Source: an uncultured Ignavibacteria bacterium (GTDB lineage: Bacteria; Zixibacteria; MSB-5A5; SM23-73-2). From it: a DNA stretch of 64,000 bases. Below the pieces are notes generated by a model, which worked only from the letters and a program-made list of their open reading frames with translations, was not told where the DNA came from and made no database searches. The stretch's first letter is position 1; each line of letters begins with the position of its first letter. A program made the position numbers and the translations under genes. Positions 1-64,000 of the stretch are shown one piece after another. The stretch covers positions 78,208 through 142,207 of the forward strand of contig CAYURP010000001.1 in assembly GCA_964447175.1 (NCBI GenBank). The letters run 5' to 3'.

Positions 1-831
1 CAAGGCAAAACAGTTGTTTTTACAGTCGTCGATGGTAAACTTGCAGGTGCCTTGGCTCTTTCCGATAGAATTAGAGCTGAGTCTTACGAAGCGGTAAAAA
101 ATCTCAAAAAGAACAAGATCAGGGTGTATATGCTCACTGGCGACACAAGGGAAGTTGCCAAATCAGTTGCTGAAGAGCTGGGTATTGATGACTATTTTGC
201 ACAGGTTTTGCCTGAGGAAAAGGCAGAAAAAGTGAAGTTATTGAAAGAAAAGGGTTACAAGGTTTCCATGGTGGGTGATGGGATAAATGATGCTCCAGCT
301 TTAGTTACAGCAGACGTTGGCATTGCCATAGGTGCCGGAACGGACGTAGCAATAGAAAGCGCAGACATTGTTCTGGTAAGAAATAATCCCAAAGATGTTT
401 CACTTGTCGTGGGCCTTTCAAAAAAAACGTACTCCAAGATGGTTCAGAATCTTTGGTGGGCGGCAGGTTATAATATCGTAGCCATACCCCTGGCAGCTGG
501 AATATTATATAATATGGGGATTGTGATAAATCCTGCAGTTGGAGCTCTGCTTATGTCCTTGAGTACAGTTATAGTAGCTTTGAATGCTCAAACCTTAAGA
601 AAATACGAGCCGGAAAAGGTGGAATTTATGGAGAAAAAGTACATAACCAAAGACCCGGTTTGCGGAATGGAAGTGGACCCGGAAAAAGCATTTAGTAAAA
701 CTGATTATGAGGGAAATATCTTTTATTTCTGCTCGGAAAGTTGCGAACTGGAATTCAAGAAAAATCCCCAAAAATATTTATCAAAGATAAAGAAAGAAGC
801 ACCTGAAGAACACAAGCACCACCAGCATTAG
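1..831 (+). CDS. Heavy-metal (Cu+/Ag+-type) P-type ATPase, C-terminal portion. The 5' end is truncated by the window edge. Ends with a YHS/TRASH metal-binding domain.
   Basis: The frame is open from base 1. It has the P-type hinge motif 'MVGDGINDAPAL', the terminal TM helices, then 'DPVCGMEVDPEKAF...YFCSESCELEF' (YHS domain) and a His-rich tail. Stop at 829-831. Confidence 0.85.
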   Translation, partial: QGKTVVFTVVDGKLAGALALSDRIRAESYEAVKNLKKNKIRVYMLTGDTREVAKSVAEELGIDDYFAQVLPEEKAEKVKLLKEKGYKVSMVGDGINDAPALVTADVGIAIGAGTDVAIESADIVLVRNNPKDVSLVVGLSKKTYSKMVQNLWWAAGYNIVAIPLAAGILYNMGIVINPAVGALLMSLSTVIVALNAQTLRKYEPEKVEFMEKKYITKDPVCGMEVDPEKAFSKTDYEGNIFYFCSESCELEFKKNPQKYLSKIKKEAPEEHKHHQH

Positions 832-963
832 AAAAAAACTAAGAAAAGGTAAAAAAATGCTGGGATTGACCATACTGGATTCAGCCAGCTCTTTTTCAGA
901 AACTACTAAAAGAAACATTTAGAAACTCAAAGAATAAGGGGAATTCTGGAGCTACTTTTGTAG

Positions 964-1179
964 CCCGGGGATATCGGTGAAACTGGTACATCTGGCGAAA
1001 TAATGGCTCAGGCAATGGAGCATGAGGTCTTTTCCTTTGTGGACGCTTTGCAGCCCTGTGTCAGCTTTTACAATACCTACCAGAAATACAATAAAATGGT
1101 GGAGATACTGGATCACGTTCCCGCTGACTTTAATGAAGCCATGGAGGTGGCAAAAAGGAGCGATAAATTACCCTTATGA
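964..1179 (+). pseudogene. Remnant of a 2-oxoacid:ferredoxin oxidoreductase beta subunit (KorB/PorB-like, TPP-binding C-terminus). Only about 70 C-terminal codons remain.
   Basis: Translation is 'GDIGETGTSGEIMAQAMEHEVFSFVDALQPCVSFYNTYQKYNKMVEIL...'. The 'GFSF.D.LQPCV(T/S)F' motif matches the KorB C-terminus. There is no N-terminal part and an in-frame stop lies immediately upstream (961-963). Confidence 0.5.
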
Positions 1180-1332
1180 GTGATATACAAAACCCAAAAA
1201 CCTGTTTTCCACAAAGAATTATATGGTGACTGGAATCCGGTAACAAAGCGGATATCAAAGGAAAAAAGAATAGAAAAAATCTCTGAATTGCTGCAGCCTA
1301 AATAGCAATACAGCCCTGCCAATAATCATAAG

Positions 1333-1365
1333 TGCCCTTCAAAACTTTTGAAGGGCATTTTAGTT
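1333..1365. terminator. Rho-independent terminator-like hairpin, possibly bidirectional.
   Basis: 'tgcccttcaaaac ttttgaagggca' forms a perfect stem of 10-12 bp, followed by 'ttttagttt'. Confidence 0.55.
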
Positions 1366-1625
1366 TGGATATTAAAAGGGGAGATGGAAACACACATGAA
1401 TCTCGGATACAATCTTGCTAAAGAATGCTTGACATAAATAGTGTCTATCAGTAAATTAACATTACAGAATACAGATTTTGATAAATAATATCTTGGATTT
1501 TACGGGAAGAGGAAAAGAAAAAAGTATTGAACTCCCAGGGATAATGGAAGGAAAAGGGTTGACTTACTATCAGATATGTCAAAAAAGGCTTGAGTTTTTT
1601 TGGCATTCGGTCAGGAGGAGCTTAA

Positions 1626-1733
1626 ATGGGTAATAAGAAGCTTGATACTAAAACTTTAGAGAGTTGGCTCTGGGAGGCTGCTTGCAAAATTAGGGGGAAA
1701 TTGACCAGTTGGTGTATATGCTATGTGGTTTGA
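1626..1733 (+). pseudogene. Possible 5' fragment of a type I restriction-modification methyltransferase (HsdM N-terminal domain), truncated after about 35 codons.
   Basis: 'MGNKKLDTKTLESWLWEAACKIRGKL' resembles the conserved HsdM N-terminus ('LE..LW.AAD.LRG...'). It then runs into a stop. An AGGAGG lies upstream. Confidence 0.3.
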
Positions 1734-1768
1734 CAGAGGAGGAGATAAGGATTGTGGAGGGGAAATAG

Positions 1769-1943
1769 AACCCCCATTCCCCCCTTAACAGGGGGGTCAA
1801 AACAAAAGTCAAAGTCCCCCTGACAAGGGGGATTTAGAGGGTTCTCAGGAAAGGTCAATTAACCCCCCATTCCCCCCTTAACAGGGGGGCAAAATAAGTA
1901 AGTCTCCCTGACAAGGGGGATTCAGGGGATTCTTACAAAAGCG
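1769..1943. repeat. Two tandem units of about 85 bp (1769-1860 and 1861-1943). Each contains two G/C hairpins, 'CCCCCCTTAACAGGGGGG' and 'CCCCCTGACAAGGGGG'.
   Basis: Direct inspection. The same unit recurs twice at 2328-2500. Confidence 0.85.
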
Positions 1944-2348
1944 ATGGAAACAAAAGACAAAAATAAAACGACCAACAAATTCAACTATCTCCCCTACAAA
2001 AGAAAACTAACCCAGTTAGCACGACAGAACAGGAATAATCCCACTCCAGCAGAAAAGAAACTCTGGTATGAGGTCTTATGTCGAAAGCGATTCGAAGGAT
2101 ACAAGTTCACTCGCCAAAAGCCCCTTGGTGGTTATATAGTTGACTTCTACTGTTCGAAGCTCCGATTGGTGATTGAGATTGATGGTGATTTGCACGCGGA
2201 GAATGCTGAATATGATGAAGTGAGAACAAATATATTGAAACAATATGGATTGAAGGTTCTACGATATACTAATCGGGATGTGATGAATAATATTGAGGGT
2301 GTGTATCGGGATTTGATGCAAATTGTCAACCCCCCTTTCCCCCCTTAA
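1944..2348 (+). CDS. DUF559 family protein (Vsr/MutH-like endonuclease fold), embedded in the hairpin-repeat array.
   Basis: 134 aa with 'YIVDFYCSKLRLVIEIDGDLH...RTNILKQYGLKVLRYTNRDV', typical of DUF559. The last 7 codons ('VNPPFPP*') are encoded by repeat unit C. Confidence 0.7.
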   Translation: METKDKNKTTNKFNYLPYKRKLTQLARQNRNNPTPAEKKLWYEVLCRKRFEGYKFTRQKPLGGYIVDFYCSKLRLVIEIDGDLHAENAEYDEVRTNILKQYGLKVLRYTNRDVMNNIEGVYRDLMQIVNPPFPP

Positions 2349-2500
2349 CAGGGGGGCAAAACAAGTAAATCCCCCTGACAAGGGGAATTCAAGGGGTTCT
2401 CAGGGAAGGTCAATTAACCCCCCGTTCCCCTCTTAACAGGGGGGTAAAACAATTAAGTCTCCCTGACAAGGGGGATTCAGGGGGTTCTTAAGAAAGATCA
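2328..2500. repeat. Two further tandem copies (2328-2415 and 2416-2500) of the double-hairpin unit of about 85 bp.
   Basis: Direct inspection. About 85-90% identical to the units at 1769-1943. Confidence 0.85.
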
Positions 2501-2696
2501 ATGACCCCCTTGTGCTTCATCTCTTATCAAATGGGAAAGAAAGTAGGCAAAGATAAAAGCGTTTGAGCTGGAAACAAAATGTTAGGCTCCTCTTTCTCTG
2601 TCAATTAATCTGGGTTGATAAATTTAGGAATGAGCTTAAGGACGGATGATCTTTTGATTGTAATCACTATCAACCAATAACCAACCACCGATCTTT

Positions 2697-4127
2697 TTAG
2701 ACCGGTGAGAGCTTGGCTTCTTTTTCACTGCATAACCCAACAAACCGTCTTTTGTCCTCCACAAAATCTAAGGCGGTCTCGAAGCTGATTTTGTTCTGCT
2801 GGTAGAGTTTGAGCAGAGATGCGTCCATGGAGTGCATTTTTTTGGCAGCCCCGGTCTGGATCTGGGTGGGTATCTGCTCGATTTTGTCGTCCCTTATTAT
2901 TGACTTGACCGCTGGAGTTATGCCTAAAATCTCGGTTGCCACCACCAAACCTTTGTTATCCCTTCGGGGCAGAAGTTTTTGACAGACGACGCCTCTTAAA
3001 CAGGATGCCAGCTGGTTGGCGGTGCTTTCCCTCTGATTGTGAGGAAAAATCCCTAAGACTCGGTTTATGGTCTGGGTAGCGTCGCTGGTGTGAAGTGTGG
3101 TCAAAACCAGATGCCCGGTCTCAGCGGCTTCCAGTGCCACGGTCATGGTCTCCATGTCTCTCACCTCGCCTATAAAGATGACGTCCGGGTCCTGCCTTAA
3201 GACGTGTTTTAAGGCGTGACTAAAGGAATGGGTGTCCATTCCTATTTCCCTTTGTTTGACAATGCAGTTTCGGGACTGGTGCACGAACTCTATGGGGTCC
3301 TCCAGGGTAACGATTACCTTTTTGAACTCGTGATTGATTAAATCCAGCATAGCAGCCATGGTTGTGGATTTTCCCACTCCGGTGGGACCGGCAATTATCA
3401 CCAGCCCGTCTGGAGAACGAGCCAGATCGTCCACTACCTCGGGCAAGCCTAATTCAGCCCTGCTTTTGATCTTCAACCTTATAGTCCTGTAGGTGGCTTC
3501 CACATTACCCTGCTGCAGATGAACGTTGACCCTCCACCTGCTCAATCCGGGAATATACAGAGCGTAATTCAGCTCCTTTTCTCTTTCGAATTCGGCGATC
3601 TGTTTCTCATCCATGACCGAATAGATCATTCTCTTCATATCCTCTCTTTCCAAGCCCTCCACGGGTATGGGCACCAGCTCCTGGTTTATTCTCAGATATG
3701 GGGGTTTGTTGACCGTAAGATGCAGATCCGAGGCATTTTTCTCTACCATTATCTCCAAAAGCTTGCAGATGTCTATCATCTCGATTTGCTGGGCTAATTC
3801 ATTTTTGTCCTGATCCTCTATCTCGGTGAAGGTTACTCCAACATAGTAACGTTTTTTGTCCAGCTCGCTCACCCTTACCACCCTTCCCTTGGTTTTCACT
3901 GGATGGGAGATTTTGGGGATTTTTAATTCGAAATCGATTGTGCTTCCTAAAGGAATTGGAGAATCACAGGTAAACTTCAATCCCTGGGAGGAGATATCGT
4001 TGGTTCTGGATTTAAAAACCTCCTCTGATGCCTGATCGCCTGTTTTGACTCTGTAAGATAAATCGAAATTGGTTCTTATTCTTCGGGAAATCCTTTTTTC
4101 CTCTCCTGAGAAATATAGATCACTCAT
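2697..4127 (-). CDS. pilT: Type IV pilus retraction ATPase (PilT/PilU family) with an N-terminal PilZ (c-di-GMP-binding) domain fused.
   Basis: The N-terminus has 'RRIRTNF' (RxxxR) and 'DISSQGL' (DxSxxG), which are PilZ signatures. The C-terminal 350 aa have Walker A 'GPTGVGKSTT', the Asp box 'DVIFIGEVRD' and the His box 'GHLVLTTLHT' of PilT. Confidence 0.8.
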   Translation of the reverse strand: MSDLYFSGEEKRISRRIRTNFDLSYRVKTGDQASEEVFKSRTNDISSQGLKFTCDSPIPLGSTIDFELKIPKISHPVKTKGRVVRVSELDKKRYYVGVTFTEIEDQDKNELAQQIEMIDICKLLEIMVEKNASDLHLTVNKPPYLRINQELVPIPVEGLEREDMKRMIYSVMDEKQIAEFEREKELNYALYIPGLSRWRVNVHLQQGNVEATYRTIRLKIKSRAELGLPEVVDDLARSPDGLVIIAGPTGVGKSTTMAAMLDLINHEFKKVIVTLEDPIEFVHQSRNCIVKQREIGMDTHSFSHALKHVLRQDPDVIFIGEVRDMETMTVALEAAETGHLVLTTLHTSDATQTINRVLGIFPHNQRESTANQLASCLRGVVCQKLLPRRDNKGLVVATEILGITPAVKSIIRDDKIEQIPTQIQTGAAKKMHSMDASLLKLYQQNKISFETALDFVEDKRRFVGLCSEKEAKLSPV

Positions 4128-4362
4128 TTTTGTCTCCGGTTTTCAAAATTATGTTTCGGGTATATTTGACTACTTAATAAGTCGGTTTTGTGATAAAAAT
4201 CTATAGGATATGGAGGATTTTTTAAAAAGTCTTAGATCTTAAGTATAATAGGGTTATCCTTTTAAATCGATCTATTTGACGGGTTTTTTGTTGACTTTTA
4301 CATAATGGGTCTCTATATTTTCTAAGATTTTATATTAGGGTTTTGTCAATAAGGAATAAAAG

Positions 4363-5298
4363 ATGAATGAAGGACCCAAAATATCCATAATAGTTCCAGC
4401 CCATAATGAGGAAAAGAACATCACTCTTCTGGTGGAAAAACTCAGCGAAATGTTTGATAATTCAAAGCTTTCGGGAGAGGTGATATTGGTTGATGACGGT
4501 TCCACGGATAAAACTCTTTCCTTAGCTCAGGAATGCAAGAAAAAATATGCGTTTCTTAAGGTTGTCTCTCACAGAACCAATCGGGGGATCACCGATGCCC
4601 TGGTAACCGGATTCAAAAACTCAAAAGGGGATATATTCGTATTCTGGCCAGCTGATCTGCAATATCTGCCCCAGGATATACCGAAATTAATAGACAAAAT
4701 GGACCAGGGGTTTGACGTGGTCTGCGGCTGGAAAGAGGGAAATTATGGGATAAAAAGTTTTGTCTCTTTTATCTATAATACCCTTTCCCGCTGGATCTTC
4801 GGGATGAAGGTTCACGATCTGAATTCGGTAAAAGCCTTCAGAAAAAAGATAGTGGAGGAGATACCCATTTTACGCAAGGACTGGCACAGGTATATGGTAG
4901 TGATGGCTAAGGAGAAAGGCTTTAAAATCGATGAGGTCAGGGTTAAACTCTACCCCAGAAAATATGGCAAATCCAAGTTCGGATTCTGGAGAATACCCAT
5001 AGGATTTTTAGATCTTCTGAGCGTTAAATTTCAGATTTCCTTTATGAAAAAGCCGATGCTTCTTTTTGGCTCCTCGGGAATCCTCTTGATTCTTTTGGGC
5101 CTTCTGGCTGGACTTGTTGCCCTTTACTTAAGGATATTTTTGAATGAGGGGTACAGACCGATTCTATACCTGGTTATTTTATTTATGCTTTTAGGTTTTT
5201 CCTCATTTGCTTTGGGATTTCTGGCTGAAGCCATTGCGGGCTTAAGGGAGGAATTACAGTGGTTTAGAGAAAAAGGAACGGATAAAAAAATGGAATAA
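4363..5298 (+). CDS. GT2 glycosyltransferase with C-terminal TM helices (polyprenyl-phosphate sugar transferase, GtrB/ArnC-like).
   Basis: 'ISIIVPAHNEEKNI...VILVDDGSTDKT' is a GT2 DXD region. The C-terminus has 2 TM helices. Confidence 0.8.
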   Translation: MNEGPKISIIVPAHNEEKNITLLVEKLSEMFDNSKLSGEVILVDDGSTDKTLSLAQECKKKYAFLKVVSHRTNRGITDALVTGFKNSKGDIFVFWPADLQYLPQDIPKLIDKMDQGFDVVCGWKEGNYGIKSFVSFIYNTLSRWIFGMKVHDLNSVKAFRKKIVEEIPILRKDWHRYMVVMAKEKGFKIDEVRVKLYPRKYGKSKFGFWRIPIGFLDLLSVKFQISFMKKPMLLFGSSGILLILLGLLAGLVALYLRIFLNEGYRPILYLVILFMLLGFSSFALGFLAEAIAGLREELQWFREKGTDKKME

Positions 5299-5310
5299 AG
5301 TAGGCGGAGA

Positions 5311-6492
5311 GTGAAAAAGCATTGTATCTTGGTGTTGACCCATAACTATATCCGATCAAAAAAAGATTATGCAGGTCTTTTCTTGCACACCCTTTTCAAA
5401 GGATTAGTTCCTAAAGGTTATAAAATCACAGTTTTAGCCCCACATCAAAAAGGTTTGTCTTTTTCTGAAAAAATGGATGGGGTAAGGATCTTTCGTTTCG
5501 GATATGCTCCCCCTTTTCTGGAGAACTTGGCTTATGGTGGTGAGATGCAAAAAAAAGTAAAGGGAAATCCTTTGAATTTGGTTTTATTTATGCTTTTTCT
5601 TTTCTCTTTTTTTTCTCGCTCCTTAAATTTAGCCCGAAAAAAGGAGGTGGATTTGATCTCCTGCCAGTGGTGGATACCAGGAGGACTCATCGGGTGGCTG
5701 GTCTTTTGTTTTACAAAAAAACCCTTTTGGGTAACTTTGCATGGGACGGACTTAAGGATTTTAAAAAGCTCTAATATCTTTAAGCCATTAGCCAGAAAGG
5801 TATTTGAACAGGCAAAGGGAGTGAGTTGCGTTTCCTCTTTCTTAAAAGAATATTTAGTCGAATCAGGATTGGTAAAAAAAGATAAGATTAAGGTTTTGCC
5901 TATGCCCGTTGATGCTCAGAAATTCAGAGGTCAAAAGCTTTTAAAAAAAGACAAGAAAATGCTTCTCTGTGTTGCCCGATTCACCAAGCAAAAAGGATTG
6001 GAGTACTTGGTATCAGCTATCAGGATACTTTTTGACAAGGGATTTGACTTTGAGACAAAAATTATAGGCGGTGGACCCGAAAGAGGATATCTGGAGAAAA
6101 AAATTCAAGAACTGGGTTTAAATGAAAGGATTTTCCTTCTGGATAGTATGCCCCAGGAGAACCTTTTTTCTTATTATCAGGAGTGTGATCTTTTTGTTCT
6201 TCCCTCAATCGAGGAGGGTTTTGGTTTGGTCTTGGTTGAGGCTCAGATGTGTGGGCGCCCCGTAATCGGTACTAACTCCGGCGGAATCCCGGATATAATC
6301 CAGGATGATATAACCGGACTCCTGGTAAAGCCTGAAGACCCTCTGGATCTGGCAAAAGCCATTGAGAGAATCTTAGTTGACCCGGAGTTAGCAGAAAAGT
6401 TGGCTGAAAGGGGTTACGCTTTAACAATTTCTAAATTTTCGCCTGAGGCTATTCAGGCAAAATTCATGGAGTTTATAAATTTGGACAGTTAG
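5311..6492 (+). CDS. GT4 (GT-B fold) glycosyltransferase.
   Basis: 'EGFGLVLVEAQMCGRPVIGT' is the GT4 E-x7-E region. Length 393 aa. Confidence 0.8.
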   Translation: MKKHCILVLTHNYIRSKKDYAGLFLHTLFKGLVPKGYKITVLAPHQKGLSFSEKMDGVRIFRFGYAPPFLENLAYGGEMQKKVKGNPLNLVLFMLFLFSFFSRSLNLARKKEVDLISCQWWIPGGLIGWLVFCFTKKPFWVTLHGTDLRILKSSNIFKPLARKVFEQAKGVSCVSSFLKEYLVESGLVKKDKIKVLPMPVDAQKFRGQKLLKKDKKMLLCVARFTKQKGLEYLVSAIRILFDKGFDFETKIIGGGPERGYLEKKIQELGLNERIFLLDSMPQENLFSYYQECDLFVLPSIEEGFGLVLVEAQMCGRPVIGTNSGGIPDIIQDDITGLLVKPEDPLDLAKAIERILVDPELAEKLAERGYALTISKFSPEAIQAKFMEFINLDS

Positions 6493-6507
6493 TTCAAAAA
6501 AAAGGAG

Positions 6508-7422
6508 TTGAAGATTAAAAAAGTTTTATATAGAATTTTACAGATCGGGGTAGTTTTTGTAATCTTCTATTTTTTGTTTAAGAGCCTGTTCTCCAATTGG
6601 AGTCAGATAAAGGAGTACAGCTGGAATTTTCATTATCCCTCTCTTCTGATTTCCTTTGTTCTGGCGGCTTTATCCTATTCGGTTTTGGTAGGAGTATGGA
6701 ATGGGATCCTGAAACAAAGCGGATATGTTATAAGCTATTCCAAAATGTTTAAAATCTGGTTTATCTCCAATCTGGGAAGATACATTCCTGGTAAGGTGTG
6801 GCAACTTCTGGGAATGCTTTATCTTCTGGAGAAGGAAAAGGTACCCAAAAGCAAAGGCTTCACCGTGGCTATTTTAGCTCAAGTCCTTTCCTCTATGGCT
6901 GGAATCCTGGTGATGCTGGGATTTTTAAGATATGACTTCTATCGTAAGCTTTTTTCTGAAAGCTTGTGGTTTTTGTTTGTTCTTCTGGCATTTGTGCTTG
7001 GAGTTTTGGTTCTGATAATTTATCCTCGGCTTTTGCAGAAGGTCATCAATCTGGTATTGGGATTTTTCAAAAAGGATAAAATCTCCTTAAACTATAAACC
7101 CAAAAATCTTTTGTTTTATCTTCTATCCTACATCGGATGCTGGTTTTTGTTCGGATTCTGCTTTCTAATTTTCATCAGAAGCATCACCCCGGCACCTTTT
7201 GAAATTTATTTTGGAGTTACCGGAGCATTTGCCGGATCGGTAACTATTGGTTTTTTGGCTTTTTTTTCTCCCGGGGGAGTGGGAATCAGAGAGGGAGTTT
7301 TAGTTGCCCTTCTGAATGCCTATTTCCCGCTTCCTGTGGCTACCTTGATCGCTCTTTTGTCCAGGGTCTGGATAACCGTGGTTGAGCTTATGTTATTTTT
7401 GATCGCTCTGTCTTTTAAATAA
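6508..7422 (+). CDS. UPF0104/flippase-like integral membrane protein (MprF-type TM-region family).
   Basis: Polytopic membrane protein with 'NLGRYIPGKVWQLLGMLYLL', typical of UPF0104. Confidence 0.5.
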   Translation: MKIKKVLYRILQIGVVFVIFYFLFKSLFSNWSQIKEYSWNFHYPSLLISFVLAALSYSVLVGVWNGILKQSGYVISYSKMFKIWFISNLGRYIPGKVWQLLGMLYLLEKEKVPKSKGFTVAILAQVLSSMAGILVMLGFLRYDFYRKLFSESLWFLFVLLAFVLGVLVLIIYPRLLQKVINLVLGFFKKDKISLNYKPKNLLFYLLSYIGCWFLFGFCFLIFIRSITPAPFEIYFGVTGAFAGSVTIGFLAFFSPGGVGIREGVLVALLNAYFPLPVATLIALLSRVWITVVELMLFLIALSFK

Positions 7423-7438
7423 ATTAAGAGGATTTCAT

Positions 7439-9898
7439 ATGTCAAAAAAAGACAAAAAGAAATTAAAGCCTACAAAAGCTTCAAAACCAAGTTTTTGGGA
7501 AGCCGAAAAATTTAAAAAATATTTTCCGGTTATTCTGTTTATGGTTTTAGCCCTGATTCTTTTCTCTCAGTTTGTTTTCTCTAATCAGATGCTTTTCGGA
7601 ACTGATACCATTGAAGCTGGCGTAATGTTTAGATCATTTTACGCTAATTTCGTTAAGCAGTATCACCAGATACCCATGTGGGAACCCTATCTTTTTGGTG
7701 GCATGCCTTTTGTGGATGCCATGCACGGGGATACCTTTTACCCTCTGGCGCTTTTGCAGTTTGTTCTGCCCCTGCATAAAGCCCTGGGATGGAAGCTGGT
7801 TATTACCGTCTTTCTGGCAGGGATTTTCACCTATCTTTGTTTAAGGGCTTTTGGTTTCAGCCGGGGGATCTCAATCTTAGGTGGATTAGCTTATATGTTT
7901 TCAGCTAATCTGGTTTCCTGGGTCTACGGAGGACAGGATGGCAGGATGTATATCACCAGCCTTTTGCCTCTTTTATTTTTCTTTTTGGAAAAGAGTTTGA
8001 ACACCAAAAGATTTATATATTATCTGTGCCTGGGGATTTCCATTGGCCTTTTGATTTTAGCCAATCACCCTCAATTGGCTTATTATGCTTTGTGGGCATT
8101 AGGTCTTTATTTTCTTTTCAGATTAATTTTACAATTCAAGGACTCAGAAGAGAAAAGCTTTGTACCCCAAATAAAACCTCTTTTAAAGCCAATTTTGTTA
8201 TTTATTATTTCGGTTATAATTGGTTTGGCTTTGTCTTTGATCCAGATACTGCCTCCTTATATCTATGTCAATAAATACTCTCCTCGGGCAGAAGGAGCAA
8301 GGGGTTATGAGTATGCCACCTCCTGGTCCTCCCATCCCGAGGAATTAGCATCACAGATTGTGCCCGAATTCTGCGGCTATAATCTAACAGACCAGTCCAC
8401 CTATTGGGGCAGAAATCCCTTCAAACAGAACTCCGACTATGGGGGAGTGGTTCCGTTGTTTTTTGCTTTCTTAGCTTTGTTTTTGGTCAAGGATAGAAGG
8501 ATCTGGTTCTTTTTGGGGCTTTCCATTTTAGCCATAATCTATTCCCTGGGGGCGCATACCCCGGTTTACAGGCTTTTTTACTGGCTGGTTCCCCAGGTGA
8601 AAAATTTCCGGGCACCGTCTTTGATTATGTTCCTTTTGATTTTCTCTGTGGTATTTTCAGCCTGTTTTGGCCTGCAGAGGATTTTGAGTGGAATAAAATC
8701 ACAAAACGAACAGAAAAAGCTTTTAACGGTAATTATGAGTGTGGTGATCCTTTTTGGGATTTTGGCATTTCTTTTCACCATCGGAGGGGAGGTTATGCTC
8801 TCCATCTGGAACGGGATTTTATACTCTAACATTTCTCCTCCTAAGAAAGCCTCTATGTTACAGAACCTGCCCAACATTCAAAGGGATTTCTGGTTGATCT
8901 TTTTCTTTATAGGTACAACTGCAGCAGCGTTGTACCTTTTTATTAAAGGGAAATTAAAAACCACAGTTTTTATCATCTGGATAGGTGCTCTTGTGGTGAT
9001 AGATCTGTGGAGGATAGATCTCAAGTTCATAGAGAATTTTGATTACTTTAGCAATTTTAGAAAGAATCAGGTTGTGGATTTTCTAAAAAAGGATCAGGAT
9101 CGATTTCGAGCCCTGGTCTTACCAGGGACTTTGAAAGGTCAGAATTTCATGGCTTTATTCGATATTCCCCAGGTCTTTGGGTATCATGGGAACCAGTTGA
9201 AAAGATATGATGAGTTTACCGAAAGGGGATATCGGGAAAAAGCCACCACCCAGAGGGAGTATTATGACCGTTACTCTCAGTTTATTTTCGGTCCCAAACC
9301 GGATCTTTTAAATGTGAAATATCTTCTTTCAGGAGCTGATTTCTCTCACCCTAAATTCCAGAGGGTATATCAAGGCGATGGGCTTTTCGTGTTTCAGAAT
9401 ACCCAATATCTGCCCCGGGCCAGAATCGTCTTTGCATACGAGGTGATTGAGGATGATGAGAAAATCCTGGAAAGGCTTAAGGATCCTGAGTTTGATCACA
9501 TTAATAAAATTATCCTCGAGAAGACTCCTCAGAATATTCTTTCTGAGGGTGACACAATTGGAGTTTTGGGATCAGCTGAAATCATTGAGGATAACATAAA
9601 TAATTTCACTGTCAGGGCAGAATTGTCCCATCCCGGTTTTCTGGTTTTAAGCGAGAACTTCTATCCTGCCTGGAAAGCCTTTGTGGATGGGAAAAAGACA
9701 GAAATCCTCCAGGCTAACTACACCTTCAGAGCAGTCTTTTTGGATGAAGGTGAACATCAGGTAAGATTGGTTTATGATTCACCGTACTATGGACTTGCGA
9801 AAAATGTTAGTGGCATAAGTATCCTTTTCGTATTTTTTGTATTGATTCTCGGGTTTGTGAAAAAACCTCTTTACCGAAGGAATTTGGATAAAAAATGA
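7439..9898 (+). CDS. Large YfhO-like polytopic membrane protein. It has an N-terminal multi-TM region and a C-terminal soluble domain. Putative glycan/lipid transferase.
   Basis: 819 aa with about 13 predicted TM helices followed by a beta-rich domain of about 300 aa. It sits in a glycosyltransferase cluster. Confidence 0.5.
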   Translation: MSKKDKKKLKPTKASKPSFWEAEKFKKYFPVILFMVLALILFSQFVFSNQMLFGTDTIEAGVMFRSFYANFVKQYHQIPMWEPYLFGGMPFVDAMHGDTFYPLALLQFVLPLHKALGWKLVITVFLAGIFTYLCLRAFGFSRGISILGGLAYMFSANLVSWVYGGQDGRMYITSLLPLLFFFLEKSLNTKRFIYYLCLGISIGLLILANHPQLAYYALWALGLYFLFRLILQFKDSEEKSFVPQIKPLLKPILLFIISVIIGLALSLIQILPPYIYVNKYSPRAEGARGYEYATSWSSHPEELASQIVPEFCGYNLTDQSTYWGRNPFKQNSDYGGVVPLFFAFLALFLVKDRRIWFFLGLSILAIIYSLGAHTPVYRLFYWLVPQVKNFRAPSLIMFLLIFSVVFSACFGLQRILSGIKSQNEQKKLLTVIMSVVILFGILAFLFTIGGEVMLSIWNGILYSNISPPKKASMLQNLPNIQRDFWLIFFFIGTTAAALYLFIKGKLKTTVFIIWIGALVVIDLWRIDLKFIENFDYFSNFRKNQVVDFLKKDQDRFRALVLPGTLKGQNFMALFDIPQVFGYHGNQLKRYDEFTERGYREKATTQREYYDRYSQFIFGPKPDLLNVKYLLSGADFSHPKFQRVYQGDGLFVFQNTQYLPRARIVFAYEVIEDDEKILERLKDPEFDHINKIILEKTPQNILSEGDTIGVLGSAEIIEDNINNFTVRAELSHPGFLVLSENFYPAWKAFVDGKKTEILQANYTFRAVFLDEGEHQVRLVYDSPYYGLAKNVSGISILFVFFVLILGFVKKPLYRRNLDKK

Positions 9899-10611
9899 AA
9901 AGAACGTTAATCATTATACCCACTTACAATGAGAAAGAGAATATCGGTGAAATCATCCCGGTGATTTTGGAAAAGGACCCATCCATCGATGTGTTGATTG
10001 TGGACGATAACTCCCCGGATGGAACAGGTAAGATCGCTGATGAGATGGTAAAAGAGAATTCCCGGATAAAAGTTCTTCACCGGGAAAAGAAGGCTGGATT
10101 GGGAACGGCTTATAAGACCGGCTTCAAATATGCTCTGGAGAATGGTTACGATCACATATTTGAGATGGATGCGGATTTCTCGCATGATCCCAAGTATATC
10201 CCTCTTTTCCTGGAGGCCATAAAGAAAGCTGATCTGGTATTAGGCTCAAGATATATATCCGGAGTAAATGTTATCAACTGGCCCATGTCCCGGCTTCTTT
10301 TATCCTATTATGCCAATGTTTACACCCGCTGGGTAACCGGGCTGCCAGTGAGAGATGCCACCGGAGGATTCAAATGTTTCAGAAGGGAAGTTTTGGAAAA
10401 GATCGATCTGGACCGGGTTCAATCCGAGGGTTATTCCTTTCAGATTGAGATGAGTTTCAGAGCCTGGAAAAAGGGATTTAAGATTAAGGAGGTTCCCATC
10501 GTTTTTGAGGATCGGAGGGTGGGGCAATCCAAAATGTCAAAAAAGATAGTGAGGGAAGCCATCTGGAGGGTGTGGAAACTGAGAATTCTCAGCCTGCTCA
10601 ACAGATTATGA
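9895..10611 (+). CDS. Polyprenol-phosphate mannosyl/glycosyl-transferase (Dpm1-like GT2).
   Basis: 'LIIIPTYNEKENIGEIIPVIL...LIVDDNSPDGTG' matches Dpm1/Ppm1-type GT2. Confidence 0.8.
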   Translation: MKRTLIIIPTYNEKENIGEIIPVILEKDPSIDVLIVDDNSPDGTGKIADEMVKENSRIKVLHREKKAGLGTAYKTGFKYALENGYDHIFEMDADFSHDPKYIPLFLEAIKKADLVLGSRYISGVNVINWPMSRLLLSYYANVYTRWVTGLPVRDATGGFKCFRREVLEKIDLDRVQSEGYSFQIEMSFRAWKKGFKIKEVPIVFEDRRVGQSKMSKKIVREAIWRVWKLRILSLLNRL

Positions 10612-10614
10612 AAA

Positions 10615-11490
10615 ATGAAGAGAAAAACATCCATAGTTATAGTGAATTACCGGGTGAAAGATCTTTTGAAGGAATGTTTGAACTCCGTACTCAGTTCCAA
10701 AGATAACATGGATAACGAGATAATCGTGATCGATAATAACTCAAAGGATGGGTCAGTTGAGCTTTTGAAAAAAGAATTCCCCCAGATCAGGCTAATAGAA
10801 AATCATCTGAATAAAGGGTTTTCCTATGCCTGTAACCAGGGGATAGAAAAAAGCTCCGGGGATTATATTTTACTTTTAAATCCGGATACCATCTTTCCCC
10901 AAAAGGGTTTTAGCGCGATGATTGAATTCATGGATTCAAATCCTGAGGCTGGAATCTGTGGACCTGAAATGGTTGATGACCGGGGCAATCTTTTATATTC
11001 CTGCAGGAGTTTTCCTTCCTTTCTGACTTCCATTTCCTCCTCCCAATCCCTGTTGGAGCGCTTTTTCCCAGGAAATCCGCTTTCCCGGCGGTATCTTTTG
11101 AAGGACATGAATCATTCCCAGATTCAGGAGGTGGACTGGGTATCTGGCTCCTGCCTTTTTGCCCGAAAAAAAATGCTGGATCAGATCGGCCTTCTGGACG
11201 AGGATTTCTTTATCTATGTAGAAGATGTGGATTTATGTTATCGAGCTCATCGGGCTGGATGGAAGGTTTTCTATTTCCCCAAAACGACCTTTATTCATAA
11301 GGTGGGGCAGAGCACCTCCCAGGACAGAGTCAAATCCAAGCTGGAACATCATCGGAGTATGTGGATTTTTGCAAAAAAGCATTTTAAGTCTAATATTTTG
11401 GTGAGGTCTTTTATTTTTTTTGGGATTTTAGTTCGCTTGATTTTCGTCAGTTTTAGTTTTATACTTTACCGTAGGGGAAAAAGAAGTTAG
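10615..11490 (+). CDS. GT2 glycosyltransferase with a C-terminal TM anchor.
   Basis: '[20 protein letters not shown]...[12 protein letters not shown]', a 'DED' motif and a hydrophobic C-terminus. Confidence 0.75.
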
Positions 11491-11494
11491 GTCT

Positions 11495-12466
11495 ATGAAT
11501 GGACAATTTTTAGATTTCGAACGCCCCATTGTGGAGCTGGAGAGGAAGATCCGGGACATGAGGGATTTCGCCACCGAGGAGAGGGTGGATTTTACCGAGG
11601 AGATCGGGGCTTTAGAAAAAAAGCTAAAAAGGCTTCAGAACGAGATATATTCTAATCTCACTCCCTGGCAGAGGGTTCAGCTGGCCCGGCACCATTTAAG
11701 GCCTCACTCCCTTGACTATATAACACTTATGACCAAAGATTTTCTGGAGCTTCACGGTGACCGAAATTTTGCTGACGATAAGGCAGTGGTGGGAGGGTTT
11801 GCCAGAATAGATGAGAAGCCGGTTATGATCATAGGCCAGCAAAAAGGCAGAGATACCAAACAGAAGCTTTTACGAAACTTTGGAATGATGCATCCTGAGG
11901 GTTACAGAAAGGCGTTAAGGTTGATGAAGCTGGCTGCCAGGTTCGAAAAGCCCATAATCATTTTAGTGGACACGCCCGGAGCGTATCCGGGCATAGGGGC
12001 GGAGGAAAGGGGTCAGGCTGAAGCCATAGCCAGAAACTTAAGAGAGATGTCCTCGCTTCCTGTTCCCATTATCATCAACATTATCGGGGAGGGAGCCAGC
12101 GGTGGTGCTTTAGGCATTGGGGTGGGGGATAAAATACTTATGCTGGAGAATGCCTGGTATTCAGTTATATCGCCTGAAGGTTGTGCTGCTATTTTGTGGA
12201 GGGATAGTGCTAAAGCACCTCTGGCTGCAGAAGCTTTAAAACTTACCGCCATGGATCTTATGAAACTCAAAGTGATTGACAAAATAATCCCCGAACCTTT
12301 AGGTGGAGCTCATCGCAATTATTCGGAGATGGCTAAAATTTTGAAGAACGAGATCCTCCTGGAACTTTCCGAGTTGGAGGTTCTGACTCCAGATGAGCTC
12401 ATAGAAAAAAGATTGGAGAAGTTCAGGAAAATGGGTGAGTATTTAGAGGAGAGTCAGATAAGATGA
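11495..12466 (+). CDS. accA: Acetyl-CoA carboxylase carboxyltransferase alpha subunit.
   Basis: '[14 protein letters not shown]', '[26 protein letters not shown]' and '[13 protein letters not shown]' match AccA. Confidence 0.95.
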
Positions 12467-12589
12467 CAGATCCCCAACTGCAGCTGGTTTCTCCTAAAAT
12501 TAAAGAAGAAATTCATTTAACGTTTTGGCATCTATGTGAAATTGTATTTGTAACTACCTGATTTAGAAAAAAATTGGAGGTAAAAAAAG

Positions 12590-13042
12590 ATGAAGCTTTC
12601 CAAATTTTGCGATGAGGGTTTGATTTCTTTTGAACTTTCAGCCAAGGTCAAGGAGAAGGTAATCGAGGAGCTGGTTACCCTGGCTTCTAAGTCTAAGCTG
12701 GTGAAAGACAAAGATATGCTTCTCAGGGATGTTCTGGAAAGAGAGAAGCTAGTAACCACTGGAGTGGGGTATGGGGTGGCTTTTCCTCATGCCAAGACCA
12801 GATCGGTTAGGGGAATTGTGATCACCTTTGGCAGATCCAAACAGGGAATTGATTTCGATGCCATGGATAAAAGGCCGGTACATCTTTTCTTTTTGATCGC
12901 TGCCCCCGAGGATGCTATCGGCGCCCATCTCAATGTTATGGCCAGGTTGTCCTATATCATGAAATCCGAAGGAAACAGAGACAAACTTATGAACATAAAA
13001 AGTCCCAAGGAACTACTGGAGATGCTGGATTCGGTTGAATAG
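12590..13042 (+). CDS. ptsN: PTS EIIA(Ntr)-type protein (PtsN-like, fructose/mannitol-family IIA).
   Basis: 'GVGYGVAFPHAKT' is the active-site His region of EIIA-2. Length 150 aa. Confidence 0.75.
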   Translation: MKLSKFCDEGLISFELSAKVKEKVIEELVTLASKSKLVKDKDMLLRDVLEREKLVTTGVGYGVAFPHAKTRSVRGIVITFGRSKQGIDFDAMDKRPVHLFFLIAAPEDAIGAHLNVMARLSYIMKSEGNRDKLMNIKSPKELLEMLDSVE

Positions 13043-13179
13043 TGAGAATGTGAGTCAAGGAAAAGCCTGACCCGGAAAGATAAATTAATTGAAGGGATGC
13101 GTATGCTTAGAATTTCAATGATAAGGCAAAGCGTACGTCAGTTAGTGCTTGAGTTTCAGAAAATAATAAAATTGAGATT

Positions 13180-13983
13180 ATGAGCTGGTTTTCGCTTCAA
13201 AGTTTAAGATTGAAAAAGTTTCGGTACCTGGGGATTTTCTTATTCTTTTCTTTTTTACTTCTGATTCTACCCCAGAGGGGGAAACTTTTTATCTCTGAGA
13301 CCATTCTTCAATATACCTATTCGCCCTTTTTCAAATTCAGTCAAAAAATCAAGCAGCTCTCTAATGTCTATGAGGAAAATAAGAAACTGCAAAAGGAAAA
13401 CGTGAGGTTGATTCTGGAAAACCTGAGATTGGAAGAGGAGGGTCTGGAAAACGAAAGGTTGCGGGCTCTTCTGGATTTCAAGTCCCAGATAGATTATAAT
13501 GTAATCCCGGGTGAGGTAGTGGCACTGGAACCTAACCGTAGAAGTAATTCCGTTTTGATCAGCGTGGGTAAAGATGACGGTGTGAAAAAGCATCTGCCAG
13601 TTATCAATATGCACGGGTTGGTGGGTAAGGTAGTAGAAGTATATCCTAAAAATTCCCTGGTGGAGCTGCTCTCGGATCCTAACTGTCGGGTAGCAGCTTT
13701 GATCAAACGGAGCAGGGTTCACGGGATTGTAAAGCAACAGAAGGGTACAAACCTAAGTCTGGATAACGTACCTTCCGGTGCGGATGTGAGGCAAGGGGAT
13801 GAGATTATCTCCTCGGGCCTGGGAGGTGTTTTCCCCCAGGCTTTGAGAATTGGAACCGTGGTGAAAACCGAAGACAGCAAGACCTCAATTTTTAAACACA
13901 TTCAAGTTCAGCCGTATGCAGATTTCAATTGTCTTGAGGAGCTTTTCGTTATAGAGGTTACCAAAAGCGAGTTAAACCAGTAA
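13180..13983 (+). CDS. mreC: Rod shape-determining protein MreC.
   Basis: N-terminal TM plus coiled coil, then 'GLVGKVVEVYPKNSLVELLSDPNCRVAALI'-type beta domains. Followed by mreD-mrdA-rodA. Confidence 0.85.
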   Translation: MSWFSLQSLRLKKFRYLGIFLFFSFLLLILPQRGKLFISETILQYTYSPFFKFSQKIKQLSNVYEENKKLQKENVRLILENLRLEEEGLENERLRALLDFKSQIDYNVIPGEVVALEPNRRSNSVLISVGKDDGVKKHLPVINMHGLVGKVVEVYPKNSLVELLSDPNCRVAALIKRSRVHGIVKQQKGTNLSLDNVPSGADVRQGDEIISSGLGGVFPQALRIGTVVKTEDSKTSIFKHIQVQPYADFNCLEELFVIEVTKSELNQ

Positions 13984-14526
13984 TTGAGGTGGCCTGTGTT
14001 CTGGAATAATATTAGTTATTTGAAGATCATAAGAGGAGCTTTAATCCTTTTTGTGGTGGTGATATTTTTAAGCTTTTTCTCCGAGCCTCTGCGGGTGGCA
14101 AACGTGAAACTGGATTTGCCCCTTTTTTTAGTGGTGTACGTAGGTCTGACCCGGGGTACCAAGGAAGGTATCGGTATTGGATTTTTGATCGGGCTTTTGG
14201 TTGACGTCCTGAATCCGTCTTTTTTGGGCTTAAATACTTTAATCAAAACCATCCTGGGTTATCTGGCCGGGAATTTCAAGGACAATCTTTTTCTGGAGCC
14301 GATTCATTTCAAGGGGCTGGTAATTTTCTTGGCCTTGATATTCAATGATTTGATATATTATCTGATCCGCTCGGGATTTGATCTTCCAGCAACATTGGGA
14401 ATAATCTTTTTTACCTCGATTCTATCAGGAATCTATACCTCCGGCGTAGGGATGCTGGTGTTTTTCATCAACCAACGTTTTAAGTTAAGGATAGCTTTCG
14501 AAAATGGAGCTTCTAAACCAGAATAA
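13984..14526 (+). CDS. mreD: Rod shape-determining protein MreD (TTG start; the start is uncertain).
   Basis: 180 aa with 5 TM helices, in the conserved position between mreC and mrdA. Confidence 0.6.
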   Translation: MRWPVFWNNISYLKIIRGALILFVVVIFLSFFSEPLRVANVKLDLPLFLVVYVGLTRGTKEGIGIGFLIGLLVDVLNPSFLGLNTLIKTILGYLAGNFKDNLFLEPIHFKGLVIFLALIFNDLIYYLIRSGFDLPATLGIIFFTSILSGIYTSGVGMLVFFINQRFKLRIAFENGASKPE

Positions 14527-16294
14527 AGACAAAAGAAGCAAGATCATTTACTATCTTTTTTTCGTGGTTTTATTTGTTTTTGTGCTCAGGTTGTACTATC
14601 TCCAGGTAGTCAAGGTCGCATATTACAAAAAGATATCCGAGAAGAACTGCATAAGGCCGGTTTCTTTGATTTCTCCCCGGGGTATGATTTCCGACAGAGA
14701 CGGTCGGATAATGGTTTCCAATTTTCCATCCTATACTCTTTTGATCATGCCAGGAGAGGTGGAAAACCTGGAGAAAACCATTAACCAATTGAGCTTATTT
14801 ACCGGAGTTGAGGGAACAGATCCTTTAGAGAAGGTAAAGAAAAGCCGCTCCTATACCTATCAGCCTATCCGGGTGGCTCGGTATGTGGACTTTCCCACCC
14901 TGTGTATGGTGGAGGAAAGAAACGAGGAACTGCTAGGTATATTTTATCAGGTGGAGCTTAACAGAAAATACCCGGAGTCTAACTGGAGCGGCCCTTTATT
15001 GGGATATGTTGATGAGATCTCGGTGGAGGAGCTGAAAAAAACTGAGTATCAAGTGAACATACTGGGGGATCTGGTGGGTAAGGAGGGGTTGGAGAGTCAG
15101 TATGAGGATCTCCTCAAAGGACAGAAGGGAACCCGCTATATGGAGGTGAGCGCTACCGGCAAACTGATGGGTGAGTTGGAGGACAAAAAACCTGTGATGC
15201 CAGTCCCCGGCTCTAATCTGGAACTAACCATTGATCTGGGTCTACAAGCCTTCGCAGAATCATGCTTTTATCCCTACAGGTCCGGGGCTTTGATAGCTAT
15301 AGACCCAAGAAACGGGGAGATTTTAACCCTTTTGAGCAAGCCGGGATTTGATTCCAACATCTTCACCGGAGTTATCACCCAGAAGGAATGGCAAAGACTG
15401 GTTTCCGACCCTAACCTTCCCTTTTTGAATCGGGTGATTCAGGGACTTTATCCTCCCGGGTCAATTCTTAAGCTTCTGACTGCTGGTGCTGCTCTTGAAG
15501 AAAGAATAATCGACCAGAATACCACCTTCTCGTCATGTTACGGTTTTTATCCATATGGAGATCGGATATTTCGATGTTGGAATGAGGGAGGACATGGAAA
15601 GTTGAATTTGATCGATGCCCTGGCCCAATCCTGCGACATTTATTTTTATCAGCTGGGATTGGAATTAGGCCTGGAGAAATGGAGCGAATATGCGGAGAAG
15701 TGTGGATTAGGAAAAAAGGTGTGGATCGACCTGCCCGGCGAGAAAGGGGGTTTAGTGCCTACCCTGGAGTATTACCACAAAAAATATGGAAAGGCGAGAT
15801 GGGTAAGAAATCTGATAATAAACCTGTCCATCGGGCAAGGGGAGATCATGCTCACCCCGATTCAGGTTACTGCATTCTACTGCGGCCTGGTCAATGAGGG
15901 ATGGGTATTTCAGCCTCATCTTTTGAAGAGGATAATTTCCGATGGCAAAAAAATCACACCTGAACCTGAGGTTCTGCGGAGATTGCCTTTCTCCACTGAA
16001 ACCCTAAGGATTTTGAAAAGGGCTATGATAAAAGCAGTGGAGCATCCTCTGGGAACTGGTCACCTGGCTCGGATTTCAGGAATAGAGATGGGCGGCAAGA
16101 CCGGCACTGCTCAGAATCCCCACGGTGAGGACCATTCCTGGTTTGTGGGGTTTGCTCCAGCTGAAAAGCCGGAGATTCTGGTAACCGTTCTGATTGAAAA
16201 TGCCGGTCACGGAGGGGATGTGGCAGCACCTGTGGCCAGAGAGATTATTCTTAAATACCTGCAAAAGAACTACAAACAACTAGCGGGAAAATAG
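14504..16294 (+). CDS. mrdA: Penicillin-binding protein 2 (peptidoglycan D,D-transpeptidase MrdA).
   Basis: N-terminal TM and dimerisation domain. The transpeptidase has 'SILK' (SxxK), 'SxN' and 'KTGT'. Gene order is mreCD-mrdA-rodA. Confidence 0.9.
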   Translation: MELLNQNKDKRSKIIYYLFFVVLFVFVLRLYYLQVVKVAYYKKISEKNCIRPVSLISPRGMISDRDGRIMVSNFPSYTLLIMPGEVENLEKTINQLSLFTGVEGTDPLEKVKKSRSYTYQPIRVARYVDFPTLCMVEERNEELLGIFYQVELNRKYPESNWSGPLLGYVDEISVEELKKTEYQVNILGDLVGKEGLESQYEDLLKGQKGTRYMEVSATGKLMGELEDKKPVMPVPGSNLELTIDLGLQAFAESCFYPYRSGALIAIDPRNGEILTLLSKPGFDSNIFTGVITQKEWQRLVSDPNLPFLNRVIQGLYPPGSILKLLTAGAALEERIIDQNTTFSSCYGFYPYGDRIFRCWNEGGHGKLNLIDALAQSCDIYFYQLGLELGLEKWSEYAEKCGLGKKVWIDLPGEKGGLVPTLEYYHKKYGKARWVRNLIINLSIGQGEIMLTPIQVTAFYCGLVNEGWVFQPHLLKRIISDGKKITPEPEVLRRLPFSTETLRILKRAMIKAVEHPLGTGHLARISGIEMGGKTGTAQNPHGEDHSWFVGFAPAEKPEILVTVLIENAGHGGDVAAPVAREIILKYLQKNYKQLAGK

Positions 16295-16317
16295 AACCTT
16301 TTTTCATTCTGGAACCG

Positions 16318-17538
16318 ATGCGTCTTCAGTGGAAAGATTTTGATTACTGGCTTTTACTGGCTGCGTTTGTCCTTTCCTTAATCGGGATTTTTTTGATCTT
16401 CAGTTCAAAATATTATTCCACCAACCCATCGGAACATAACTTATATCTGAAGCAGGCTTTGTGGCTTGTTTTCGGGCTTTTAGCAGGGGGGGTGTTTTTT
16501 TTCATACCACTGAGATTTCACGATGCCTTCTCCTATCTTTATTATTTTCTGGTCTTGGCTTTTTTGGGGTTGCTTATCCTGTCCGGGACAAATCAAATGG
16601 GCGCAGCTCGCTGGTTCAGGTTGGGCTGGATAAACCTCCAACCATCAGAATTTGCCAAGCTGGCTTTTGTGTTCGCTCTGTCCCGATATCTGAGTTACAC
16701 CAAAAAGCCAATATACAGCTCTAAATGGTTATTAACTATTGTTCTTATGGTTTGCCTGCCAGCTGCCCTGGTACTGAAGCAACCGGATCTGGGAACCTCT
16801 TTGGTCTTTTTTGCTCTGTTTTTTTCTATTCTTTTTTGGGCCGGGGTTCCGGTTCTTTTTCTCATTGTTTTGGTGTCTCCATTATTGAGCCTGGTGTGTG
16901 GATTTCACTGGTTCACCTGGGCTGCGTTTTTTCTGGGATTCCTTCTGCTGCTCTATTATCTCCGTCCTGGTTTGGTTTTCGGGGTGGTTATGATCTTGCT
17001 TAATTTCGCTGTGGGAACCGTTACCCCCCTAATATGGAACCGACTTCATGATTATCAAAAGCTCAGGATTTTAACCTTTCTGGACCCGGGCAGGGATCCC
17101 CAGGGTGCTGGCTATCAGATACTTCAGTCCAAAGTAGCTATCGGATCAGGAGGAATTCTAGGCAAGGGATTTCTACAGGGCTCCCAGACCAAGCTGGCAT
17201 TTTTGCCAATGCAACACACTGATTTCATCTTCACCGTAGTGGGCGAGGAATTGGGACTATTGGGTGCTCTGGTGGTCTTAGCCTTATTCACTTTCCTTAT
17301 TGTCAGGGGGATTATAATCGCCAAAAAAGCAAGAAACAACTTTGCCAGCTTTACCGCCATAGGGATAACAACTATTTTTGCCTTCCAGATGCTGGTCAAC
17401 ATTGGAATGGTTTTAGGGATCATGCCGGTTACCGGATTGCCTTTGCCCTTCTTAAGTTATGGTGGTTCATCCATGCTTTTATCATGGATTGGGGTGGGAT
17501 TGCTGCTGGCGATTGGCTATAAATGGTACGAATATTGA
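16318..17538 (+). CDS. rodA: SEDS-family peptidoglycan glycosyltransferase RodA.
   Basis: 10 TM helices and the FtsW/RodA C-terminal motif 'GLPLPFLSYGGSSML'. Confidence 0.9.
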   Translation: MRLQWKDFDYWLLLAAFVLSLIGIFLIFSSKYYSTNPSEHNLYLKQALWLVFGLLAGGVFFFIPLRFHDAFSYLYYFLVLAFLGLLILSGTNQMGAARWFRLGWINLQPSEFAKLAFVFALSRYLSYTKKPIYSSKWLLTIVLMVCLPAALVLKQPDLGTSLVFFALFFSILFWAGVPVLFLIVLVSPLLSLVCGFHWFTWAAFFLGFLLLLYYLRPGLVFGVVMILLNFAVGTVTPLIWNRLHDYQKLRILTFLDPGRDPQGAGYQILQSKVAIGSGGILGKGFLQGSQTKLAFLPMQHTDFIFTVVGEELGLLGALVVLALFTFLIVRGIIIAKKARNNFASFTAIGITTIFAFQMLVNIGMVLGIMPVTGLPLPFLSYGGSSMLLSWIGVGLLLAIGYKWYEY

Positions 17539-17583
17539 TTTTATTTTTTTCTGACTTTGTAAGCAGAAAGTGAGTAGAGTAAG

Positions 17584-18384
17584 TTGCATTCCGTTGTGTT
17601 TAAAATAGGGCCCGTGGTGGTAAGAAGCTACGGTCTTTTATTATCCATCTCCTTTGGTCTGGGTTTATGGCTGGCGCTTGTCCGAGCTAAAAAATGGAAC
17701 ATAAAACTTGATCTGGTCTTAGATCTTTTCCTTATTATTTTGCTCTCCTCTGTTTTCGGGTCAAGATTTTTTTACGTTATATTTCATCTGGACGAGTTTA
17801 TAGGACACCCCTGGGATATGATTAACCCGGTTCAAAGCTCAGGGGAGCTGGGCATTGCCGGACTGTCAATGGTAGGAGGTGTGGTTTTGGCTGTGGGTTT
17901 TGGCATACTCTATCTTTTCATGAAAAAAGAGAACGTGTGGAAGGTGGCGGATATTCTCTCCCCCTCCTTTATGCTGGGGTTGGGAATAACCAGGATCGGC
18001 TGCTTTTTGAACGGATGCTGCTTTGGAAAACCCACCCATTCCTGTGTGGGCGTGGTCTTTCCCTACGATTCAGCTGCCGGGTATTTCTACCCTGAAACTG
18101 CAATCTATCCCACCCAGCTTTTTTCGTCTGGGGCAGGTTTTCTGATACTTTTTCTTTTGGTCTGGGGGGAGAAATATAAAAAATTCGATGGTTTCACCTT
18201 CTGGTTGATGCTTTTTCTTTTTTCTCTGCAAAGGATAATCATCGACTTTTTCAGATATTACGAAACCGAAATGGTTTTTCTCTCAGTGAGAGAAATTAAC
18301 ATCTCCATAAACCAGGCTGTCCTGGTGCTGGTTGCACTTTTCTCAATTTTTGCCTGGAATTACATGAGAAAGAAACAGGTTTAG
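17584..18384 (+). CDS. lgt: Prolipoprotein diacylglyceryl transferase.
   Basis: 'VRSYGLLLSISFGLG' and 'RIGCFLNGCCFGKPT' are Lgt signature motifs. Confidence 0.85.
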   Translation: MHSVVFKIGPVVVRSYGLLLSISFGLGLWLALVRAKKWNIKLDLVLDLFLIILLSSVFGSRFFYVIFHLDEFIGHPWDMINPVQSSGELGIAGLSMVGGVVLAVGFGILYLFMKKENVWKVADILSPSFMLGLGITRIGCFLNGCCFGKPTHSCVGVVFPYDSAAGYFYPETAIYPTQLFSSGAGFLILFLLVWGEKYKKFDGFTFWLMLFLFSLQRIIIDFFRYYETEMVFLSVREINISINQAVLVLVALFSIFAWNYMRKKQV

Positions 18385-18403
18385 ACCTCATAGATGAATT
18401 AAT

Positions 18404-19150
18404 GTGATTACAAAGGAAATTTTAAAGATAAGGGATGCAGCAGCAGGTCTTAAGAGAGCAATTATTGATTTTGTATTGCCACCGCATTGCATAATTTGCA
18501 GCAACTATCTTTCACCTGAGGAGAGAATTATCTGCGATGTTTGTTGGGAGAATATGTCCATCCTGCCATCACCATTTTGTCCTGTTTGTAAGAATTTTCT
18601 GGAGCAAGGGAATCTTTTTTGTAAAATTTGTACAGAAAGGAAACTTCTCTGTGCTGTGAGGTCTTTGGGTGTGTTTGACAGTTATTATCAAAAGATGATT
18701 CACGGATTTAAATACCAACAAAAAATGACTTTGGGTCAGAGATTAGGGAAAAGATTAGGAGAAAAGCTGATAGATGATAAGTTGGTTTCCAGGTTCGATT
18801 GTATAATCCCTGTGCCTTTGCATCCAGCCAGAAAAAGGGAGAGAGGATTCAACCAGAGCCAGATCTTAGCTCAGGAATTATCAGAGGCAATCCATATACC
18901 AGTACTGAAAAAAGTCCTGAAGAGGACAAGAAACACCAAAGATCAAACCAAGTTAACTCCTGAGGAGCGTATACAGAACGTAAAAGGCGCATTTGCACTA
19001 AAGGGTCCAGAGGCAATCGAAGGTAAAAGAATAATCTTAGTGGATGATGTAATGACCACCGGCGCAACATTGGGAGAGTGTGCCAGGGTTCTTTCAGAAG
19101 CAGGGGCAAAGCAGATTATGGGCGTCACCATAGCAGTAGCTTTAATCTGA
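18404..19150 (+). CDS. comF: ComF-family protein (double zinc ribbon plus phosphoribosyltransferase domain). GTG start.
   Basis: N-terminal CxxC x4 and the C-terminal PRTase motif 'ILVDDVMTTGATL'. Confidence 0.8.
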   Translation: MITKEILKIRDAAAGLKRAIIDFVLPPHCIICSNYLSPEERIICDVCWENMSILPSPFCPVCKNFLEQGNLFCKICTERKLLCAVRSLGVFDSYYQKMIHGFKYQQKMTLGQRLGKRLGEKLIDDKLVSRFDCIIPVPLHPARKRERGFNQSQILAQELSEAIHIPVLKKVLKRTRNTKDQTKLTPEERIQNVKGAFALKGPEAIEGKRIILVDDVMTTGATLGECARVLSEAGAKQIMGVTIAVALI

Positions 19151-19315
19151 GTTAAAATCGTTAAACGTTATCCGTGATTCGTTATTCGAATTACTATTGC
19201 GTCTTCGATTTGAATTATTATATTATTATAGAAGTTGACTTCATGGTAACACAAGTTGTTTAAACTTGTGCTATCACAGGTTGGGACAACCTATGATACC
19301 GAGGGAAAGTCTTGA

Positions 19316-19385
19316 CGGAGAGATGTCCAGGTTTGGTCGAAGGAGCCGCGTGCTTGTCCCGCAATATGCGGGAGAGAGCTTGAAA
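19316..19385 (+). pseudogene. Degenerate tRNA-Ser-like fragment. The 5' half resembles the adjacent tRNA-Ser, but there is no T-arm.
   Basis: 'GGAGAGATGTCCAGGTTTGGTCGAAGGAGC...' is about 85% identical to the first 36 nt of the tRNA at 19445. It then diverges into an unrelated hairpin. Confidence 0.35.
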
Positions 19386-19444
19386 AAAAAGAGGTGAAAA
19401 AACATAGATTGTAATTAAAAGCATATCTTTGTAAGAAAAGCTAC

Positions 19445-19533
19445 GGAGAGATGTCCGAGTTGGTCGAAGGAGCACGCCTGGAGAGCGTGTAGCCCCCAAA
19501 AGGGGCTCCTGGGTTCGAATCCCAGTCTCTCCG
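19445..19533 (+). tRNA. tRNA-Ser (anticodon GGA), class II with a long variable arm. CCA is not encoded.
   Basis: The cloverleaf was folded by hand. The acceptor is GGAGAGA/TCTCTCC. The anticodon stem is CACGC/GCGTG with loop CTGGAGA. The variable arm is 'TAGCCCCCAAAAGGGGCTCC' and the T-loop is GGGTTCGAATCCC. Confidence 0.9.
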
Positions 19534-19562
19534 CTTCATTTTCTAATTTTTACTTGACAAGG

Positions 19563-19650
19563 ACTTATCACCTTGTTCCACCGTGATCATGAATGGACAT
19601 AAGATCTTTTCTAAGTTGACTCCCGAGAATGTATCCACTTCAATCCCTGA
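19563..19650 (-). pseudogene. Truncated paralogous copy of the 3' end of the PKD-protein gene. It encodes '...IEVDTFSGVNLEKILCPFMITVEQGDKS' and lies directly next to the tRNA.
   Basis: About 85% nucleotide identity with 19768-19845, the C-terminal coding end of the 19731..20843 gene. Confidence 0.5.
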
Positions 19651-19730
19651 TTTTTGTCAATAAAACGGGAATGTAGTATTAATATTAGATATTCCAAGTA
19701 CTAGACTTCAACCTTTGCGTCTTCTGTCGA

Positions 19731-20843
19731 TCAGTTTACCCATCTAACGCCATCAACGTAGAAGGTTTTATCACCTTGTTCCACTGTGATCATGAATGGG
19801 CAGAATATCTTTTCCAAGTTAGCTCCCGAGAATGCATCCACAGGAATACTTATCTCCTGCCAAGTGCTGTCTCCGTCCCATCCATGGTCAGCGAGGTAAA
19901 CTCTGAATTTACTACCGTATCTACTATAGTGCTGTATCTCAATCTTCATAATTTCTGCTGTCTTCACCCAGAACTTAAGATAAGCATAAGCTGATAAGTC
20001 TACCGTATGGTCTGAAGGTTGGTTGAGGAATACACCCCAACCTGCATAATTCTTCTTATTTCCCCAGTTTGGACCACTTTTCGTCTTAAAACATGTGTAT
20101 CCTTCAGGAGCATTCTCACCTGTATAGCTTGGGTCGAACAAAGCTTCCGGTCCTCCCCAATCTTCTCCACTCCAAATCCAAATCTCACCGTCATCACGGT
20201 CACCCAAGTCATTATAGATAGTATAATCGCAAGTGAGAGTTATGTTCTGTGAGACAGTATCTTTTGCTCCATCATTATCAGCGACAATGAGAACAACCTC
20301 ATAGCTTCCTGCTACTGCGTATTGATGACTTGGATTCTGGATGCTATAAAGTGAATCATCGCCAAAGTTCCACTCCCAGATCACAATTTCTCCGTCGTCA
20401 TCCGCTGATTCATCTGTGAACTTCACTGCGCAACCATTGGTGGAACAGACAAAAGCAGCTATAGGAGGGCGATTTATAATGTCTACAGTGTCTAAGTAAC
20501 TACCTGTGGCTCCATCGTTATCAGTGACAGTAAGACATACTTCAAAAGTTCCGACACTCACATATCGATGGGTGGGGTTTTGAGCTGTAGATACCGATCC
20601 ATCACCGAAATTCCAGTGCCAATCAGTAATTTCTCCGTCTGGATCTGTGGACTGGTCAACAAATTGGACTTCTCGTAAGTTGGTCGAGTAAGAAAAAGAA
20701 GCAATTGGGGGGTTGATTTCAGGTTCGGTCGATTTTTTGGAACACTGAAAATTCATAACAACTCCAAGGAACCCAATAATCAAGATAACCGATGTCTTGT
20801 AAATCTTTTGTTTCTCCATTTTTATCACTCCTCGTATCATCAT
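19731..20843 (-). CDS. Lipoprotein with two PKD domains and a C-terminal CBM-like beta-sandwich domain.
   Basis: Signal peptide plus Cys. Two repeats of 'W.WNFGDGS....NP.H.Y...G.YEV.L.V.DNDGA'. The C-terminal domain is homologous to the C-terminus of the adjacent GH17 protein. Confidence 0.75.
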   Translation of the reverse strand: MMIRGVIKMEKQKIYKTSVILIIGFLGVVMNFQCSKKSTEPEINPPIASFSYSTNLREVQFVDQSTDPDGEITDWHWNFGDGSVSTAQNPTHRYVSVGTFEVCLTVTDNDGATGSYLDTVDIINRPPIAAFVCSTNGCAVKFTDESADDDGEIVIWEWNFGDDSLYSIQNPSHQYAVAGSYEVVLIVADNDGAKDTVSQNITLTCDYTIYNDLGDRDDGEIWIWSGEDWGGPEALFDPSYTGENAPEGYTCFKTKSGPNWGNKKNYAGWGVFLNQPSDHTVDLSAYAYLKFWVKTAEIMKIEIQHYSRYGSKFRVYLADHGWDGDSTWQEISIPVDAFSGANLEKIFCPFMITVEQGDKTFYVDGVRWVN

Positions 20844-22498
20844 TTTTTTCTTTTTTGGAAATTTTGACTTAAGGAGAATTCAAATGGTATCACACCCTCT
20901 CTGCAACCAATACCTGTAGTAATAGTTATACCCTCGACTACAATCTCATCAAGATAAATTGTACTTCCATTAGGATTTTGATTATAATTTGTAACCCAAC
21001 AAAATCCACCTATAACCATGCTGAGGTCTTTTCCTGTCAAGTTAAGCGAGCATCCTTTCCATTCATTTGTCAATGTAATTACACCAGTCGAAATAGGCCC
21101 ATAAGAATCCAAATAATCAAGTGTAGGATCATTAATTCCTCCTGTTTTAAACTCTACTTTTTCTCCTCCTTCTTTTCCCTTTGCCCAAAAACTGAGTTTT
21201 ACGGAATCATATCTAGCTAATGAATTGGAAAAATCATAACCAGGGTATTTACCCCAATTATTGACTGGAAACTGCCAATAAATTCCACCCCATTGAGCGG
21301 GAGAAGGTGAATATGAAATTCGAATACAAGTCTCACCAGAATGAGGATTATCAGTAGATAATTCATCTATTATCTCAGTAGGGTTTGCAGAGGTTGAATC
21401 ATCACCTATGTAATGGGCGAGTTCGCCCATCCAGCCACTAGAAAAAAATCCGTTCAATGGATCACATCCATCATTATAAACATACAATGGTAGAGTAGTT
21501 TCTGTAGGATTCACTACTCTGGGGGCTCTGTTTATTCCATTTTGTGCAGACTCAGGGATTAAATCTTTTAATTGTGGTTTTGGTGAACCATTGGAAAAAT
21601 ACATTCCCCAGTGACTTCCGGCCTCTCCTTCCAATTTGCTTTTCCATTCTTCATCAAATATTTCAAAATAAAAATAGTCAATCTTATTACTATCAGCCAT
21701 AGAGATAAAATCAGAAAGATATCTCTTCTGGTTTTCCTCGCCTGGAATTGCGTTACTACGTTTTTCACCTTTCGACGGCCAACCGGTCTCGCCAATGATA
21801 ATCTTCTTATTTGGATAACTTGTTTTTAATTCATTCCATTTTTCTAATACGTAATTAGCGCCTTCTTCAACCGCTCTACCCTCCCAATAAGGGTAAATAT
21901 GAACCAATAGAACATCTACTGCTTGTGCTAATTGAGGGTGGTCAAGCCAATAATTCCATATTTCAGCTGTGGCGACGGGCAGATTTGTAGTGTTTTTTAC
22001 TTCTGAAATAAAATCTAGTAGTTGTTGTTCAGAAAGATCGTTTCTTAACAAAACTTCACTACCGACAATCAAACCTTTCACATGACTTAAATTCTGATTT
22101 GCTATATTTATCAAACTATTTATTTGCCTTGCATTTTCACATTCATATTTTGAAATCCACGCTCCAGGATAGCAGTCAATTCCATACTCCTGACATAGAG
22201 AAGGTATTTGCTCCAAATTATCCGTAGTTCCATATGTGCGAATGGAGACTGCCAAATTCTTAATAAAAGCGATATCTTCGGTAAACTCGCTGATAGTGGG
22301 GTGAATGCCGCAATCCGGATCCTCATTGTCGCGATATGGTCCATAACATAGTCCTAAAAATTTTTCATTTTCTGGTTTAGGCCCATTTCTATTTGGTTCT
22401 GGACCCTTTTTCGTGCACTCAAGCAATAATAGTGAAAGAGTAATAAAAGCGATTATTAACGAAACAGGCAATAGTTTAGTTCTGTATATCTTTCCCAT
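20840..22498 (-). CDS. Glycoside hydrolase family 17 (beta-1,3-glucanase/glucanosyltransferase) with a C-terminal CBM-like domain.
   Basis: 'HIYPYWEG' and 'KIIIGETGWPSKGE' match GH17 catalytic-region signatures. Signal peptide. The C-terminal domain of about 180 aa is shared with the PKD protein. Confidence 0.7.
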   Translation of the reverse strand: MGKIYRTKLLPVSLIIAFITLSLLLLECTKKGPEPNRNGPKPENEKFLGLCYGPYRDNEDPDCGIHPTISEFTEDIAFIKNLAVSIRTYGTTDNLEQIPSLCQEYGIDCYPGAWISKYECENARQINSLINIANQNLSHVKGLIVGSEVLLRNDLSEQQLLDFISEVKNTTNLPVATAEIWNYWLDHPQLAQAVDVLLVHIYPYWEGRAVEEGANYVLEKWNELKTSYPNKKIIIGETGWPSKGEKRSNAIPGEENQKRYLSDFISMADSNKIDYFYFEIFDEEWKSKLEGEAGSHWGMYFSNGSPKPQLKDLIPESAQNGINRAPRVVNPTETTLPLYVYNDGCDPLNGFFSSGWMGELAHYIGDDSTSANPTEIIDELSTDNPHSGETCIRISYSPSPAQWGGIYWQFPVNNWGKYPGYDFSNSLARYDSVKLSFWAKGKEGGEKVEFKTGGINDPTLDYLDSYGPISTGVITLTNEWKGCSLNLTGKDLSMVIGGFCWVTNYNQNPNGSTIYLDEIVVEGITITTGIGCREGVIPFEFSLSQNFQKRKK

Positions 22499-22534
22499 AG
22501 CTTACTTTCCTTTTTTGATATAAGATTCAAGATG

Positions 22535-23839
22535 TTATTCCGAGTTGAATAACTTGGTTAAATTCAACCTCAAGGATGGGAGGACTTCATTCGATTGCTG
22601 TAGAGACAGAGGAATGCTAAAAGCTTCCTGATATTCTGTATAAACAAATCTAAACTGAAGACCAAATCTAATTGATTTTGTAAAAGCTCCTTCGATATCG
22701 AAGCCAGCAAAAAATTCCGTTTCCTTTAACTCCCCTAAATCGAATGTTGTCTCCTTTTGCCTCTCATTAAATCGATGCCAGCCTTTTTCCGCTTCTAATG
22801 AAATTTTATCAGGTAGCAACAAGTTTGTCCCTCCCACCAGGTGGAAAATAGCTTGTTTGTTTTTCCCGAAATAGAAAACCGGATAGGTGATATATATTGG
22901 CAGACTAAAGCTATTTTCATCAATGAAAGATCGGTTCTTAGACCTTACTAAATAATAGATCAGCGCATCTCCTCCAGGGGAACCTTCTTTGATATAACTT
23001 TTTCTATAAAGATTTTCGACTTCTATTACTTCCGAACCTTTTATTTCAGAGGTTTGGATGGCAATATTTAAAATTCCCCAAAAACGAAAATGAACATCAA
23101 GACTAGTTCTATGCTCTAAGGCAAAATGTACGGTATTTTCAATAATAAGATAATTATCTGGATTATTAGGATCTAGGATATCATCGGGTCGATACTTCAC
23201 ATCATCAGGGTGTGGACGACCGGTTCTTATATTACTTGGTATATTGCCGAGACTTACTTGATCGCCCTTTCGATATCCAAAGCCAAATCCAAACCCAAAT
23301 CTTATGCCTTCAATTTTACCCAACAGTTTTTTTGCTAATTGGTGAATTTTTTCATCCGCCTTGTCTATTTCAGTTGTAGAAAATGTTATGTTTTTCTCTG
23401 TAATAATAGAATTATTTAATACATTAATAGCTTTGGCTTTAAATTCGATTTTCCTACTACCCTCCGAATCGATTTTTGTTATGATGATTGTTCTAACCTG
23501 CTCAGATATACTTTTTTTGATACCATCAAGCACTGTTGATGGCTCGTCATCATAACTTATTACTGATAATATTCCGGTTAAGCTTGAATTAGGTAGGAAT
23601 ATCAAATCAGAAAGATTTATTAATTCAAGCTGCAAATCTTCCGGGAATTTCTCGGGGAAATTTGTATGGTAATGCGTTTCTAAGATATTCTGAACACTCC
23701 TATCTAATCCTTGTGAAATCTCCGCTGAAGGAAGCATTACAATTGGAGAATTAAAGCTGTTTAATGTACGGCCGAAAACCGTTTTCGAGCTCAGAAGGAT
23801 CAAGTAAACTAACAGAATTAAGCGAGTTTTGGATTTCAT
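22535..23839 (-). CDS. Secreted hypothetical protein (signal peptide; Gly-Phe repeat 'GFGFGFGYRKGD').
   Basis: Codon-consistent ORF in the same operon as GH17. No family recognised. Confidence 0.4.
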   Translation of the reverse strand: MKSKTRLILLVYLILLSSKTVFGRTLNSFNSPIVMLPSAEISQGLDRSVQNILETHYHTNFPEKFPEDLQLELINLSDLIFLPNSSLTGILSVISYDDEPSTVLDGIKKSISEQVRTIIITKIDSEGSRKIEFKAKAINVLNNSIITEKNITFSTTEIDKADEKIHQLAKKLLGKIEGIRFGFGFGFGYRKGDQVSLGNIPSNIRTGRPHPDDVKYRPDDILDPNNPDNYLIIENTVHFALEHRTSLDVHFRFWGILNIAIQTSEIKGSEVIEVENLYRKSYIKEGSPGGDALIYYLVRSKNRSFIDENSFSLPIYITYPVFYFGKNKQAIFHLVGGTNLLLPDKISLEAEKGWHRFNERQKETTFDLGELKETEFFAGFDIEGAFTKSIRFGLQFRFVYTEYQEAFSIPLSLQQSNEVLPSLRLNLTKLFNSE

Positions 23840-23854
23840 TTTTCGATTTCCACT

Positions 23855-24565
23855 CTAATCTCTTCGTTTAAAATGAGATTTCTCTACAGATTTCTCTGAT
23901 GCTGGCCCTTCAAAAATTATGCTATCACTAAATTCCCATGTTGTTACTGCCTTATCTGTATATTCTATTCTTAAATTGTAAACACCTTCTTCAGCTCTCA
24001 GCTTAAAGTTATTTTTCTTACCTTGAGCTTTTAATGTGTCATTTAGGAATATTTTAAAATCAGGTATCTGATATACAAAGTCAGAAAGATCAATAATAAC
24101 CTCATAAGTTCCCAGTGGCTCCCCTGTTAAACTATCAATTAAACTATTAGGGCGTTTATTTTCTTCTCTGAGGTTGTTGAGTTCATTATTGGTGGTTTGA
24201 AGGTCTTGTTTTAAGGAATTGATTTCTTGCGTTTGGCTGTTAATTTCCTTATTCAAATCTTGCTTCTCCTTCTCTAAACGAACTATCTTGCCTGACAAAG
24301 CCTTTCTGCTTTCGGTTAACGTCTTAATTTCGTTATCACGTCGTTGGATTATCTCATCGATGCTTACCGCCCACTTATGAGTGGAGTAACCCGCCCAAAA
24401 AAGTGCATTAAAGATTCCGAATATAGCTGCCCACCTTTTTAAGGTTGACCAAATTGTCTTTTCAGATTGTGGCCGATCGTCAACATCGGGAATTGCATTC
24501 TGAGGTTCTTTTTCTCTCTTTGTTGGCTTGGTAGAATTGTCAGAATGTTTTTTAGATTTTTTCAT
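23855..24565 (-). CDS. Membrane-anchored coiled-coil protein (hypothetical).
   Basis: Charged N-terminus, one TM ('WAAIFGIFNALFWAGY'), a heptad-rich segment of about 80 aa, then a C-terminal beta domain. Confidence 0.4.
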   Translation of the reverse strand: MKKSKKHSDNSTKPTKREKEPQNAIPDVDDRPQSEKTIWSTLKRWAAIFGIFNALFWAGYSTHKWAVSIDEIIQRRDNEIKTLTESRKALSGKIVRLEKEKQDLNKEINSQTQEINSLKQDLQTTNNELNNLREENKRPNSLIDSLTGEPLGTYEVIIDLSDFVYQIPDFKIFLNDTLKAQGKKNNFKLRAEEGVYNLRIEYTDKAVTTWEFSDSIIFEGPASEKSVEKSHFKRRD

Positions 24566-24794
24566 AGATGCCCTGATATTCTTAAATTAGAATATTCTGT
24601 CTGCATTTTTTTGCTAATAACTATTCTTATACAGTTCCGCATAAGAACCTTTGGATGCTGAATCTGCTGTATAAATACCTCGGAGAGCACCGTAAAAATC
24701 GATAACTCCAACAAATCTAATGGCTTTTTTCTCATACATGCAATCTGTCTGGCGGTTTATTCAGTCTTTATAAACTACCACCTGATTATACCGT

Positions 24795-25010
24795 TTATAG
24801 GTTGTCCGCTGGGTTTATCACCACCTTACTGTCGTGTTTAAGAATATGGGTGTAAATCATCGTCGTCTTGCGCTTTCTGTGCCCAAGCAGTTCCTGAACT
24901 GTTCGTATGTCATAACTACCTTCCAGCAAATCGTCTGAGAATAGTGCTCACATGTGTTATAGTTTGCAAGCTTGCTGAAGTCGTGTTTACGCCCAGTATG
25001 CTCACTTGGC
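24795..25010 (-). pseudogene. Tyrosine recombinase/integrase remnant. Only the C-terminal catalytic tail is intact. The upstream part is frameshifted or deleted.
   Basis: The minus-strand translation is '[48 protein letters not shown]' (intact over 24795-24947). It contains the box II/Tyr motif 'RTVQELLGH...TTMIYTHV'. The preceding 'H.LRH' box is present only out of frame ('[14 protein letters not shown]'). No N-terminal domain is present. Confidence 0.6.
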
Positions 25011-25250
25011 TTACCCGCATTCTGTTATTTCTTTTTCTTTTTTCAGCTTTATATTAAGCTATCTCTGTCCATAAGTCAAGAAAAAAGCCACCGACTACGG
25101 CATTTTTTGTGACCATTTTGTGCCATCTTCAAGTCAAAACAACTCAAAATAACTAAAAACAACTCTAAACAACCATAAAAGACAAATTTCTGAGTGTTGA
25201 GCTGTTAGCACCTAATTTGCTATTAGATAGTAGGTTACAGAATCTCCCCT

Positions 25251-25274
25251 GTTCGAATCCCAGTCTCTCCGCTT
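25251..25274 (+). repeat. Direct repeat of the tRNA-Ser 3' end (attR-like). It is 24/24 identical to 19513-19536.
   Basis: 'gttcgaatcccagtctctccgctt' is present both inside the tRNA (T-loop to acceptor) and here, 5.7 kb downstream. Confidence 0.65.
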
Positions 25275-25447
25275 TTTGATTCTGTTATTTTTTAGATGAA
25301 TGAGCATTAGGAAATTTCAGTATAAAGCTTCGGGAATTCCTATTCCCGAAGCATCTGATATTAGATTACTAAAAATTCTTGACATGACCCTATGTGAATG
25401 TTTTTTTTAATCTGTGGTTGAACCTTAACCAAAAAAGGAGTGTAGAA

Positions 25448-26260
25448 ATGAAAAGCACCTTCAGTAAATCTATTATTATGATTTTATTGTTTGCCTGTGT
25501 TTTCTGGATTAACTGTGGAAAGGATAAGTCTGTGGATTCAGGTGACACGGTTGATAACACAAATTTTATCGCAGAAAGGTCTTTTTCCTATCAGGTGGAT
25601 GTGGTAGACCATTCCCAGCTCAGCCTGGAGGCTATAAATGGTAATATTAAGATTACGGGAATGTCTGGCTCCGACTCGGTTATTATTACAGGCATAAGAA
25701 GAGTTGGCTCGGAAAGCACCCAGGATGCCGAAGAGCACCTGCAGCTGCTTGAGGTAAGTGTAGAGGATTTGGGGAACAAAATCCTGGTAAAAACCCTTCA
25801 ACCCGAAAAGTCGTACGGCCGGAGCTATCAGGTTAATTATACCATAACACTGCCAAAAGATTTAAAGGTTTTGGTAAGCAGTGTCAATGGAAACGTTACC
25901 CTTGATTCAATAGATAATGATGTCATAGTGAGCAATGTGAACGGAACGATCACATTGAATGAAATCTACGGAAGTGCATTTGTATCATTAATCAATGGTG
26001 GAATCGATGGTGAAATTACAATGCCGCAGGATGGCGTGATACAGATGAGTGTGGTCAACGGAAATATTGTTCTAAACATACCAGTTGAAACCTCTGCAGA
26101 ATTTGCAGCCGGGATTACAAACGGGAATATTGTTGTTTCCAATCTTACCCTTCAAAACCAGGTAGTTACAAGCTCTTCCCTTAACGGTACACTTGGCGAT
26201 GGAAAAGGCACGATCTCGGTTATAACGGTTAATGGTAATATAAGTGTGTCGGGATTTTAA
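25448..26260 (+). CDS. Lipoprotein with repetitive beta-helix-like 'VNGNI' repeats (DUF4097/putative adhesin-like).
   Basis: Signal peptide plus lipobox 'WINCGKD'. More than 8 repeats of '(V/I)NG.I.L'. The annotated ORF start at 25394 is probably too far upstream. The ATG at 25448 is preceded by AGGAG. Confidence 0.6.
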   Translation: MKSTFSKSIIMILLFACVFWINCGKDKSVDSGDTVDNTNFIAERSFSYQVDVVDHSQLSLEAINGNIKITGMSGSDSVIITGIRRVGSESTQDAEEHLQLLEVSVEDLGNKILVKTLQPEKSYGRSYQVNYTITLPKDLKVLVSSVNGNVTLDSIDNDVIVSNVNGTITLNEIYGSAFVSLINGGIDGEITMPQDGVIQMSVVNGNIVLNIPVETSAEFAAGITNGNIVVSNLTLQNQVVTSSSLNGTLGDGKGTISVITVNGNISVSGF

Positions 26261-26501
26261 TAGATCACCCATTTTGTGTAAGCTATCTTTTGTCATTGTT
26301 TCCGATTTTGGCTCTCCAATAAACTAAACCATCCCTTTTTACGTATATTTTTTTACTGTATAATTGAACCTTCTGCTGGTTGGTCTGGCGGGAGGAGGTT
26401 ACCCTGATTTAGATTTGAAAAATATGTTTTTTTTCCATTTCAAATAAGTAGCTTTTGACTAAGAATCTAATTGGTTAACATTAAAGAGTTTGGAGGATGA
26501 T

Positions 26502-28130
26502 ATGGAGACGTATCGAATACCTTGTCCGGCTAATGAACCGATTTACAGCTATGCTCCGGGAACACCAGAGCGAAAAAAGCTGAAAGCTGCCCTGGAGGAA
26601 TTGAAATCCAAGCAGATAGAAATACCCATGGTTATCAATGGTCAGGAGGTAAAATCCGATAACAAGGCCAAGATCACCGCACCGCACGATCACAATCTTG
26701 TTTTGGGTTATGTATACAAAGGTAGCAAGAAAGATACCGAGTCGGCAATCCAGGCCGCGCTGAAAGCTCAAAAGGAATGGGCGACCTTGTCGGGTAAACA
26801 CCGTGCTGCTATCTTTTTAAAGGCAGCTGACCTTTTGGCCGGACCTTATCGCTATATTATGAATGCAGCTTCTATGTTAGGACACTCTAAAACTGTATTC
26901 CAGGCGGAGATCGATGGCGTTTGTGAGCTGGTCGATTTCCTGCGGTTCAATGCCTATTACATGCAGATGATCTCCGATATACAGCCCATAAATCCTGATC
27001 CTTTGGTGTGGAATCGCCTTGACTACCGGCCTCTGGAAGGATTTGTCTTTGCAGTTACCCCGTTCAATTTCATTTCCATCAATGGCAACCTTCCTACCGC
27101 ACCAGCTATATGGGGGAATGTGGTAGTATGGAAGCCGCCAGCCTCCACGCCTTACACCTCGCACTTCTTTATGAAAATTCTAATGGAGGCAGGTTTGCCC
27201 CCGGGAGTTATCAACTTCGTTACCGGCAGGTCATCTGAGATCGGCGAGGTGGTTTTAAACAACGAGAATTTCGCAGGAGTACATTTCACCGGATCAACCG
27301 CGGTGTTCCATAATATGTGGAAGACCATTGGAGGGAATATCGCCAAATACAAGACTTATCCTCGCATTGTGGGTGAAACCGGAGGCAAAGATTTCATCTT
27401 CGTTCATAAATCAGCAGTTCCGGAGGAAGTTGCCACTGCTATCACAAGAGGTGCTTTTGAATATCAGGGCCAGAAGTGTTCAGCAGCATCCCGGGCTTAC
27501 ATTCCCAGATCAATCTGGCTCAGAATCAAAGAGATTGTATTAAATCAGATAGGTGAGATAAAGATGGGTGATCCGTGTGATTTCAGCAACTTTATGAATG
27601 CCATAATCGACAGGGGCGCATATGACAGCATCAAATCCTATATAGACTTTGCCAAGAACGCATCAGATGCTGAGATCATTGTTGGAGGCAACTGTGACGA
27701 TTCCAAAGGTTATTTCATCGATGCTACGGTGATTGAGACCGGAAATCCCAGGTTCAAGACCATGGTGGAGGAGATATTCGGCCCGGTAATCACCATTTAC
27801 GTTTACAATGATGCAGATTACGAGAAGACCTTAAACTTATGTGACCAGACCTCACCTTATGCCTTAACCGGTGCGATTTTCGCAACAGATCGGAATGCCG
27901 TTGAGTTAGCAGAGAGTATCTTACGACAGGCAGCCGGAAACTTCTATATCAATGACAAACCCACCGGAGCAGTGGTAGCACAGCAGCCATTCGGGGGCGG
28001 AAGAGCCTCAGGCACCAATGACAAAGCCGGCGGTTTTCACAACATGATCCGCTGGACATCGCCCCGGTCAATTAAGGAGAATCTTGTACCTCCGAAGGAC
28101 TTCAAGTATCCTTTTATGATGGAGCCGTAA
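26502..28130 (+). CDS. pruA: 1-pyrroline-5-carboxylate (L-glutamate-gamma-semialdehyde) dehydrogenase, ALDH family.
   Basis: Length about 540 aa. The ALDH catalytic motifs are 'VGETGGKDF' (Glu) and 'FEYQGQKCSAASR' (Cys). The N-terminal region is typical of single-domain P5CDH. GGAGGA lies 5 nt before the ATG at 26502. Confidence 0.85.
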   Translation: METYRIPCPANEPIYSYAPGTPERKKLKAALEELKSKQIEIPMVINGQEVKSDNKAKITAPHDHNLVLGYVYKGSKKDTESAIQAALKAQKEWATLSGKHRAAIFLKAADLLAGPYRYIMNAASMLGHSKTVFQAEIDGVCELVDFLRFNAYYMQMISDIQPINPDPLVWNRLDYRPLEGFVFAVTPFNFISINGNLPTAPAIWGNVVVWKPPASTPYTSHFFMKILMEAGLPPGVINFVTGRSSEIGEVVLNNENFAGVHFTGSTAVFHNMWKTIGGNIAKYKTYPRIVGETGGKDFIFVHKSAVPEEVATAITRGAFEYQGQKCSAASRAYIPRSIWLRIKEIVLNQIGEIKMGDPCDFSNFMNAIIDRGAYDSIKSYIDFAKNASDAEIIVGGNCDDSKGYFIDATVIETGNPRFKTMVEEIFGPVITIYVYNDADYEKTLNLCDQTSPYALTGAIFATDRNAVELAESILRQAAGNFYINDKPTGAVVAQQPFGGGRASGTNDKAGGFHNMIRWTSPRSIKENLVPPKDFKYPFMMEP

Positions 28131-28139
28131 GAATTAGTA

Positions 28140-28745
28140 AATAGTTCATAGTTAATAGTGGATAGTTGGAATAGAATCCGTAGGCTGGGCAACCTTACCC
28201 AGCCTGAATTTTACTGGGGCTGATCATCCTATAGGCAGATCCCGCCAGAGGCGGGAGAGCCCCAGCTACGAGAACAAAAATAAGGTAGCACAGGTTGTCA
28301 CGCGGAACGGGCAGGCAACCTGTGATTACAAATTTGGTTTTCCAGAACCTAACTTAAGTTAGGTTCTGGTATCTTATTTCCCCCCCTCCCGTCCCCTGGA
28401 GATCTGAAGATCTCCGCTACATACTAAGAAGCACACCTTAAGGCAAGGTGGGCTACCGGACCCCCTCCCCTGGAAAACTAAAGTTTTCCACTACACAAAA
28501 GAATTGATTGGGACAAGATCAGGAGACCTTGTCCTACCCACTCCTCAGAAAATCTCAGATACATTGGTATTGAGAGGTACGTAGGCTGGGCACCCTTGCC
28601 CAGCCTATATTTTTGCCGGGGCTGTTCATGCCATAGGCAGATCCCGTCAGAAGCGGGGGAGCCCCGGCTACGAGGTTTTAGCTGCGAACTACTTTCTGAA
28701 TCATCTAAACAAATGATAGCCCTGCTCGTATCAAAAAGTAAGTTT
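28140..28745. repeat. Mosaic cluster of structured intergenic repeats. It has two copies of a 95-bp element (28181-28275 and 28580-28672), a 14-bp-stem perfect palindrome (28337-28364), and the H1 and H2 hairpin elements shared with 43.5-48.1 kb.
   Basis: Direct inspection. 'gtaggctgggcaMccttRcccagcct...ataggcagatcccgYcagaRgcggg' occurs twice. 'cccctggaRRMctRaagWtYtccRctaca' occurs twice. The 'caccttaaggcaaggtgggctacc' hairpin is present. Confidence 0.75.
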
Positions 28746-28758
28746 AGCGGGAAAACAG

Positions 28759-29895
28759 ATGGCTCTTGATTTTAACAAAATACATAAAGAAGCTTTGGTG
28801 GCTGATCTGCATTGTGATACCCTGATCCAGATGAAAAGAGGGTATGATTTTTCCGAACGTCATAATGATTATCACGTGGATATCCCCCGATTGATAGAAG
28901 GAGGTATTGATCTTCAGGTGTTCGCCAGTTTTCTGGGGTCAGCTAAAAAAGAGCAAAGTCCCTTTGAAAGTGTCAGCGCTTCAATTGACCTCCTGAAAGC
29001 AGAGATCTCAAAACACTCCGACAAGATAGCGGTATGTTTAACATCAAGCGACGCGCAAAAGATTAAGGAAAGTAATAGAATCGGTGCAATGCTTTCGATT
29101 GAGGGTGGTTTGGCTCTGAATAAAGATCCAGCCAACGTTGAACGCTTCTACAAAAAGGGAATCAGACTAATAACCATCGCGCACAGCAAGCCGAACGGGT
29201 GGTGTACCAGTTCGGAGGAGAAAGACGCATCCTTTCACGGACTCACAGACCTGGGACGGAAGATGATCTCAGAGATGAACAGGTTGGGCATTATTATTGA
29301 TCTCTCCCACAGCTCTGATGCCACGTTTGAGGAGGTACTAAAGGTTTCCAGCCATCCGGTTATAGCATCCCATTCTAATTCCCGATCCCTGTGCGATAAA
29401 CTCCGTAATATCACAGATGAGCAGATTAAAACCCTGGCTAAAAAGGATGGTATGATCGGTGTTACCTTTGTTAGCCAATTTCTCTCTGCCGAATTTGATA
29501 AGGCTTTTTCTGAATATTGGAACAGGGTACCAGAGGATGAAGCCAAAAAGTTGCCTGAGCTTTTTTTATCCGAAATCCCCGAAGAGGAGAAGCAGAAGCA
29601 GATGCAGGAATATAAGCCCCTTATGGATAATGCAGAAAAAGTTTTAGGAGCATTAAGACCTTCGTTTAAAACGGTGGTGGATCATATCGATTATATGGTG
29701 AACCTGGCAGGACCTGACTATGTGAGCATAGGGTCGGATTATGATGGGATGTCCATGCCCCCTTTAGAGCTTGAAGATTGTTCTAAAATGCCGAATTTAA
29801 CAGAGGAACTTGCAGCGCGGGGTTATAGTGAAGTTAACATTAAAAAGATACTGGGGGGCAATTTTATGCGGGTTTTCAAAGCAGTTTGTAGGTAG
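28759..29895 (+). CDS. Membrane dipeptidase (peptidase family M19).
   Basis: 'ALVADLHCDTL', 'IEGG' and 'DLSHSSDATFEEVLKVSSHPVIASHSNSRSLCD' match M19 zinc-ligand regions. Confidence 0.8.
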   Translation: MALDFNKIHKEALVADLHCDTLIQMKRGYDFSERHNDYHVDIPRLIEGGIDLQVFASFLGSAKKEQSPFESVSASIDLLKAEISKHSDKIAVCLTSSDAQKIKESNRIGAMLSIEGGLALNKDPANVERFYKKGIRLITIAHSKPNGWCTSSEEKDASFHGLTDLGRKMISEMNRLGIIIDLSHSSDATFEEVLKVSSHPVIASHSNSRSLCDKLRNITDEQIKTLAKKDGMIGVTFVSQFLSAEFDKAFSEYWNRVPEDEAKKLPELFLSEIPEEEKQKQMQEYKPLMDNAEKVLGALRPSFKTVVDHIDYMVNLAGPDYVSIGSDYDGMSMPPLELEDCSKMPNLTEELAARGYSEVNIKKILGGNFMRVFKAVCR

Positions 29896-30137
29896 ACAAA
29901 GAGACGGGCAAATTTAAAATTCAAAATTAAAAGTTCAAAATTTAAAATTATAGTTATTGTTTGCCTGGGACAGAGTTATATAGGGACATTCAGGTGATTC
30001 CTGCTCAGGTTTCAAGGATTCTTTTTTTTGAATTTGTTTTTAGACCAGATTAAACCTTTCAGTAGAATTTGTGTCTAAAAGTAAAAAGAATATATCAAAT
30101 AAATGATTTATATAAAGTTAAAAAACGAGGAGACGGA

Positions 30138-31397
30138 TTGAATTTAAAACACATTTTTCTATTTGTTATCTGTATAGCCTTTTTTACTAAAAACTCTTCA
30201 GCTCAGGAGCCATTGACCCTTCAGGATTGCCTTTCTTTAGCCAAGGAGAATAACCTCAAGCTGATTCAGCGAAAAACAGCGATAGCAAAGTCCGAGGTGG
30301 GTGTGACTGCCGCTTATTCATCGTATTATCCGAGCCTGAACCTTTCCATTCCGAGCCTGAACCTTTCCAGTAGATATGGCCAAGAAAGGAGCTACTCGAC
30401 AAGCATTGGGGTCGGATACACGCTCTATCAGGGAGGGTCTATTCGTGCCGGTGTAAAGGCTGCAAAAGCGAGAGTGAAAATAGCGGAGGAGAACTATCAT
30501 CTTGGGGAGAACGAAGTGATTCTCGCAGTAAAGGAGGTTTTTTTTGGAATTTTGCAGAAGCAGGAACGGATTGCACTTGCAGAGGACATCCTTAAAAGAC
30601 GGAAAGAAGACCTGGTGCTTATCAGATTGAAGTATAATGCAGGCAGAGAGAGTTCACCCGCAGTGATGGAAGCTGAAGCGAATCTATTGCAGGCAGAATA
30701 TGATAAGAAGCAGGCGGAAGCGGAATTGACCCTTGCCAAAATAGAACTCAATCTGCTTTTTGGCAGGCCCAGAAGGGCAGAAGTATCCATAATGTATGAA
30801 GATGAGGATATAAAGTTTCCGTCTCTTGATAGTCTAATTGCAGAGGCGAAAACTCAAAGACCAGATATTCGCTCCCAGAGGATTAACACGGAGGTATTGA
30901 AAGCTCAGGTTACTCAGGCTAAGAGTAGCTATTTTCCAAAAATTTCCCTGTCTTCTTCATGGGGATATACATGGCGGAGTGGCGAAAAATTCCTGGACCA
31001 GCAAGGAGATTGGAGTGTAGGAATAAGCTTCTCCTTGCCTACTATCTTTGATGGTTTTTCCAGGAAGGCAAAAGTCAATGAGGCGACCCTGTCCCTAAAG
31101 GATCAGGAGGCAACAATCCAGGAGCTAAAGCAGCAGATAGAGGAGGAGATTGAGCAGGATTGGGCCAACTGGGAACTGGCAGAAAAAGTAATTGAGGTGA
31201 ATGATAAAACTCTGCAGGCTACTCGGGAGATGTACCAACTAACAAAGCTTCAATATGAGCAGGGAATGACATCTTACTTTTTCCTGCAACAAAAGGAAAG
31301 TGATCTTACTAACGCAGAAAACAGATATGTTAGTGCTTTATATAATCTGCGTGTGTCTATAGCCAGATTAGAAAAGGCATGGGGAAGGAGGAGTTGA
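30138..31397 (+). CDS. TolC-family outer-membrane efflux channel. TTG start at 30138. The listed ORF starts 69 nt earlier.
   Basis: Signal peptide and two OEP repeats rich in coiled-coil/Gln. It is the first gene of the TolC-MFP-MacB operon. AGGAG lies 6 nt upstream of the TTG. Confidence 0.8.
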   Translation: MNLKHIFLFVICIAFFTKNSSAQEPLTLQDCLSLAKENNLKLIQRKTAIAKSEVGVTAAYSSYYPSLNLSIPSLNLSSRYGQERSYSTSIGVGYTLYQGGSIRAGVKAAKARVKIAEENYHLGENEVILAVKEVFFGILQKQERIALAEDILKRRKEDLVLIRLKYNAGRESSPAVMEAEANLLQAEYDKKQAEAELTLAKIELNLLFGRPRRAEVSIMYEDEDIKFPSLDSLIAEAKTQRPDIRSQRINTEVLKAQVTQAKSSYFPKISLSSSWGYTWRSGEKFLDQQGDWSVGISFSLPTIFDGFSRKAKVNEATLSLKDQEATIQELKQQIEEEIEQDWANWELAEKVIEVNDKTLQATREMYQLTKLQYEQGMTSYFFLQQKESDLTNAENRYVSALYNLRVSIARLEKAWGRRS

Positions 31398-32386
31398 TGA
31401 GAAAATTATTCATAGGAATCATATTTCTAATAATAATCCTGGCTGGATTTTTCTACCTGCGAAAAAGGAATAACCATAATTCAAGTTCACCCAGTTATGA
31501 GATAGTCAGAGTGGAGAAGGGAAATATAGAAGTTAAGGTTCTTTCCACCGGGATTATACAACCCTATACCAGGGTGGAGGTTAGCGCATCTGTCGGCGGA
31601 AGGATAGACAGAGTAGAGGTGGATGAGGGAGATTTGGTCAAAAAAGGGGATATTCTTGCCTGGATTTCCAGCGAGGATAGGATGGCTCTTCTGGATGCGG
31701 CACGTTCTGCTCTGGAATCCTCTCAACAAGAAAACGATCAGGAGGCCATAAAAGAGGCGGAGATGGCTTATGAAATCGCAGAGAAAGCTTACAAACCGGT
31801 GCCTCTAACTAACTCGATTTCCGGCGAAGTAATAAATCGCTCCTGTGAGCCGGGACAGAACGTCTCCACCCAGAGCATCCTCTTCGTCATCGCTGATCGG
31901 CTTGTGGCCAGCGTGGAAGTGGATGAGGTGGATATAGGTAAGATAAAGATGGGACAACAGACCTGGATTACGCTTGATGCTTTTCCCGATGAGAGGTTGA
32001 AAGGAAAAGTGACCAAGATCTCCCGCGAGGGCAGTCTGGTCTCGGACGTGGTGGTCTACGAGGTGATGGTGGATCCCCTGAAAGTTCCGCCCCATTGGGC
32101 ATCGGGTATGACAGCCAACGTGGAATTTATGGTCGAAAGAAAGGACAGTATACTGGTGATTCCAAAAGGTACAGTAAAGGGAAAAGAAGGTGATAACTAC
32201 GTTATGCTATTAGAAGATAAGCCAACACCTCGGAAGATCGAAACAGGTATTACTGATGGAAGGGTGATCGAAGTAACTGAAGGATTGAAGGAAGGTGAAA
32301 AAATAATCTTGGGTGGGATAGAAAACAACTCACGGCAAGGAGAGCCTGGCCAAGACCTGAGGAGGATGATGAGGGGACTGAGATGA
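31379..32386 (+). CDS. Efflux periplasmic adaptor (membrane fusion protein, MacA/HlyD-like).
   Basis: N-terminal TM, biotinyl/lipoyl-like and beta-barrel MFP domains. It overlaps the neighbouring genes. Confidence 0.8.
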   Translation: MGKEELMRKLFIGIIFLIIILAGFFYLRKRNNHNSSSPSYEIVRVEKGNIEVKVLSTGIIQPYTRVEVSASVGGRIDRVEVDEGDLVKKGDILAWISSEDRMALLDAARSALESSQQENDQEAIKEAEMAYEIAEKAYKPVPLTNSISGEVINRSCEPGQNVSTQSILFVIADRLVASVEVDEVDIGKIKMGQQTWITLDAFPDERLKGKVTKISREGSLVSDVVVYEVMVDPLKVPPHWASGMTANVEFMVERKDSILVIPKGTVKGKEGDNYVMLLEDKPTPRKIETGITDGRVIEVTEGLKEGEKIILGGIENNSRQGEPGQDLRRMMRGLR

Positions 32387-34338
32387 TTGAACTTAAAAAT
32401 GTCAGCAAAACCTACAAGATGGGGGATATAAAGGTCCCTGCCCTGAGAAATGCCACACTTAAAATAGAAGATGGCGAATTCATCGCCATTATGGGACCTT
32501 CAGGTTCGGGCAAGTCCACCCTCCTGAATATCCTGGGATGCCTGGATGTTCCCACCAGCGGCAAATATCTATTCGATGACATAAACGTCGCAGAATTTTC
32601 CGAATCGCAGCTTGCCCGGATCCGGAATGAGAAGATAGGATTCGTTTTTCAGACTTTTAACCTGCTGCCTCGTTTGAACGCCCTGTCCAATGTGGAGCTT
32701 CCACTTATTTATGGGGGAAATCATACTAAAAGAAAAGATATAGCCATTAATGCGCTGCAGGCGGTTAATCTTGAAGATAGAGCTCATCACCGTCCCAGAG
32801 AATTGTCCGGCGGACAACAACAGCGTGTTGCCATTGCCCGGGCACTGGCCAACCAGCCTTCCATAATTCTTGCGGATGAGCCCACCGGGAATCTGGATTC
32901 TAAATCCGGGAAAGAGATAATGTCAATCCTTTCTGAGTTTAACCAGAAGGGCATGACCATTATTCTGGTAACGCACGATGACTCGGTAGCATCTTATGCT
33001 CAAAGAATCGTACGTTTGAAAGATGGTGAGATTGTGGAAGATCAGAGAACCTCAGGTATGGAGCGGGTTAGCCAGACTACGGTGCCAGCACTTAGCGACA
33101 AGAAGAAAAGAAGGTTCTCCATGGCTGAATTGGTAGAAAGTTTGTCCATGGCAGTATCCTCCATTTTTTCAAATAAACTCCGCAGTTTTCTGACCATGCT
33201 GGGAATTATCGTGGGAGTTTCTGCTGTGATTACCATGATAGCCATAGGTCAGGGGGCTGGTGCTCAGATTACGGAACGTATCAGTAAGCTGGGGGCAAAT
33301 CTTTTGATGGTGCGTCCCGGGGCCTCTCAGAGAGGACCTGCACGATCAGCCAGCGGAAGCATTACCTCTCTCACTTATGAGGATGCCCAGGCCATTGCTG
33401 AGAGAAGCCCCTCTGTGGCTAAAGTGGATGCAGAGTATTCCAGAAATGCTCAGGTGGTCTACGGAAATAAGAATACCAATACCACCATAAATGGAGTGAC
33501 ACCCAGCTATCCCGAAGTAAGAAATTTTCCGGTAGAGCAAGGTTTTTTCCTGACTGATGAGGATAACCGAATTATGAGTCGGGTGGCGGTTCTGGGAAAA
33601 ACGGTGGTCAAAAACCTTTTCGGAGAAGAAAATCCTATAGGACAATACATAAAGATTAAGCGGAGCAATTTTCAGGTTATCGGCGTGATGAGCGAAAAAG
33701 GTAGTAGTGGGCGGAGAGATGAGGACGATATCATCTTTGTTCCACTGAAAACCGCACAGAAAAGGCTATTTGGGGTGGATTATGTATCATCTGTCAATGT
33801 AGAGGCAAAGAATGAGGATGTTATGGACAAAGCATCAGCCGAGATTGCATCTTTGCTCCATGAAAGGCACAATATCAGGGAGGACCAGGAGGACGACTTC
33901 AATATCATGTCTCAGGCAGAGATACTCTCCACCATGCAGGAAACCAGTAACACCTTCACTATGCTTTTAGCCGGTGTTGCCGTGGTTAGCCTTATCGTGG
34001 GAGGAATTGGGATTATGAACATTATGTTTGTGTCCGTTACCGAGAGGACCAGGGAAATAGGCATCCGCAAAGCCATAGGCGCACAGAGGCGTGATATCCT
34101 GAGCCAGTTTCTTATCGAGGCGGTCATAGTGTCTTTGAGCGGCGGAGCAATTGGCGCTCTTTTAGGCATTTTGACCAGTCAACTGGTGAGCAAGTTTGCA
34201 GGCTGGCCCACGGTCATCACCCCCACCTCCGTATTATTGTCCTTCTCCTTTGCCTTTGCGGTGGGACTGTTTTTTGGATTCTATCCAGCCCGTAAGGGCG
34301 CGCTTTTAAACCCTATCGATGCATTGAGATATGAGTAG
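32383..34338 (+). CDS. macB: MacB-type ABC transporter (fused N-terminal ATPase plus C-terminal FtsX permease).
   Basis: Walker A 'GPSGSGKST', signature '[15 protein letters not shown]', Walker B '[11 protein letters not shown]'. The C-terminal 4-TM FtsX domain ends '[10 protein letters not shown]'. Confidence 0.9.
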
Positions 34339-34421
34339 CACATAGAAAGAATTCAAATTACAGGAAGAGCCAGGCTGAAATTGAATCGAGATGACGATAA
34401 AAAATTATTTGAGGAGAATAA

Positions 34422-34664
34422 GTGGATATGAAATCAGATAAAATCACAAATAATCAGATCACCACAGATGATTTGGCATTTTCAGCCTATCTGAAAATGA
34501 AGGGTTATCCTCTCATCAAATCAGATCAAAAAAAATCAAAAAGCACCTTCACTTTTGAAGTTGATGCGGATATGGATCAACTCAAGGTGGAGTTTATCAA
34601 CAGCCAGTTTGTCCAGTTCTACAATGAACTGAGAAACTTAAAGAAGATGATTTCAACAAAATAG
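34422..34664 (+). CDS. Small conserved hypothetical protein (80 aa; possibly DUF5659-like).
   Basis: 'DLAFSAYLKMKGYPLI...FTFEVD...FINSQFVQFYNELRNLKK'. Good RBS (GAGGAG). Confidence 0.3.
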   Translation: MDMKSDKITNNQITTDDLAFSAYLKMKGYPLIKSDQKKSKSTFTFEVDADMDQLKVEFINSQFVQFYNELRNLKKMISTK

Positions 34665-34673
34665 GAGGTCGAG

Positions 34674-35627
34674 ATGAAATCGTATCGCACATCCATTGCA
34701 ATCCTTTTGTTTTTTGCCCTTCTTGTTGCCAGCCCCTGGAACGAGGCTTTGAGCCAGCGCGGTGGAGGTCATCATGGGAAAGGCTTCTTGTCCAATTTGA
34801 CGGATGAGCAAAGAGAGGCTGTTCAAGAGAAAATGGAGGAGATGAGAGAACAGGGTGCTACACCTGAGGAGGTTCACACCGCAGTAGTTGAGATGCTGAA
34901 AGGTTATGGCATCGAGGTGCCCGAGGATTGGAAGGGACTGCATGGTCGAGGTGGCTTTGGTCCTGGTCCAGGTGGCTTCTGGAAAGATCTCACTGATGAG
35001 CAGAGGCAAGCTGTTCATGAAAAGATAAAGGAGCTGCGAGGTCAGAGTGCTACAGCTGAGGAGATTCACACCGCAGTGGCAGAGATGCTAAAAGGTTATG
35101 GCATTGAGGTGCCTGAGGATTGGAAAGGACCGCATGGTCGAGGTGGTTTTGATCCTGGTCCAGGTGGCTTCTGGAAAGATCTGACTGAAAAGCAGAGACA
35201 AGCTGTTCATGAAAAGATAAAGGAGATGAAAGACCAGGGTGCTACCCGGGAGGAGATTCACGCCGCAGTAACTGAGATAATTGAAAGTTACGGTATCGAG
35301 CTACCAAAGGATTCTGAAGATAGTACTTCAGAAATCGCACCTGCTGCTGAACCTTATATTAAAGCCCAGAATTATCCCAATCCCTTTAATCCTCAGACCG
35401 AGATCGCTTACAATCTGCCTCAGGACTATCAGGTCAAGCTGACCATCCTGAATATACAGGGTCAAAAAGTCAGGGTTTTGGTGGATGAGTATCAGAACGC
35501 AGGGATGAAAAAGGTGACCTGGGATGGCTGTGATGAAAGCGGAGAAAGAGTAGCAAGCGGGGTCTATTTTTACAGAATTGAAGCTGGCTCATACACTGTG
35601 TCGAACCGGATGGTTCTGCTCAAGTAG
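34674..35627 (+). CDS. Secreted T9SS cargo protein. It has three tandem Spy/CpxP-like LTXXQ repeats of about 62 aa plus a Por-secretion C-terminal sorting domain.
   Basis: Signal peptide. Three repeats of 'LTDEQR.AV.EK..E.R.QGAT.EE.H.AV.EMLKGYGIEVPEDWKG.HGRGGF.PGPGGFWKD'. The C-terminus 'NYPNPFNPQTEIAYNLP...VASGVYFYRIEAGSYTVSNRMVLLK' matches the T9SS type-A CTD. Confidence 0.7.
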   Translation: MKSYRTSIAILLFFALLVASPWNEALSQRGGGHHGKGFLSNLTDEQREAVQEKMEEMREQGATPEEVHTAVVEMLKGYGIEVPEDWKGLHGRGGFGPGPGGFWKDLTDEQRQAVHEKIKELRGQSATAEEIHTAVAEMLKGYGIEVPEDWKGPHGRGGFDPGPGGFWKDLTEKQRQAVHEKIKEMKDQGATREEIHAAVTEIIESYGIELPKDSEDSTSEIAPAAEPYIKAQNYPNPFNPQTEIAYNLPQDYQVKLTILNIQGQKVRVLVDEYQNAGMKKVTWDGCDESGERVASGVYFYRIEAGSYTVSNRMVLLK

Positions 35628-35721
35628 ACCAGAAGTCATGGGTAACTGTATTCAATTATTGGGGGCGACCCGAAATTCTGGTCGCCCCTGGTTTCTAACT
35701 TATAATAAATGAGGATAAAAA

Positions 35722-36585
35722 ATGGCCTACAAAAACCTCATCCCAATGCGAATGCAAATAGTGATATTCCTGGCATTTGCCGGGATTATCCTTATAGCAG
35801 GTTGCCAGACTCAGGAGGTTGAGACTCGCTGGTCAGCAGAGCCGGTGAAGGTTGACGGTGAAATAACGGAATGGAACAATATGCCTATGAACTATTTTGA
35901 GGAGAGCGGGGTGGGACTGGGTTTATGCAATGACACAGAAAAACTTTACATTCTTTTTCGCTTCAACAACTCCCAATGGGTGCGCGCCATTCGCAGGGGT
36001 GGTTTGACTTTGTGGCTGGATAATTCCGGCAAAAAGAAGAAAGATTTCGGGATCCGTTACACTGGTGGACCATCACTTTCTGATCTGCAAAAAATGGGAG
36101 GGTCTGGTGAGGGTGGATTCAGGGAAAGCCTGACCCCGGAGCAGCAACAGCGTCTTGCGGACAGAGAGAAGGCCATGGCTGATCAAATCACATTCATCAA
36201 CAAAAAAAGCAATCGGGAAATAACATTAAAGGCTGATGGCTCTGGCGGTCCGGCTGTTTGTTTTGACTCTCTTGAGGGGATCTATGCATATGAATTCAGT
36301 ATTCCCCTGCAGAAAGGGGATGCTTTTGATTGTGCCATTGGTGCGAAACCAGGGCAAACTATCTGTCTTGGATTGGAGTGGGGGGGCATGGGTGATCGCC
36401 AGCGCATGAGGTGGGGAGAGGGTAGTGGGATGGGTGCGCCCCCCGGCGGTGGAGGTAGCATGCCACCGGGTGGAGGGGGTATGGGTGGCGGTCCACCAGG
36501 TGGAGGTAGGGGCGGTGCCCGCATGCAACAACCTGAAAAGCAGGAGATCTGGGTGAAAACAAAGCTGTCTTTACCCCCGGCATAA
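35722..36585 (+). CDS. Lipoprotein with a C-terminal Gly/Pro/Met-rich low-complexity tail (hypothetical).
   Basis: Lipobox 'IAGCQT'. The C-terminus has 'GGGGSMPPGGGGMGGGPPGGGRGG'. Confidence 0.45.
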   Translation: MAYKNLIPMRMQIVIFLAFAGIILIAGCQTQEVETRWSAEPVKVDGEITEWNNMPMNYFEESGVGLGLCNDTEKLYILFRFNNSQWVRAIRRGGLTLWLDNSGKKKKDFGIRYTGGPSLSDLQKMGGSGEGGFRESLTPEQQQRLADREKAMADQITFINKKSNREITLKADGSGGPAVCFDSLEGIYAYEFSIPLQKGDAFDCAIGAKPGQTICLGLEWGGMGDRQRMRWGEGSGMGAPPGGGGSMPPGGGGMGGGPPGGGRGGARMQQPEKQEIWVKTKLSLPPA

Positions 36586-36598
36586 CAGGAATAGATCA

Positions 36599-37369
36599 AT
36601 GGGCAGATTTTCTAAATTCAAGGCGCGGTGGGCAGTGGCTTTTTACAGTCCGGTTCTCCTCTTATTATTAAGCTCCTGCGCTACCGTGCCCTCTTCCCAA
36701 AAATATGTGGGCTCGGTTTCCGATCTAAAAAACTCACACCGGATGGATGAATCCTTCCAGGCTTTGTGGGAGAGGCGGACGGTGTATTTCGGTCAGGAAA
36801 GATTGGGCGGAAAACCTTTGCACCTGGGCATCCCTTTTATGACGAGCGGAGAGCGGAGCGGAGATAGCGAATTTCCGCTTCAGATTACAGCCACTTTAAT
36901 GGATTCCCTGCTCATAGAAGCTGGCTTAAAGCACTATGTTTCCCTACTGGGGATGAACTTGGAGGAGGAGGCTGAGTTTCGCAGCTCTTATTTTAGCAGA
37001 TATGATCCTGCAAACCATCTTCTTATCTGGTGTGAACTGCAAACCTCTTGGGCGGAACTCCATCTGAATCTTGACCGCTGGACTATCTTTATCGAGGACC
37101 ATGCTGGTAATCAATATGAACCTGTACAGATATTGGAGGGATCCCCACCCGCTCGTCAAACAATAACGGATATGTTTCCTGATTTCCAGCCCAAACTGAG
37201 GCTTCGGGCATGGGAATTCCATCAAAAGACTATAATGCTTTGCTTCCCAAAGTTCGATTTTTATAAAAACCCCGTTCTTTCAGATGAAATACAATCTCTC
37301 AAATTGATCTTTCAATTGAGTGAGGATCAGAAAACAAGAGCAGAAGGAATCTGGGAATTCAGCGATTAA
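36599..37369 (+). CDS. Hypothetical lipoprotein.
   Basis: Lipobox 'LLSSCAT'. No recognised family. Confidence 0.4.
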   Translation: MGRFSKFKARWAVAFYSPVLLLLLSSCATVPSSQKYVGSVSDLKNSHRMDESFQALWERRTVYFGQERLGGKPLHLGIPFMTSGERSGDSEFPLQITATLMDSLLIEAGLKHYVSLLGMNLEEEAEFRSSYFSRYDPANHLLIWCELQTSWAELHLNLDRWTIFIEDHAGNQYEPVQILEGSPPARQTITDMFPDFQPKLRLRAWEFHQKTIMLCFPKFDFYKNPVLSDEIQSLKLIFQLSEDQKTRAEGIWEFSD

Positions 37370-37528
37370 GCTGGCTCTGAAACATGTGCTAAAAAGAGAG
37401 ATCCTGAGCTAAGCTGTTCTGACAGCAAATCGTGATAAATGTATTATTTAGGCTTAAAATGAACCTGGCAGGATTTGCGTAAATGTAGATAGATGCTTTG
37501 AGCTTACCCAAAGAAAAAAGGAGTTTGA

Positions 37529-38791
37529 ATGAAGAAAATAATAGCTTTGTTTGTCATCGTACTCGTGGTAGTGATTTGGCTGGTTTTCAATCCGTTTAAA
37601 AAATCCGAGTCCAATGAAAACAGCGCCACCAGGAGGTCGACTGCCACAGCCCAGCGGGGTAATCTGGTGATAGCCGTAAATTCAACCGGAGTTATAGAGC
37701 CTACCCTTACAGTGGAGCTGAAATCAAAGGCTTCTGGCGAAATCATCGAGCTGCCCATCGAGGAAGGTGACATGGTAAAGAAGGGCCAGCTCATAGCCCG
37801 TCTTGACCAAAAAACTGCCAAAAACGAGTTTGACCAGGCTCAGGCTGATCTTGAGGTAGCTCAGGTGGCACTTTCTCAGGCCGAAAAACAACTTCAAAGG
37901 CAAAAACAGATGTACGAGCGGGAATTGATCTCAGAGCTGGATTATGAAAATGCATTGCTGGCTAATGAACAGGCAAACTCCAACCTGGTCCGGACAAAAA
38001 CAGCACTGGAAGACGCTAAGGAAAGGCTTTCTGATACCATTATCAAATCGCCCATAGATGGTGTAGTCCTGCAAAAATTTGTGGAAAAAGGCCAGATCAT
38101 AGCTTCGGGCATATCCGCCGTTACCGGTGGAACCACCATCGCAACGGTTGCGGATATGTCCCGGGCATACGTTAAGACCTCAGTAGATGAGGTAGACATC
38201 GGGCAGATCGCACCGAACCAGAAAGCTACGGTTATAGCTGAGACATATCCCGATCGTGAGTTCAACGGCGAAGTTCTGCGAATTCACCCCCTGGCAAAAG
38301 TGGATCAGAACGTAACTACTTTCGATGTAACCATTGAGGTGGACAATTCGGAGGGATTGCTAATGGCAGGAATGAACGCCAGCGTGGAGATAATAGCAGG
38401 CTTCAAGGAGAATGTCTTATTGGTACCCCGGGAAGCCTTGACTGATGCCAGGTCCATAGCCCGGATGGTCGGCTTCAATCCAATGGGTGCCGGTCAGCAA
38501 AGCGATACGAGAAAACCACAAGGTGGAAGCTCAACAGGTGAGCCTCCTCCTGGGATGATGGCAGATAAATCTTCTAATCCCAAACGGATGGTTATTGTCG
38601 TTGCCAATGGTCAGGAGGAGCCGCGAGACGTGGAGATAGGGCTGTCCAATTTCGAGAAAGCAGAGATATTATCCGGTTTGTCTGAGGGGGATACAGTCCT
38701 CACAACAGTAACCTCCAAGGCACTCCAGGATCGGGAGGCTTTTCTGCAGCGAATCAGAGAGCACAGCCAGATTCCCGGTATGGGGAGGTAA
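37529..38791 (+). CDS. Efflux periplasmic adaptor (MFP/HlyD family), second copy.
   Basis: N-terminal TM, coiled-coil hairpin, lipoyl and beta-barrel domains. It is followed by an FtsX permease. Confidence 0.8.
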   Translation: MKKIIALFVIVLVVVIWLVFNPFKKSESNENSATRRSTATAQRGNLVIAVNSTGVIEPTLTVELKSKASGEIIELPIEEGDMVKKGQLIARLDQKTAKNEFDQAQADLEVAQVALSQAEKQLQRQKQMYERELISELDYENALLANEQANSNLVRTKTALEDAKERLSDTIIKSPIDGVVLQKFVEKGQIIASGISAVTGGTTIATVADMSRAYVKTSVDEVDIGQIAPNQKATVIAETYPDREFNGEVLRIHPLAKVDQNVTTFDVTIEVDNSEGLLMAGMNASVEIIAGFKENVLLVPREALTDARSIARMVGFNPMGAGQQSDTRKPQGGSSTGEPPPGMMADKSSNPKRMVIVVANGQEEPRDVEIGLSNFEKAEILSGLSEGDTVLTTVTSKALQDREAFLQRIREHSQIPGMGR

Positions 38792-38795
38792 AAGA

Positions 38796-40013
38796 ATGAT
38801 TTTAGGCGAGCTTATCGGAGTCAGTATCAGCTCCTTACAGGCTAACAAGGTCAGATCTTTTTTGACCATGCTGGGGATAATAATTGGAGTGGCTGCGGTC
38901 ATCACCATGATCTCCCTGGGCCAGGGAGCAAAAAAGGCAGTGTCCGACCGACTGGAAGCATTGGGAACCAATCTTTTGTATATCAGATCAGGAGCGCCTC
39001 GTATGGGAGGCGTCAGGGGACCTGTGGGAGCCCTGGAGCGGTTGGATGAGAAAGACTTAAAGAGACTCAAAGCTGAATGCACAGCCGTGGATAATATCGT
39101 GCCGGAGATCACCGGGTCCCGGCAGGTGATTTATGGCAACTCAAACTGGAACACCATGGTCATCGGCACCAGTCCGGAATACTTTGAGATGAGAAACTTT
39201 AACATTGCCGAAGGTGAAGAGTTTACCCAGAGCGACGTAAACGCATTCAGAAGGGTAGCGGTAGTTGGCCCCACCTTGGTGGAGAACGTTTTTGGAAAGG
39301 TCGATCCTGTGGGCAAATCCATAAGGATAGGTCGGATTAGATTTGACGTGATTGGTGTGACCGAATCCAAGGGCTTATCCGGAGGCTGGATGGATTATGA
39401 TGACATGGTCCTGATTCCTTATACCACGGCTCAGAAACGAGTCTTTGGCATAGACTATTTGAACCGTCTGGTTGCCCGTTTAAAAGACGAATCCCTGGTT
39501 CAGCCCGCCTATTTGGAGATCGAGAGAATTCTGAGGGAATCCCACCGACTCCGGCCTGACCAGGAGAACGACTTTTTCATCCAGTCCCAGTCCGATTTCA
39601 CCGAAGCCAGAGAACAAGCCACCCAGACCCTGACTTATCTTCTGGCAGGAGTAGCCTTGGTCTCTCTGATAGTCGGGGGCATAGGCATAATGAACATCAT
39701 GCTGGTCTCGGTCACCGAAAGAACCCGGGAGATCGGCGTTCGCATGGCAATAGGAGCCAGGCGCAGAGATATCCTGATCCAGTTCGTAATCGAATCTGTC
39801 AGTCTCTCCTTATTAGGTGGGATTATGGGTATATTTATGGGAATAGGGGGTTCCTGGGCATTAGCAAAATTTTTCGGGTGGAGTACGTTTATTGCGCCCG
39901 GTTCAGTAGCCCTGTCATTTCTTTTTGCCTTTGCCGTAGGCATCTTTTTCGGCATCTACCCCGCCCGCAAAGCCTCCCTTTTACATCCCATTGAGGCTTT
40001 GAGGTACGAGTAA
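38796..40013 (+). CDS. ABC transporter permease, FtsX/MacB-type. It has a periplasmic domain plus 4 TM helices and no fused ATPase.
   Basis: Homologous to the C-terminal half of the 32383..34338 product. It ends 'LLHPIEALRYE*'. Confidence 0.85.
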   Translation: MILGELIGVSISSLQANKVRSFLTMLGIIIGVAAVITMISLGQGAKKAVSDRLEALGTNLLYIRSGAPRMGGVRGPVGALERLDEKDLKRLKAECTAVDNIVPEITGSRQVIYGNSNWNTMVIGTSPEYFEMRNFNIAEGEEFTQSDVNAFRRVAVVGPTLVENVFGKVDPVGKSIRIGRIRFDVIGVTESKGLSGGWMDYDDMVLIPYTTAQKRVFGIDYLNRLVARLKDESLVQPAYLEIERILRESHRLRPDQENDFFIQSQSDFTEAREQATQTLTYLLAGVALVSLIVGGIGIMNIMLVSVTERTREIGVRMAIGARRRDILIQFVIESVSLSLLGGIMGIFMGIGGSWALAKFFGWSTFIAPGSVALSFLFAFAVGIFFGIYPARKASLLHPIEALRYE

Positions 40014-40028
40014 AACCACAAGAATTCT
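39978..40028 (+). repeat. Left copy of an imperfect direct repeat of about 50 bp, spanning the last 11 codons of the FtsX permease gene plus 15 nt beyond the stop. The right copy is at 43846-43896.
   Basis: 'cttttacatcccattgaggctttgaggtacgagtaaaaccacaagaatt' against 'cttttacatcccattgaagctttgaggtatgaataaaagcccacaataatt'. Confidence 0.7.
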
Positions 40029-40139
40029 TGCTTGATAATTACCAGTACAGGGTGGTGAGGAAATTACACGAATATCTGAAGCGGAATCAGACTCTTACTG
40101 CTTTGGGGTCGGTATTTCTTGGCATCCAAAAATTTATAC

Positions 40140-40168
40140 TTGACAATCGGGACGGAAATTAGTATATG
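40140..40168 (+). promoter_or_regulatory. Putative sigma70-type promoter (TTGACA-N17-TATATG) inside the inserted segment, 140 nt upstream of the PHP-ATPase gene.
   Basis: Sequence 'ttgacaatcgggacggaaattagtatatg'. Confidence 0.3.
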
Positions 40169-40306
40169 GTAACTACAGGAGCAGAGAAAAATGGGGAAAC
40201 CCCAGGGAATTTATGTGGTACATTGGCCTAGCGCTATGAAGAAAAACTTTATTGGTATTTCACGAAGGTTTAGTATACAGAAAACTAGACTGAGAGGAAA
40301 GCAGGC

Positions 40307-43063
40307 GTGAGCCCACAAGGTTTGTCTTTCAAGAAGTTCGATTTACATATCCATACTCCTGCCTCGCAGTGTTTTGCTGATAGATTTGAGGATGAGAAAT
40401 CAGCAGCACAAGCGATAGTCAAAGAGGCGACTAAGAAAGAATTAGCAGCAATAGCAATCACTGATCATAATACCGGCAGATTCATAGATTTGGTGAGAAG
40501 GGAAGCCAAAGGGACGAATCTTACTGTTTTCCCGGGAGTAGAAATCACCGTTGGAGATGCCCATAATCATGTTTTAGCAATTCTGGATGTGGATAAGACA
40601 AGCACGGATATCGATGAGCTATTGATGGTGCTGGGTATTCCAAGCAAGGTTCGGGGCAAGAAAGAAGCGTTTTCGGACAAGACTGTAGTCCAAGCAATAG
40701 ACATAATATGCAAAAGACCTTTCCACGGCATCGTTGTCCCGGCACACATTGACACAACAAATGGTATCTTTGAGCAGATGACAGGTCAGCCCCGAATAGA
40801 GGTAATCCAAAAGCCCGAAATCATAGCAGTAGAAGCGGTGGACTACGCAAAAGTGTCCAAATTGTTAAGTGGCCAAGATCCAAACTACAGACGAAAACTT
40901 ACGGTTTATCAGTCTTCCGACAATCCGAGCCTCGGCGATGACGGGAAACTCATTACATCAGGAGCCCATTCGGGGATGCATAGTATTAATGGTATCGGAT
41001 ATAGATACACGTACTTCAATGTGGATGAGAAAATCAATTTAGAGAGTCTGCGACAATGCTTCATTGATCCCGAGGTAAGAATAAGACAAAGCTGGGAATA
41101 CGAGAAAGGTGTCTACCCCCACGTGAAGAAGGTAAATATCAATAGTGGTTTTCTGGACGACGTCAAAGCTGAGTTTCATCCAGGTTTGAATAGCATATTA
41201 GGTGCTAAAGGAGTGGGCAAGTCTCTTTTGATAGAATTCATAAGATTTGCACTTGATCAAGAGCCGTCACAAGAGGAAGCAAAAATTGATCATGTTAACA
41301 AATTGGAAGCGCAACTACGTCAGTATGGTGAGGTTGAAGTTATAGCCTGTGACGAAACCGGGAAAGAATTCCAGATCAAAAGAACCTATGACCCTGCGGA
41401 AAACAACCCCCTTCATTGCATAGATATATCTAAAAATGAAGTTATTGATGTCAATATCTCTAAGTTATTCCCAGTTATTGCACTTAGCCAAAACGAGATT
41501 ATCAAGATAGCTGAAGACAAAGCGGATGAACAGTTACGCTTCATTGACAGATTTTTTGATTTTCATTTGTACAAGGATCAAATTGATTATCTGGAAGACG
41601 AGTTGCAAGAGCTAGATAGAGAATTCTCAACTACAATCAGATCTTTTCATGAAGGAGCGAAGTTGACAAAACAACTACAAACTGCAAAGGTTGAATTGGA
41701 AAGACTCACAGAGCAACTCAAAAATCCTATCTTTACGGAAATAGGGAAGTACGAATCAAAGGATAAAGTTTTTAGCACTCAGGAGAGGTACTTAGCTACT
41801 TTGAAGGATTACATCTTGAAGCTCATAAATATCATCAAACAGGAGAAGACACCTGTCCTAGGTGCGGACTTGTCGAATGACCCTTCGCTCAAGAGGAACA
41901 TGGATATACTCACGACAACAAAATCAAAGTTGTTGGATGACCTTACTTCTCACATAGAAATGGTAGATACATCTACTCAAAGAGTGATTGCTGAACATCA
42001 AAAATCGTTGCCAGCCTTTAATCAGAAGAAAAACGAATTAAAAGAAATAGTGCTGAAGTTAGGGGGGGATGTCCAATCCTTAGAGCAAAAAAGGAAAAAT
42101 AAGATAAAAGAAATAGAGAATATTGAAACGAAGTTGTCGTCTACAGAAGCAAAAGCACAACGAACAAAAGAGATATTTGAGAAAAGGGAGGAGATGCTTC
42201 GGGAACTGAAGGGAGTATATAGTTCATATTTTCGAGAAAGGAAGGGAAAATGCGAATTCTTTGAAAAGGCGTCCGATGGCAACCTCAAGATCGAAATACA
42301 AGAATCATCTAATATAGACGAATTCAAGAATCGTCTGCTAAGTTTGAAACGAGGATCATATTTGAGAGATGTTGAAATAGAACAGATATGTGAAAAAGTC
42401 TCTCCTCAAGATTTTATTCTAGAATTACTCAGGTATGACATATTGCTGGTAGACAAACCATCACAGGCGGGCAGTAGAATTAAGCAATTATCCAGAATGG
42501 CTGAATTACCTCCTGAAAAAATTAAGGGGCTCGTTGATTACCTGCTGGTACTAATTGAGGATGGACAATTAGAGTACGAGGACTTATTACGTTTGCAATA
42601 TAAGGCATACCCTGTAGATCGACCTGTCATTATGTACAACATAGGAGACAATACTAATCCCAAATATGAATCTTTAGACAAGGTGTCGACAGGGCAAAAA
42701 TGCACAGCAATGCTCATTCTGGCGTTAAGCGATAGCAAGATGCCCATAATTATTGATCAACCAGAAGATTCTATAGACATAAAAACAATTTGGCACGATA
42801 TGTGTTTGAAGATTAGAAGTGGAAAGGAACGAAGACAGTTTATATTCACCACTCACAATTCCAGTGTGGCTGTCGCTTCTGATACCGATAAGTTCATGAT
42901 AATGACAGGCACAGCCTCCAGTGGAGAGATCGTTTTGTCTGGCACCGTGGACAATGAAAACATAAGGAAAGAAATCATTGACTATCTGGAGGGTGGGCTC
43001 ACAACATATAGGTTGAAATATCTGAAATACAACATGCCGAAGGCTATGGACGGATCAAAGTAG
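40307..43063 (+). CDS. PHP-domain phosphoesterase fused to an SMC/SbcC/ABC-type ATPase (918 aa). Ppl-like single-gene candidate anti-phage defence protein. GTG start.
   Basis: The N-terminus has 'FDLHIHTPAS...AAIAITDHNT', the PHP His/Asp metal ligands. The middle has Walker A 'GAKGVGKSLL' and a Q-loop 'ALSQNE', followed by coiled-coil-prone sequence of about 350 aa. The C-terminus has the ABC signature 'STGQK', Walker B 'IIIDQPEDSID' and the H-loop 'TTHN'. Confidence 0.75.
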   Translation: MSPQGLSFKKFDLHIHTPASQCFADRFEDEKSAAQAIVKEATKKELAAIAITDHNTGRFIDLVRREAKGTNLTVFPGVEITVGDAHNHVLAILDVDKTSTDIDELLMVLGIPSKVRGKKEAFSDKTVVQAIDIICKRPFHGIVVPAHIDTTNGIFEQMTGQPRIEVIQKPEIIAVEAVDYAKVSKLLSGQDPNYRRKLTVYQSSDNPSLGDDGKLITSGAHSGMHSINGIGYRYTYFNVDEKINLESLRQCFIDPEVRIRQSWEYEKGVYPHVKKVNINSGFLDDVKAEFHPGLNSILGAKGVGKSLLIEFIRFALDQEPSQEEAKIDHVNKLEAQLRQYGEVEVIACDETGKEFQIKRTYDPAENNPLHCIDISKNEVIDVNISKLFPVIALSQNEIIKIAEDKADEQLRFIDRFFDFHLYKDQIDYLEDELQELDREFSTTIRSFHEGAKLTKQLQTAKVELERLTEQLKNPIFTEIGKYESKDKVFSTQERYLATLKDYILKLINIIKQEKTPVLGADLSNDPSLKRNMDILTTTKSKLLDDLTSHIEMVDTSTQRVIAEHQKSLPAFNQKKNELKEIVLKLGGDVQSLEQKRKNKIKEIENIETKLSSTEAKAQRTKEIFEKREEMLRELKGVYSSYFRERKGKCEFFEKASDGNLKIEIQESSNIDEFKNRLLSLKRGSYLRDVEIEQICEKVSPQDFILELLRYDILLVDKPSQAGSRIKQLSRMAELPPEKIKGLVDYLLVLIEDGQLEYEDLLRLQYKAYPVDRPVIMYNIGDNTNPKYESLDKVSTGQKCTAMLILALSDSKMPIIIDQPEDSIDIKTIWHDMCLKIRSGKERRQFIFTTHNSSVAVASDTDKFMIMTGTASSGEIVLSGTVDNENIRKEIIDYLEGGLTTYRLKYLKYNMPKAMDGSK

Positions 43064-43138
43064 TAAAACTGAAATTATTTCGAAACGTATCGGCATTAAG
43101 AAATGCGGATGCCGAGGGACGAATGAGTTTCGGCAATT

Positions 43139-43165
43139 TCCCCCCGCAAAATGCGGGGGGTCTTG
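43139..43165. terminator. Bidirectional terminator-like hairpin between the convergent PHP-ATPase and DUF4242 genes.
   Basis: 'cccccgcaaaatgcggggggtcttgt' has a 7-bp G/C stem. Confidence 0.45.
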
Positions 43166-43225
43166 TGACTATTACCGAAGCATCACAGATAATATCAAGG
43201 CTGCAGCTTATATGTTATCTTTGAT

Positions 43226-43501
43226 TTATCTGAAGTTTTCCGAGTGAATCATGAACTTATCATCTAATTTGTAGATCCCTTCTGTCGGAAAGTTCTGCGC
43301 TGCTTTAGCGATCACTTTACGTATAGACTCAGCATCTTTTGCATCCCACTCACAGTATAATTTGCCTTCCTCGCGTGCATACCAGCTTCTAACCCAGTAA
43401 GCATCAACTCCGTGATTCGCCTTGATGGCCTTAGCAACAGGTGTAGCGGCTTCCAAGGTCAGCTCTTTGCCTGCGGGATGAATAACTAAGAATTTTGCCA
43501 T
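43226..43501 (-). CDS. DUF4242-family small protein.
   Basis: 91 aa, 'MAKFLVIH...GVDAYWVRSWYAREEGKLYCEWDAKDAESIRKV...EGIYKL'. This matches the DUF4242 pattern. Confidence 0.5.
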   Translation of the reverse strand: MAKFLVIHPAGKELTLEAATPVAKAIKANHGVDAYWVRSWYAREEGKLYCEWDAKDAESIRKVIAKAAQNFPTEGIYKLDDKFMIHSENFR

Positions 43502-43559
43502 TTTTTGTCACCTCCTTCGCCATTTCATACCTTATGTTATGCAATTTACTTCAAGTAGT

Positions 43560-44340
43560 CAAGAAAAAAACACCTTCAACTTGGGCCAGGTCCGTGACCA
43601 AGTTGTGTCCAGCGAAATCTTGTAGGCACTAATTTCCTCCGTGCCAGCGCGAATAAATTCGTGCCTACAATTTATCATCAGATTTACAAAAAAAGAGATT
43701 GTTCAGTATGTAGCGGAAGACTTTTCCGCCTCGGGCGGATTCCGCCACAGACGGGGAGCCTCCCATTTTAAGTTCTAATGGAAACCTTATGGTTTCCTCT
43801 TTCCCCATCCCGTCCCCTGGAAGACTAAAGTCTTCCTCTACATAACTTTTACATCCCATTGAAGCTTTGAGGTATGAATAAAAGCCCACAATAATTTTAT
43901 TCCTTGTTGGAATTAGATTTTCAATTTTGTAGTTGCCCAATTTATTGGGCTTTTTTAACCGATGAATCGGCAAACTACAAATTCAGTTGATGAATCGAGA
44001 AACTACAAATCTGTTTCATCTGTTGGAAATCATCATAAGATTGGATTTATCCCCCCCGACCCCTGGAAGACTAAAGTCTTCCGCTACATAATAAAACAAT
44101 CTCCTTTCGTGCTGTTGGGTCCCCAGACCCAACAGATGATTAGACTTTTCCCACCAGGTCAGGGGACCTGGCGGCACTGGTATAACCAGGTGAACCTGAA
44201 GTCGAAGATCCCGCCCCAGGCGGGGGTTCACACTCCAATAGCAAAAGCCCACCTTGAGGCAAGGTGGGCTACCCAGTCCCGATCCCTGGAAAACTGAAGT
44301 TTTCCACTACATAATGAATACATTATAATAGCCCAGCTTA
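43560..44340. repeat. Mosaic array of structured repeat families H1-H6 and a partial 95-bp element. It includes an 11-codon FtsX-gene 3' fragment (43846-43880).
   Basis: Direct inspection. H6 is at 43636-43686 and an inverted H2 half at 43715-43731. Further H2 copies are at 43806-43842, 44051-44089 and 44278-44312. H4 is at 43926-43988, with a partial second copy to 44010. H5 is at 44011-44057 and H3 at 44103-44177. The partial 95-bp element lies near 44200-44230. H1 is at 44244-44273. Confidence 0.8.
44244..44273 (-). terminator. Rho-independent terminator for the minus-strand gene 44343..45620 (the H1 hairpin).
   Basis: The minus strand reads 'ggtagcccaccttgcctcaaggtgggctttt', a 9-bp stem followed by a T-tract. 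Confidence 0.5.
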
Positions 44341-44342
44341 AA

Positions 44343-45620
44343 TTACCTAATGACCCAGATGCGGACCCTGACCCAATCGACGACAGTATCATTGCTTTGC
44401 CGGGTCACTCTGATTATGGAATTGTCCAGATCGTACCAGTAAGCTCCCCTATACGTGGTGCTATTTTGGAAGCCTCCGAAGCCTTCTTGATGGGGCCCCG
44501 TAACGCCCCCGCTGTTGTCATAGAACACAAGGTCAACAACATAATCATTATAGCTGCCTCCAAGATTGTGGGTGAACGTTTTGGTCTCGCCTTGACTGAT
44601 CGACACCCACCCGCTGTTATAGTCGGGCTGGGGGAAACCGAAGTAGTTCTTGACTTCATTGTCGGATACGTCGATATTGCCTTCCACATCCAGCTTTTCA
44701 CTGGGACTTGTAGTTCCGATGCCTACATTGCCTGCGCTTTCAATAAACATCTTTGTTGTAGCATTTGTTTGAAAATGTAAATCTGCCCAGCCACCTCCTC
44801 CGGCATGAGCATTAATTTTAAAACCATCTCCGCCACCATCATGCTTTAACTCCCCATAAACGGTTGAATAAGTAGGGTCTTCTCCGACTCGGATATGGTT
44901 TGCCACGTGAAGATCATCATTCGGGGTGGTGGTTCCGATGCCCACGTTGGCGTTTCTGAGTACAATCTTATTACCGGGATCATCAATTTCCAAGTAAACT
45001 TGATTTCCTATGCCGTCAGGGTCACCAAGCCTAACATTATAACCGTTTGTTACAATAGAAGGCTCAGCAAGATTTGGATATACTCCAAAGTCTCCACCTC
45101 CAACTGTTAGCTTTTCACCGGGGCTTGCCGTCCCGACGCCTACCTTGTCCGTGTTGGCCTCTAATCTAACCACTGACCCATCATCTACCCATCCCCCACC
45201 ACTGCCAACGACGGATCCAGCTACGGCTGCACTGTCTGCCACCAGCGCCCGATAAGCATAGGGCATGCTGGTTAACCTGATTCTGGGAGAAATCTCCGCA
45301 TCTGTGCCCACGGTTATTCCGAAATACCTAACGGTGTCGTCGAAAAGGGAAGCGGGTATGGGATTTGTTCCTCCCAGTATTACGTTAAACAATCCGTCGG
45401 TCACCGTTACCCCGGAATGATACTCATACCACAAAGAATCATTCCCTGATTCAGAACCATAGATTTTGAAGTTCAAATCATACGAGCCGTTCAACGGATC
45501 CCCAGTATCACTGGTCAACATTCCCTGATAGTTGATCATATGAGGAATCTCAGCCCAGCAGGGATTGGCTACCAGACTGAGAAGAGCTATGATGGTTAAT
45601 ATAAAAAGCGCACGCATCAC
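44343..45620 (-). CDS. Secreted protein, paralogue A. It has a tail-fibre-like N-terminal repeat domain and a divergent C-terminal domain.
   Basis: Signal peptide. The N-terminal 165 aa are about 60% identical to the 46016..47539 product ('INYQGMLTD..G.PLNG.Y.L.FKIY....G...LW.E......V..GLFNV.LG...PIP.S.F.DT.RY.GITV..D.E.SPRIRLTS.PYAYRALVADSAAVAG'). Confidence 0.6.
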   Translation of the reverse strand: MMRALFILTIIALLSLVANPCWAEIPHMINYQGMLTSDTGDPLNGSYDLNFKIYGSESGNDSLWYEYHSGVTVTDGLFNVILGGTNPIPASLFDDTVRYFGITVGTDAEISPRIRLTSMPYAYRALVADSAAVAGSVVGSGGGWVDDGSVVRLEANTDKVGVGTASPGEKLTVGGGDFGVYPNLAEPSIVTNGYNVRLGDPDGIGNQVYLEIDDPGNKIVLRNANVGIGTTTPNDDLHVANHIRVGEDPTYSTVYGELKHDGGGDGFKINAHAGGGGWADLHFQTNATTKMFIESAGNVGIGTTSPSEKLDVEGNIDVSDNEVKNYFGFPQPDYNSGWVSISQGETKTFTHNLGGSYNDYVVDLVFYDNSGGVTGPHQEGFGGFQNSTTYRGAYWYDLDNSIIRVTRQSNDTVVDWVRVRIWVIR

Positions 45621-45624
45621 ATAC

Positions 45625-46012
45625 CTCCGATTGGTTTGAGGGTTAACGTTTTTAAATAATTAAATGGAAAATTCTTTCTATGGCAAGAAAAAAGTAGCAG
45701 TGGAGCTCTGCCTCCGCCTGGTAATTGCTTCTGTAGTTACTCAATTTATTGGGATTTGTTAGCTCGATGAATCGACAATTGCAGAATAATCTGTTTCATC
45801 TGTTGGGAAGCAACATAGAGTTGAGTTCACCCCACTTCTTCCCCTGGAAGACTGAAGTCTTCCACTACATTTTAAAAATCCCCTGGAAACCTTTCGTGCT
45901 GTCGGGTCCCCAGACCCGACACATAATTGGGCTCTTCCCGCCAGGTCAGGGGCCTGGCGAGCACAAGAGATAAGATCACATGATCTTCCGACTTTCGTTT
46001 CAAATATGACCT
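45625..46012. repeat. Mosaic repeat array: H4 (about 45731-45790), H5 (45791-45835), H2 (45836-45870) and H3 (45889-45964).
   Basis: Same families as at 43.9-44.2 kb, in the same order. Confidence 0.8.
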
Positions 46013-46015
46013 TGT

Positions 46016-47539
46016 CTACCTATCCTTAATCTCTTTCTCGCTTTGCTGTCCCAGCTGCTTTGCTATCTCCTCTCTTATTTCCGTAAGCTTTGTTTCAAAT
46101 TCAGCACGCACAGCTTCAGTTTCAGCTTTCACCCGCTCAGCGATCGCCACTTCGATTTGAGCCTGGGTAGGATCGAGGTGACCCTCATTTAGTGAAGAAC
46201 TGGCAAAAATAACGCCATACGAAGTTGGGAAGAAAAGTATGGTAAGATTAGCGTCAAATATGCAGCTGAAGGATCCGGCGTCCTTTTGGCCAAGGAAATA
46301 GAAGTTGTTGATCCCAGCCTCTACCTCAAAAAACCCGTGAACCGTGACAATATCACGATAAGTCATATTGCCCCAGGTGCTTTGAATTACCATCCAGTTG
46401 TTTTGGTCAGCTGGAAACACGCCCGCTTCATCGGAAACGCCAAATTGTAGTATTTCATTCGTACCAGAGCTGTGCGACACATATATATTCCCGGTGCCGA
46501 TTACAAATGCATATCCACTAGTGGGGAAAACCATCATACGACCCAGAATGGTTTTGACTGTGCCGTCCAACTCCACGGAACTCGTGGTTCGTTGATTGTT
46601 CCCAATTCCAGCTTCATTCTTGATCTCTGCGTTAGAAATTGAGCTAGTGGGAAGCATTACTGACGAATCATCACTTGAATACATGTCAAAGATTACAGAA
46701 CGGTCACTACCAGTTATGGAGACCATCGGTTCTTGCGTATTATTCCAGTTGCCGTCGACCATAAATCCATATTGCCCTGCTGAGTCACGCATAACCTCAA
46801 AAAATCCGCCGCCACCGGAGCTATAGTCACTATGAATGATATGGGAGATATTCCCTGTTCGATCGTTAAAGCGAAGGTCCATACCACCTCCAGGCAACTC
46901 TGCAGCATACATAATCTCCGAGGGCGACTCGTCCCCATAAAATAGGAACTTACCGTCTTCTGATGTTGAGCCTAAACGAAGTTGACTGCCAATAAGAGAA
47001 TCTGAAGCGTGAATATCACCTGCAACATCAAGCTTAGTCGATGGAGTGGATGTGCCTATTCCGACATAATCAGTCCCAGTCTCCAATCTGACCACTGTTC
47101 CATCATCTACCCATCCTCCAACCCCGCCAGTTCCTAATCCAGCTACGGCAGCGCTATCTGCCACCAGCGCCCGGTAAGCATAGGGTATGCTGGTTAACCT
47201 TATTCTGGGTGAGAGTTCTGGATCAGATTCAACTGTGATCCCCAGATACCTCAGAGTGTCGTTGAACACAGATGAAGGTATGGGAGTTGTGCTTCCCAAT
47301 ATCACATTGAATAACCCGTTTTCAACTGATATCCCGGTCTGGGCTTCAGTCCACAAAGCTGATCCACCAGAGGATTGACTGTAGATTTTGAAGGTTAAGT
47401 TATAGTCCCCATTCAAAGGATTCCCTCCGGTATCTGTGAGCATTCCCTGGTAATTCATCAGGAAGGGAATCCCAGCCCAGCACACGGCAGCAGCCAGCAT
47501 AAATGCCCCAATGACCGCTCCCACAAGAAGCTTTTTCAT
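46016..47539 (-). CDS. Secreted protein, paralogue B. Tail-fibre-like N-terminal repeat domain and a long variable C-terminal region ending in a coiled coil.
   Basis: Signal peptide. Conserved N-terminus as in paralogue A. The C-terminus is 'IEVAIAERVKAETEAVRAEFETKLTEIREEIAKQL'. The 5' leader is conserved with paralogue A ('aaacgttaaccctYaaacc'). Confidence 0.6.
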   Translation of the reverse strand: MKKLLVGAVIGAFMLAAAVCWAGIPFLMNYQGMLTDTGGNPLNGDYNLTFKIYSQSSGGSALWTEAQTGISVENGLFNVILGSTTPIPSSVFNDTLRYLGITVESDPELSPRIRLTSIPYAYRALVADSAAVAGLGTGGVGGWVDDGTVVRLETGTDYVGIGTSTPSTKLDVAGDIHASDSLIGSQLRLGSTSEDGKFLFYGDESPSEIMYAAELPGGGMDLRFNDRTGNISHIIHSDYSSGGGGFFEVMRDSAGQYGFMVDGNWNNTQEPMVSITGSDRSVIFDMYSSDDSSVMLPTSSISNAEIKNEAGIGNNQRTTSSVELDGTVKTILGRMMVFPTSGYAFVIGTGNIYVSHSSGTNEILQFGVSDEAGVFPADQNNWMVIQSTWGNMTYRDIVTVHGFFEVEAGINNFYFLGQKDAGSFSCIFDANLTILFFPTSYGVIFASSSLNEGHLDPTQAQIEVAIAERVKAETEAVRAEFETKLTEIREEIAKQLGQQSEKEIKDR

Positions 47540-47544
47540 TACGG

Positions 47545-48062
47545 GACTCCTTTCGGTTTAAGGATTAACGTTTAAGGTAAATATCTGATATTTGTCCTTT
47601 TTGTCAAGTAGTTTTTATGGTTACAGATGCCTACATGTTAAGAGAGGATACGATTTTATCCCTGCCAGCACGAATAGAATTCGTGCCTACAATTGCTCAT
47701 CAGATTTTTCGTGGTGTTGGGTCCCCAGACCCGACAGATAATTGGGCTTTCCCGTCAGGTCAGGGGACCTGGCGGCACCAATACGGTCTCCTCTACATAA
47801 TAAAAAGCCCACCTTGAGGCAAGGTGGGCTACCGGATCCCGACCCCTGGAAAACTAAAGTTTTCCTCTACATATTAAAACCCTGAGTGCTTTTGTAGTTG
47901 CCCAATTCATTGGGCTTCTTTTAGCCGATTAATCGGCAAACTACAAATTTGCTTGACAAATCAAGTGACTACAAGTCTGTTTCATCTGTTGGGAATCTCT
48001 ATAGGATGGGATTTATCCCCTCTCTTCCCTTGGAAAACTGAAGTTTTCCGCTACATTTTAAA
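47545..48062. repeat. Mosaic repeat array: H6 (47659-47709), H3 (47706-47779), H1 (47802-47833), H2 (47833-47873), H4 (47889-47965), H5 (47975-48020) and H2 (48017-48056).
   Basis: Direct inspection. Confidence 0.8.
47802..47833 (-). terminator. Rho-independent terminator (H1 hairpin), about 230 nt downstream of the minus-strand gene 48066..49541.
   Basis: The minus strand reads 'ggtagcccaccttgcctcaaggtgggcttttta'. Confidence 0.45.
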
Positions 48063-48065
48063 ATT

Positions 48066-49541
48066 TCAGCGGGCAAGGAGCTTTTCGATTTTTTGGGCCA
48101 CCATGCTTGCAGCTCCGTCGTAATTTGCCATTACCGCAGCGGTATAACCATTATCCAGATACATATCCAGGTTGGCATTGATGCCCGGCGCTCCTCCACC
48201 GTGGCCGATTATCCGCTGACCGTTTACCATTCGATCCTGGAAAAGATAGGCATACATTGTACCGGGTCCCCTCTGGGTCTTGCCTGTGGTCAGGGTATCA
48301 AAGGACTCCCTGTTAATAAGCTTATTTGAACGCAAAGCTATGTCGAATTTCAAAAGGTCTTCCACTGTTGAAAACCCCCCTCCAGCCGGTCCGCCCTTGA
48401 CTGTATGCATGAATAGATTATTACGCCATTTGCTGTCGGGACCGCGATTTCCCTCATAATCCATTTTAGTATAACCTATGGCCAGATTGGGCACCGGAGT
48501 ATCCATTTCATAGCAGTCGGTATTGATCATTCCAGCAGGTTTAGAGATGTTCTCCCTGATGTAATCGTAGTAGTCCTGGCCAGTAACTTTCTCAATAATC
48601 ATTCCCAGAACAATGGGTCCGGAATTGCTGTAATGAAAGTCCGTGCCTGGCTCGAAAAGCAAGGTGTCGTCGAAAGCCAGCTCCCCCAGCTGACTTACGG
48701 TCTTGATCTCCCACCAGGGTGCATCAAATATCTCATCCCAGTAATCCTGCATTCCGGAGGTATGGCTCAAAAGATGATGAATGGTTACCTTTTCTGCAAT
48801 CTCCTTGCGAGGCAGATCGAGCAAGTATTTGCCCACAGGATCATTTAAAGATATTTTCCCCTGCTCCACCAGCTGCATAATTGCCACTCCGGTGAACATC
48901 TTGTTCATTGATCCCAGGTTGAATTTGGTGTCCAGCTGAATGGGGACATTGTATCGCTTGCTTGCCAGACCGTATGCCCGGGTGTAAAACGGTTTGCCGT
49001 TTTTTGCGATCAAAACAGTCCCTGAAAACCGATCATTGGAGACCAAGTGATCCAGATAACGGTCGAGAAAGTCAACCATCTCCTGATGCGTCAACTCGCC
49101 TTCCGGTACTTCAAATCCGGGTTCTTCCCCGGGCCGGACAGAGAGCCGGTCCAGCTTGTGGGGAGGGAGCGTATCGACCATTATTGTTAGATCAACCCAC
49201 TCCATCTCACCGTCGGGATTTTTAGCTTGTAAAAGCACCGAGAGGGAGTAATTCTCTGAATCCCCAATCCGATAAAGTGTCGCACCGCCCAGATCAGAAT
49301 AGACCTGCTTGAAAAACTCTAAACGCTTCTCAAAGGCGCCCTCCCGCTCTTTCCAGTGATCTTTGATGAAGCTTTTCCACTGATCCTCATCACCAGAGTT
49401 GAATGAATTTAAAAGAATTGTTAATAACCTGCCCGCAGGAGTATCTGGTATCTCAGGCTGAGAAGCCTGAACGCTTGAGGAAAATAAAAGGACAATTACT
49501 AAGATACAGAAGATAAGTTTACAATTACCTGGTCTATACAT
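48066..49541 (-). CDS. Secreted serine hydrolase of the beta-lactamase/PBP4*-like family, with an extra N-terminal domain.
   Basis: Signal peptide. 'LGSMNKMFTGVAIMQL' (SxxK) and 'FHYSNSG' (YxN). Confidence 0.8.
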   Translation of the reverse strand: MYRPGNCKLIFCILVIVLLFSSSVQASQPEIPDTPAGRLLTILLNSFNSGDEDQWKSFIKDHWKEREGAFEKRLEFFKQVYSDLGGATLYRIGDSENYSLSVLLQAKNPDGEMEWVDLTIMVDTLPPHKLDRLSVRPGEEPGFEVPEGELTHQEMVDFLDRYLDHLVSNDRFSGTVLIAKNGKPFYTRAYGLASKRYNVPIQLDTKFNLGSMNKMFTGVAIMQLVEQGKISLNDPVGKYLLDLPRKEIAEKVTIHHLLSHTSGMQDYWDEIFDAPWWEIKTVSQLGELAFDDTLLFEPGTDFHYSNSGPIVLGMIIEKVTGQDYYDYIRENISKPAGMINTDCYEMDTPVPNLAIGYTKMDYEGNRGPDSKWRNNLFMHTVKGGPAGGGFSTVEDLLKFDIALRSNKLINRESFDTLTTGKTQRGPGTMYAYLFQDRMVNGQRIIGHGGGAPGINANLDMYLDNGYTAAVMANYDGAASMVAQKIEKLLAR

Positions 49542-49761
49542 ATTACCTCCTTTCTAAGGGGAATAAAATAACAAAATCTAAGCTCAATTCCTCCACTTTT
49601 TTAAATATTTACAAAAAAATCTGGATGAAGTTCCAATGCTTTGTGATTTTTTGAAAATAATGCTTTTAAATTTATATTTTAGAATCCAATTGACTTTTTG
49701 AAAAAGACAGGTAAAATGAAAAAAAGATACTATTAATAAAAATTATTTCTGGAGTTATAAT

Positions 49762-50727
49762 ATGAACAATGACCGAATAAACTTGATACCAAATATTGAG
49801 GACATTAAAAAAGCTTTTGAAAGGATCAAGCCATTCATAAAAAGAACCCCTGTATTAACCTGCAAAAGCCTGGACCAGATTACAGGTGCTGAGCTTTTTT
49901 TCAAATGTGAGAACTTTCAGAAAGTGGGTGCCTTCAAATTTCGCGGGGCAGTCAATGCTGTTTTCTCCCTTACTGAGGAGGAAGCTAAACGGGGTGTGGC
50001 TACCCATTCCTCAGGAAATCATGCCCAGGCTTTAGCTCTGGCAGCTAAAATCAGGGGTATAAAAGCATATATAGCTATGCCTAAAAGCGCTCCTCAGGTG
50101 AAAATAGACGCGGTGAAGGGGTATGGAGGAGAGATAATACCCTGTGAGCCCACATTGAAATCCAGGGAGGAGACCTTAAAGCAGGTGGTTAAAGATACTG
50201 GTGCTGTTTTTATACATTCATCCAATGACCATCGGGTAATAGCTGGTCAGGGAACTGCATCTCTGGAGCTTTTGGAGGAGGTCGAAAACCTGGATGCGGT
50301 TATGGTTCCAGTGGGTGGAGGAGGACTTTTAGGCGGAACAGCACTGACTTTTTCCAGCCTTTCACCTTCTACTAAGGTCATCGGGGTGGAACCAGAAGGT
50401 GCAGATGACGCCTACCGATCTTTCGCACAAAAAATATTGATCCCCTCGACAAACCCCAGAACCATAGCAGATGGTCTTTTAACCTCGCTGGGTGATCTTA
50501 CTTTTCCCATCATGAGAAGACACGTGCACCAGATGGTAACTGTAGGCGAAGATGCCATAGTGTCCTCTATGCGTCTTATCTGGGAACGAATGAAGATCGT
50601 TATCGAGCCCTCATCCGCTGTTCCTTTTGCTGCTTTCTTGGAAAATAAAATTAACCTCAAGGGTAAAAGAGTAGGGATTGTAATCTCCGGTGGGAATGTT
50701 GATCTGGACAAACTTCCCTGGGTTTAG
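49762..50727 (+). CDS. PLP-dependent threonine/serine dehydratase (TdcB/IlvA catabolic-type or serine racemase-like, fold type II).
   Basis: 'CENFQKVGAFKFRGA' (PLP Lys), 'HSSGNHAQALA' and 'GGGGL'. Length 321 aa. Confidence 0.8.
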   Translation: MNNDRINLIPNIEDIKKAFERIKPFIKRTPVLTCKSLDQITGAELFFKCENFQKVGAFKFRGAVNAVFSLTEEEAKRGVATHSSGNHAQALALAAKIRGIKAYIAMPKSAPQVKIDAVKGYGGEIIPCEPTLKSREETLKQVVKDTGAVFIHSSNDHRVIAGQGTASLELLEEVENLDAVMVPVGGGGLLGGTALTFSSLSPSTKVIGVEPEGADDAYRSFAQKILIPSTNPRTIADGLLTSLGDLTFPIMRRHVHQMVTVGEDAIVSSMRLIWERMKIVIEPSSAVPFAAFLENKINLKGKRVGIVISGGNVDLDKLPWV

Positions 50728-50806
50728 TTATTGCTATAGAAATTAAATCTTATAAGCTCTGTATCCCTGAAATTCTTTAATGATACTTTAAACACAAGTA
50801 ATTAAA

Positions 50807-51307
50807 TTAAGTCTTTCCCAGTTTTCTTATAATACCCAGAATAATATTAAATCTGGGAACTTTCATCATATATTCTTCATACTTTTTGCCAAATTTTTCA
50901 ATACCTGAGCTGTCTCCCTCTAAACCACCCAGATAAAATATAATCACAATTGGAATTCCCAGGATTATGACTAACCAATGCTGGGAAATAAGTATGAATG
51001 CCAGACTCAGAAGCATCCCGGCTAAAAACTGGGGATGCCTGACCATGCTATAGATATTTGTATCCACCAACCTGGTGGTCTTTACATAGCTTTCCCCTTG
51101 TGGAACCCTTCCTTTTTTCTTGAAAACGTAGATGGGAAGCCATCCTAAAATGGCTGAGATTATCCAAAAACCCGTTCCGATTATCTTTAAGCTGGGGATT
51201 TTCCCGTGATTAAAATAAATGATAAAGAAAATAATCTGAGCAATCATTAAAACAGAGAGTATGCCGTGGAAAAGTATGTGAGTTGTTTTTTTCTTTTGAT
51301 TTTCCAT
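50807..51307 (-). CDS. Isoprenylcysteine carboxyl methyltransferase (ICMT)/PEMT-family membrane methyltransferase.
   Basis: Membrane protein of 4-5 TM helices with the 'MVRHPQFLAGML' motif (RHPxY-like). Confidence 0.6.
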   Translation of the reverse strand: MENQKKKTTHILFHGILSVLMIAQIIFFIIYFNHGKIPSLKIIGTGFWIISAILGWLPIYVFKKKGRVPQGESYVKTTRLVDTNIYSMVRHPQFLAGMLLSLAFILISQHWLVIILGIPIVIIFYLGGLEGDSSGIEKFGKKYEEYMMKVPRFNIILGIIRKLGKT

Positions 51308-51526
51308 TCTTTTTCTCTCAGTTATATTTTACATACGCAATTGATTTCTATTTTCCAAGGAATTATCTCTGAATGCATAACGCTGTTAATTCTATGAAAT
51401 GAATTCCAGGTAAAAGGATTATTTGACATTATTTAGTTCTTGTCGAATCAATTTTTTGACTATACATTCTTCTGGATATTTAAAGGTAAGAATAACATAA
51501 TCTAATGCTCTAATTTAAAACACTAA

Positions 51527-52633
51527 ATGTGGAGGCAAGGTATGGAAAGAATAGTTTTGTTTTTTGCAATTTGTTTATTGGGGCTGATTATTTTTTGCTC
51601 AACCGTTGCATCTGAAGAAAATCAACCCGGGCTTTCACTGAGAGAAACCTTTGACATCTATGTCAAATCGATTCAAAAATCAGACCTGGAAGGACTTTTT
51701 ACCACTGTAACCGACGGTAACGATTTCTTTTTCCTTACTGCTGACGGGAAAATCCTTGATCGCGATGAATACTACAAGTTTCATCAGGACTGGTTCAAAG
51801 AAACCGATTGGGAAATGCCCGTGGAGGTGCTGAAGGTTGAAGAAGGAAAAGAACACGGCTATACAAACGCAATTTTCTATTATAGAGCTAAAACTACCGA
51901 TGGCAACATTTACAACCTGGATTCCTATTTCACCATGATCTTCCGCAAGGAGGATGGGATGTGGAAGGTGGTGGCAGATGTTTGTACTCCCATCAAACGA
52001 TACATAATCCTACCTGATTCGGATGTCAAGTATGATATGGATCAGATGTATCTTTTCGATATCATAAAGAATCGCCGCACCGTGCGAAAATTCAAACCCA
52101 CCCCGGTCCCTGATAAACATATTAAAAAGATCCTGAATGCAGCCCGTTATGCCCCCACTGCAGGGAATGCCCAACCCTGGAAGTTTGTGGTGATTCAGAA
52201 CAGGCAGCGCCTGTATTCGCTCTCTGAACTGCTCAAAAGATCCTGGGAGGAGAGAGTAAATGCACATCAGGATTTGGATGCAGAAAAAAAGAGATCCTAT
52301 ATAGAGGGTGGTAAAGAATCCATCCAAAATGTAATGACTGCACCGGTCTATATAATGGCCTTCGTGGACTCAACAGCTTATCCTAAATACGCTTTGTGGG
52401 ATGGTTGTCTGGCTGTGGAGAACCTTATGCTGGCTGCTAAAGCTTTAGGATATGGAACCGGATTTTTCACCACCTATTTTCCCGAAGAAGTGGTGAAACC
52501 ATTTGTCAAAGCACCAGATAACCTTCAGTTTCTGTGTGCCACCCCTGTGGGTATGCCGGAGGAATGGCCAGAGATGCCCCAGAAAAAGGATCTGGAGGAA
52601 TTTATCATCTATGATAGTTTTGGGACAGAGTGA
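51527..52633 (+). CDS. Fusion protein with an N-terminal NTF2/SnoaL-like (DUF4440-like) domain and a C-terminal nitroreductase domain.
   Basis: Signal/TM at the N-terminus. The C-terminal half has 'RRTVRKFKPTPVPDKHIKKILNAARYAPTAGNAQPWKFVVI', the nitroreductase FMN-site. Confidence 0.7.
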   Translation: MWRQGMERIVLFFAICLLGLIIFCSTVASEENQPGLSLRETFDIYVKSIQKSDLEGLFTTVTDGNDFFFLTADGKILDRDEYYKFHQDWFKETDWEMPVEVLKVEEGKEHGYTNAIFYYRAKTTDGNIYNLDSYFTMIFRKEDGMWKVVADVCTPIKRYIILPDSDVKYDMDQMYLFDIIKNRRTVRKFKPTPVPDKHIKKILNAARYAPTAGNAQPWKFVVIQNRQRLYSLSELLKRSWEERVNAHQDLDAEKKRSYIEGGKESIQNVMTAPVYIMAFVDSTAYPKYALWDGCLAVENLMLAAKALGYGTGFFTTYFPEEVVKPFVKAPDNLQFLCATPVGMPEEWPEMPQKKDLEEFIIYDSFGTE

Positions 52634-52763
52634 GACTGTGCATTTACTCAGCCAATCTTAAGCAGGAGATGATCTGCCAAATAAAAATCAAGTCATTTCA
52701 TTAAAGAATGAACTTTTAGAAACGTATGCATATTAATTCGTTTTAAACTACTGAAGATATACA

Positions 52764-53384
52764 ATGTTTGAGTTTATCATAAGTTCTTTGGCTGCTATTT
52801 TCGTGGTTATGGATCCTCTGGGAGCCATACCAGTGTTTTTGGTGACCACTGAGGGGGATACACCGGAGAAACGAAATAGAATTATCAAACGAGCCTGCTG
52901 GGGTGCTTTCATTATTTTGGTTGCTTTTGCCCTTCTGGGTGCAGTGATATTCAGAATTTTTGGGATAACCTTCGCTGCCTTCAGGATTGCTGGAGGTATT
53001 CTGCTTCTCAAGGTATCCCTGGATATGCTTTACGCCAGAAGGCCAGGAAGCCACATCACCATAGGTGAGGAGAAGGACGCAGCGCAAAAAGAGGACGTAG
53101 CTATTGTCCCTTTAGCCATGCCCATGCTCAGCGGTCCTGCCACCATTGCCACAGTTTTAGTTCTTATGGAGAAATCCAGCTCCACGCTCCAGTCAGCTAT
53201 TGTGATTATCTCAATTTTTTTGGTCTGTTTGCTTACTTACGTTATCTTAAGAAGTTCAAACCTAATTTTCCGCAAATTAGGGCAAACCGGTGTGAATATC
53301 CTTGTTAGGATAATGGGTTTGATCCTTCTGGCCTTGGCCATACAATTTGTATTCGACGGCATAAAGCAGATGCTTTTCAAATGA
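52764..53384 (+). CDS. marC: MarC-family integral membrane protein (UPF0056).
   Basis: 206 aa with 6 TM helices. 'PLGAIPVFL' N-terminus and 'AMPMLSGPATIATV' are characteristic. Confidence 0.75.
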   Translation: MFEFIISSLAAIFVVMDPLGAIPVFLVTTEGDTPEKRNRIIKRACWGAFIILVAFALLGAVIFRIFGITFAAFRIAGGILLLKVSLDMLYARRPGSHITIGEEKDAAQKEDVAIVPLAMPMLSGPATIATVLVLMEKSSSTLQSAIVIISIFLVCLLTYVILRSSNLIFRKLGQTGVNILVRIMGLILLALAIQFVFDGIKQMLFK

Positions 53385-53511
53385 AGACAGATAGTTTGGA
53401 TAAATTTTGAAAAACCATCAAAGCAATTAACAAATGAGTTTTGGATTGAGTTATTGGCATCTTATGGTCAATTAAATATTTAGTTCAACCGGCCTAACTA
53501 GTTTCACCAGG

Positions 53512-54225
53512 ATGAAAAATAGTGAGAAATATTCAGCAATAAAAAATGAATTGCTTGCTAAAGGAGCCTCGTTGGTTGGTTTTGCTGACTTGAGTAAAAT
53601 ACCATCTGATACTCGAGATTTTATGAGATATGCCCTTTCAATTGCTGTGGCCTTGGATCCGACTATAATAGCTGGTATTCGTAAAGGTCCGACCCAAAAG
53701 TATCGTCTGGAGTATAAAAGAGTTAATGCACTTCTATCGAAATTAGCTGATTATGCAGCGGGTATGTTAAGGGACTGGGGATATAAAGCGATTCCCAAAG
53801 CCCCTACCAATGTGGGAATCGATCCAAAGACCCAGAGCACGATTCTTCCTCATAAAACCGTTGCTACCCGGGCGGGATTGGGGTGGATAGGTAAATGTGC
53901 GCTTTTGGTTACTAAGGAATTTGGTACTGCCATTAGGCTTACCTCGGTTCTTACGGATGCTGAGTTAGAAACAGCGATTCCCACGGATCAATCGTTATGC
54001 GGTGATTGTGAAGATTGCGTGAAACTCTGTCCCGGAGGTGCTGCCTCAGGAAAAAACTGGAGTGTGAACCTAAATCGAGATTCGTTCTTCGATGCTTTTG
54101 CCTGTGCCAGTGCTGCCAGAGAATGTGCAATAAAAAGGATTGATATCGACGATACCATCTGCGGGATCTGTATTTCAGTCTGTCCCTGGACTGAAAAATA
54201 TATTAAGAATAAAACGGGCAAATAA
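53512..54225 (+). CDS. 4Fe-4S cluster-binding protein (QueG/RdhA-related N-domain plus two ferredoxin-type Cys motifs).
   Basis: 'CGDCEDCVKLCP' and 'CGICISVCPW'. Confidence 0.4.
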   Translation: MKNSEKYSAIKNELLAKGASLVGFADLSKIPSDTRDFMRYALSIAVALDPTIIAGIRKGPTQKYRLEYKRVNALLSKLADYAAGMLRDWGYKAIPKAPTNVGIDPKTQSTILPHKTVATRAGLGWIGKCALLVTKEFGTAIRLTSVLTDAELETAIPTDQSLCGDCEDCVKLCPGGAASGKNWSVNLNRDSFFDAFACASAARECAIKRIDIDDTICGICISVCPWTEKYIKNKTGK

Positions 54226-54346
54226 CAGAAAATTGAAAAAAGCCATATGTGAACTAATGCTGGGGCTGGGATGGTGTTTGAGTACAAAAAAGACCGAATG
54301 GTTTTTAAACCATCCGGTCTTGGATTATAAATTAGTCTTTTTTGAG

Positions 54347-56506
54347 TTAGAAGCCTATGCGGACCCCGGTTCGGATGATGTAGAGCGAGCCGGTTTCTAT
54401 CCCGTATACATATCCTTCATCATCAGTCAAATCATAATAAACAGCATCAGCAGTGAAAGAGACCTTTTCTGTGATTTTGTATTCCCCACCAAATGAGAGT
54501 TGATACTGAGTGTAAGCCAGATCGGAATAATCGATAATGGGGGTGTAGTCGTAATCTGCCGAAGCGACATTATCAAAAACCTCATCCGGAACCTCAGTCA
54601 TATCAGTTATATCCATTGTCCCTTTGCTGTTGATGAAGCTTCCGCTCAGTGTGAGATTTAATTTCTGTGTTGCCAGGAAAAGAATATTGGCGGAAAGGGT
54701 AAGGGCTTTGCTTTCATACTCGGTCTGGGCAAAAAAGGATCCGTAATGCTCTTGTTCGCCACCAACTGTGGCGTTAACCACGCCCCCTCACCCATCCATC
54801 ATGGCCACAGCTGCCAGGCCGTTGGATTTATTGTATATATAGCTCAGATTGCCGAAGAAATTCCATTTGGGGGTGGGTGTGAGATTAAACGAGAAAGTGG
54901 GCTGCAGTTTGGTCTGTTTTAGATCCAGAGTGTCAATGTCGCTGTTAGTTCCCAGGCTGGCCCTTAAACTGGCAGAAAGGCTGGCTTTGGGGCTGGGTCT
55001 CAGGTTTAGATTCAGCTCCACTCCGTTAACCAGGGTGGGTTGGTTGGTTACCTGTCCGTATCTCAATTCCTCACGCTGATAGTAATAGAAGGGTGAGGGA
55101 TAGTTCTTACCCGGATTTTCGAAGATCAGATTATAGGGGGCAGGATTTTTTATGCTTTCCAGGAAAAACTTAAGGAGCCCGGTGAATTTAGAAGTGGGCC
55201 GGTATTTTCCTCCTATGGAGAATTTGAGCTTATTGGTTTTTTCATCTGCGCCCGCTTCAGGATAGTCATCTCTTTTTATCTGCTGGTATCCTGCTGAAAA
55301 TGAAAGCCGGTATTTCCTCTGGGGCTGGTAGATGAATTCAGCTGAACCTTTAGCCTCGGTTCGGGTGAGATTGGAATAACGAATGAAGTCGAATTGTTCA
55401 GAATCTTCTAGTGCAGGATCTGTCTTCCCCCAAGGTGGATTGTCAACTCCTACTGTGTCGTTTTCGATTCGGTTTAGCGAGGCTTGTGCAATGAATTTGG
55501 TTTTTAAGCTGGGATTCACCACGTACTTCAAAGTCCCGCCGTTACTTTTAATTTCCAAGCCTTCGGAGATGTTCTTGGCCTGGGAGTTGGTGAAACTACC
55601 GAAAATTTTGCTTTTCCCCATTTGGGTTGAAACCTTGACCGTATGAGCCAGCTTCTGGTTCTGGGAGAGTTTGCCAAATGGGACCTCTTCTCCGCTGAAA
55701 ATAACCCTGCCCGAAAGATCAGTGCCATTGATGGGGTTTTGAGCTGTGTCGTAAAACGCAACTGGCACGGGCGCTTCCGATTTGAAAGAGCGAAAACTGA
55801 ACATATAGGACAGAAACACATTACTTGGATTAATTTCAAATCCCAGGGATGCGGAATGGGTGCGGCGGTCAACATCCACTGATTTGGAGACCAAATGGCA
55901 GGAGGAGCAGTGCATGGACACTATTTTTTGATCCTCCCCTTTCTCCAGAATGGAACGGTGAGCTGCAATGAGTTTCAGTTTGGCTTTGCCGGGCACTTTG
56001 ACTTCAAAGTCCGATTTTATCTGATGCCGGGTATAACCGAAATCGGCATTGGGAGTTTGATCCTCATGGGTAACCATTTTCCCTCCACCGGGTGGGGAGG
56101 CGGATTGATTTGTGGCCTCCCGGACCATCAGATTACTCAAAAGATCTTTCTCCCTCTGTCGGTAAAATGAACTATAGGATACCTTTCCGGATAGAACCTC
56201 TTTTGATCTTCCCGAAAGCTCAAGTGAAATTCTTTTGGAGTCGTAGTAATGCCCGGAGAACCAGAGATTTTTTTCACCTTTATAGCCGGAGTAATTCAGC
56301 AAAACCTCAGGTAAAGCACCCTCTTTTCCACTATCGAACTCTCCCACCTTTTTGTAGAAATCGTTGAGTCCGGTATAGTGACCCCCTAACCAGAGGCTCC
56401 AGCTGGAAAAACTTGGCTCATCCTGGGAGAATGTGGGAGAGGAGGAAATCAACAGCCCGACTATTATCAACAAACTAATTAAAACGCATACGTCTGTTTT
56501 TTTCAT
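54347..56506 (-). CDS. MtrB/PioB-family outer-membrane beta-barrel (porin partner of the decaheme cytochrome). It is interrupted by one in-frame TGA (minus-strand codon at plus 54788-54790).
   Basis: Signal peptide. The N-terminal CxxC ('MHCSSCH') is conserved in MtrB. About 719 aa if read through. The C-terminus ends in Phe ('RIGF*'), as in OM beta-barrels. The two listed ORFs (54788..56506 and 54347..54781) share one frame, separated only by the TGA. Confidence 0.6.
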
Positions 56507-56516
56507 ATTCCTCTCC

Positions 56517-57470
56517 TTATCTTGTTAATGCTTTTCCAGCACCTGAAGTGGACTGGGATGGAAGGTCGGATCCATGAATCTCGGAGTGGCACTGAGTGCA
56601 TTTGGTCAGAAAAGCTTCCTTCATGCCTTCCTTTGTGGATAAGCCTGACCTCTCAGGGTGCAGGGGAACTGTAAATTCTCCCTCCACTCCTAAAAGTGTG
56701 GTATGAAAATGCATGGAATGGCAGGACAAACACAAAAAGGGTTCGTTCTGCACAAGCATTTTGTCAGCCACGGTTCCGTGAGGGTCATGGCAGATTTTGC
56801 AGTCCTCATTGACCGGATCATGCTCGAAAATAAAGGGTCCCTGAAGAGAGGAGTGGCAGGAGAAACAGAGTTCGCGGCTATCGCCTCCGAAAGCGTGTTT
56901 AACTTCCCCGGAGTGAGGTGAATGACAATCCGAACAGCTGATCACGCCCTCCAAAACTGGATGATGTGAAGGCATCTGAGCCTGAGCCATCTTATCAGGA
57001 TGACAGCCAAAACAGAGCTGGGGCTGTGGTTTAGCTAAAAGACTCTTCTCCTGGGAGTGAATCCTGTGGCAGTCGCTGCATCCCCCTGCCATTTCGGAAT
57101 GGGTTGAGCCGAGCCAGGAAGTGAAATCTATACCCCGGTGACAATTAAGGCACAGGTTTACTCCAGTGCGGGTATAATCTCTGGCGGGATTAATAATCAA
57201 GGCTACATCTCCTTCCTCTGCGTGCCGGGAACCAGGACCATGACATGATTCACAGGTATTCCCATCTCCCACGGACAGGCGGGCATGGATATTATCTTTA
57301 AATCCCTCAGTGATATCCTCATGACAGGCTGAGCAAACCTCATCCCCCACCACCACTGCAGCGGGAGGGGAATCTCCCAATACATAAGCTGCTGAAATAA
57401 GAAGAAAAGAGAAGATGAAAAGATAAACCCCTACTTTAAATCGAAGTGGGGTGAATTTTAGAATTCTCAA
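56517..57470 (-). CDS. Periplasmic decaheme c-type cytochrome, MtrA/DmsE/PioA family.
   Basis: Signal peptide. Ten CxxCH motifs in 317 aa: CSACH, CESCH, CLNCH, CSDCH, CFGCH, CSDCH, CFSCH, CKICH, CLSCH, CTQCH. It lies immediately upstream of the MtrB-like gene. Confidence 0.85.
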   Translation of the reverse strand: MRILKFTPLRFKVGVYLFIFSFLLISAAYVLGDSPPAAVVVGDEVCSACHEDITEGFKDNIHARLSVGDGNTCESCHGPGSRHAEEGDVALIINPARDYTRTGVNLCLNCHRGIDFTSWLGSTHSEMAGGCSDCHRIHSQEKSLLAKPQPQLCFGCHPDKMAQAQMPSHHPVLEGVISCSDCHSPHSGEVKHAFGGDSRELCFSCHSSLQGPFIFEHDPVNEDCKICHDPHGTVADKMLVQNEPFLCLSCHSMHFHTTLLGVEGEFTVPLHPERSGLSTKEGMKEAFLTKCTQCHSEIHGSDLPSQSTSGAGKALTR

Positions 57471-57783
57471 TATATACCTCCTTTCCTTGTATGTATCAGG
57501 TCATTGTTTCTTGATTTGAACATTTCTATAAGCCTCTTGCATGAAGTAAATCTATATAATATTGCCAGATTACCTACATAGTATAACTTATTTTAGGAAT
57601 TGGTTATAATTTTGTCAAGGGGAAAATGAATTGAATACTGTGTTAATCTTGATTCTAAAACTTCTCAATCAAACATTCACAGCTTTAAATCATTGTCTTC
57701 TGATGGTTTAGAAATCATCACTAAAAAAGATTGACTCATTTTATTTTGGAATTATCTTTAGTTGAATATAGAACAAAAGAGCT

Positions 57784-58914
57784 ATGAGAAGGAATATTAA
57801 AATTTTCAGCATCCTGGGGATCGATATCTATATCCATTATTCCTGGTTCATAATTTTAGCTTTGGTTACCTATAGCCTGGCATTCTCATATTTTCCTGCT
57901 CAGCTCCCGGGTCAAACCAAATCCACCTATTGGTTAATGGGTGGAGTATCTGCCCTGCTTTTGTTTGCCTCTGTTTTGCTGCACGAGCTGGCTCATTCGG
58001 TAGTTGCCAGAGAGGGTAAGCTAAAAGTAGATAAAATCGTTCTTTTCCTGTTCGGGGGTGTTTCCCAAATAGCAGAGGAACCTAAATCAGCCAAAGAGGA
58101 ATTCAAAATGGCCTTTGCCGGTCCTCTGATAAGCTTTATTTTAGCTGGGATTTTCGGGATAATCTGGGTATTTATTATGTTGCCTCTCAGGCACCAGGTC
58201 TTAAGCTCCATATTCAGCTATCTGGCCATTATCAATCTGATCTTAGGTGTTTTTAATCTTCTGCCCGGCTTCCCCCTGGATGGGGGGAGGATCCTGAGAG
58301 CTTACTGGTGGAATAAAACTAAAGATCTTCACCGGGCAACTCTTCTGGCTACTAATGCGGGCAAAGGACTGTCCATATTAATGATTCTTCTGGGCGCCTT
58401 CCAGATCTTCGCTGGATATCTTATTGGTGGTGTCTGGCTGATTTTTATCGGATTTTTCCTGCGCCAGGCTGCTGAAGCCGGGTATCAAAGGGTAATGGTT
58501 CAAGATCTCCTTTCCGGAGTTAAAGTAAAAGAGCTGATGAGCCAGAACCCGGTCTGTGTTTCCCCGGAGATGAGCGTCTCCCAGGTGGTGGAGGAATACT
58601 TTATGAGGTACCGCTATACCAGTTTTCCTGTTTGTCAATCGGGTCAGGTTCTGGGAATCATCACCTTGCAATCTGTTAAGGAAATCCCCAGGGAGAATTG
58701 GAAGGATGAAACTATCAGAGACAGTTTCACGCCAGTTTCTCCTGAGCACATACTTCACCCTGAAGATGAAACAATTGAGGCTTTAAGAAAGATCATCACC
58801 AGCGACCTGGGAAGATTACCTGTGGTGGAAAATAACCGGATTGTGGGTATTCTGAGCAGAAAAGATGTAATGAACCTGTTGGTGATCAAAACGGATCTGG
58901 CATTCCGAAAGTAA
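57784..58914 (+). CDS. Site-2 protease family (M50) metalloprotease with a C-terminal CBS-pair domain.
   Basis: 'LLHELAHSVVA' (HExxH) and 'NLLPGFPLDGGRIL' (LDG motif). The C-terminal 130 aa carry the CBS pair. Confidence 0.85.
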   Translation: MRRNIKIFSILGIDIYIHYSWFIILALVTYSLAFSYFPAQLPGQTKSTYWLMGGVSALLLFASVLLHELAHSVVAREGKLKVDKIVLFLFGGVSQIAEEPKSAKEEFKMAFAGPLISFILAGIFGIIWVFIMLPLRHQVLSSIFSYLAIINLILGVFNLLPGFPLDGGRILRAYWWNKTKDLHRATLLATNAGKGLSILMILLGAFQIFAGYLIGGVWLIFIGFFLRQAAEAGYQRVMVQDLLSGVKVKELMSQNPVCVSPEMSVSQVVEEYFMRYRYTSFPVCQSGQVLGIITLQSVKEIPRENWKDETIRDSFTPVSPEHILHPEDETIEALRKIITSDLGRLPVVENNRIVGILSRKDVMNLLVIKTDLAFRK

Positions 58915-59002
58915 TCTATCTAATCTGAAAATGTCCCGTGGTGTCATATTCTCTCTTCAAAGGCCGAGAGTGTTCAAAAAATCAAAGGGAAAATAATCTT
59001 TA

Positions 59003-59662
59003 ATGATTAAGGTCCTTTTTAAAAATAGGGTGGATGCGGGTCAAAATCTTGCCCAGGCTTTGAAGGAGATGAAGCTGGATTTTAAAAAGCCGATTGTACT
59101 TGGAATTCCCCGGGGCGGGATTCCCGTAGGGTATGTTTTAGCCAAAACCTTAGGCTGTGAGCTGGATACTATTGTTTTAAGAAAAATTCCCATCCCCTCA
59201 GATCCAGAGGCAGGATATGGTGCGGTAACAATAGATCGAACGGTTATCCTCAACCAGGAGATGCTCCCTCATCTTCGCCTATCAAAGGAGGAGATGGATC
59301 AGGGAATTGAATCGGTTTATCAGGAGGTTAAAAGAAGAAATCAGCTATATCGAGAGGGAAGACCTTTCCCGGAACTTAAAGGAAGATCGGTTATCCTGAC
59401 CGATGATGGTTTAGCCACAGGTTACACCATGCTGGGGGCAATCAAGTTCTGCCGGAATAAAAAGCCAAAAGAGATCATCGTGGCAGTGCCAGTAGCCTCA
59501 GACAGTGCAGCGGAGTTGATTGAACCTGAAGCTGATCAGTTTATCGTTTTGCATATCAGCCACTCGTTTTATTTTGCAGTAGCCTCTTTTTACCAAAGAT
59601 TTGAAGATATGTTGGATGATGAAGTGGTCGAAATTTTGGAGAAAAGCAAAAAAAAGGATTAA
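59003..59662 (+). CDS. Phosphoribosyltransferase-domain protein.
   Basis: 'VLGIPRGGIPVGYVLAKTL' and 'VILTDDGLATGYTM', the PRPP-binding motif. Confidence 0.65.
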   Translation: MIKVLFKNRVDAGQNLAQALKEMKLDFKKPIVLGIPRGGIPVGYVLAKTLGCELDTIVLRKIPIPSDPEAGYGAVTIDRTVILNQEMLPHLRLSKEEMDQGIESVYQEVKRRNQLYREGRPFPELKGRSVILTDDGLATGYTMLGAIKFCRNKKPKEIIVAVPVASDSAAELIEPEADQFIVLHISHSFYFAVASFYQRFEDMLDDEVVEILEKSKKKD

Positions 59663-59676
59663 CAAGGAGGTAAAGG

Positions 59677-60285
59677 GTGAAAATCTTGGTTGTCTATTAC
59701 AGTATGTATGGTAATGTTTTTAAGCTGGCTCAGGCTGTAGCTTTGGGTACTAAAGAGGTAGAGGGAACTCATGTTAACCTGAAGACTGTGCCTGAGCTGG
59801 TTCCTCAGGAGATAATTGACAAATCTCCTGCTGTTAAAAAAGCAAAGGAGGAGCAGAAAGATATCCCCATTGCTACAATGGATGATCTGGCTGAAGCTGA
59901 TGGGGTGATATTTGGCTCCCCTACCAGATTTGGTAATATGTGCGCTCAGCTCAGACAGTTTCTGGATCAAACCGGAGGTTTGTGGCAAAAGGGTGCTCTG
60001 ATAGGAAAGCCTGCTGGTTTTTTCTGCAGCACCGGAACACTGCACGGGGGACAGGAGACTACCCTGGTCTCCATGATGCTGACTCCAATCCATCATGGAA
60101 TGCTCATTGTGGGACTTCCTCCTTCCGAAGAAAAGCTTTATGTGACCAAAGGCGGCGGTTCGTTCTATGGAGCCAGCTCGGTTTCAGGGGGGAAGGCGGA
60201 TAAACCACCTACTGAAGATGACCTTGATCTGGCTAAAGCCTTAGGTAAAAGGGTGGCAGAAATTGCCAGGAAGTTAAGGTCATAG
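59677..60285 (+). CDS. wrbA: NAD(P)H:quinone oxidoreductase, WrbA type (flavodoxin-like).
   Basis: 'MKILVVYYSMYGN' and 'GSPTRFGNM'. Length about 200 aa. Confidence 0.85.
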   Translation: MKILVVYYSMYGNVFKLAQAVALGTKEVEGTHVNLKTVPELVPQEIIDKSPAVKKAKEEQKDIPIATMDDLAEADGVIFGSPTRFGNMCAQLRQFLDQTGGLWQKGALIGKPAGFFCSTGTLHGGQETTLVSMMLTPIHHGMLIVGLPPSEEKLYVTKGGGSFYGASSVSGGKADKPPTEDDLDLAKALGKRVAEIARKLRS

Positions 60286-60286
60286 A

Positions 60287-61354
60287 ATGACAATGAGAAT
60301 AGACGGAAGTTACGGTGAGGGTGGAGGTCAGATCCTGCGCACTACACTCTCCTTAGCTTCTGTGCTGAAAAAAGAAGTCCAGATACAAGATATCAGAAAA
60401 GGGAGAAAAGTACCCGGACTTCAACCCCAGCATCTAACCTGCGTGGATGCCTGCAAGGAGATAACAGATGCCGAAGTAGAAGGGAATAAACTCCAGTCAC
60501 TGGCACTGAGATTTTCCCCGAAAACCATAAAAGGAGGAAAGTTTATTTTCGATGTAGCTAAGATAAAAGGGAGCGCAGGTTCGGTCTCTCTGGTACTGCA
60601 AAGCATTCTCCTCCCACTCCTTTTCGTTGAAAAACCCTCAGAAGTTGTAATTAAAGGCGGTACCCACGTTTCCTGGAGCCCTGCTTTTACCTATCTTCAA
60701 CAAGTATTTTTCCCCACAATCAGAAAAATGGGGTGTGAGGTTAATGGAAAAATAGCAAAATGGGGGTGGTATCCTAAAGGTGGAGGAGAGGTCACTTTTT
60801 TGATTAATCCTTTAGAAAAATTTCTGCCCTTAAATTTATTGGAAAGGGGAAAGTTGCTTAAACTTTCCGGAATCTCATCTGTTTCCAATCTCCCCATCTC
60901 AATAGCAAAGCGTCAGAGGGATCAGGCTTATAGGATCTTGAAAGAAAAAAAATTCTCTTCAGAAATTGAATTGGTGGATGCTCCCTCTTTGGGTAAGGGG
61001 ACTTTTTTCTTTATTCTGGCGGAGTTTGAAAATAGCCTGGCAGGTTTCAGTTCTCTGGGAGAAATCAAAAAAAGGGCAGAAACAGTGGCAGAGGAAGCAT
61101 GTGAGCAATTTTTTGAATTTATGGAATCAAATGCTGCCCTTGAAAAGCATTTAGCTGATCAGCTCATTCCCTATCTGTCACTTACAGGCGATAAATCCTC
61201 TTTTACTGTTTCATCTGTTTCCCAGCATCTTTTGACCAATATCTGGGTGGTGAAAAACTTCCTTCCCGTAAGAATAGAAGTAGAGGGAAAAGAAGGAGAA
61301 AAAGGTAAAATATTAATCGATTCATCTGAGATTAAGAATAAAATAAGAATTTAA
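60287..61354 (+). CDS. rtcA: RNA 3'-terminal phosphate cyclase.
   Basis: 'IDGSYGEGGGQILRTTLSLASVL' N-terminal motif and 'ADQLIPYL'. Length 355 aa. Confidence 0.9.
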   Translation: MTMRIDGSYGEGGGQILRTTLSLASVLKKEVQIQDIRKGRKVPGLQPQHLTCVDACKEITDAEVEGNKLQSLALRFSPKTIKGGKFIFDVAKIKGSAGSVSLVLQSILLPLLFVEKPSEVVIKGGTHVSWSPAFTYLQQVFFPTIRKMGCEVNGKIAKWGWYPKGGGEVTFLINPLEKFLPLNLLERGKLLKLSGISSVSNLPISIAKRQRDQAYRILKEKKFSSEIELVDAPSLGKGTFFFILAEFENSLAGFSSLGEIKKRAETVAEEACEQFFEFMESNAALEKHLADQLIPYLSLTGDKSSFTVSSVSQHLLTNIWVVKNFLPVRIEVEGKEGEKGKILIDSSEIKNKIRI

Positions 61355-61445
61355 AAAATTCCTTGATTTCGGTTTTATAATTGCTATTATTCAAAATGTG
61401 ATTTTTACAACTAAAAGCTATGAACTATTGACTATGGACCATCAT

Positions 61446-61518
61446 GGGGCAGTAGCTCAGCTGGGAGAGCATCTCGTTCGCAACGAGAAGGTCGGCGGTT
61501 CGAATCCGCTCTGCTCCA
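61446..61518 (+). tRNA. tRNA-Ala (anticodon CGC). CCA is not encoded.
   Basis: Manual fold. Acceptor GGGGCAG/CTGCTCC with the G3:U70 wobble typical of tRNA-Ala. Anticodon stem TCTCG/CGAGA with loop TTCGCAA. T-loop TTCGAAT. Confidence 0.85.
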
Positions 61519-61545
61519 GAAATTCGCTGAAGCGAATTTCTGGTT
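61519..61545 (+). terminator. Hairpin immediately after tRNA-Ala.
   Basis: 'gaaattcgctgaagcgaatttc' has a 9-bp stem, followed by 'tggtt'. Confidence 0.45.
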
Positions 61546-61581
61546 ATTGGTTATTGGTGGATAGTAGATGGTGTTAAAAAA

Positions 61582-61944
61582 ATGGGTTCAGAAGAAGTTT
61601 TTAGCTTTGAGAAGTTGAGAGTTTACCAAGGATCTTTGGATTTTTCAAAGGAAATGTACAAATTGACAAAAAAGTTCCCTAAAGATGAAATCTTCGGAGT
61701 AACTTCCCAGCTTAGAAGAGCTGCCACCTCTGTTCCGCTGAATATCGCAGAGGGAAGTAGTTTGACCAAAAAGGAGTTTAAAAGTTATTTAAGAAGGTCA
61801 AGAACATCACTTTATGAATGTGTGCCTCTCTTGAATATAGCTTTAGAGAATAGATATATCTCTGAAGTTCAGTTCAAAGCTATGTATCAGGATTCTATTA
61901 AGTTAGCAAAATCCATTAGCGCATTAATTGGTGCTGTGAAATAA
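61582..61944 (+). CDS. Four-helix-bundle protein (TIGR02436; formerly '23S rRNA intervening-sequence protein').
   Basis: 'FEKLRVYQGSLDFSKEMYKLTKKFPKDEIFGVTSQLRRAATSVPLNIAEG' is the family signature. Confidence 0.8.
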   Translation: MGSEEVFSFEKLRVYQGSLDFSKEMYKLTKKFPKDEIFGVTSQLRRAATSVPLNIAEGSSLTKKEFKSYLRRSRTSLYECVPLLNIALENRYISEVQFKAMYQDSIKLAKSISALIGAVK

Positions 61945-62000
61945 CTTTTACCAATAACTATGAACCATAAACCATTGACTAAAATTGCGAAGCAATTTTT

Positions 62001-62276
62001 TCTCTCGTGCTAGACGGGGAGCTAGCGGTGCCCTGTAGCCCGGAATCCGCTACACCGGGGTCGAATCCCCACTTGAGGTTTTCTGCTTTTTGAAAGGAGT
62101 TTTGAGCAAGTGATGATGAAGGTCAGGTCCTGCGCAACACAAGGTCGCCCAACCCCGTCAGGACCGGAAGGTAGCAGCGGTAAGCGATTCTTGGGTGTGC
62201 CGCGGGTTAGCCTGGCTGGAGTTAACTACCCAGAGCCCTTTAAAAAAAGAAAATCAAGGGTGGGTGCACGGGAGAT
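62001..62276 (+). ncRNA. ffs: Signal recognition particle RNA, large (Bacillus-type) form with an Alu domain. The ends are approximate.
   Basis: The 5' part 'GGGGAGCUAGCGGUGCCCUGUAGCCCGGAAUCCGCUACACCGGGGUCGAAUCCCCACUUGAGG' parallels the B. subtilis scRNA Alu domain. The S domain has 'GUCAGGACCGGAAGGUAGCAGCGGUAAG...GUGUGCCGCGGGUUAGCCUGGC' (helix 8 GGAA tetraloop region). The 3' part 'GGGUGCACGGG' pairs with the 5' end. It lies upstream of dnaX, as in Bacillus. Confidence 0.75.
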
Positions 62277-62334
62277 CTTAGTATACGGAAAACGGTATAC
62301 AGAAAACAGCCAAAAGCAAGAAAGGCTTTAAGAG

Positions 62335-63993
62335 ATGTCTTATCTGGTAATGGCAAGAAAATACAGGCCCTCCACCTTCGATGAAATTGTGGGCCAGGAT
62401 CATATCACCCAGACTCTGGTTAATGCCATCGGTTCCCAGAGATTGGCTCACTGCCTTCTTTTTGCCGGACCCCGGGGTACGGGAAAAACGACCACCGCCA
62501 GAATCCTGGCTAAAGTTCTGAATTGCGAAAAGGTTAAATCTGCGGTTCCCTGTAATAAATGCGATTCCTGCAAGGAGATCGATCTGGTAAGATCCATTGA
62601 CGTGTTTGAGATGGATGCTGCCTCCAAAAGCAAAGTGGATGACGTAAGGGAATTGATAATCGAGGGAGTCAAATACTCTCCGGTGAGGGGCAAGTATAAA
62701 ATCTATATCATAGACGAGGTTCAGATGCTTTCCGCCTCGGCCTTCGATGCTTTGCTCAAAACCATCGAGGAGCCTCCTAAAAACGTGGTCTTCGTTTTTG
62801 CTACTACTGAACCCCATGAGGTCCCAGCCACCATTTTATCCCGCTGCCAGAGATTTGATTTCAGGAGGATAGCTTTTGATGATCTGGTCAAATATATTAA
62901 AGACATAGCCAAAAAGGAGAAGATAAAGATCTCCGATGATGCGATCTATGTCTTAGCCCGGAAAGCTGACGGCTCTGCCAGGGACTGCCTTTCACTTCTG
63001 GATCAGGTGATCGCTTACGGGGGTAACGAGGTAAACAAGGAACTGGTGGAAAAGACCTTAGGCTTGGTGGATCAGGAAACACTCTTTAAGCTCTCAGATA
63101 TAATTCAAAAAAAGGACACAAAGGGTGGAATTGTTCTGCTTAATACCCTGGTGGATTCAGGAACCGATATTCCAGAATTCGTGTCCAGTTTTTTAGATCA
63201 CCTGAGAAACATCCTGGTAGCTAAAGTGGGCGGTGACTCAGAGAAGCTTTTCGACCTGTCCAAAGATTACATTAAAAGATACCAGGAAGAGGCAGAGAAA
63301 TTTACAGATACGGACATTCTGAGGATGATCAGCATCGTGGGCGAGCTTTCCAATTCCTTGCGAAAGACGTCTGAGCCCAAAGTTCATATGGAGGTAGCCC
63401 TGATGAAGCTGATAAAGATGGAATCCAGCATAAGCCTGGAGGATGTAATCCGGAAACTGGATAATCTTAAGAGTAAGGGCAATCCAAAAGGAAATCCATC
63501 TCCGGTGGAATATAAACCTGTAATTCCTGAAGAGCAGAAAAAGGAAAACAAACCGGAAAGCACCGCCATTCCCAAAGCTGAAAAAATGGATCTTGATTTT
63601 GAGAAGGTAAAACAGGGTTGGGAAAAAGTCTTGATGAAAGTCAAAGAGAAAAAGCTTTCCCTGTGGACCTGCTTGGTGGAAGGTGAGCCGGTGGATTTTG
63701 ACGGCAGATTTATCGGGATCGAGTTTCAAAATGGAAGGAAATTCCACAAATACCAGGTAGAAAAAAAGGAAAACAAACAGCTGATTGAGGAGATGCTCAA
63801 TGAAATCTACAATTTCCCTTTAAGGCTCAGATTCAGTCTGGATGAGAACAAGAATACCCCGTTCAAAAAGAGCAAAACCGATCCGGGGGGTAAAAAGAAG
63901 ATCGATATCGAGAAGATAAAACAAAGCGATCCAATAATTAAAAACATCCTGGATAATTTCCAGGGCGATATTCTGGACAGAGAGGAAATCTAA
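62335..63993 (+). CDS. dnaX: DNA polymerase III subunit gamma/tau.
   Basis: 'ARKYRPSTFDEIVGQ', Walker A 'GPRGTGKTT', the zinc module 'CNKCDSCKEI' and the SRC motif 'ILSRCQRFDF'. Confidence 0.95.
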   Translation: MSYLVMARKYRPSTFDEIVGQDHITQTLVNAIGSQRLAHCLLFAGPRGTGKTTTARILAKVLNCEKVKSAVPCNKCDSCKEIDLVRSIDVFEMDAASKSKVDDVRELIIEGVKYSPVRGKYKIYIIDEVQMLSASAFDALLKTIEEPPKNVVFVFATTEPHEVPATILSRCQRFDFRRIAFDDLVKYIKDIAKKEKIKISDDAIYVLARKADGSARDCLSLLDQVIAYGGNEVNKELVEKTLGLVDQETLFKLSDIIQKKDTKGGIVLLNTLVDSGTDIPEFVSSFLDHLRNILVAKVGGDSEKLFDLSKDYIKRYQEEAEKFTDTDILRMISIVGELSNSLRKTSEPKVHMEVALMKLIKMESSISLEDVIRKLDNLKSKGNPKGNPSPVEYKPVIPEEQKKENKPESTAIPKAEKMDLDFEKVKQGWEKVLMKVKEKKLSLWTCLVEGEPVDFDGRFIGIEFQNGRKFHKYQVEKKENKQLIEEMLNEIYNFPLRLRFSLDENKNTPFKKSKTDPGGKKKIDIEKIKQSDPIIKNILDNFQGDILDREEI

Positions 63994-64000
63994 AGGAGGA

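What the first reader, a model, noticed from the sequence alone, without database searches (positions are those of the whole stretch)
54347..57470. MtrA/MtrB-type porin-cytochrome conduit (decaheme plus beta-barrel) with a single in-frame TGA inside the porin gene
Seen in sequence: a 317-aa secreted protein with exactly ten CxxCH motifs (MtrA/PioA/DmsE architecture) is followed by an OM beta-barrel of about 719 aa. The barrel carries the N-terminal CxxC ('CSSCH') typical of MtrB/PioB and a C-terminal Phe. This is the genetic hallmark of extracellular electron transfer or Fe(II) oxidation and is uncommon outside Proteobacteria. The barrel ORF is split by one TGA (plus 54788-54790; '...AAVAMMDG * GGVVNATVGG...'). 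No frameshift occurs, and the flanking codons encode a Gly-rich loop. The possible explanations are a recent nonsense mutation or pseudogene, a sequencing or assembly error, or programmed opal readthrough (Sec is unlikely without a SECIS context). TGA is a genuine stop elsewhere in the window (accA, the dpm1-like gene and others). A global TGA reassignment is therefore excluded.
Basis: partly seen in the sequence, partly recalled or inferred. Interest (0 to 1): 0.6.

Follow-up and report, generated by a model that had tools for sequence, protein, structure and literature searches.

The report
Selenocysteine-containing heme porin with decaheme partner
The "broken" outer-membrane porin gene next to a ten-heme cytochrome is intact: its in-frame TGA almost certainly encodes selenocysteine, making it an ordinary member of an already catalogued but biochemically unstudied family (GSU2203/GSU2204, also called OmcK/OmcL).

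Summary
On the minus strand a 317-aa decaheme gene (57470-56517) is followed by a barrel gene (56506-54347) with one in-frame TGA at 54788-54790.

The TGA is not a mutation, an assembly error or unspecified readthrough.
- NCBIfam places the two proteins above curated cut-offs in the GSU2203 decaheme family and the "GSU2204 family CXXCH-containing (seleno)protein" family. The selenoprotein model ends exactly at the TGA.
- All 52 homologous loci fetched from different species carry TGA at the same column. An in-frame tail of 130-159 aa follows wherever the contig reaches the next stop, and in the five closest equal-length relatives tested it shows purifying selection.
- A hairpin 20 nt downstream meets the published bacterial SECIS criteria, covaries across homologues, and is the only significant hit in the window for a model built without it.
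- Three distant full-length homologues have Cys at that column.

The barrel is MtrB-like (26 predicted strands, best PDB match MtrB). Its "CSSCH" is an invariant heme-binding CxxCH, not MtrB's CxxC. By strand parity, both this motif and the Sec lie in loops on the cell-surface side.

The family is already listed as a selenoprotein and as the "OmcKL conduit". This is a routine member, so interest is modest. The role of Sec remains untested.

The parts
57590..57618 (-). Promoter-like site (TTGACA, 17 nt, TAAAAT; 11 of 12 matches) upstream of the decaheme gene
   Evidence: This is a consensus match only, not shown to be functional.
56517..57470 (-). Decaheme c-type cytochrome of the GSU2203 (OmcK) family, within the DmsE/MtrA-type family. 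It is 317 aa with a signal peptide and 10 CxxCH motifs.
   Evidence: NF041028 scores 349.2 bits (cut-off 325) and TIGR03508 scores 216.6 bits (cut-off 192.2). Ten CxxCH motifs are counted. A 10-heme gene lies directly upstream of the barrel in all 44 related loci examined.
54347..56506 (-). Complete barrel gene: a GSU2204 (OmcL) family CxxCH-containing selenoprotein of 719 residues including Sec573, ending in Phe and TAA
   Evidence: NF041027 scores 476.4 bits (cut-off 350), with model positions 4-580 of 580 ending at the TGA. The read-through protein passes Pfam MtrB_PioB at 33.5 bits, with the aligned stretch (residues 533-696) crossing the Sec site. AlphaFold2 gives 21 strands for the N-terminal part and 5 for the C-terminal part. 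The best Foldseek match is MtrB, 6r2q_B.
55895..55909 (-). Codons for C200-S-S-C203-H204, the single heme c attachment motif of the barrel (preceded by the invariant H199)
   Evidence: H199, C200, C203 and H204 are invariant in 72 homologues. In the model the motif sits at the tip of the hairpin between the two longest strands, 177-197 and 204-225.
54788..54790 (-). In-frame UGA read as selenocysteine (residue 573, motif MMDG-U-GG)
   Evidence: TGA is at the same column in 52 of 52 loci. Cys is at this column in P0157, P0172 and P0231. The same TGA is present in an independent assembly.
54757..54773 (-). Bacterial SECIS-type hairpin CGCCAC-AGUUG-GUGGCG: 6 bp, a 5-nt loop with G at position 2, 20 nt after the UGA, -9.1 kcal/mol
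   Evidence: The equivalent helix in 40 distant homologues shows 82.5% paired cells and 52 double-change cells. Covariance model R1, built without the window, hits 54790-54743 at 22.9 bits and E 1.5e-4 as the only significant match in the window.
54350..54787 (-). Post-UGA coding region of 146 aa, forming predicted strands 22-26 of the barrel and the C-terminal Phe
   Evidence: An in-frame continuation follows the TGA in every locus, reaching a stop after 130-159 aa in the 49 loci whose contig extends that far. Differences from five relatives fall mostly at third codon positions (83-96, against 28-34 at second positions), and amino-acid identity is 51-61%, like the N-terminal part. The AlphaFold2 model has five strands. 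The weak MtrB_PioB match is colinear with the model.
54290..54321 (-). Intrinsic-terminator-like hairpin (14 bp) followed by a T run, about 25 nt after the TAA stop
   Evidence: It follows the end of the read-through ORF, not the TGA.

Best explanation
This is an intact two-gene operon for an outer-membrane porin-cytochrome module of the GSU2203/GSU2204 (OmcK/OmcL) family.

The first gene encodes a secreted MtrA/DmsE-type decaheme. The second encodes a 26-strand MtrB-like beta-barrel of 719 residues. Its single in-frame UGA is decoded as selenocysteine, directed by a SECIS hairpin 20 nt downstream.

Unlike MtrB, the barrel carries one covalent heme c site (an invariant HCxxCH) at the tip of a long beta-hairpin. 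Sec573 lies in the loop between strands 21 and 22. By strand parity, both lie on the side that carries the long loops, which by the usual outer-membrane-protein convention is the cell surface.

The inferred working is as follows. The decaheme threads the barrel and carries electrons between the periplasm and the cell surface. The barrel's own heme, possibly together with Sec, forms the outermost redox site. It would stand in for the separate MtrC-type surface cytochrome, which this window lacks.

Shown here: the family assignment, the conserved UGA with its SECIS hairpin, translation past the UGA, the MtrB-like fold and the strand count. Inferred: actual selenium insertion in this organism, heme attachment, which side of the membrane the loops face, the direction of electron flow and the chemical role of Sec.
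For: - Family: NF041027 at 476.4 bits (cut-off 350), ending at the TGA, and NF041028 at 349.2 bits (cut-off 325).
- Conserved UGA: all 79 database homologues stop at the same place. All 52 loci from different species have TGA after ...(M/F)DG and continue in frame, for 130-159 aa where the contig reaches the next stop.
- Translation of the tail: the codon-position pattern shows purifying selection and identity equals that of the N-terminal part. The Pfam MtrB_PioB alignment runs across the UGA and passes threshold only for the read-through protein. The terminator follows the TAA.
- SECIS: the hairpin meets all four published bSECIS criteria in 45 of 52 sequences, including the window (criteria from PMC13188914). 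Covariation is 82.5% paired cells against 23-60% when partners are slid, and 52 double-change cells against 3-22, with 0 of 500 shuffles as high. A model built without the window clade finds this site as the only significant hit in 128 kb.
- Sec/Cys pair: three distant full-length homologues have Cys at the column when Sec is masked as X.
- Sec use in relatives: L003, L004 and L006 carry an FDH-N alpha gene with the canonical QARI-U-HS UGA 2-3 kb away.
- Fold: AlphaFold2 pLDDT 81.6 and pTM 0.75 with 21 strands, plus 5 strands in the tail. The top PDB match is MtrB 6r2q_B at E 5.6e-12 and TM 0.64; the next matches have TM of about 0.4.
- Literature: the family is listed as a selenoprotein (PMC13188914). 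OmcK and OmcL are called a putative porin:cytochrome conduit (PMC10553843). GSU2203 and GSU2204 rose 2.4-2.7-fold with hematite (PMC4070692).
Against: - No selA, selB, selC or selD gene and no tRNA-Sec was found in the 64-kb window, so Sec decoding in this organism is inferred from relatives.
- There is no protein-level evidence of selenium or heme in any member of the family.
- The full-length barrel could not be modelled because the tool refuses the read-through sequence.
- If the barrel is regular, strands 7-8 and 21-22 are nearly opposite each other, which argues against direct contact unless the loops fold over the pore.
- Only one of five models of the C-terminal piece was confident.
- The window clade has lost the His at +3 after Sec that most homologues keep.
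Confidence: 0.88

Rival explanations
1. Recent nonsense mutation or pseudogene: the barrel gene is dead and only a truncated 572-aa product, or none, is made.
For: A single in-frame stop splits an otherwise continuous ORF. Gene callers annotate two pieces in all databases.
Against: The TGA is at the identical column in 52 of 52 loci from different species, with barrel identity to the window from about 29% to 71%. The downstream region is under purifying selection in the five relatives tested and ends in a C-terminal Phe or another hydrophobic residue in most loci. A covarying hairpin follows the stop.
Confidence: 0.01
2. Sequencing or assembly error: the true codon is a sense codon.
For: The window comes from a metagenome-assembled contig, and read data were not available.
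Against: An independent Logan assembly of SRR9700688 gives the identical sequence. Every homologue in independent projects has TGA at that position.
Confidence: 0.01
3. Programmed UGA read-through or recoding that inserts a standard amino acid (Trp, Cys or Gly) rather than selenocysteine. Alternatively, the barrel is assembled from two polypeptides, the second starting at the GTG at 54781.
For: Sec machinery was not seen in the window. Two distant homologues have Gly at the column. A GTG lies two codons after the TGA.
Against: The hairpin has the position, loop G and energy of bacterial SECIS elements. Cys, the usual counterpart of Sec, is found in three homologues. Close relatives encode a canonical Sec formate dehydrogenase nearby. 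In other loci the first start codon after the TGA lies at variable distances, for example 88 nt in L003, so a separate second gene is not conserved. NCBI curates the family as a selenoprotein.
Confidence: 0.06
4. The barrel is a generic outer-membrane channel, such as a substrate porin, that merely sits next to a cytochrome and is not part of an electron conduit.
For: The sequence match to MtrB/PioB is weak: 17-19 bits per fragment, and 17.3 bits against a cut-off of 240 for TIGR03509. No MtrC-type partner is present in the window.
Against: The decaheme-barrel adjacency is kept in 44 of 44 loci. The barrel itself has an invariant heme motif. The best structural match is MtrB by a clear margin. 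In many relatives the pair lies among 6- to 21-heme cytochromes and a fusion of an 11-heme cytochrome with a FdnI-type (formate dehydrogenase gamma) cytochrome b domain, which resembles Geobacter CbcL from my recall.
Confidence: 0.05

Closest known systems
GSU2203/GSU2204 of Geobacter sulfurreducens (OmcK/OmcL; NCBIfam NF041028 and NF041027)
   Same: Both proteins score above the curated family cut-offs, and the NF041027 model ends exactly at the UGA. The gene order is decaheme then barrel. The barrel has a CxxCH motif and Sec. The pair has been described as a putative porin:cytochrome conduit (PMC10553843) and the barrel family is listed as a selenoprotein (PMC13188914).
   Different: The host is an FCB-group bacterium, probably a Zixibacterium: the nearest homologue is Zixibacteria SM23_73_2 at 71% identity. 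The window clade has U-G-G-V-V instead of U-[GA]-[GA]-H. The Geobacter genes themselves were not retrieved here, so direct identity to them was not measured.
MtrA/MtrB of the Shewanella MtrCAB complex (PDB 6R2Q; Pfam PF11854, TIGR03508, TIGR03509)
   Same: There is a DmsE/MtrA-type decaheme (216.6 bits). The barrel has 26 predicted strands, which I recall is also the number in MtrB. MtrB is the best solved-structure match. The read-through protein passes the Pfam MtrB_PioB threshold.
   Different: The sequence relationship is remote (10% identity in the structural alignment), and TIGR03509 is not met (17.3 against 240). The barrel carries its own heme motif and a Sec, which I recall MtrB does not. 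No MtrC/OmcA-type surface decaheme is encoded nearby. I recall MtrB's CxxC as N-terminal and not followed by His.
Cyc2 fused cytochrome-porins of Fe(II) oxidisers (from my own knowledge; not tested here)
   Same: An outer-membrane beta-barrel that itself carries one heme c, so the porin is also a redox protein.
   Different: As I recall, Cyc2 has an N-terminal cytochrome domain followed by a small barrel (about 16 strands), no decaheme partner and no Sec. Here the CxxCH lies in a loop between strands 7 and 8 of a 26-strand barrel.
MccSep (ExtKL, GSU2937-2936), the pentaheme selenoprotein polysulfide reductase of G. sulfurreducens (PMC13510729)
   Same: It is a c-type cytochrome selenoprotein from an extracellular-electron-transfer gene cluster. 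Sec is proven by mass spectrometry, follows Asp-Gly (..PDG-U-P..) and acts beside a heme. This is a precedent for heme plus Sec chemistry.
   Different: It is a soluble periplasmic pentaheme tetramer, not a barrel. There is no detectable homology: NF040886 scored 15 bits, and that was on the decaheme. Any functional analogy is speculative.

Membership tests
GSU2204 family CXXCH-containing (seleno)protein (NCBIfam NF041027) | Score at or above the curated cut-off (350 bits) over the part before the UGA | tested here: met
   476.4 bits. Residues 17-572 match model positions 4-580 of 580.
GSU2204 family CXXCH-containing (seleno)protein (NCBIfam NF041027) | Conserved CxxCH heme motif within the barrel | tested here: met
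   H199, C200, C203 and H204 are invariant in 72 homologues.
GSU2204 family CXXCH-containing (seleno)protein (NCBIfam NF041027) | In-frame UGA at the end of the modelled part, followed by a conserved in-frame C-terminal region | tested here: met
   All 52 loci have TGA followed by an in-frame continuation, which reaches a stop after 130-159 aa in the 49 loci whose contig extends that far. Purifying selection acts on the tail in the five relatives tested.
GSU2204 family CXXCH-containing (seleno)protein (NCBIfam NF041027) | Adjacent GSU2203-family decaheme | tested here: met
   NF041028 scores 349.2 bits against a cut-off of 325. A 10-heme ORF lies directly upstream in 44 of 44 loci.
Bacterial selenoprotein gene | bSECIS hairpin with a 3-9 nt loop, G in the first two loop positions, a stem of at least 4 bp, 16-37 nt after the UGA, and MFE of -7.5 kcal/mol or lower | tested here: met
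   The window hairpin has 6 bp, loop AGUUG, spacing 20 nt and -9.1 kcal/mol. 45 of 52 homologues meet all four criteria. Covariation is shown. The independent covariance-model hit has E 1.5e-4.
Bacterial selenoprotein gene | Cys-containing homologues at the Sec column | tested here: met
   P0157, P0172 and P0231 align Cys to the masked Sec position. These are distant relatives only; no Cys form was found among close homologues.
Bacterial selenoprotein gene | Sec machinery (selA, selB, selC, selD) in the same genome | not testable with these tools
   None was found in the 64-kb window and the rest of the genome could not be reached. Indirect support: relatives L003, L004 and L006 encode a Sec-type FDH-N.
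Bacterial selenoprotein gene | Selenium in the protein | not testable with these tools
   This needs mass spectrometry or 75Se labelling.
MtrB/PioB outer-membrane porin (Pfam PF11854) | Pfam gathering score of 23 bits | tested here: met
   The fragments alone score 17.4 and 19.2 bits, below threshold. The read-through protein scores 33.5 bits, E 2.3e-8, with the alignment crossing the Sec site.
MtrB/PioB decaheme-associated OMP (TIGR03509) | Curated cut-off of 240 bits | tested here: not met
   17.3 bits for the N-terminal part. The protein is not a member of the narrow MtrB/PioB subfamily.
MtrCAB-type conduit | Large barrel with an MtrB-like fold | tested here: met
   The top Foldseek match is 6r2q_B at E 5.6e-12 and TM 0.64. 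TonB-dependent receptors follow at TM of about 0.4. The predicted strand count is 21 + 5 = 26.
MtrCAB-type conduit | Periplasmic MtrA/DmsE-type decaheme encoded next to the barrel | tested here: met
   TIGR03508 scores 216.6 bits against a cut-off of 192.2.
MtrCAB-type conduit | MtrC/OmcA-type surface decaheme lipoprotein in the cluster | tested here: not met
   Among the ORFs of 120 aa or more kept in the 64-kb window, only the decaheme and the barrel contain a CxxCH motif.

The most novel reading that the evidence does not exclude
The barrel is not just a sheath. Its covalently bound heme and the selenocysteine, both on surface-side loops, would form the terminal redox or catalytic site of the conduit. 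The porin itself would then be the surface oxidoreductase, with no MtrC needed. Sec might act as a heme ligand or as a catalytic nucleophile toward sulfur, selenium or metal substrates, as in the heme-Sec site of MccSep. This would be the first selenoenzyme active site known on a bacterial outer-membrane beta-barrel.
Probability: 0.2. Interest if true: 0.7.

Novelty: already known. Interest (0 to 1): 0.33.

Why it matters
For annotation, this gene and its several hundred relatives are routinely split into two "hypothetical proteins". All 79 close database homologues are truncated at the UGA. As a result, surveys of iron and electron-transfer genes in Zixibacteria, Ignavibacteria and Calditrichota can miss or mis-size this conduit.

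For biology, the papers on extracellular electron transfer that name OmcKL do not mention selenocysteine, and the selenoprotein catalogue gives no function for the family. Putting the two together suggests that some porin-cytochrome conduits depend on selenium and carry a heme in the porin itself. This is directly testable in Geobacter sulfurreducens (GSU2203/GSU2204).

The present locus adds no new kind of system.

Tried and rejected
- Translating or modelling the read-through protein: align_proteins refuses a reference containing a stop. Structure prediction refuses the sequence with Cys in place of Sec. The N-terminal and C-terminal parts were therefore modelled separately. Model coordinates are not exposed, so the Sec-to-heme distance could not be measured.
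- Rfam at gathering thresholds found no SECIS family in the window, only SRP RNA and tRNA. This says little about a bacterial SECIS here.
- ARAGORN found no tRNA-Sec. Three consecutive ORFs of 442, 335 and 651 aa that might have been selA, selD and selB proved to be TolC, MacA and MacB.
- The first MAFFT alignment of the post-UGA region (A3) placed the window clade 3 columns out of register, so RNAalifold found only a weak 5-pair helix. This was replaced by alignment A6, made from distant loci only.
- My perfect-stem hairpin score against gene background was uninformative for stems with an A-A mismatch. It was replaced by the pair counts, the covariance model and the published bSECIS criteria.
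- A profile search of PDB sequences gave no hit. Only the fold comparison found MtrB.
- The review cites Zhang & Gladyshev 2008 for this family, but that paper's text mentions no cytochrome or porin. The original description could not be traced.
- The listing of cluster members gave no names or accessions for the window proteins.
- Global TGA reassignment was considered and rejected.
Full report
**Observation.** On the minus strand, a TTG-initiated ORF (57470-56517, 317 aa) has a signal peptide and exactly ten CxxCH motifs. Ten bases later an ATG ORF follows (56506-54791, 572 aa) and ends at TGA 54788-54790. The same frame then continues for 146 codons to TAA at 54347-54349, and the protein ends ...RTGVRIGF. 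A promoter-like site (57618-57590) precedes the pair. A 14-bp terminator hairpin with a T run (54321-54290) follows the TAA, not the TGA. TGA ends 12 other long ORFs in the window, and none shows a comparable coding continuation. An independently assembled contig from run SRR9700688 has the same TGA.

**Family assignment.** NCBIfam resolves the puzzle directly.
- The decaheme scores 349.2 bits on NF041028, "GSU2203 family decaheme" (cut-off 325). It scores 216.6 bits on TIGR03508, the DmsE/MtrA-type decahemes (cut-off 192.2).
- The 572-aa piece scores 476.4 bits on NF041027, "GSU2204 family CXXCH-containing (seleno)protein" (cut-off 350). The match covers model positions 4-580 of 580, so the curated model ends exactly at the TGA.
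- Pfam MtrB_PioB is sub-threshold for each fragment (17.4 and 19.2 bits against 23). It passes for the read-through protein (33.5 bits), with the aligned stretch (residues 533-696) crossing the stop.

**Is the UGA conserved?**
- All 79 close database homologues (32-100% identity) are 415-597 aa long and cover at most 80% of the read-through query, so none extends past the TGA column. In the alignment, the complete ones end in ...(M/F)DG.
- DNA was fetched for 52 loci from different GTDB species: Zixibacteria, Ignavibacteria, Calditrichota, Aminicenantes, KSB1 and Cytophagia MAGs.
- All 52 have TGA immediately after ...DG or ...NG and continue in frame. The 49 whose contig reaches the next stop run 130-159 aa to it. 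The continuation usually begins [GA][GA]H and most often ends in Phe.
- Against five relatives, differences in the tail fall mainly at third codon positions (83-96, against 28-34 at second positions). Amino-acid identity is 51-61%, like the N-terminal part. The tail is therefore translated.
- These results exclude a pseudogene or an assembly error.

**Is there a SECIS element?**
- In the window, the hairpin CGCCAC-AGUUG-GUGGCG (54773-54757) starts 17 nt after the U of the UGA.
- It meets all four published bSECIS criteria: loop of 3-9 nt, G in the first two loop positions, 16-37 nt spacing, and MFE of -7.5 kcal/mol or lower (criteria from PMC13188914, section 5). The values here are 6 bp, a 20-nt spacing and -9.1 kcal/mol. 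Of the 52 sequences tested, 45 meet all four.
- In a sequence-only MAFFT alignment of 40 distant loci that excludes the window clade, the 8-pair helix has 82.5% paired cells, against 23-60% when partners are slid. It has 52 cells changed on both sides, against 3-22. None of 500 shuffles reaches either value, and one pair shows four pair types with no mispairs.
- A covariance model built from that alignment finds one significant hit in both strands of the 64-kb window. It lies at 54790-54743 (22.9 bits, E 1.5e-4); the next hit has E 1.2. Part of that score comes from coding conservation just after the UGA.

**Is there a Cys counterpart?** A profile search of 1.84 billion representative proteins gave 409 hits. 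Most stop at the profile's last position, but a few distant ones are 718-810 aa. With Sec masked as X, P0157, P0172 and P0231 align Cys to the column (EG-C-GGG, EG-C-GAG, VG-C-FSE). Two have Gly and one has a gap. All keep the CxxCH motif.

**Do related organisms use Sec?** The window has no tRNA-Sec or sel genes. In L003, L004 and L006, whose barrels are 57-60% identical to the window's, an FDH-N alpha gene lies 2-3 kb downstream. It is interrupted by the canonical QARI-U-HS UGA.

**Structure and topology.**
- AlphaFold2 on the 572-aa part with 72 sequences gave pLDDT 81.6 and pTM 0.75, with 21 transmembrane strands.
- The 146-aa tail gave five strands, with one confident model of five. The total of 26 equals the number I recall for MtrB.
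- The best PDB match is MtrB, 6r2q_B (E 5.6e-12, TM 0.64). TonB-dependent receptors follow at a TM of about 0.4.
- All long loops fall between odd and even strands, and all even-to-odd connections are 2-5 residues. The CxxCH (200-204) is the 6-residue tip between the two longest strands, 7 and 8. Sec573 is in the loop between strands 21 and 22.
- Counting from either terminus puts both on the long-loop side, which by the usual outer-membrane-protein convention is the cell surface. This is an inference from parity.
- The mature barrel has no Cys other than the two heme cysteines. The decaheme has none outside its CxxCH motifs. An intramolecular selenenyl-sulfide is therefore unlikely.

**Genomic context.** In the window the pair stands alone, between a divergent CBS-domain gene and a convergent QueG/RDH-like gene. 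No other kept ORF of 120 aa or more in the 64 kb contains a CxxCH motif. The decaheme-barrel order is kept in 44 of 44 relatives examined. Many Zixibacteria add a TetR-type regulator upstream and 6- to 21-heme cytochromes downstream. These include a fusion of an 11-heme cytochrome with a FdnI-type (formate dehydrogenase gamma) cytochrome b domain, which resembles Geobacter CbcL from my recall, and NrfH-like proteins. That context fits a pathway linking the quinone pool to the cell surface.

**Literature.**
- GSU2203 is OmcK. GSU2203 and GSU2204 rose 2.7- and 2.4-fold with hematite (PMC4070692).
- Murali et al. call OmcK and OmcL a putative porin:cytochrome conduit in partners of methane-oxidising archaea. 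They note that no periplasmic cytochrome is adjacent and do not mention selenocysteine (PMC10553843). By NCBIfam, the decaheme is itself of the MtrA/DmsE type, so the component that is missing is the surface cytochrome.
- NCBI already names a Zixibacteria member of the family (P0049).
- MccSep/ExtKL of Geobacter is a proven heme selenoenzyme in which Sec follows Asp-Gly and acts beside a Cys-ligated heme (PMC13510729). This is a functional lead, not homology.

**Verdict.** The feature is real and the gene-pair call is right. The in-frame TGA is best explained as selenocysteine in a routine member of an already curated family. The novelty of the locus is low. The remaining interest is that no one has tested what a selenocysteine and a heme do in an outer-membrane barrel.

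Noticed in passing
L003 7962-10937; L004 around 8082; L006 around 10630: A formate dehydrogenase-N alpha subunit gene is split by the canonical Sec UGA (..LEHQARI-U-HSATVA..), 2-3 kb downstream of the decaheme-barrel pair. It is preceded by an FdhE-like gene and a diheme cytochrome gene. This shows that these relatives decode Sec.
   Followed up: yes
P0157, P0172, P0231, P0174, P0225, P0243 (distant homologues): Full-length relatives of 718-810 aa have Cys or Gly at the Sec column. P0243 also has an N-terminal monoheme cytochrome c domain fused to the barrel. All keep the in-barrel CxxCH.
   Followed up: partly
window 54779-54787 (-) and loci L002, L005, L007: The window clade reads U-G-G-V-V, whereas most homologues read U-[GA]-[GA]-H-[LI]. 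The window clade has thus lost a widely conserved His three residues after Sec. Its significance is unknown.
   Followed up: no
L041 4325-13745; L033 4287-12230, and many other Zixibacteria loci: The module is embedded in larger cytochrome clusters. A TetR-family regulator lies upstream. Downstream are 6-, 8-, 11-, 13-, 17-, 19- and 21-heme proteins, including a fusion of an 11-heme cytochrome with a FdnI-type cytochrome b domain (CbcL-like from my recall) and NrfH-like cytochromes.
   Followed up: partly
window 30069-34338 (+): A TolC-MacA-MacB type tripartite efflux operon (442, 335 and 651 aa). I first suspected these were sel genes because of their sizes.
   Followed up: yes
window 34674-35627 (+): A protein with a type IX secretion (Por_Secre_tail) sorting domain, consistent with an FCB-group host.
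   Followed up: no
window 62005-62271 (+); 19445-19534 (+); 61445-61519 (+): Bacterial large SRP RNA (181 bits), tRNA-Ser(GGA) and tRNA-Ala(CGC).
   Followed up: no
window 53512-54225 (+): A 237-aa protein with weak matches to QueG and reductive dehalogenases (iron-sulfur type), convergent with the barrel gene. No link to the conduit is evident.
   Followed up: no
PMC13188914 Table, ref 61: The review cites Zhang & Gladyshev 2008 for the GSU2204 family, but that paper's main text contains no mention of cytochrome, porin or outer membrane. The primary source for the family appears to be the NCBIfam model rather than a paper.
   Followed up: partly
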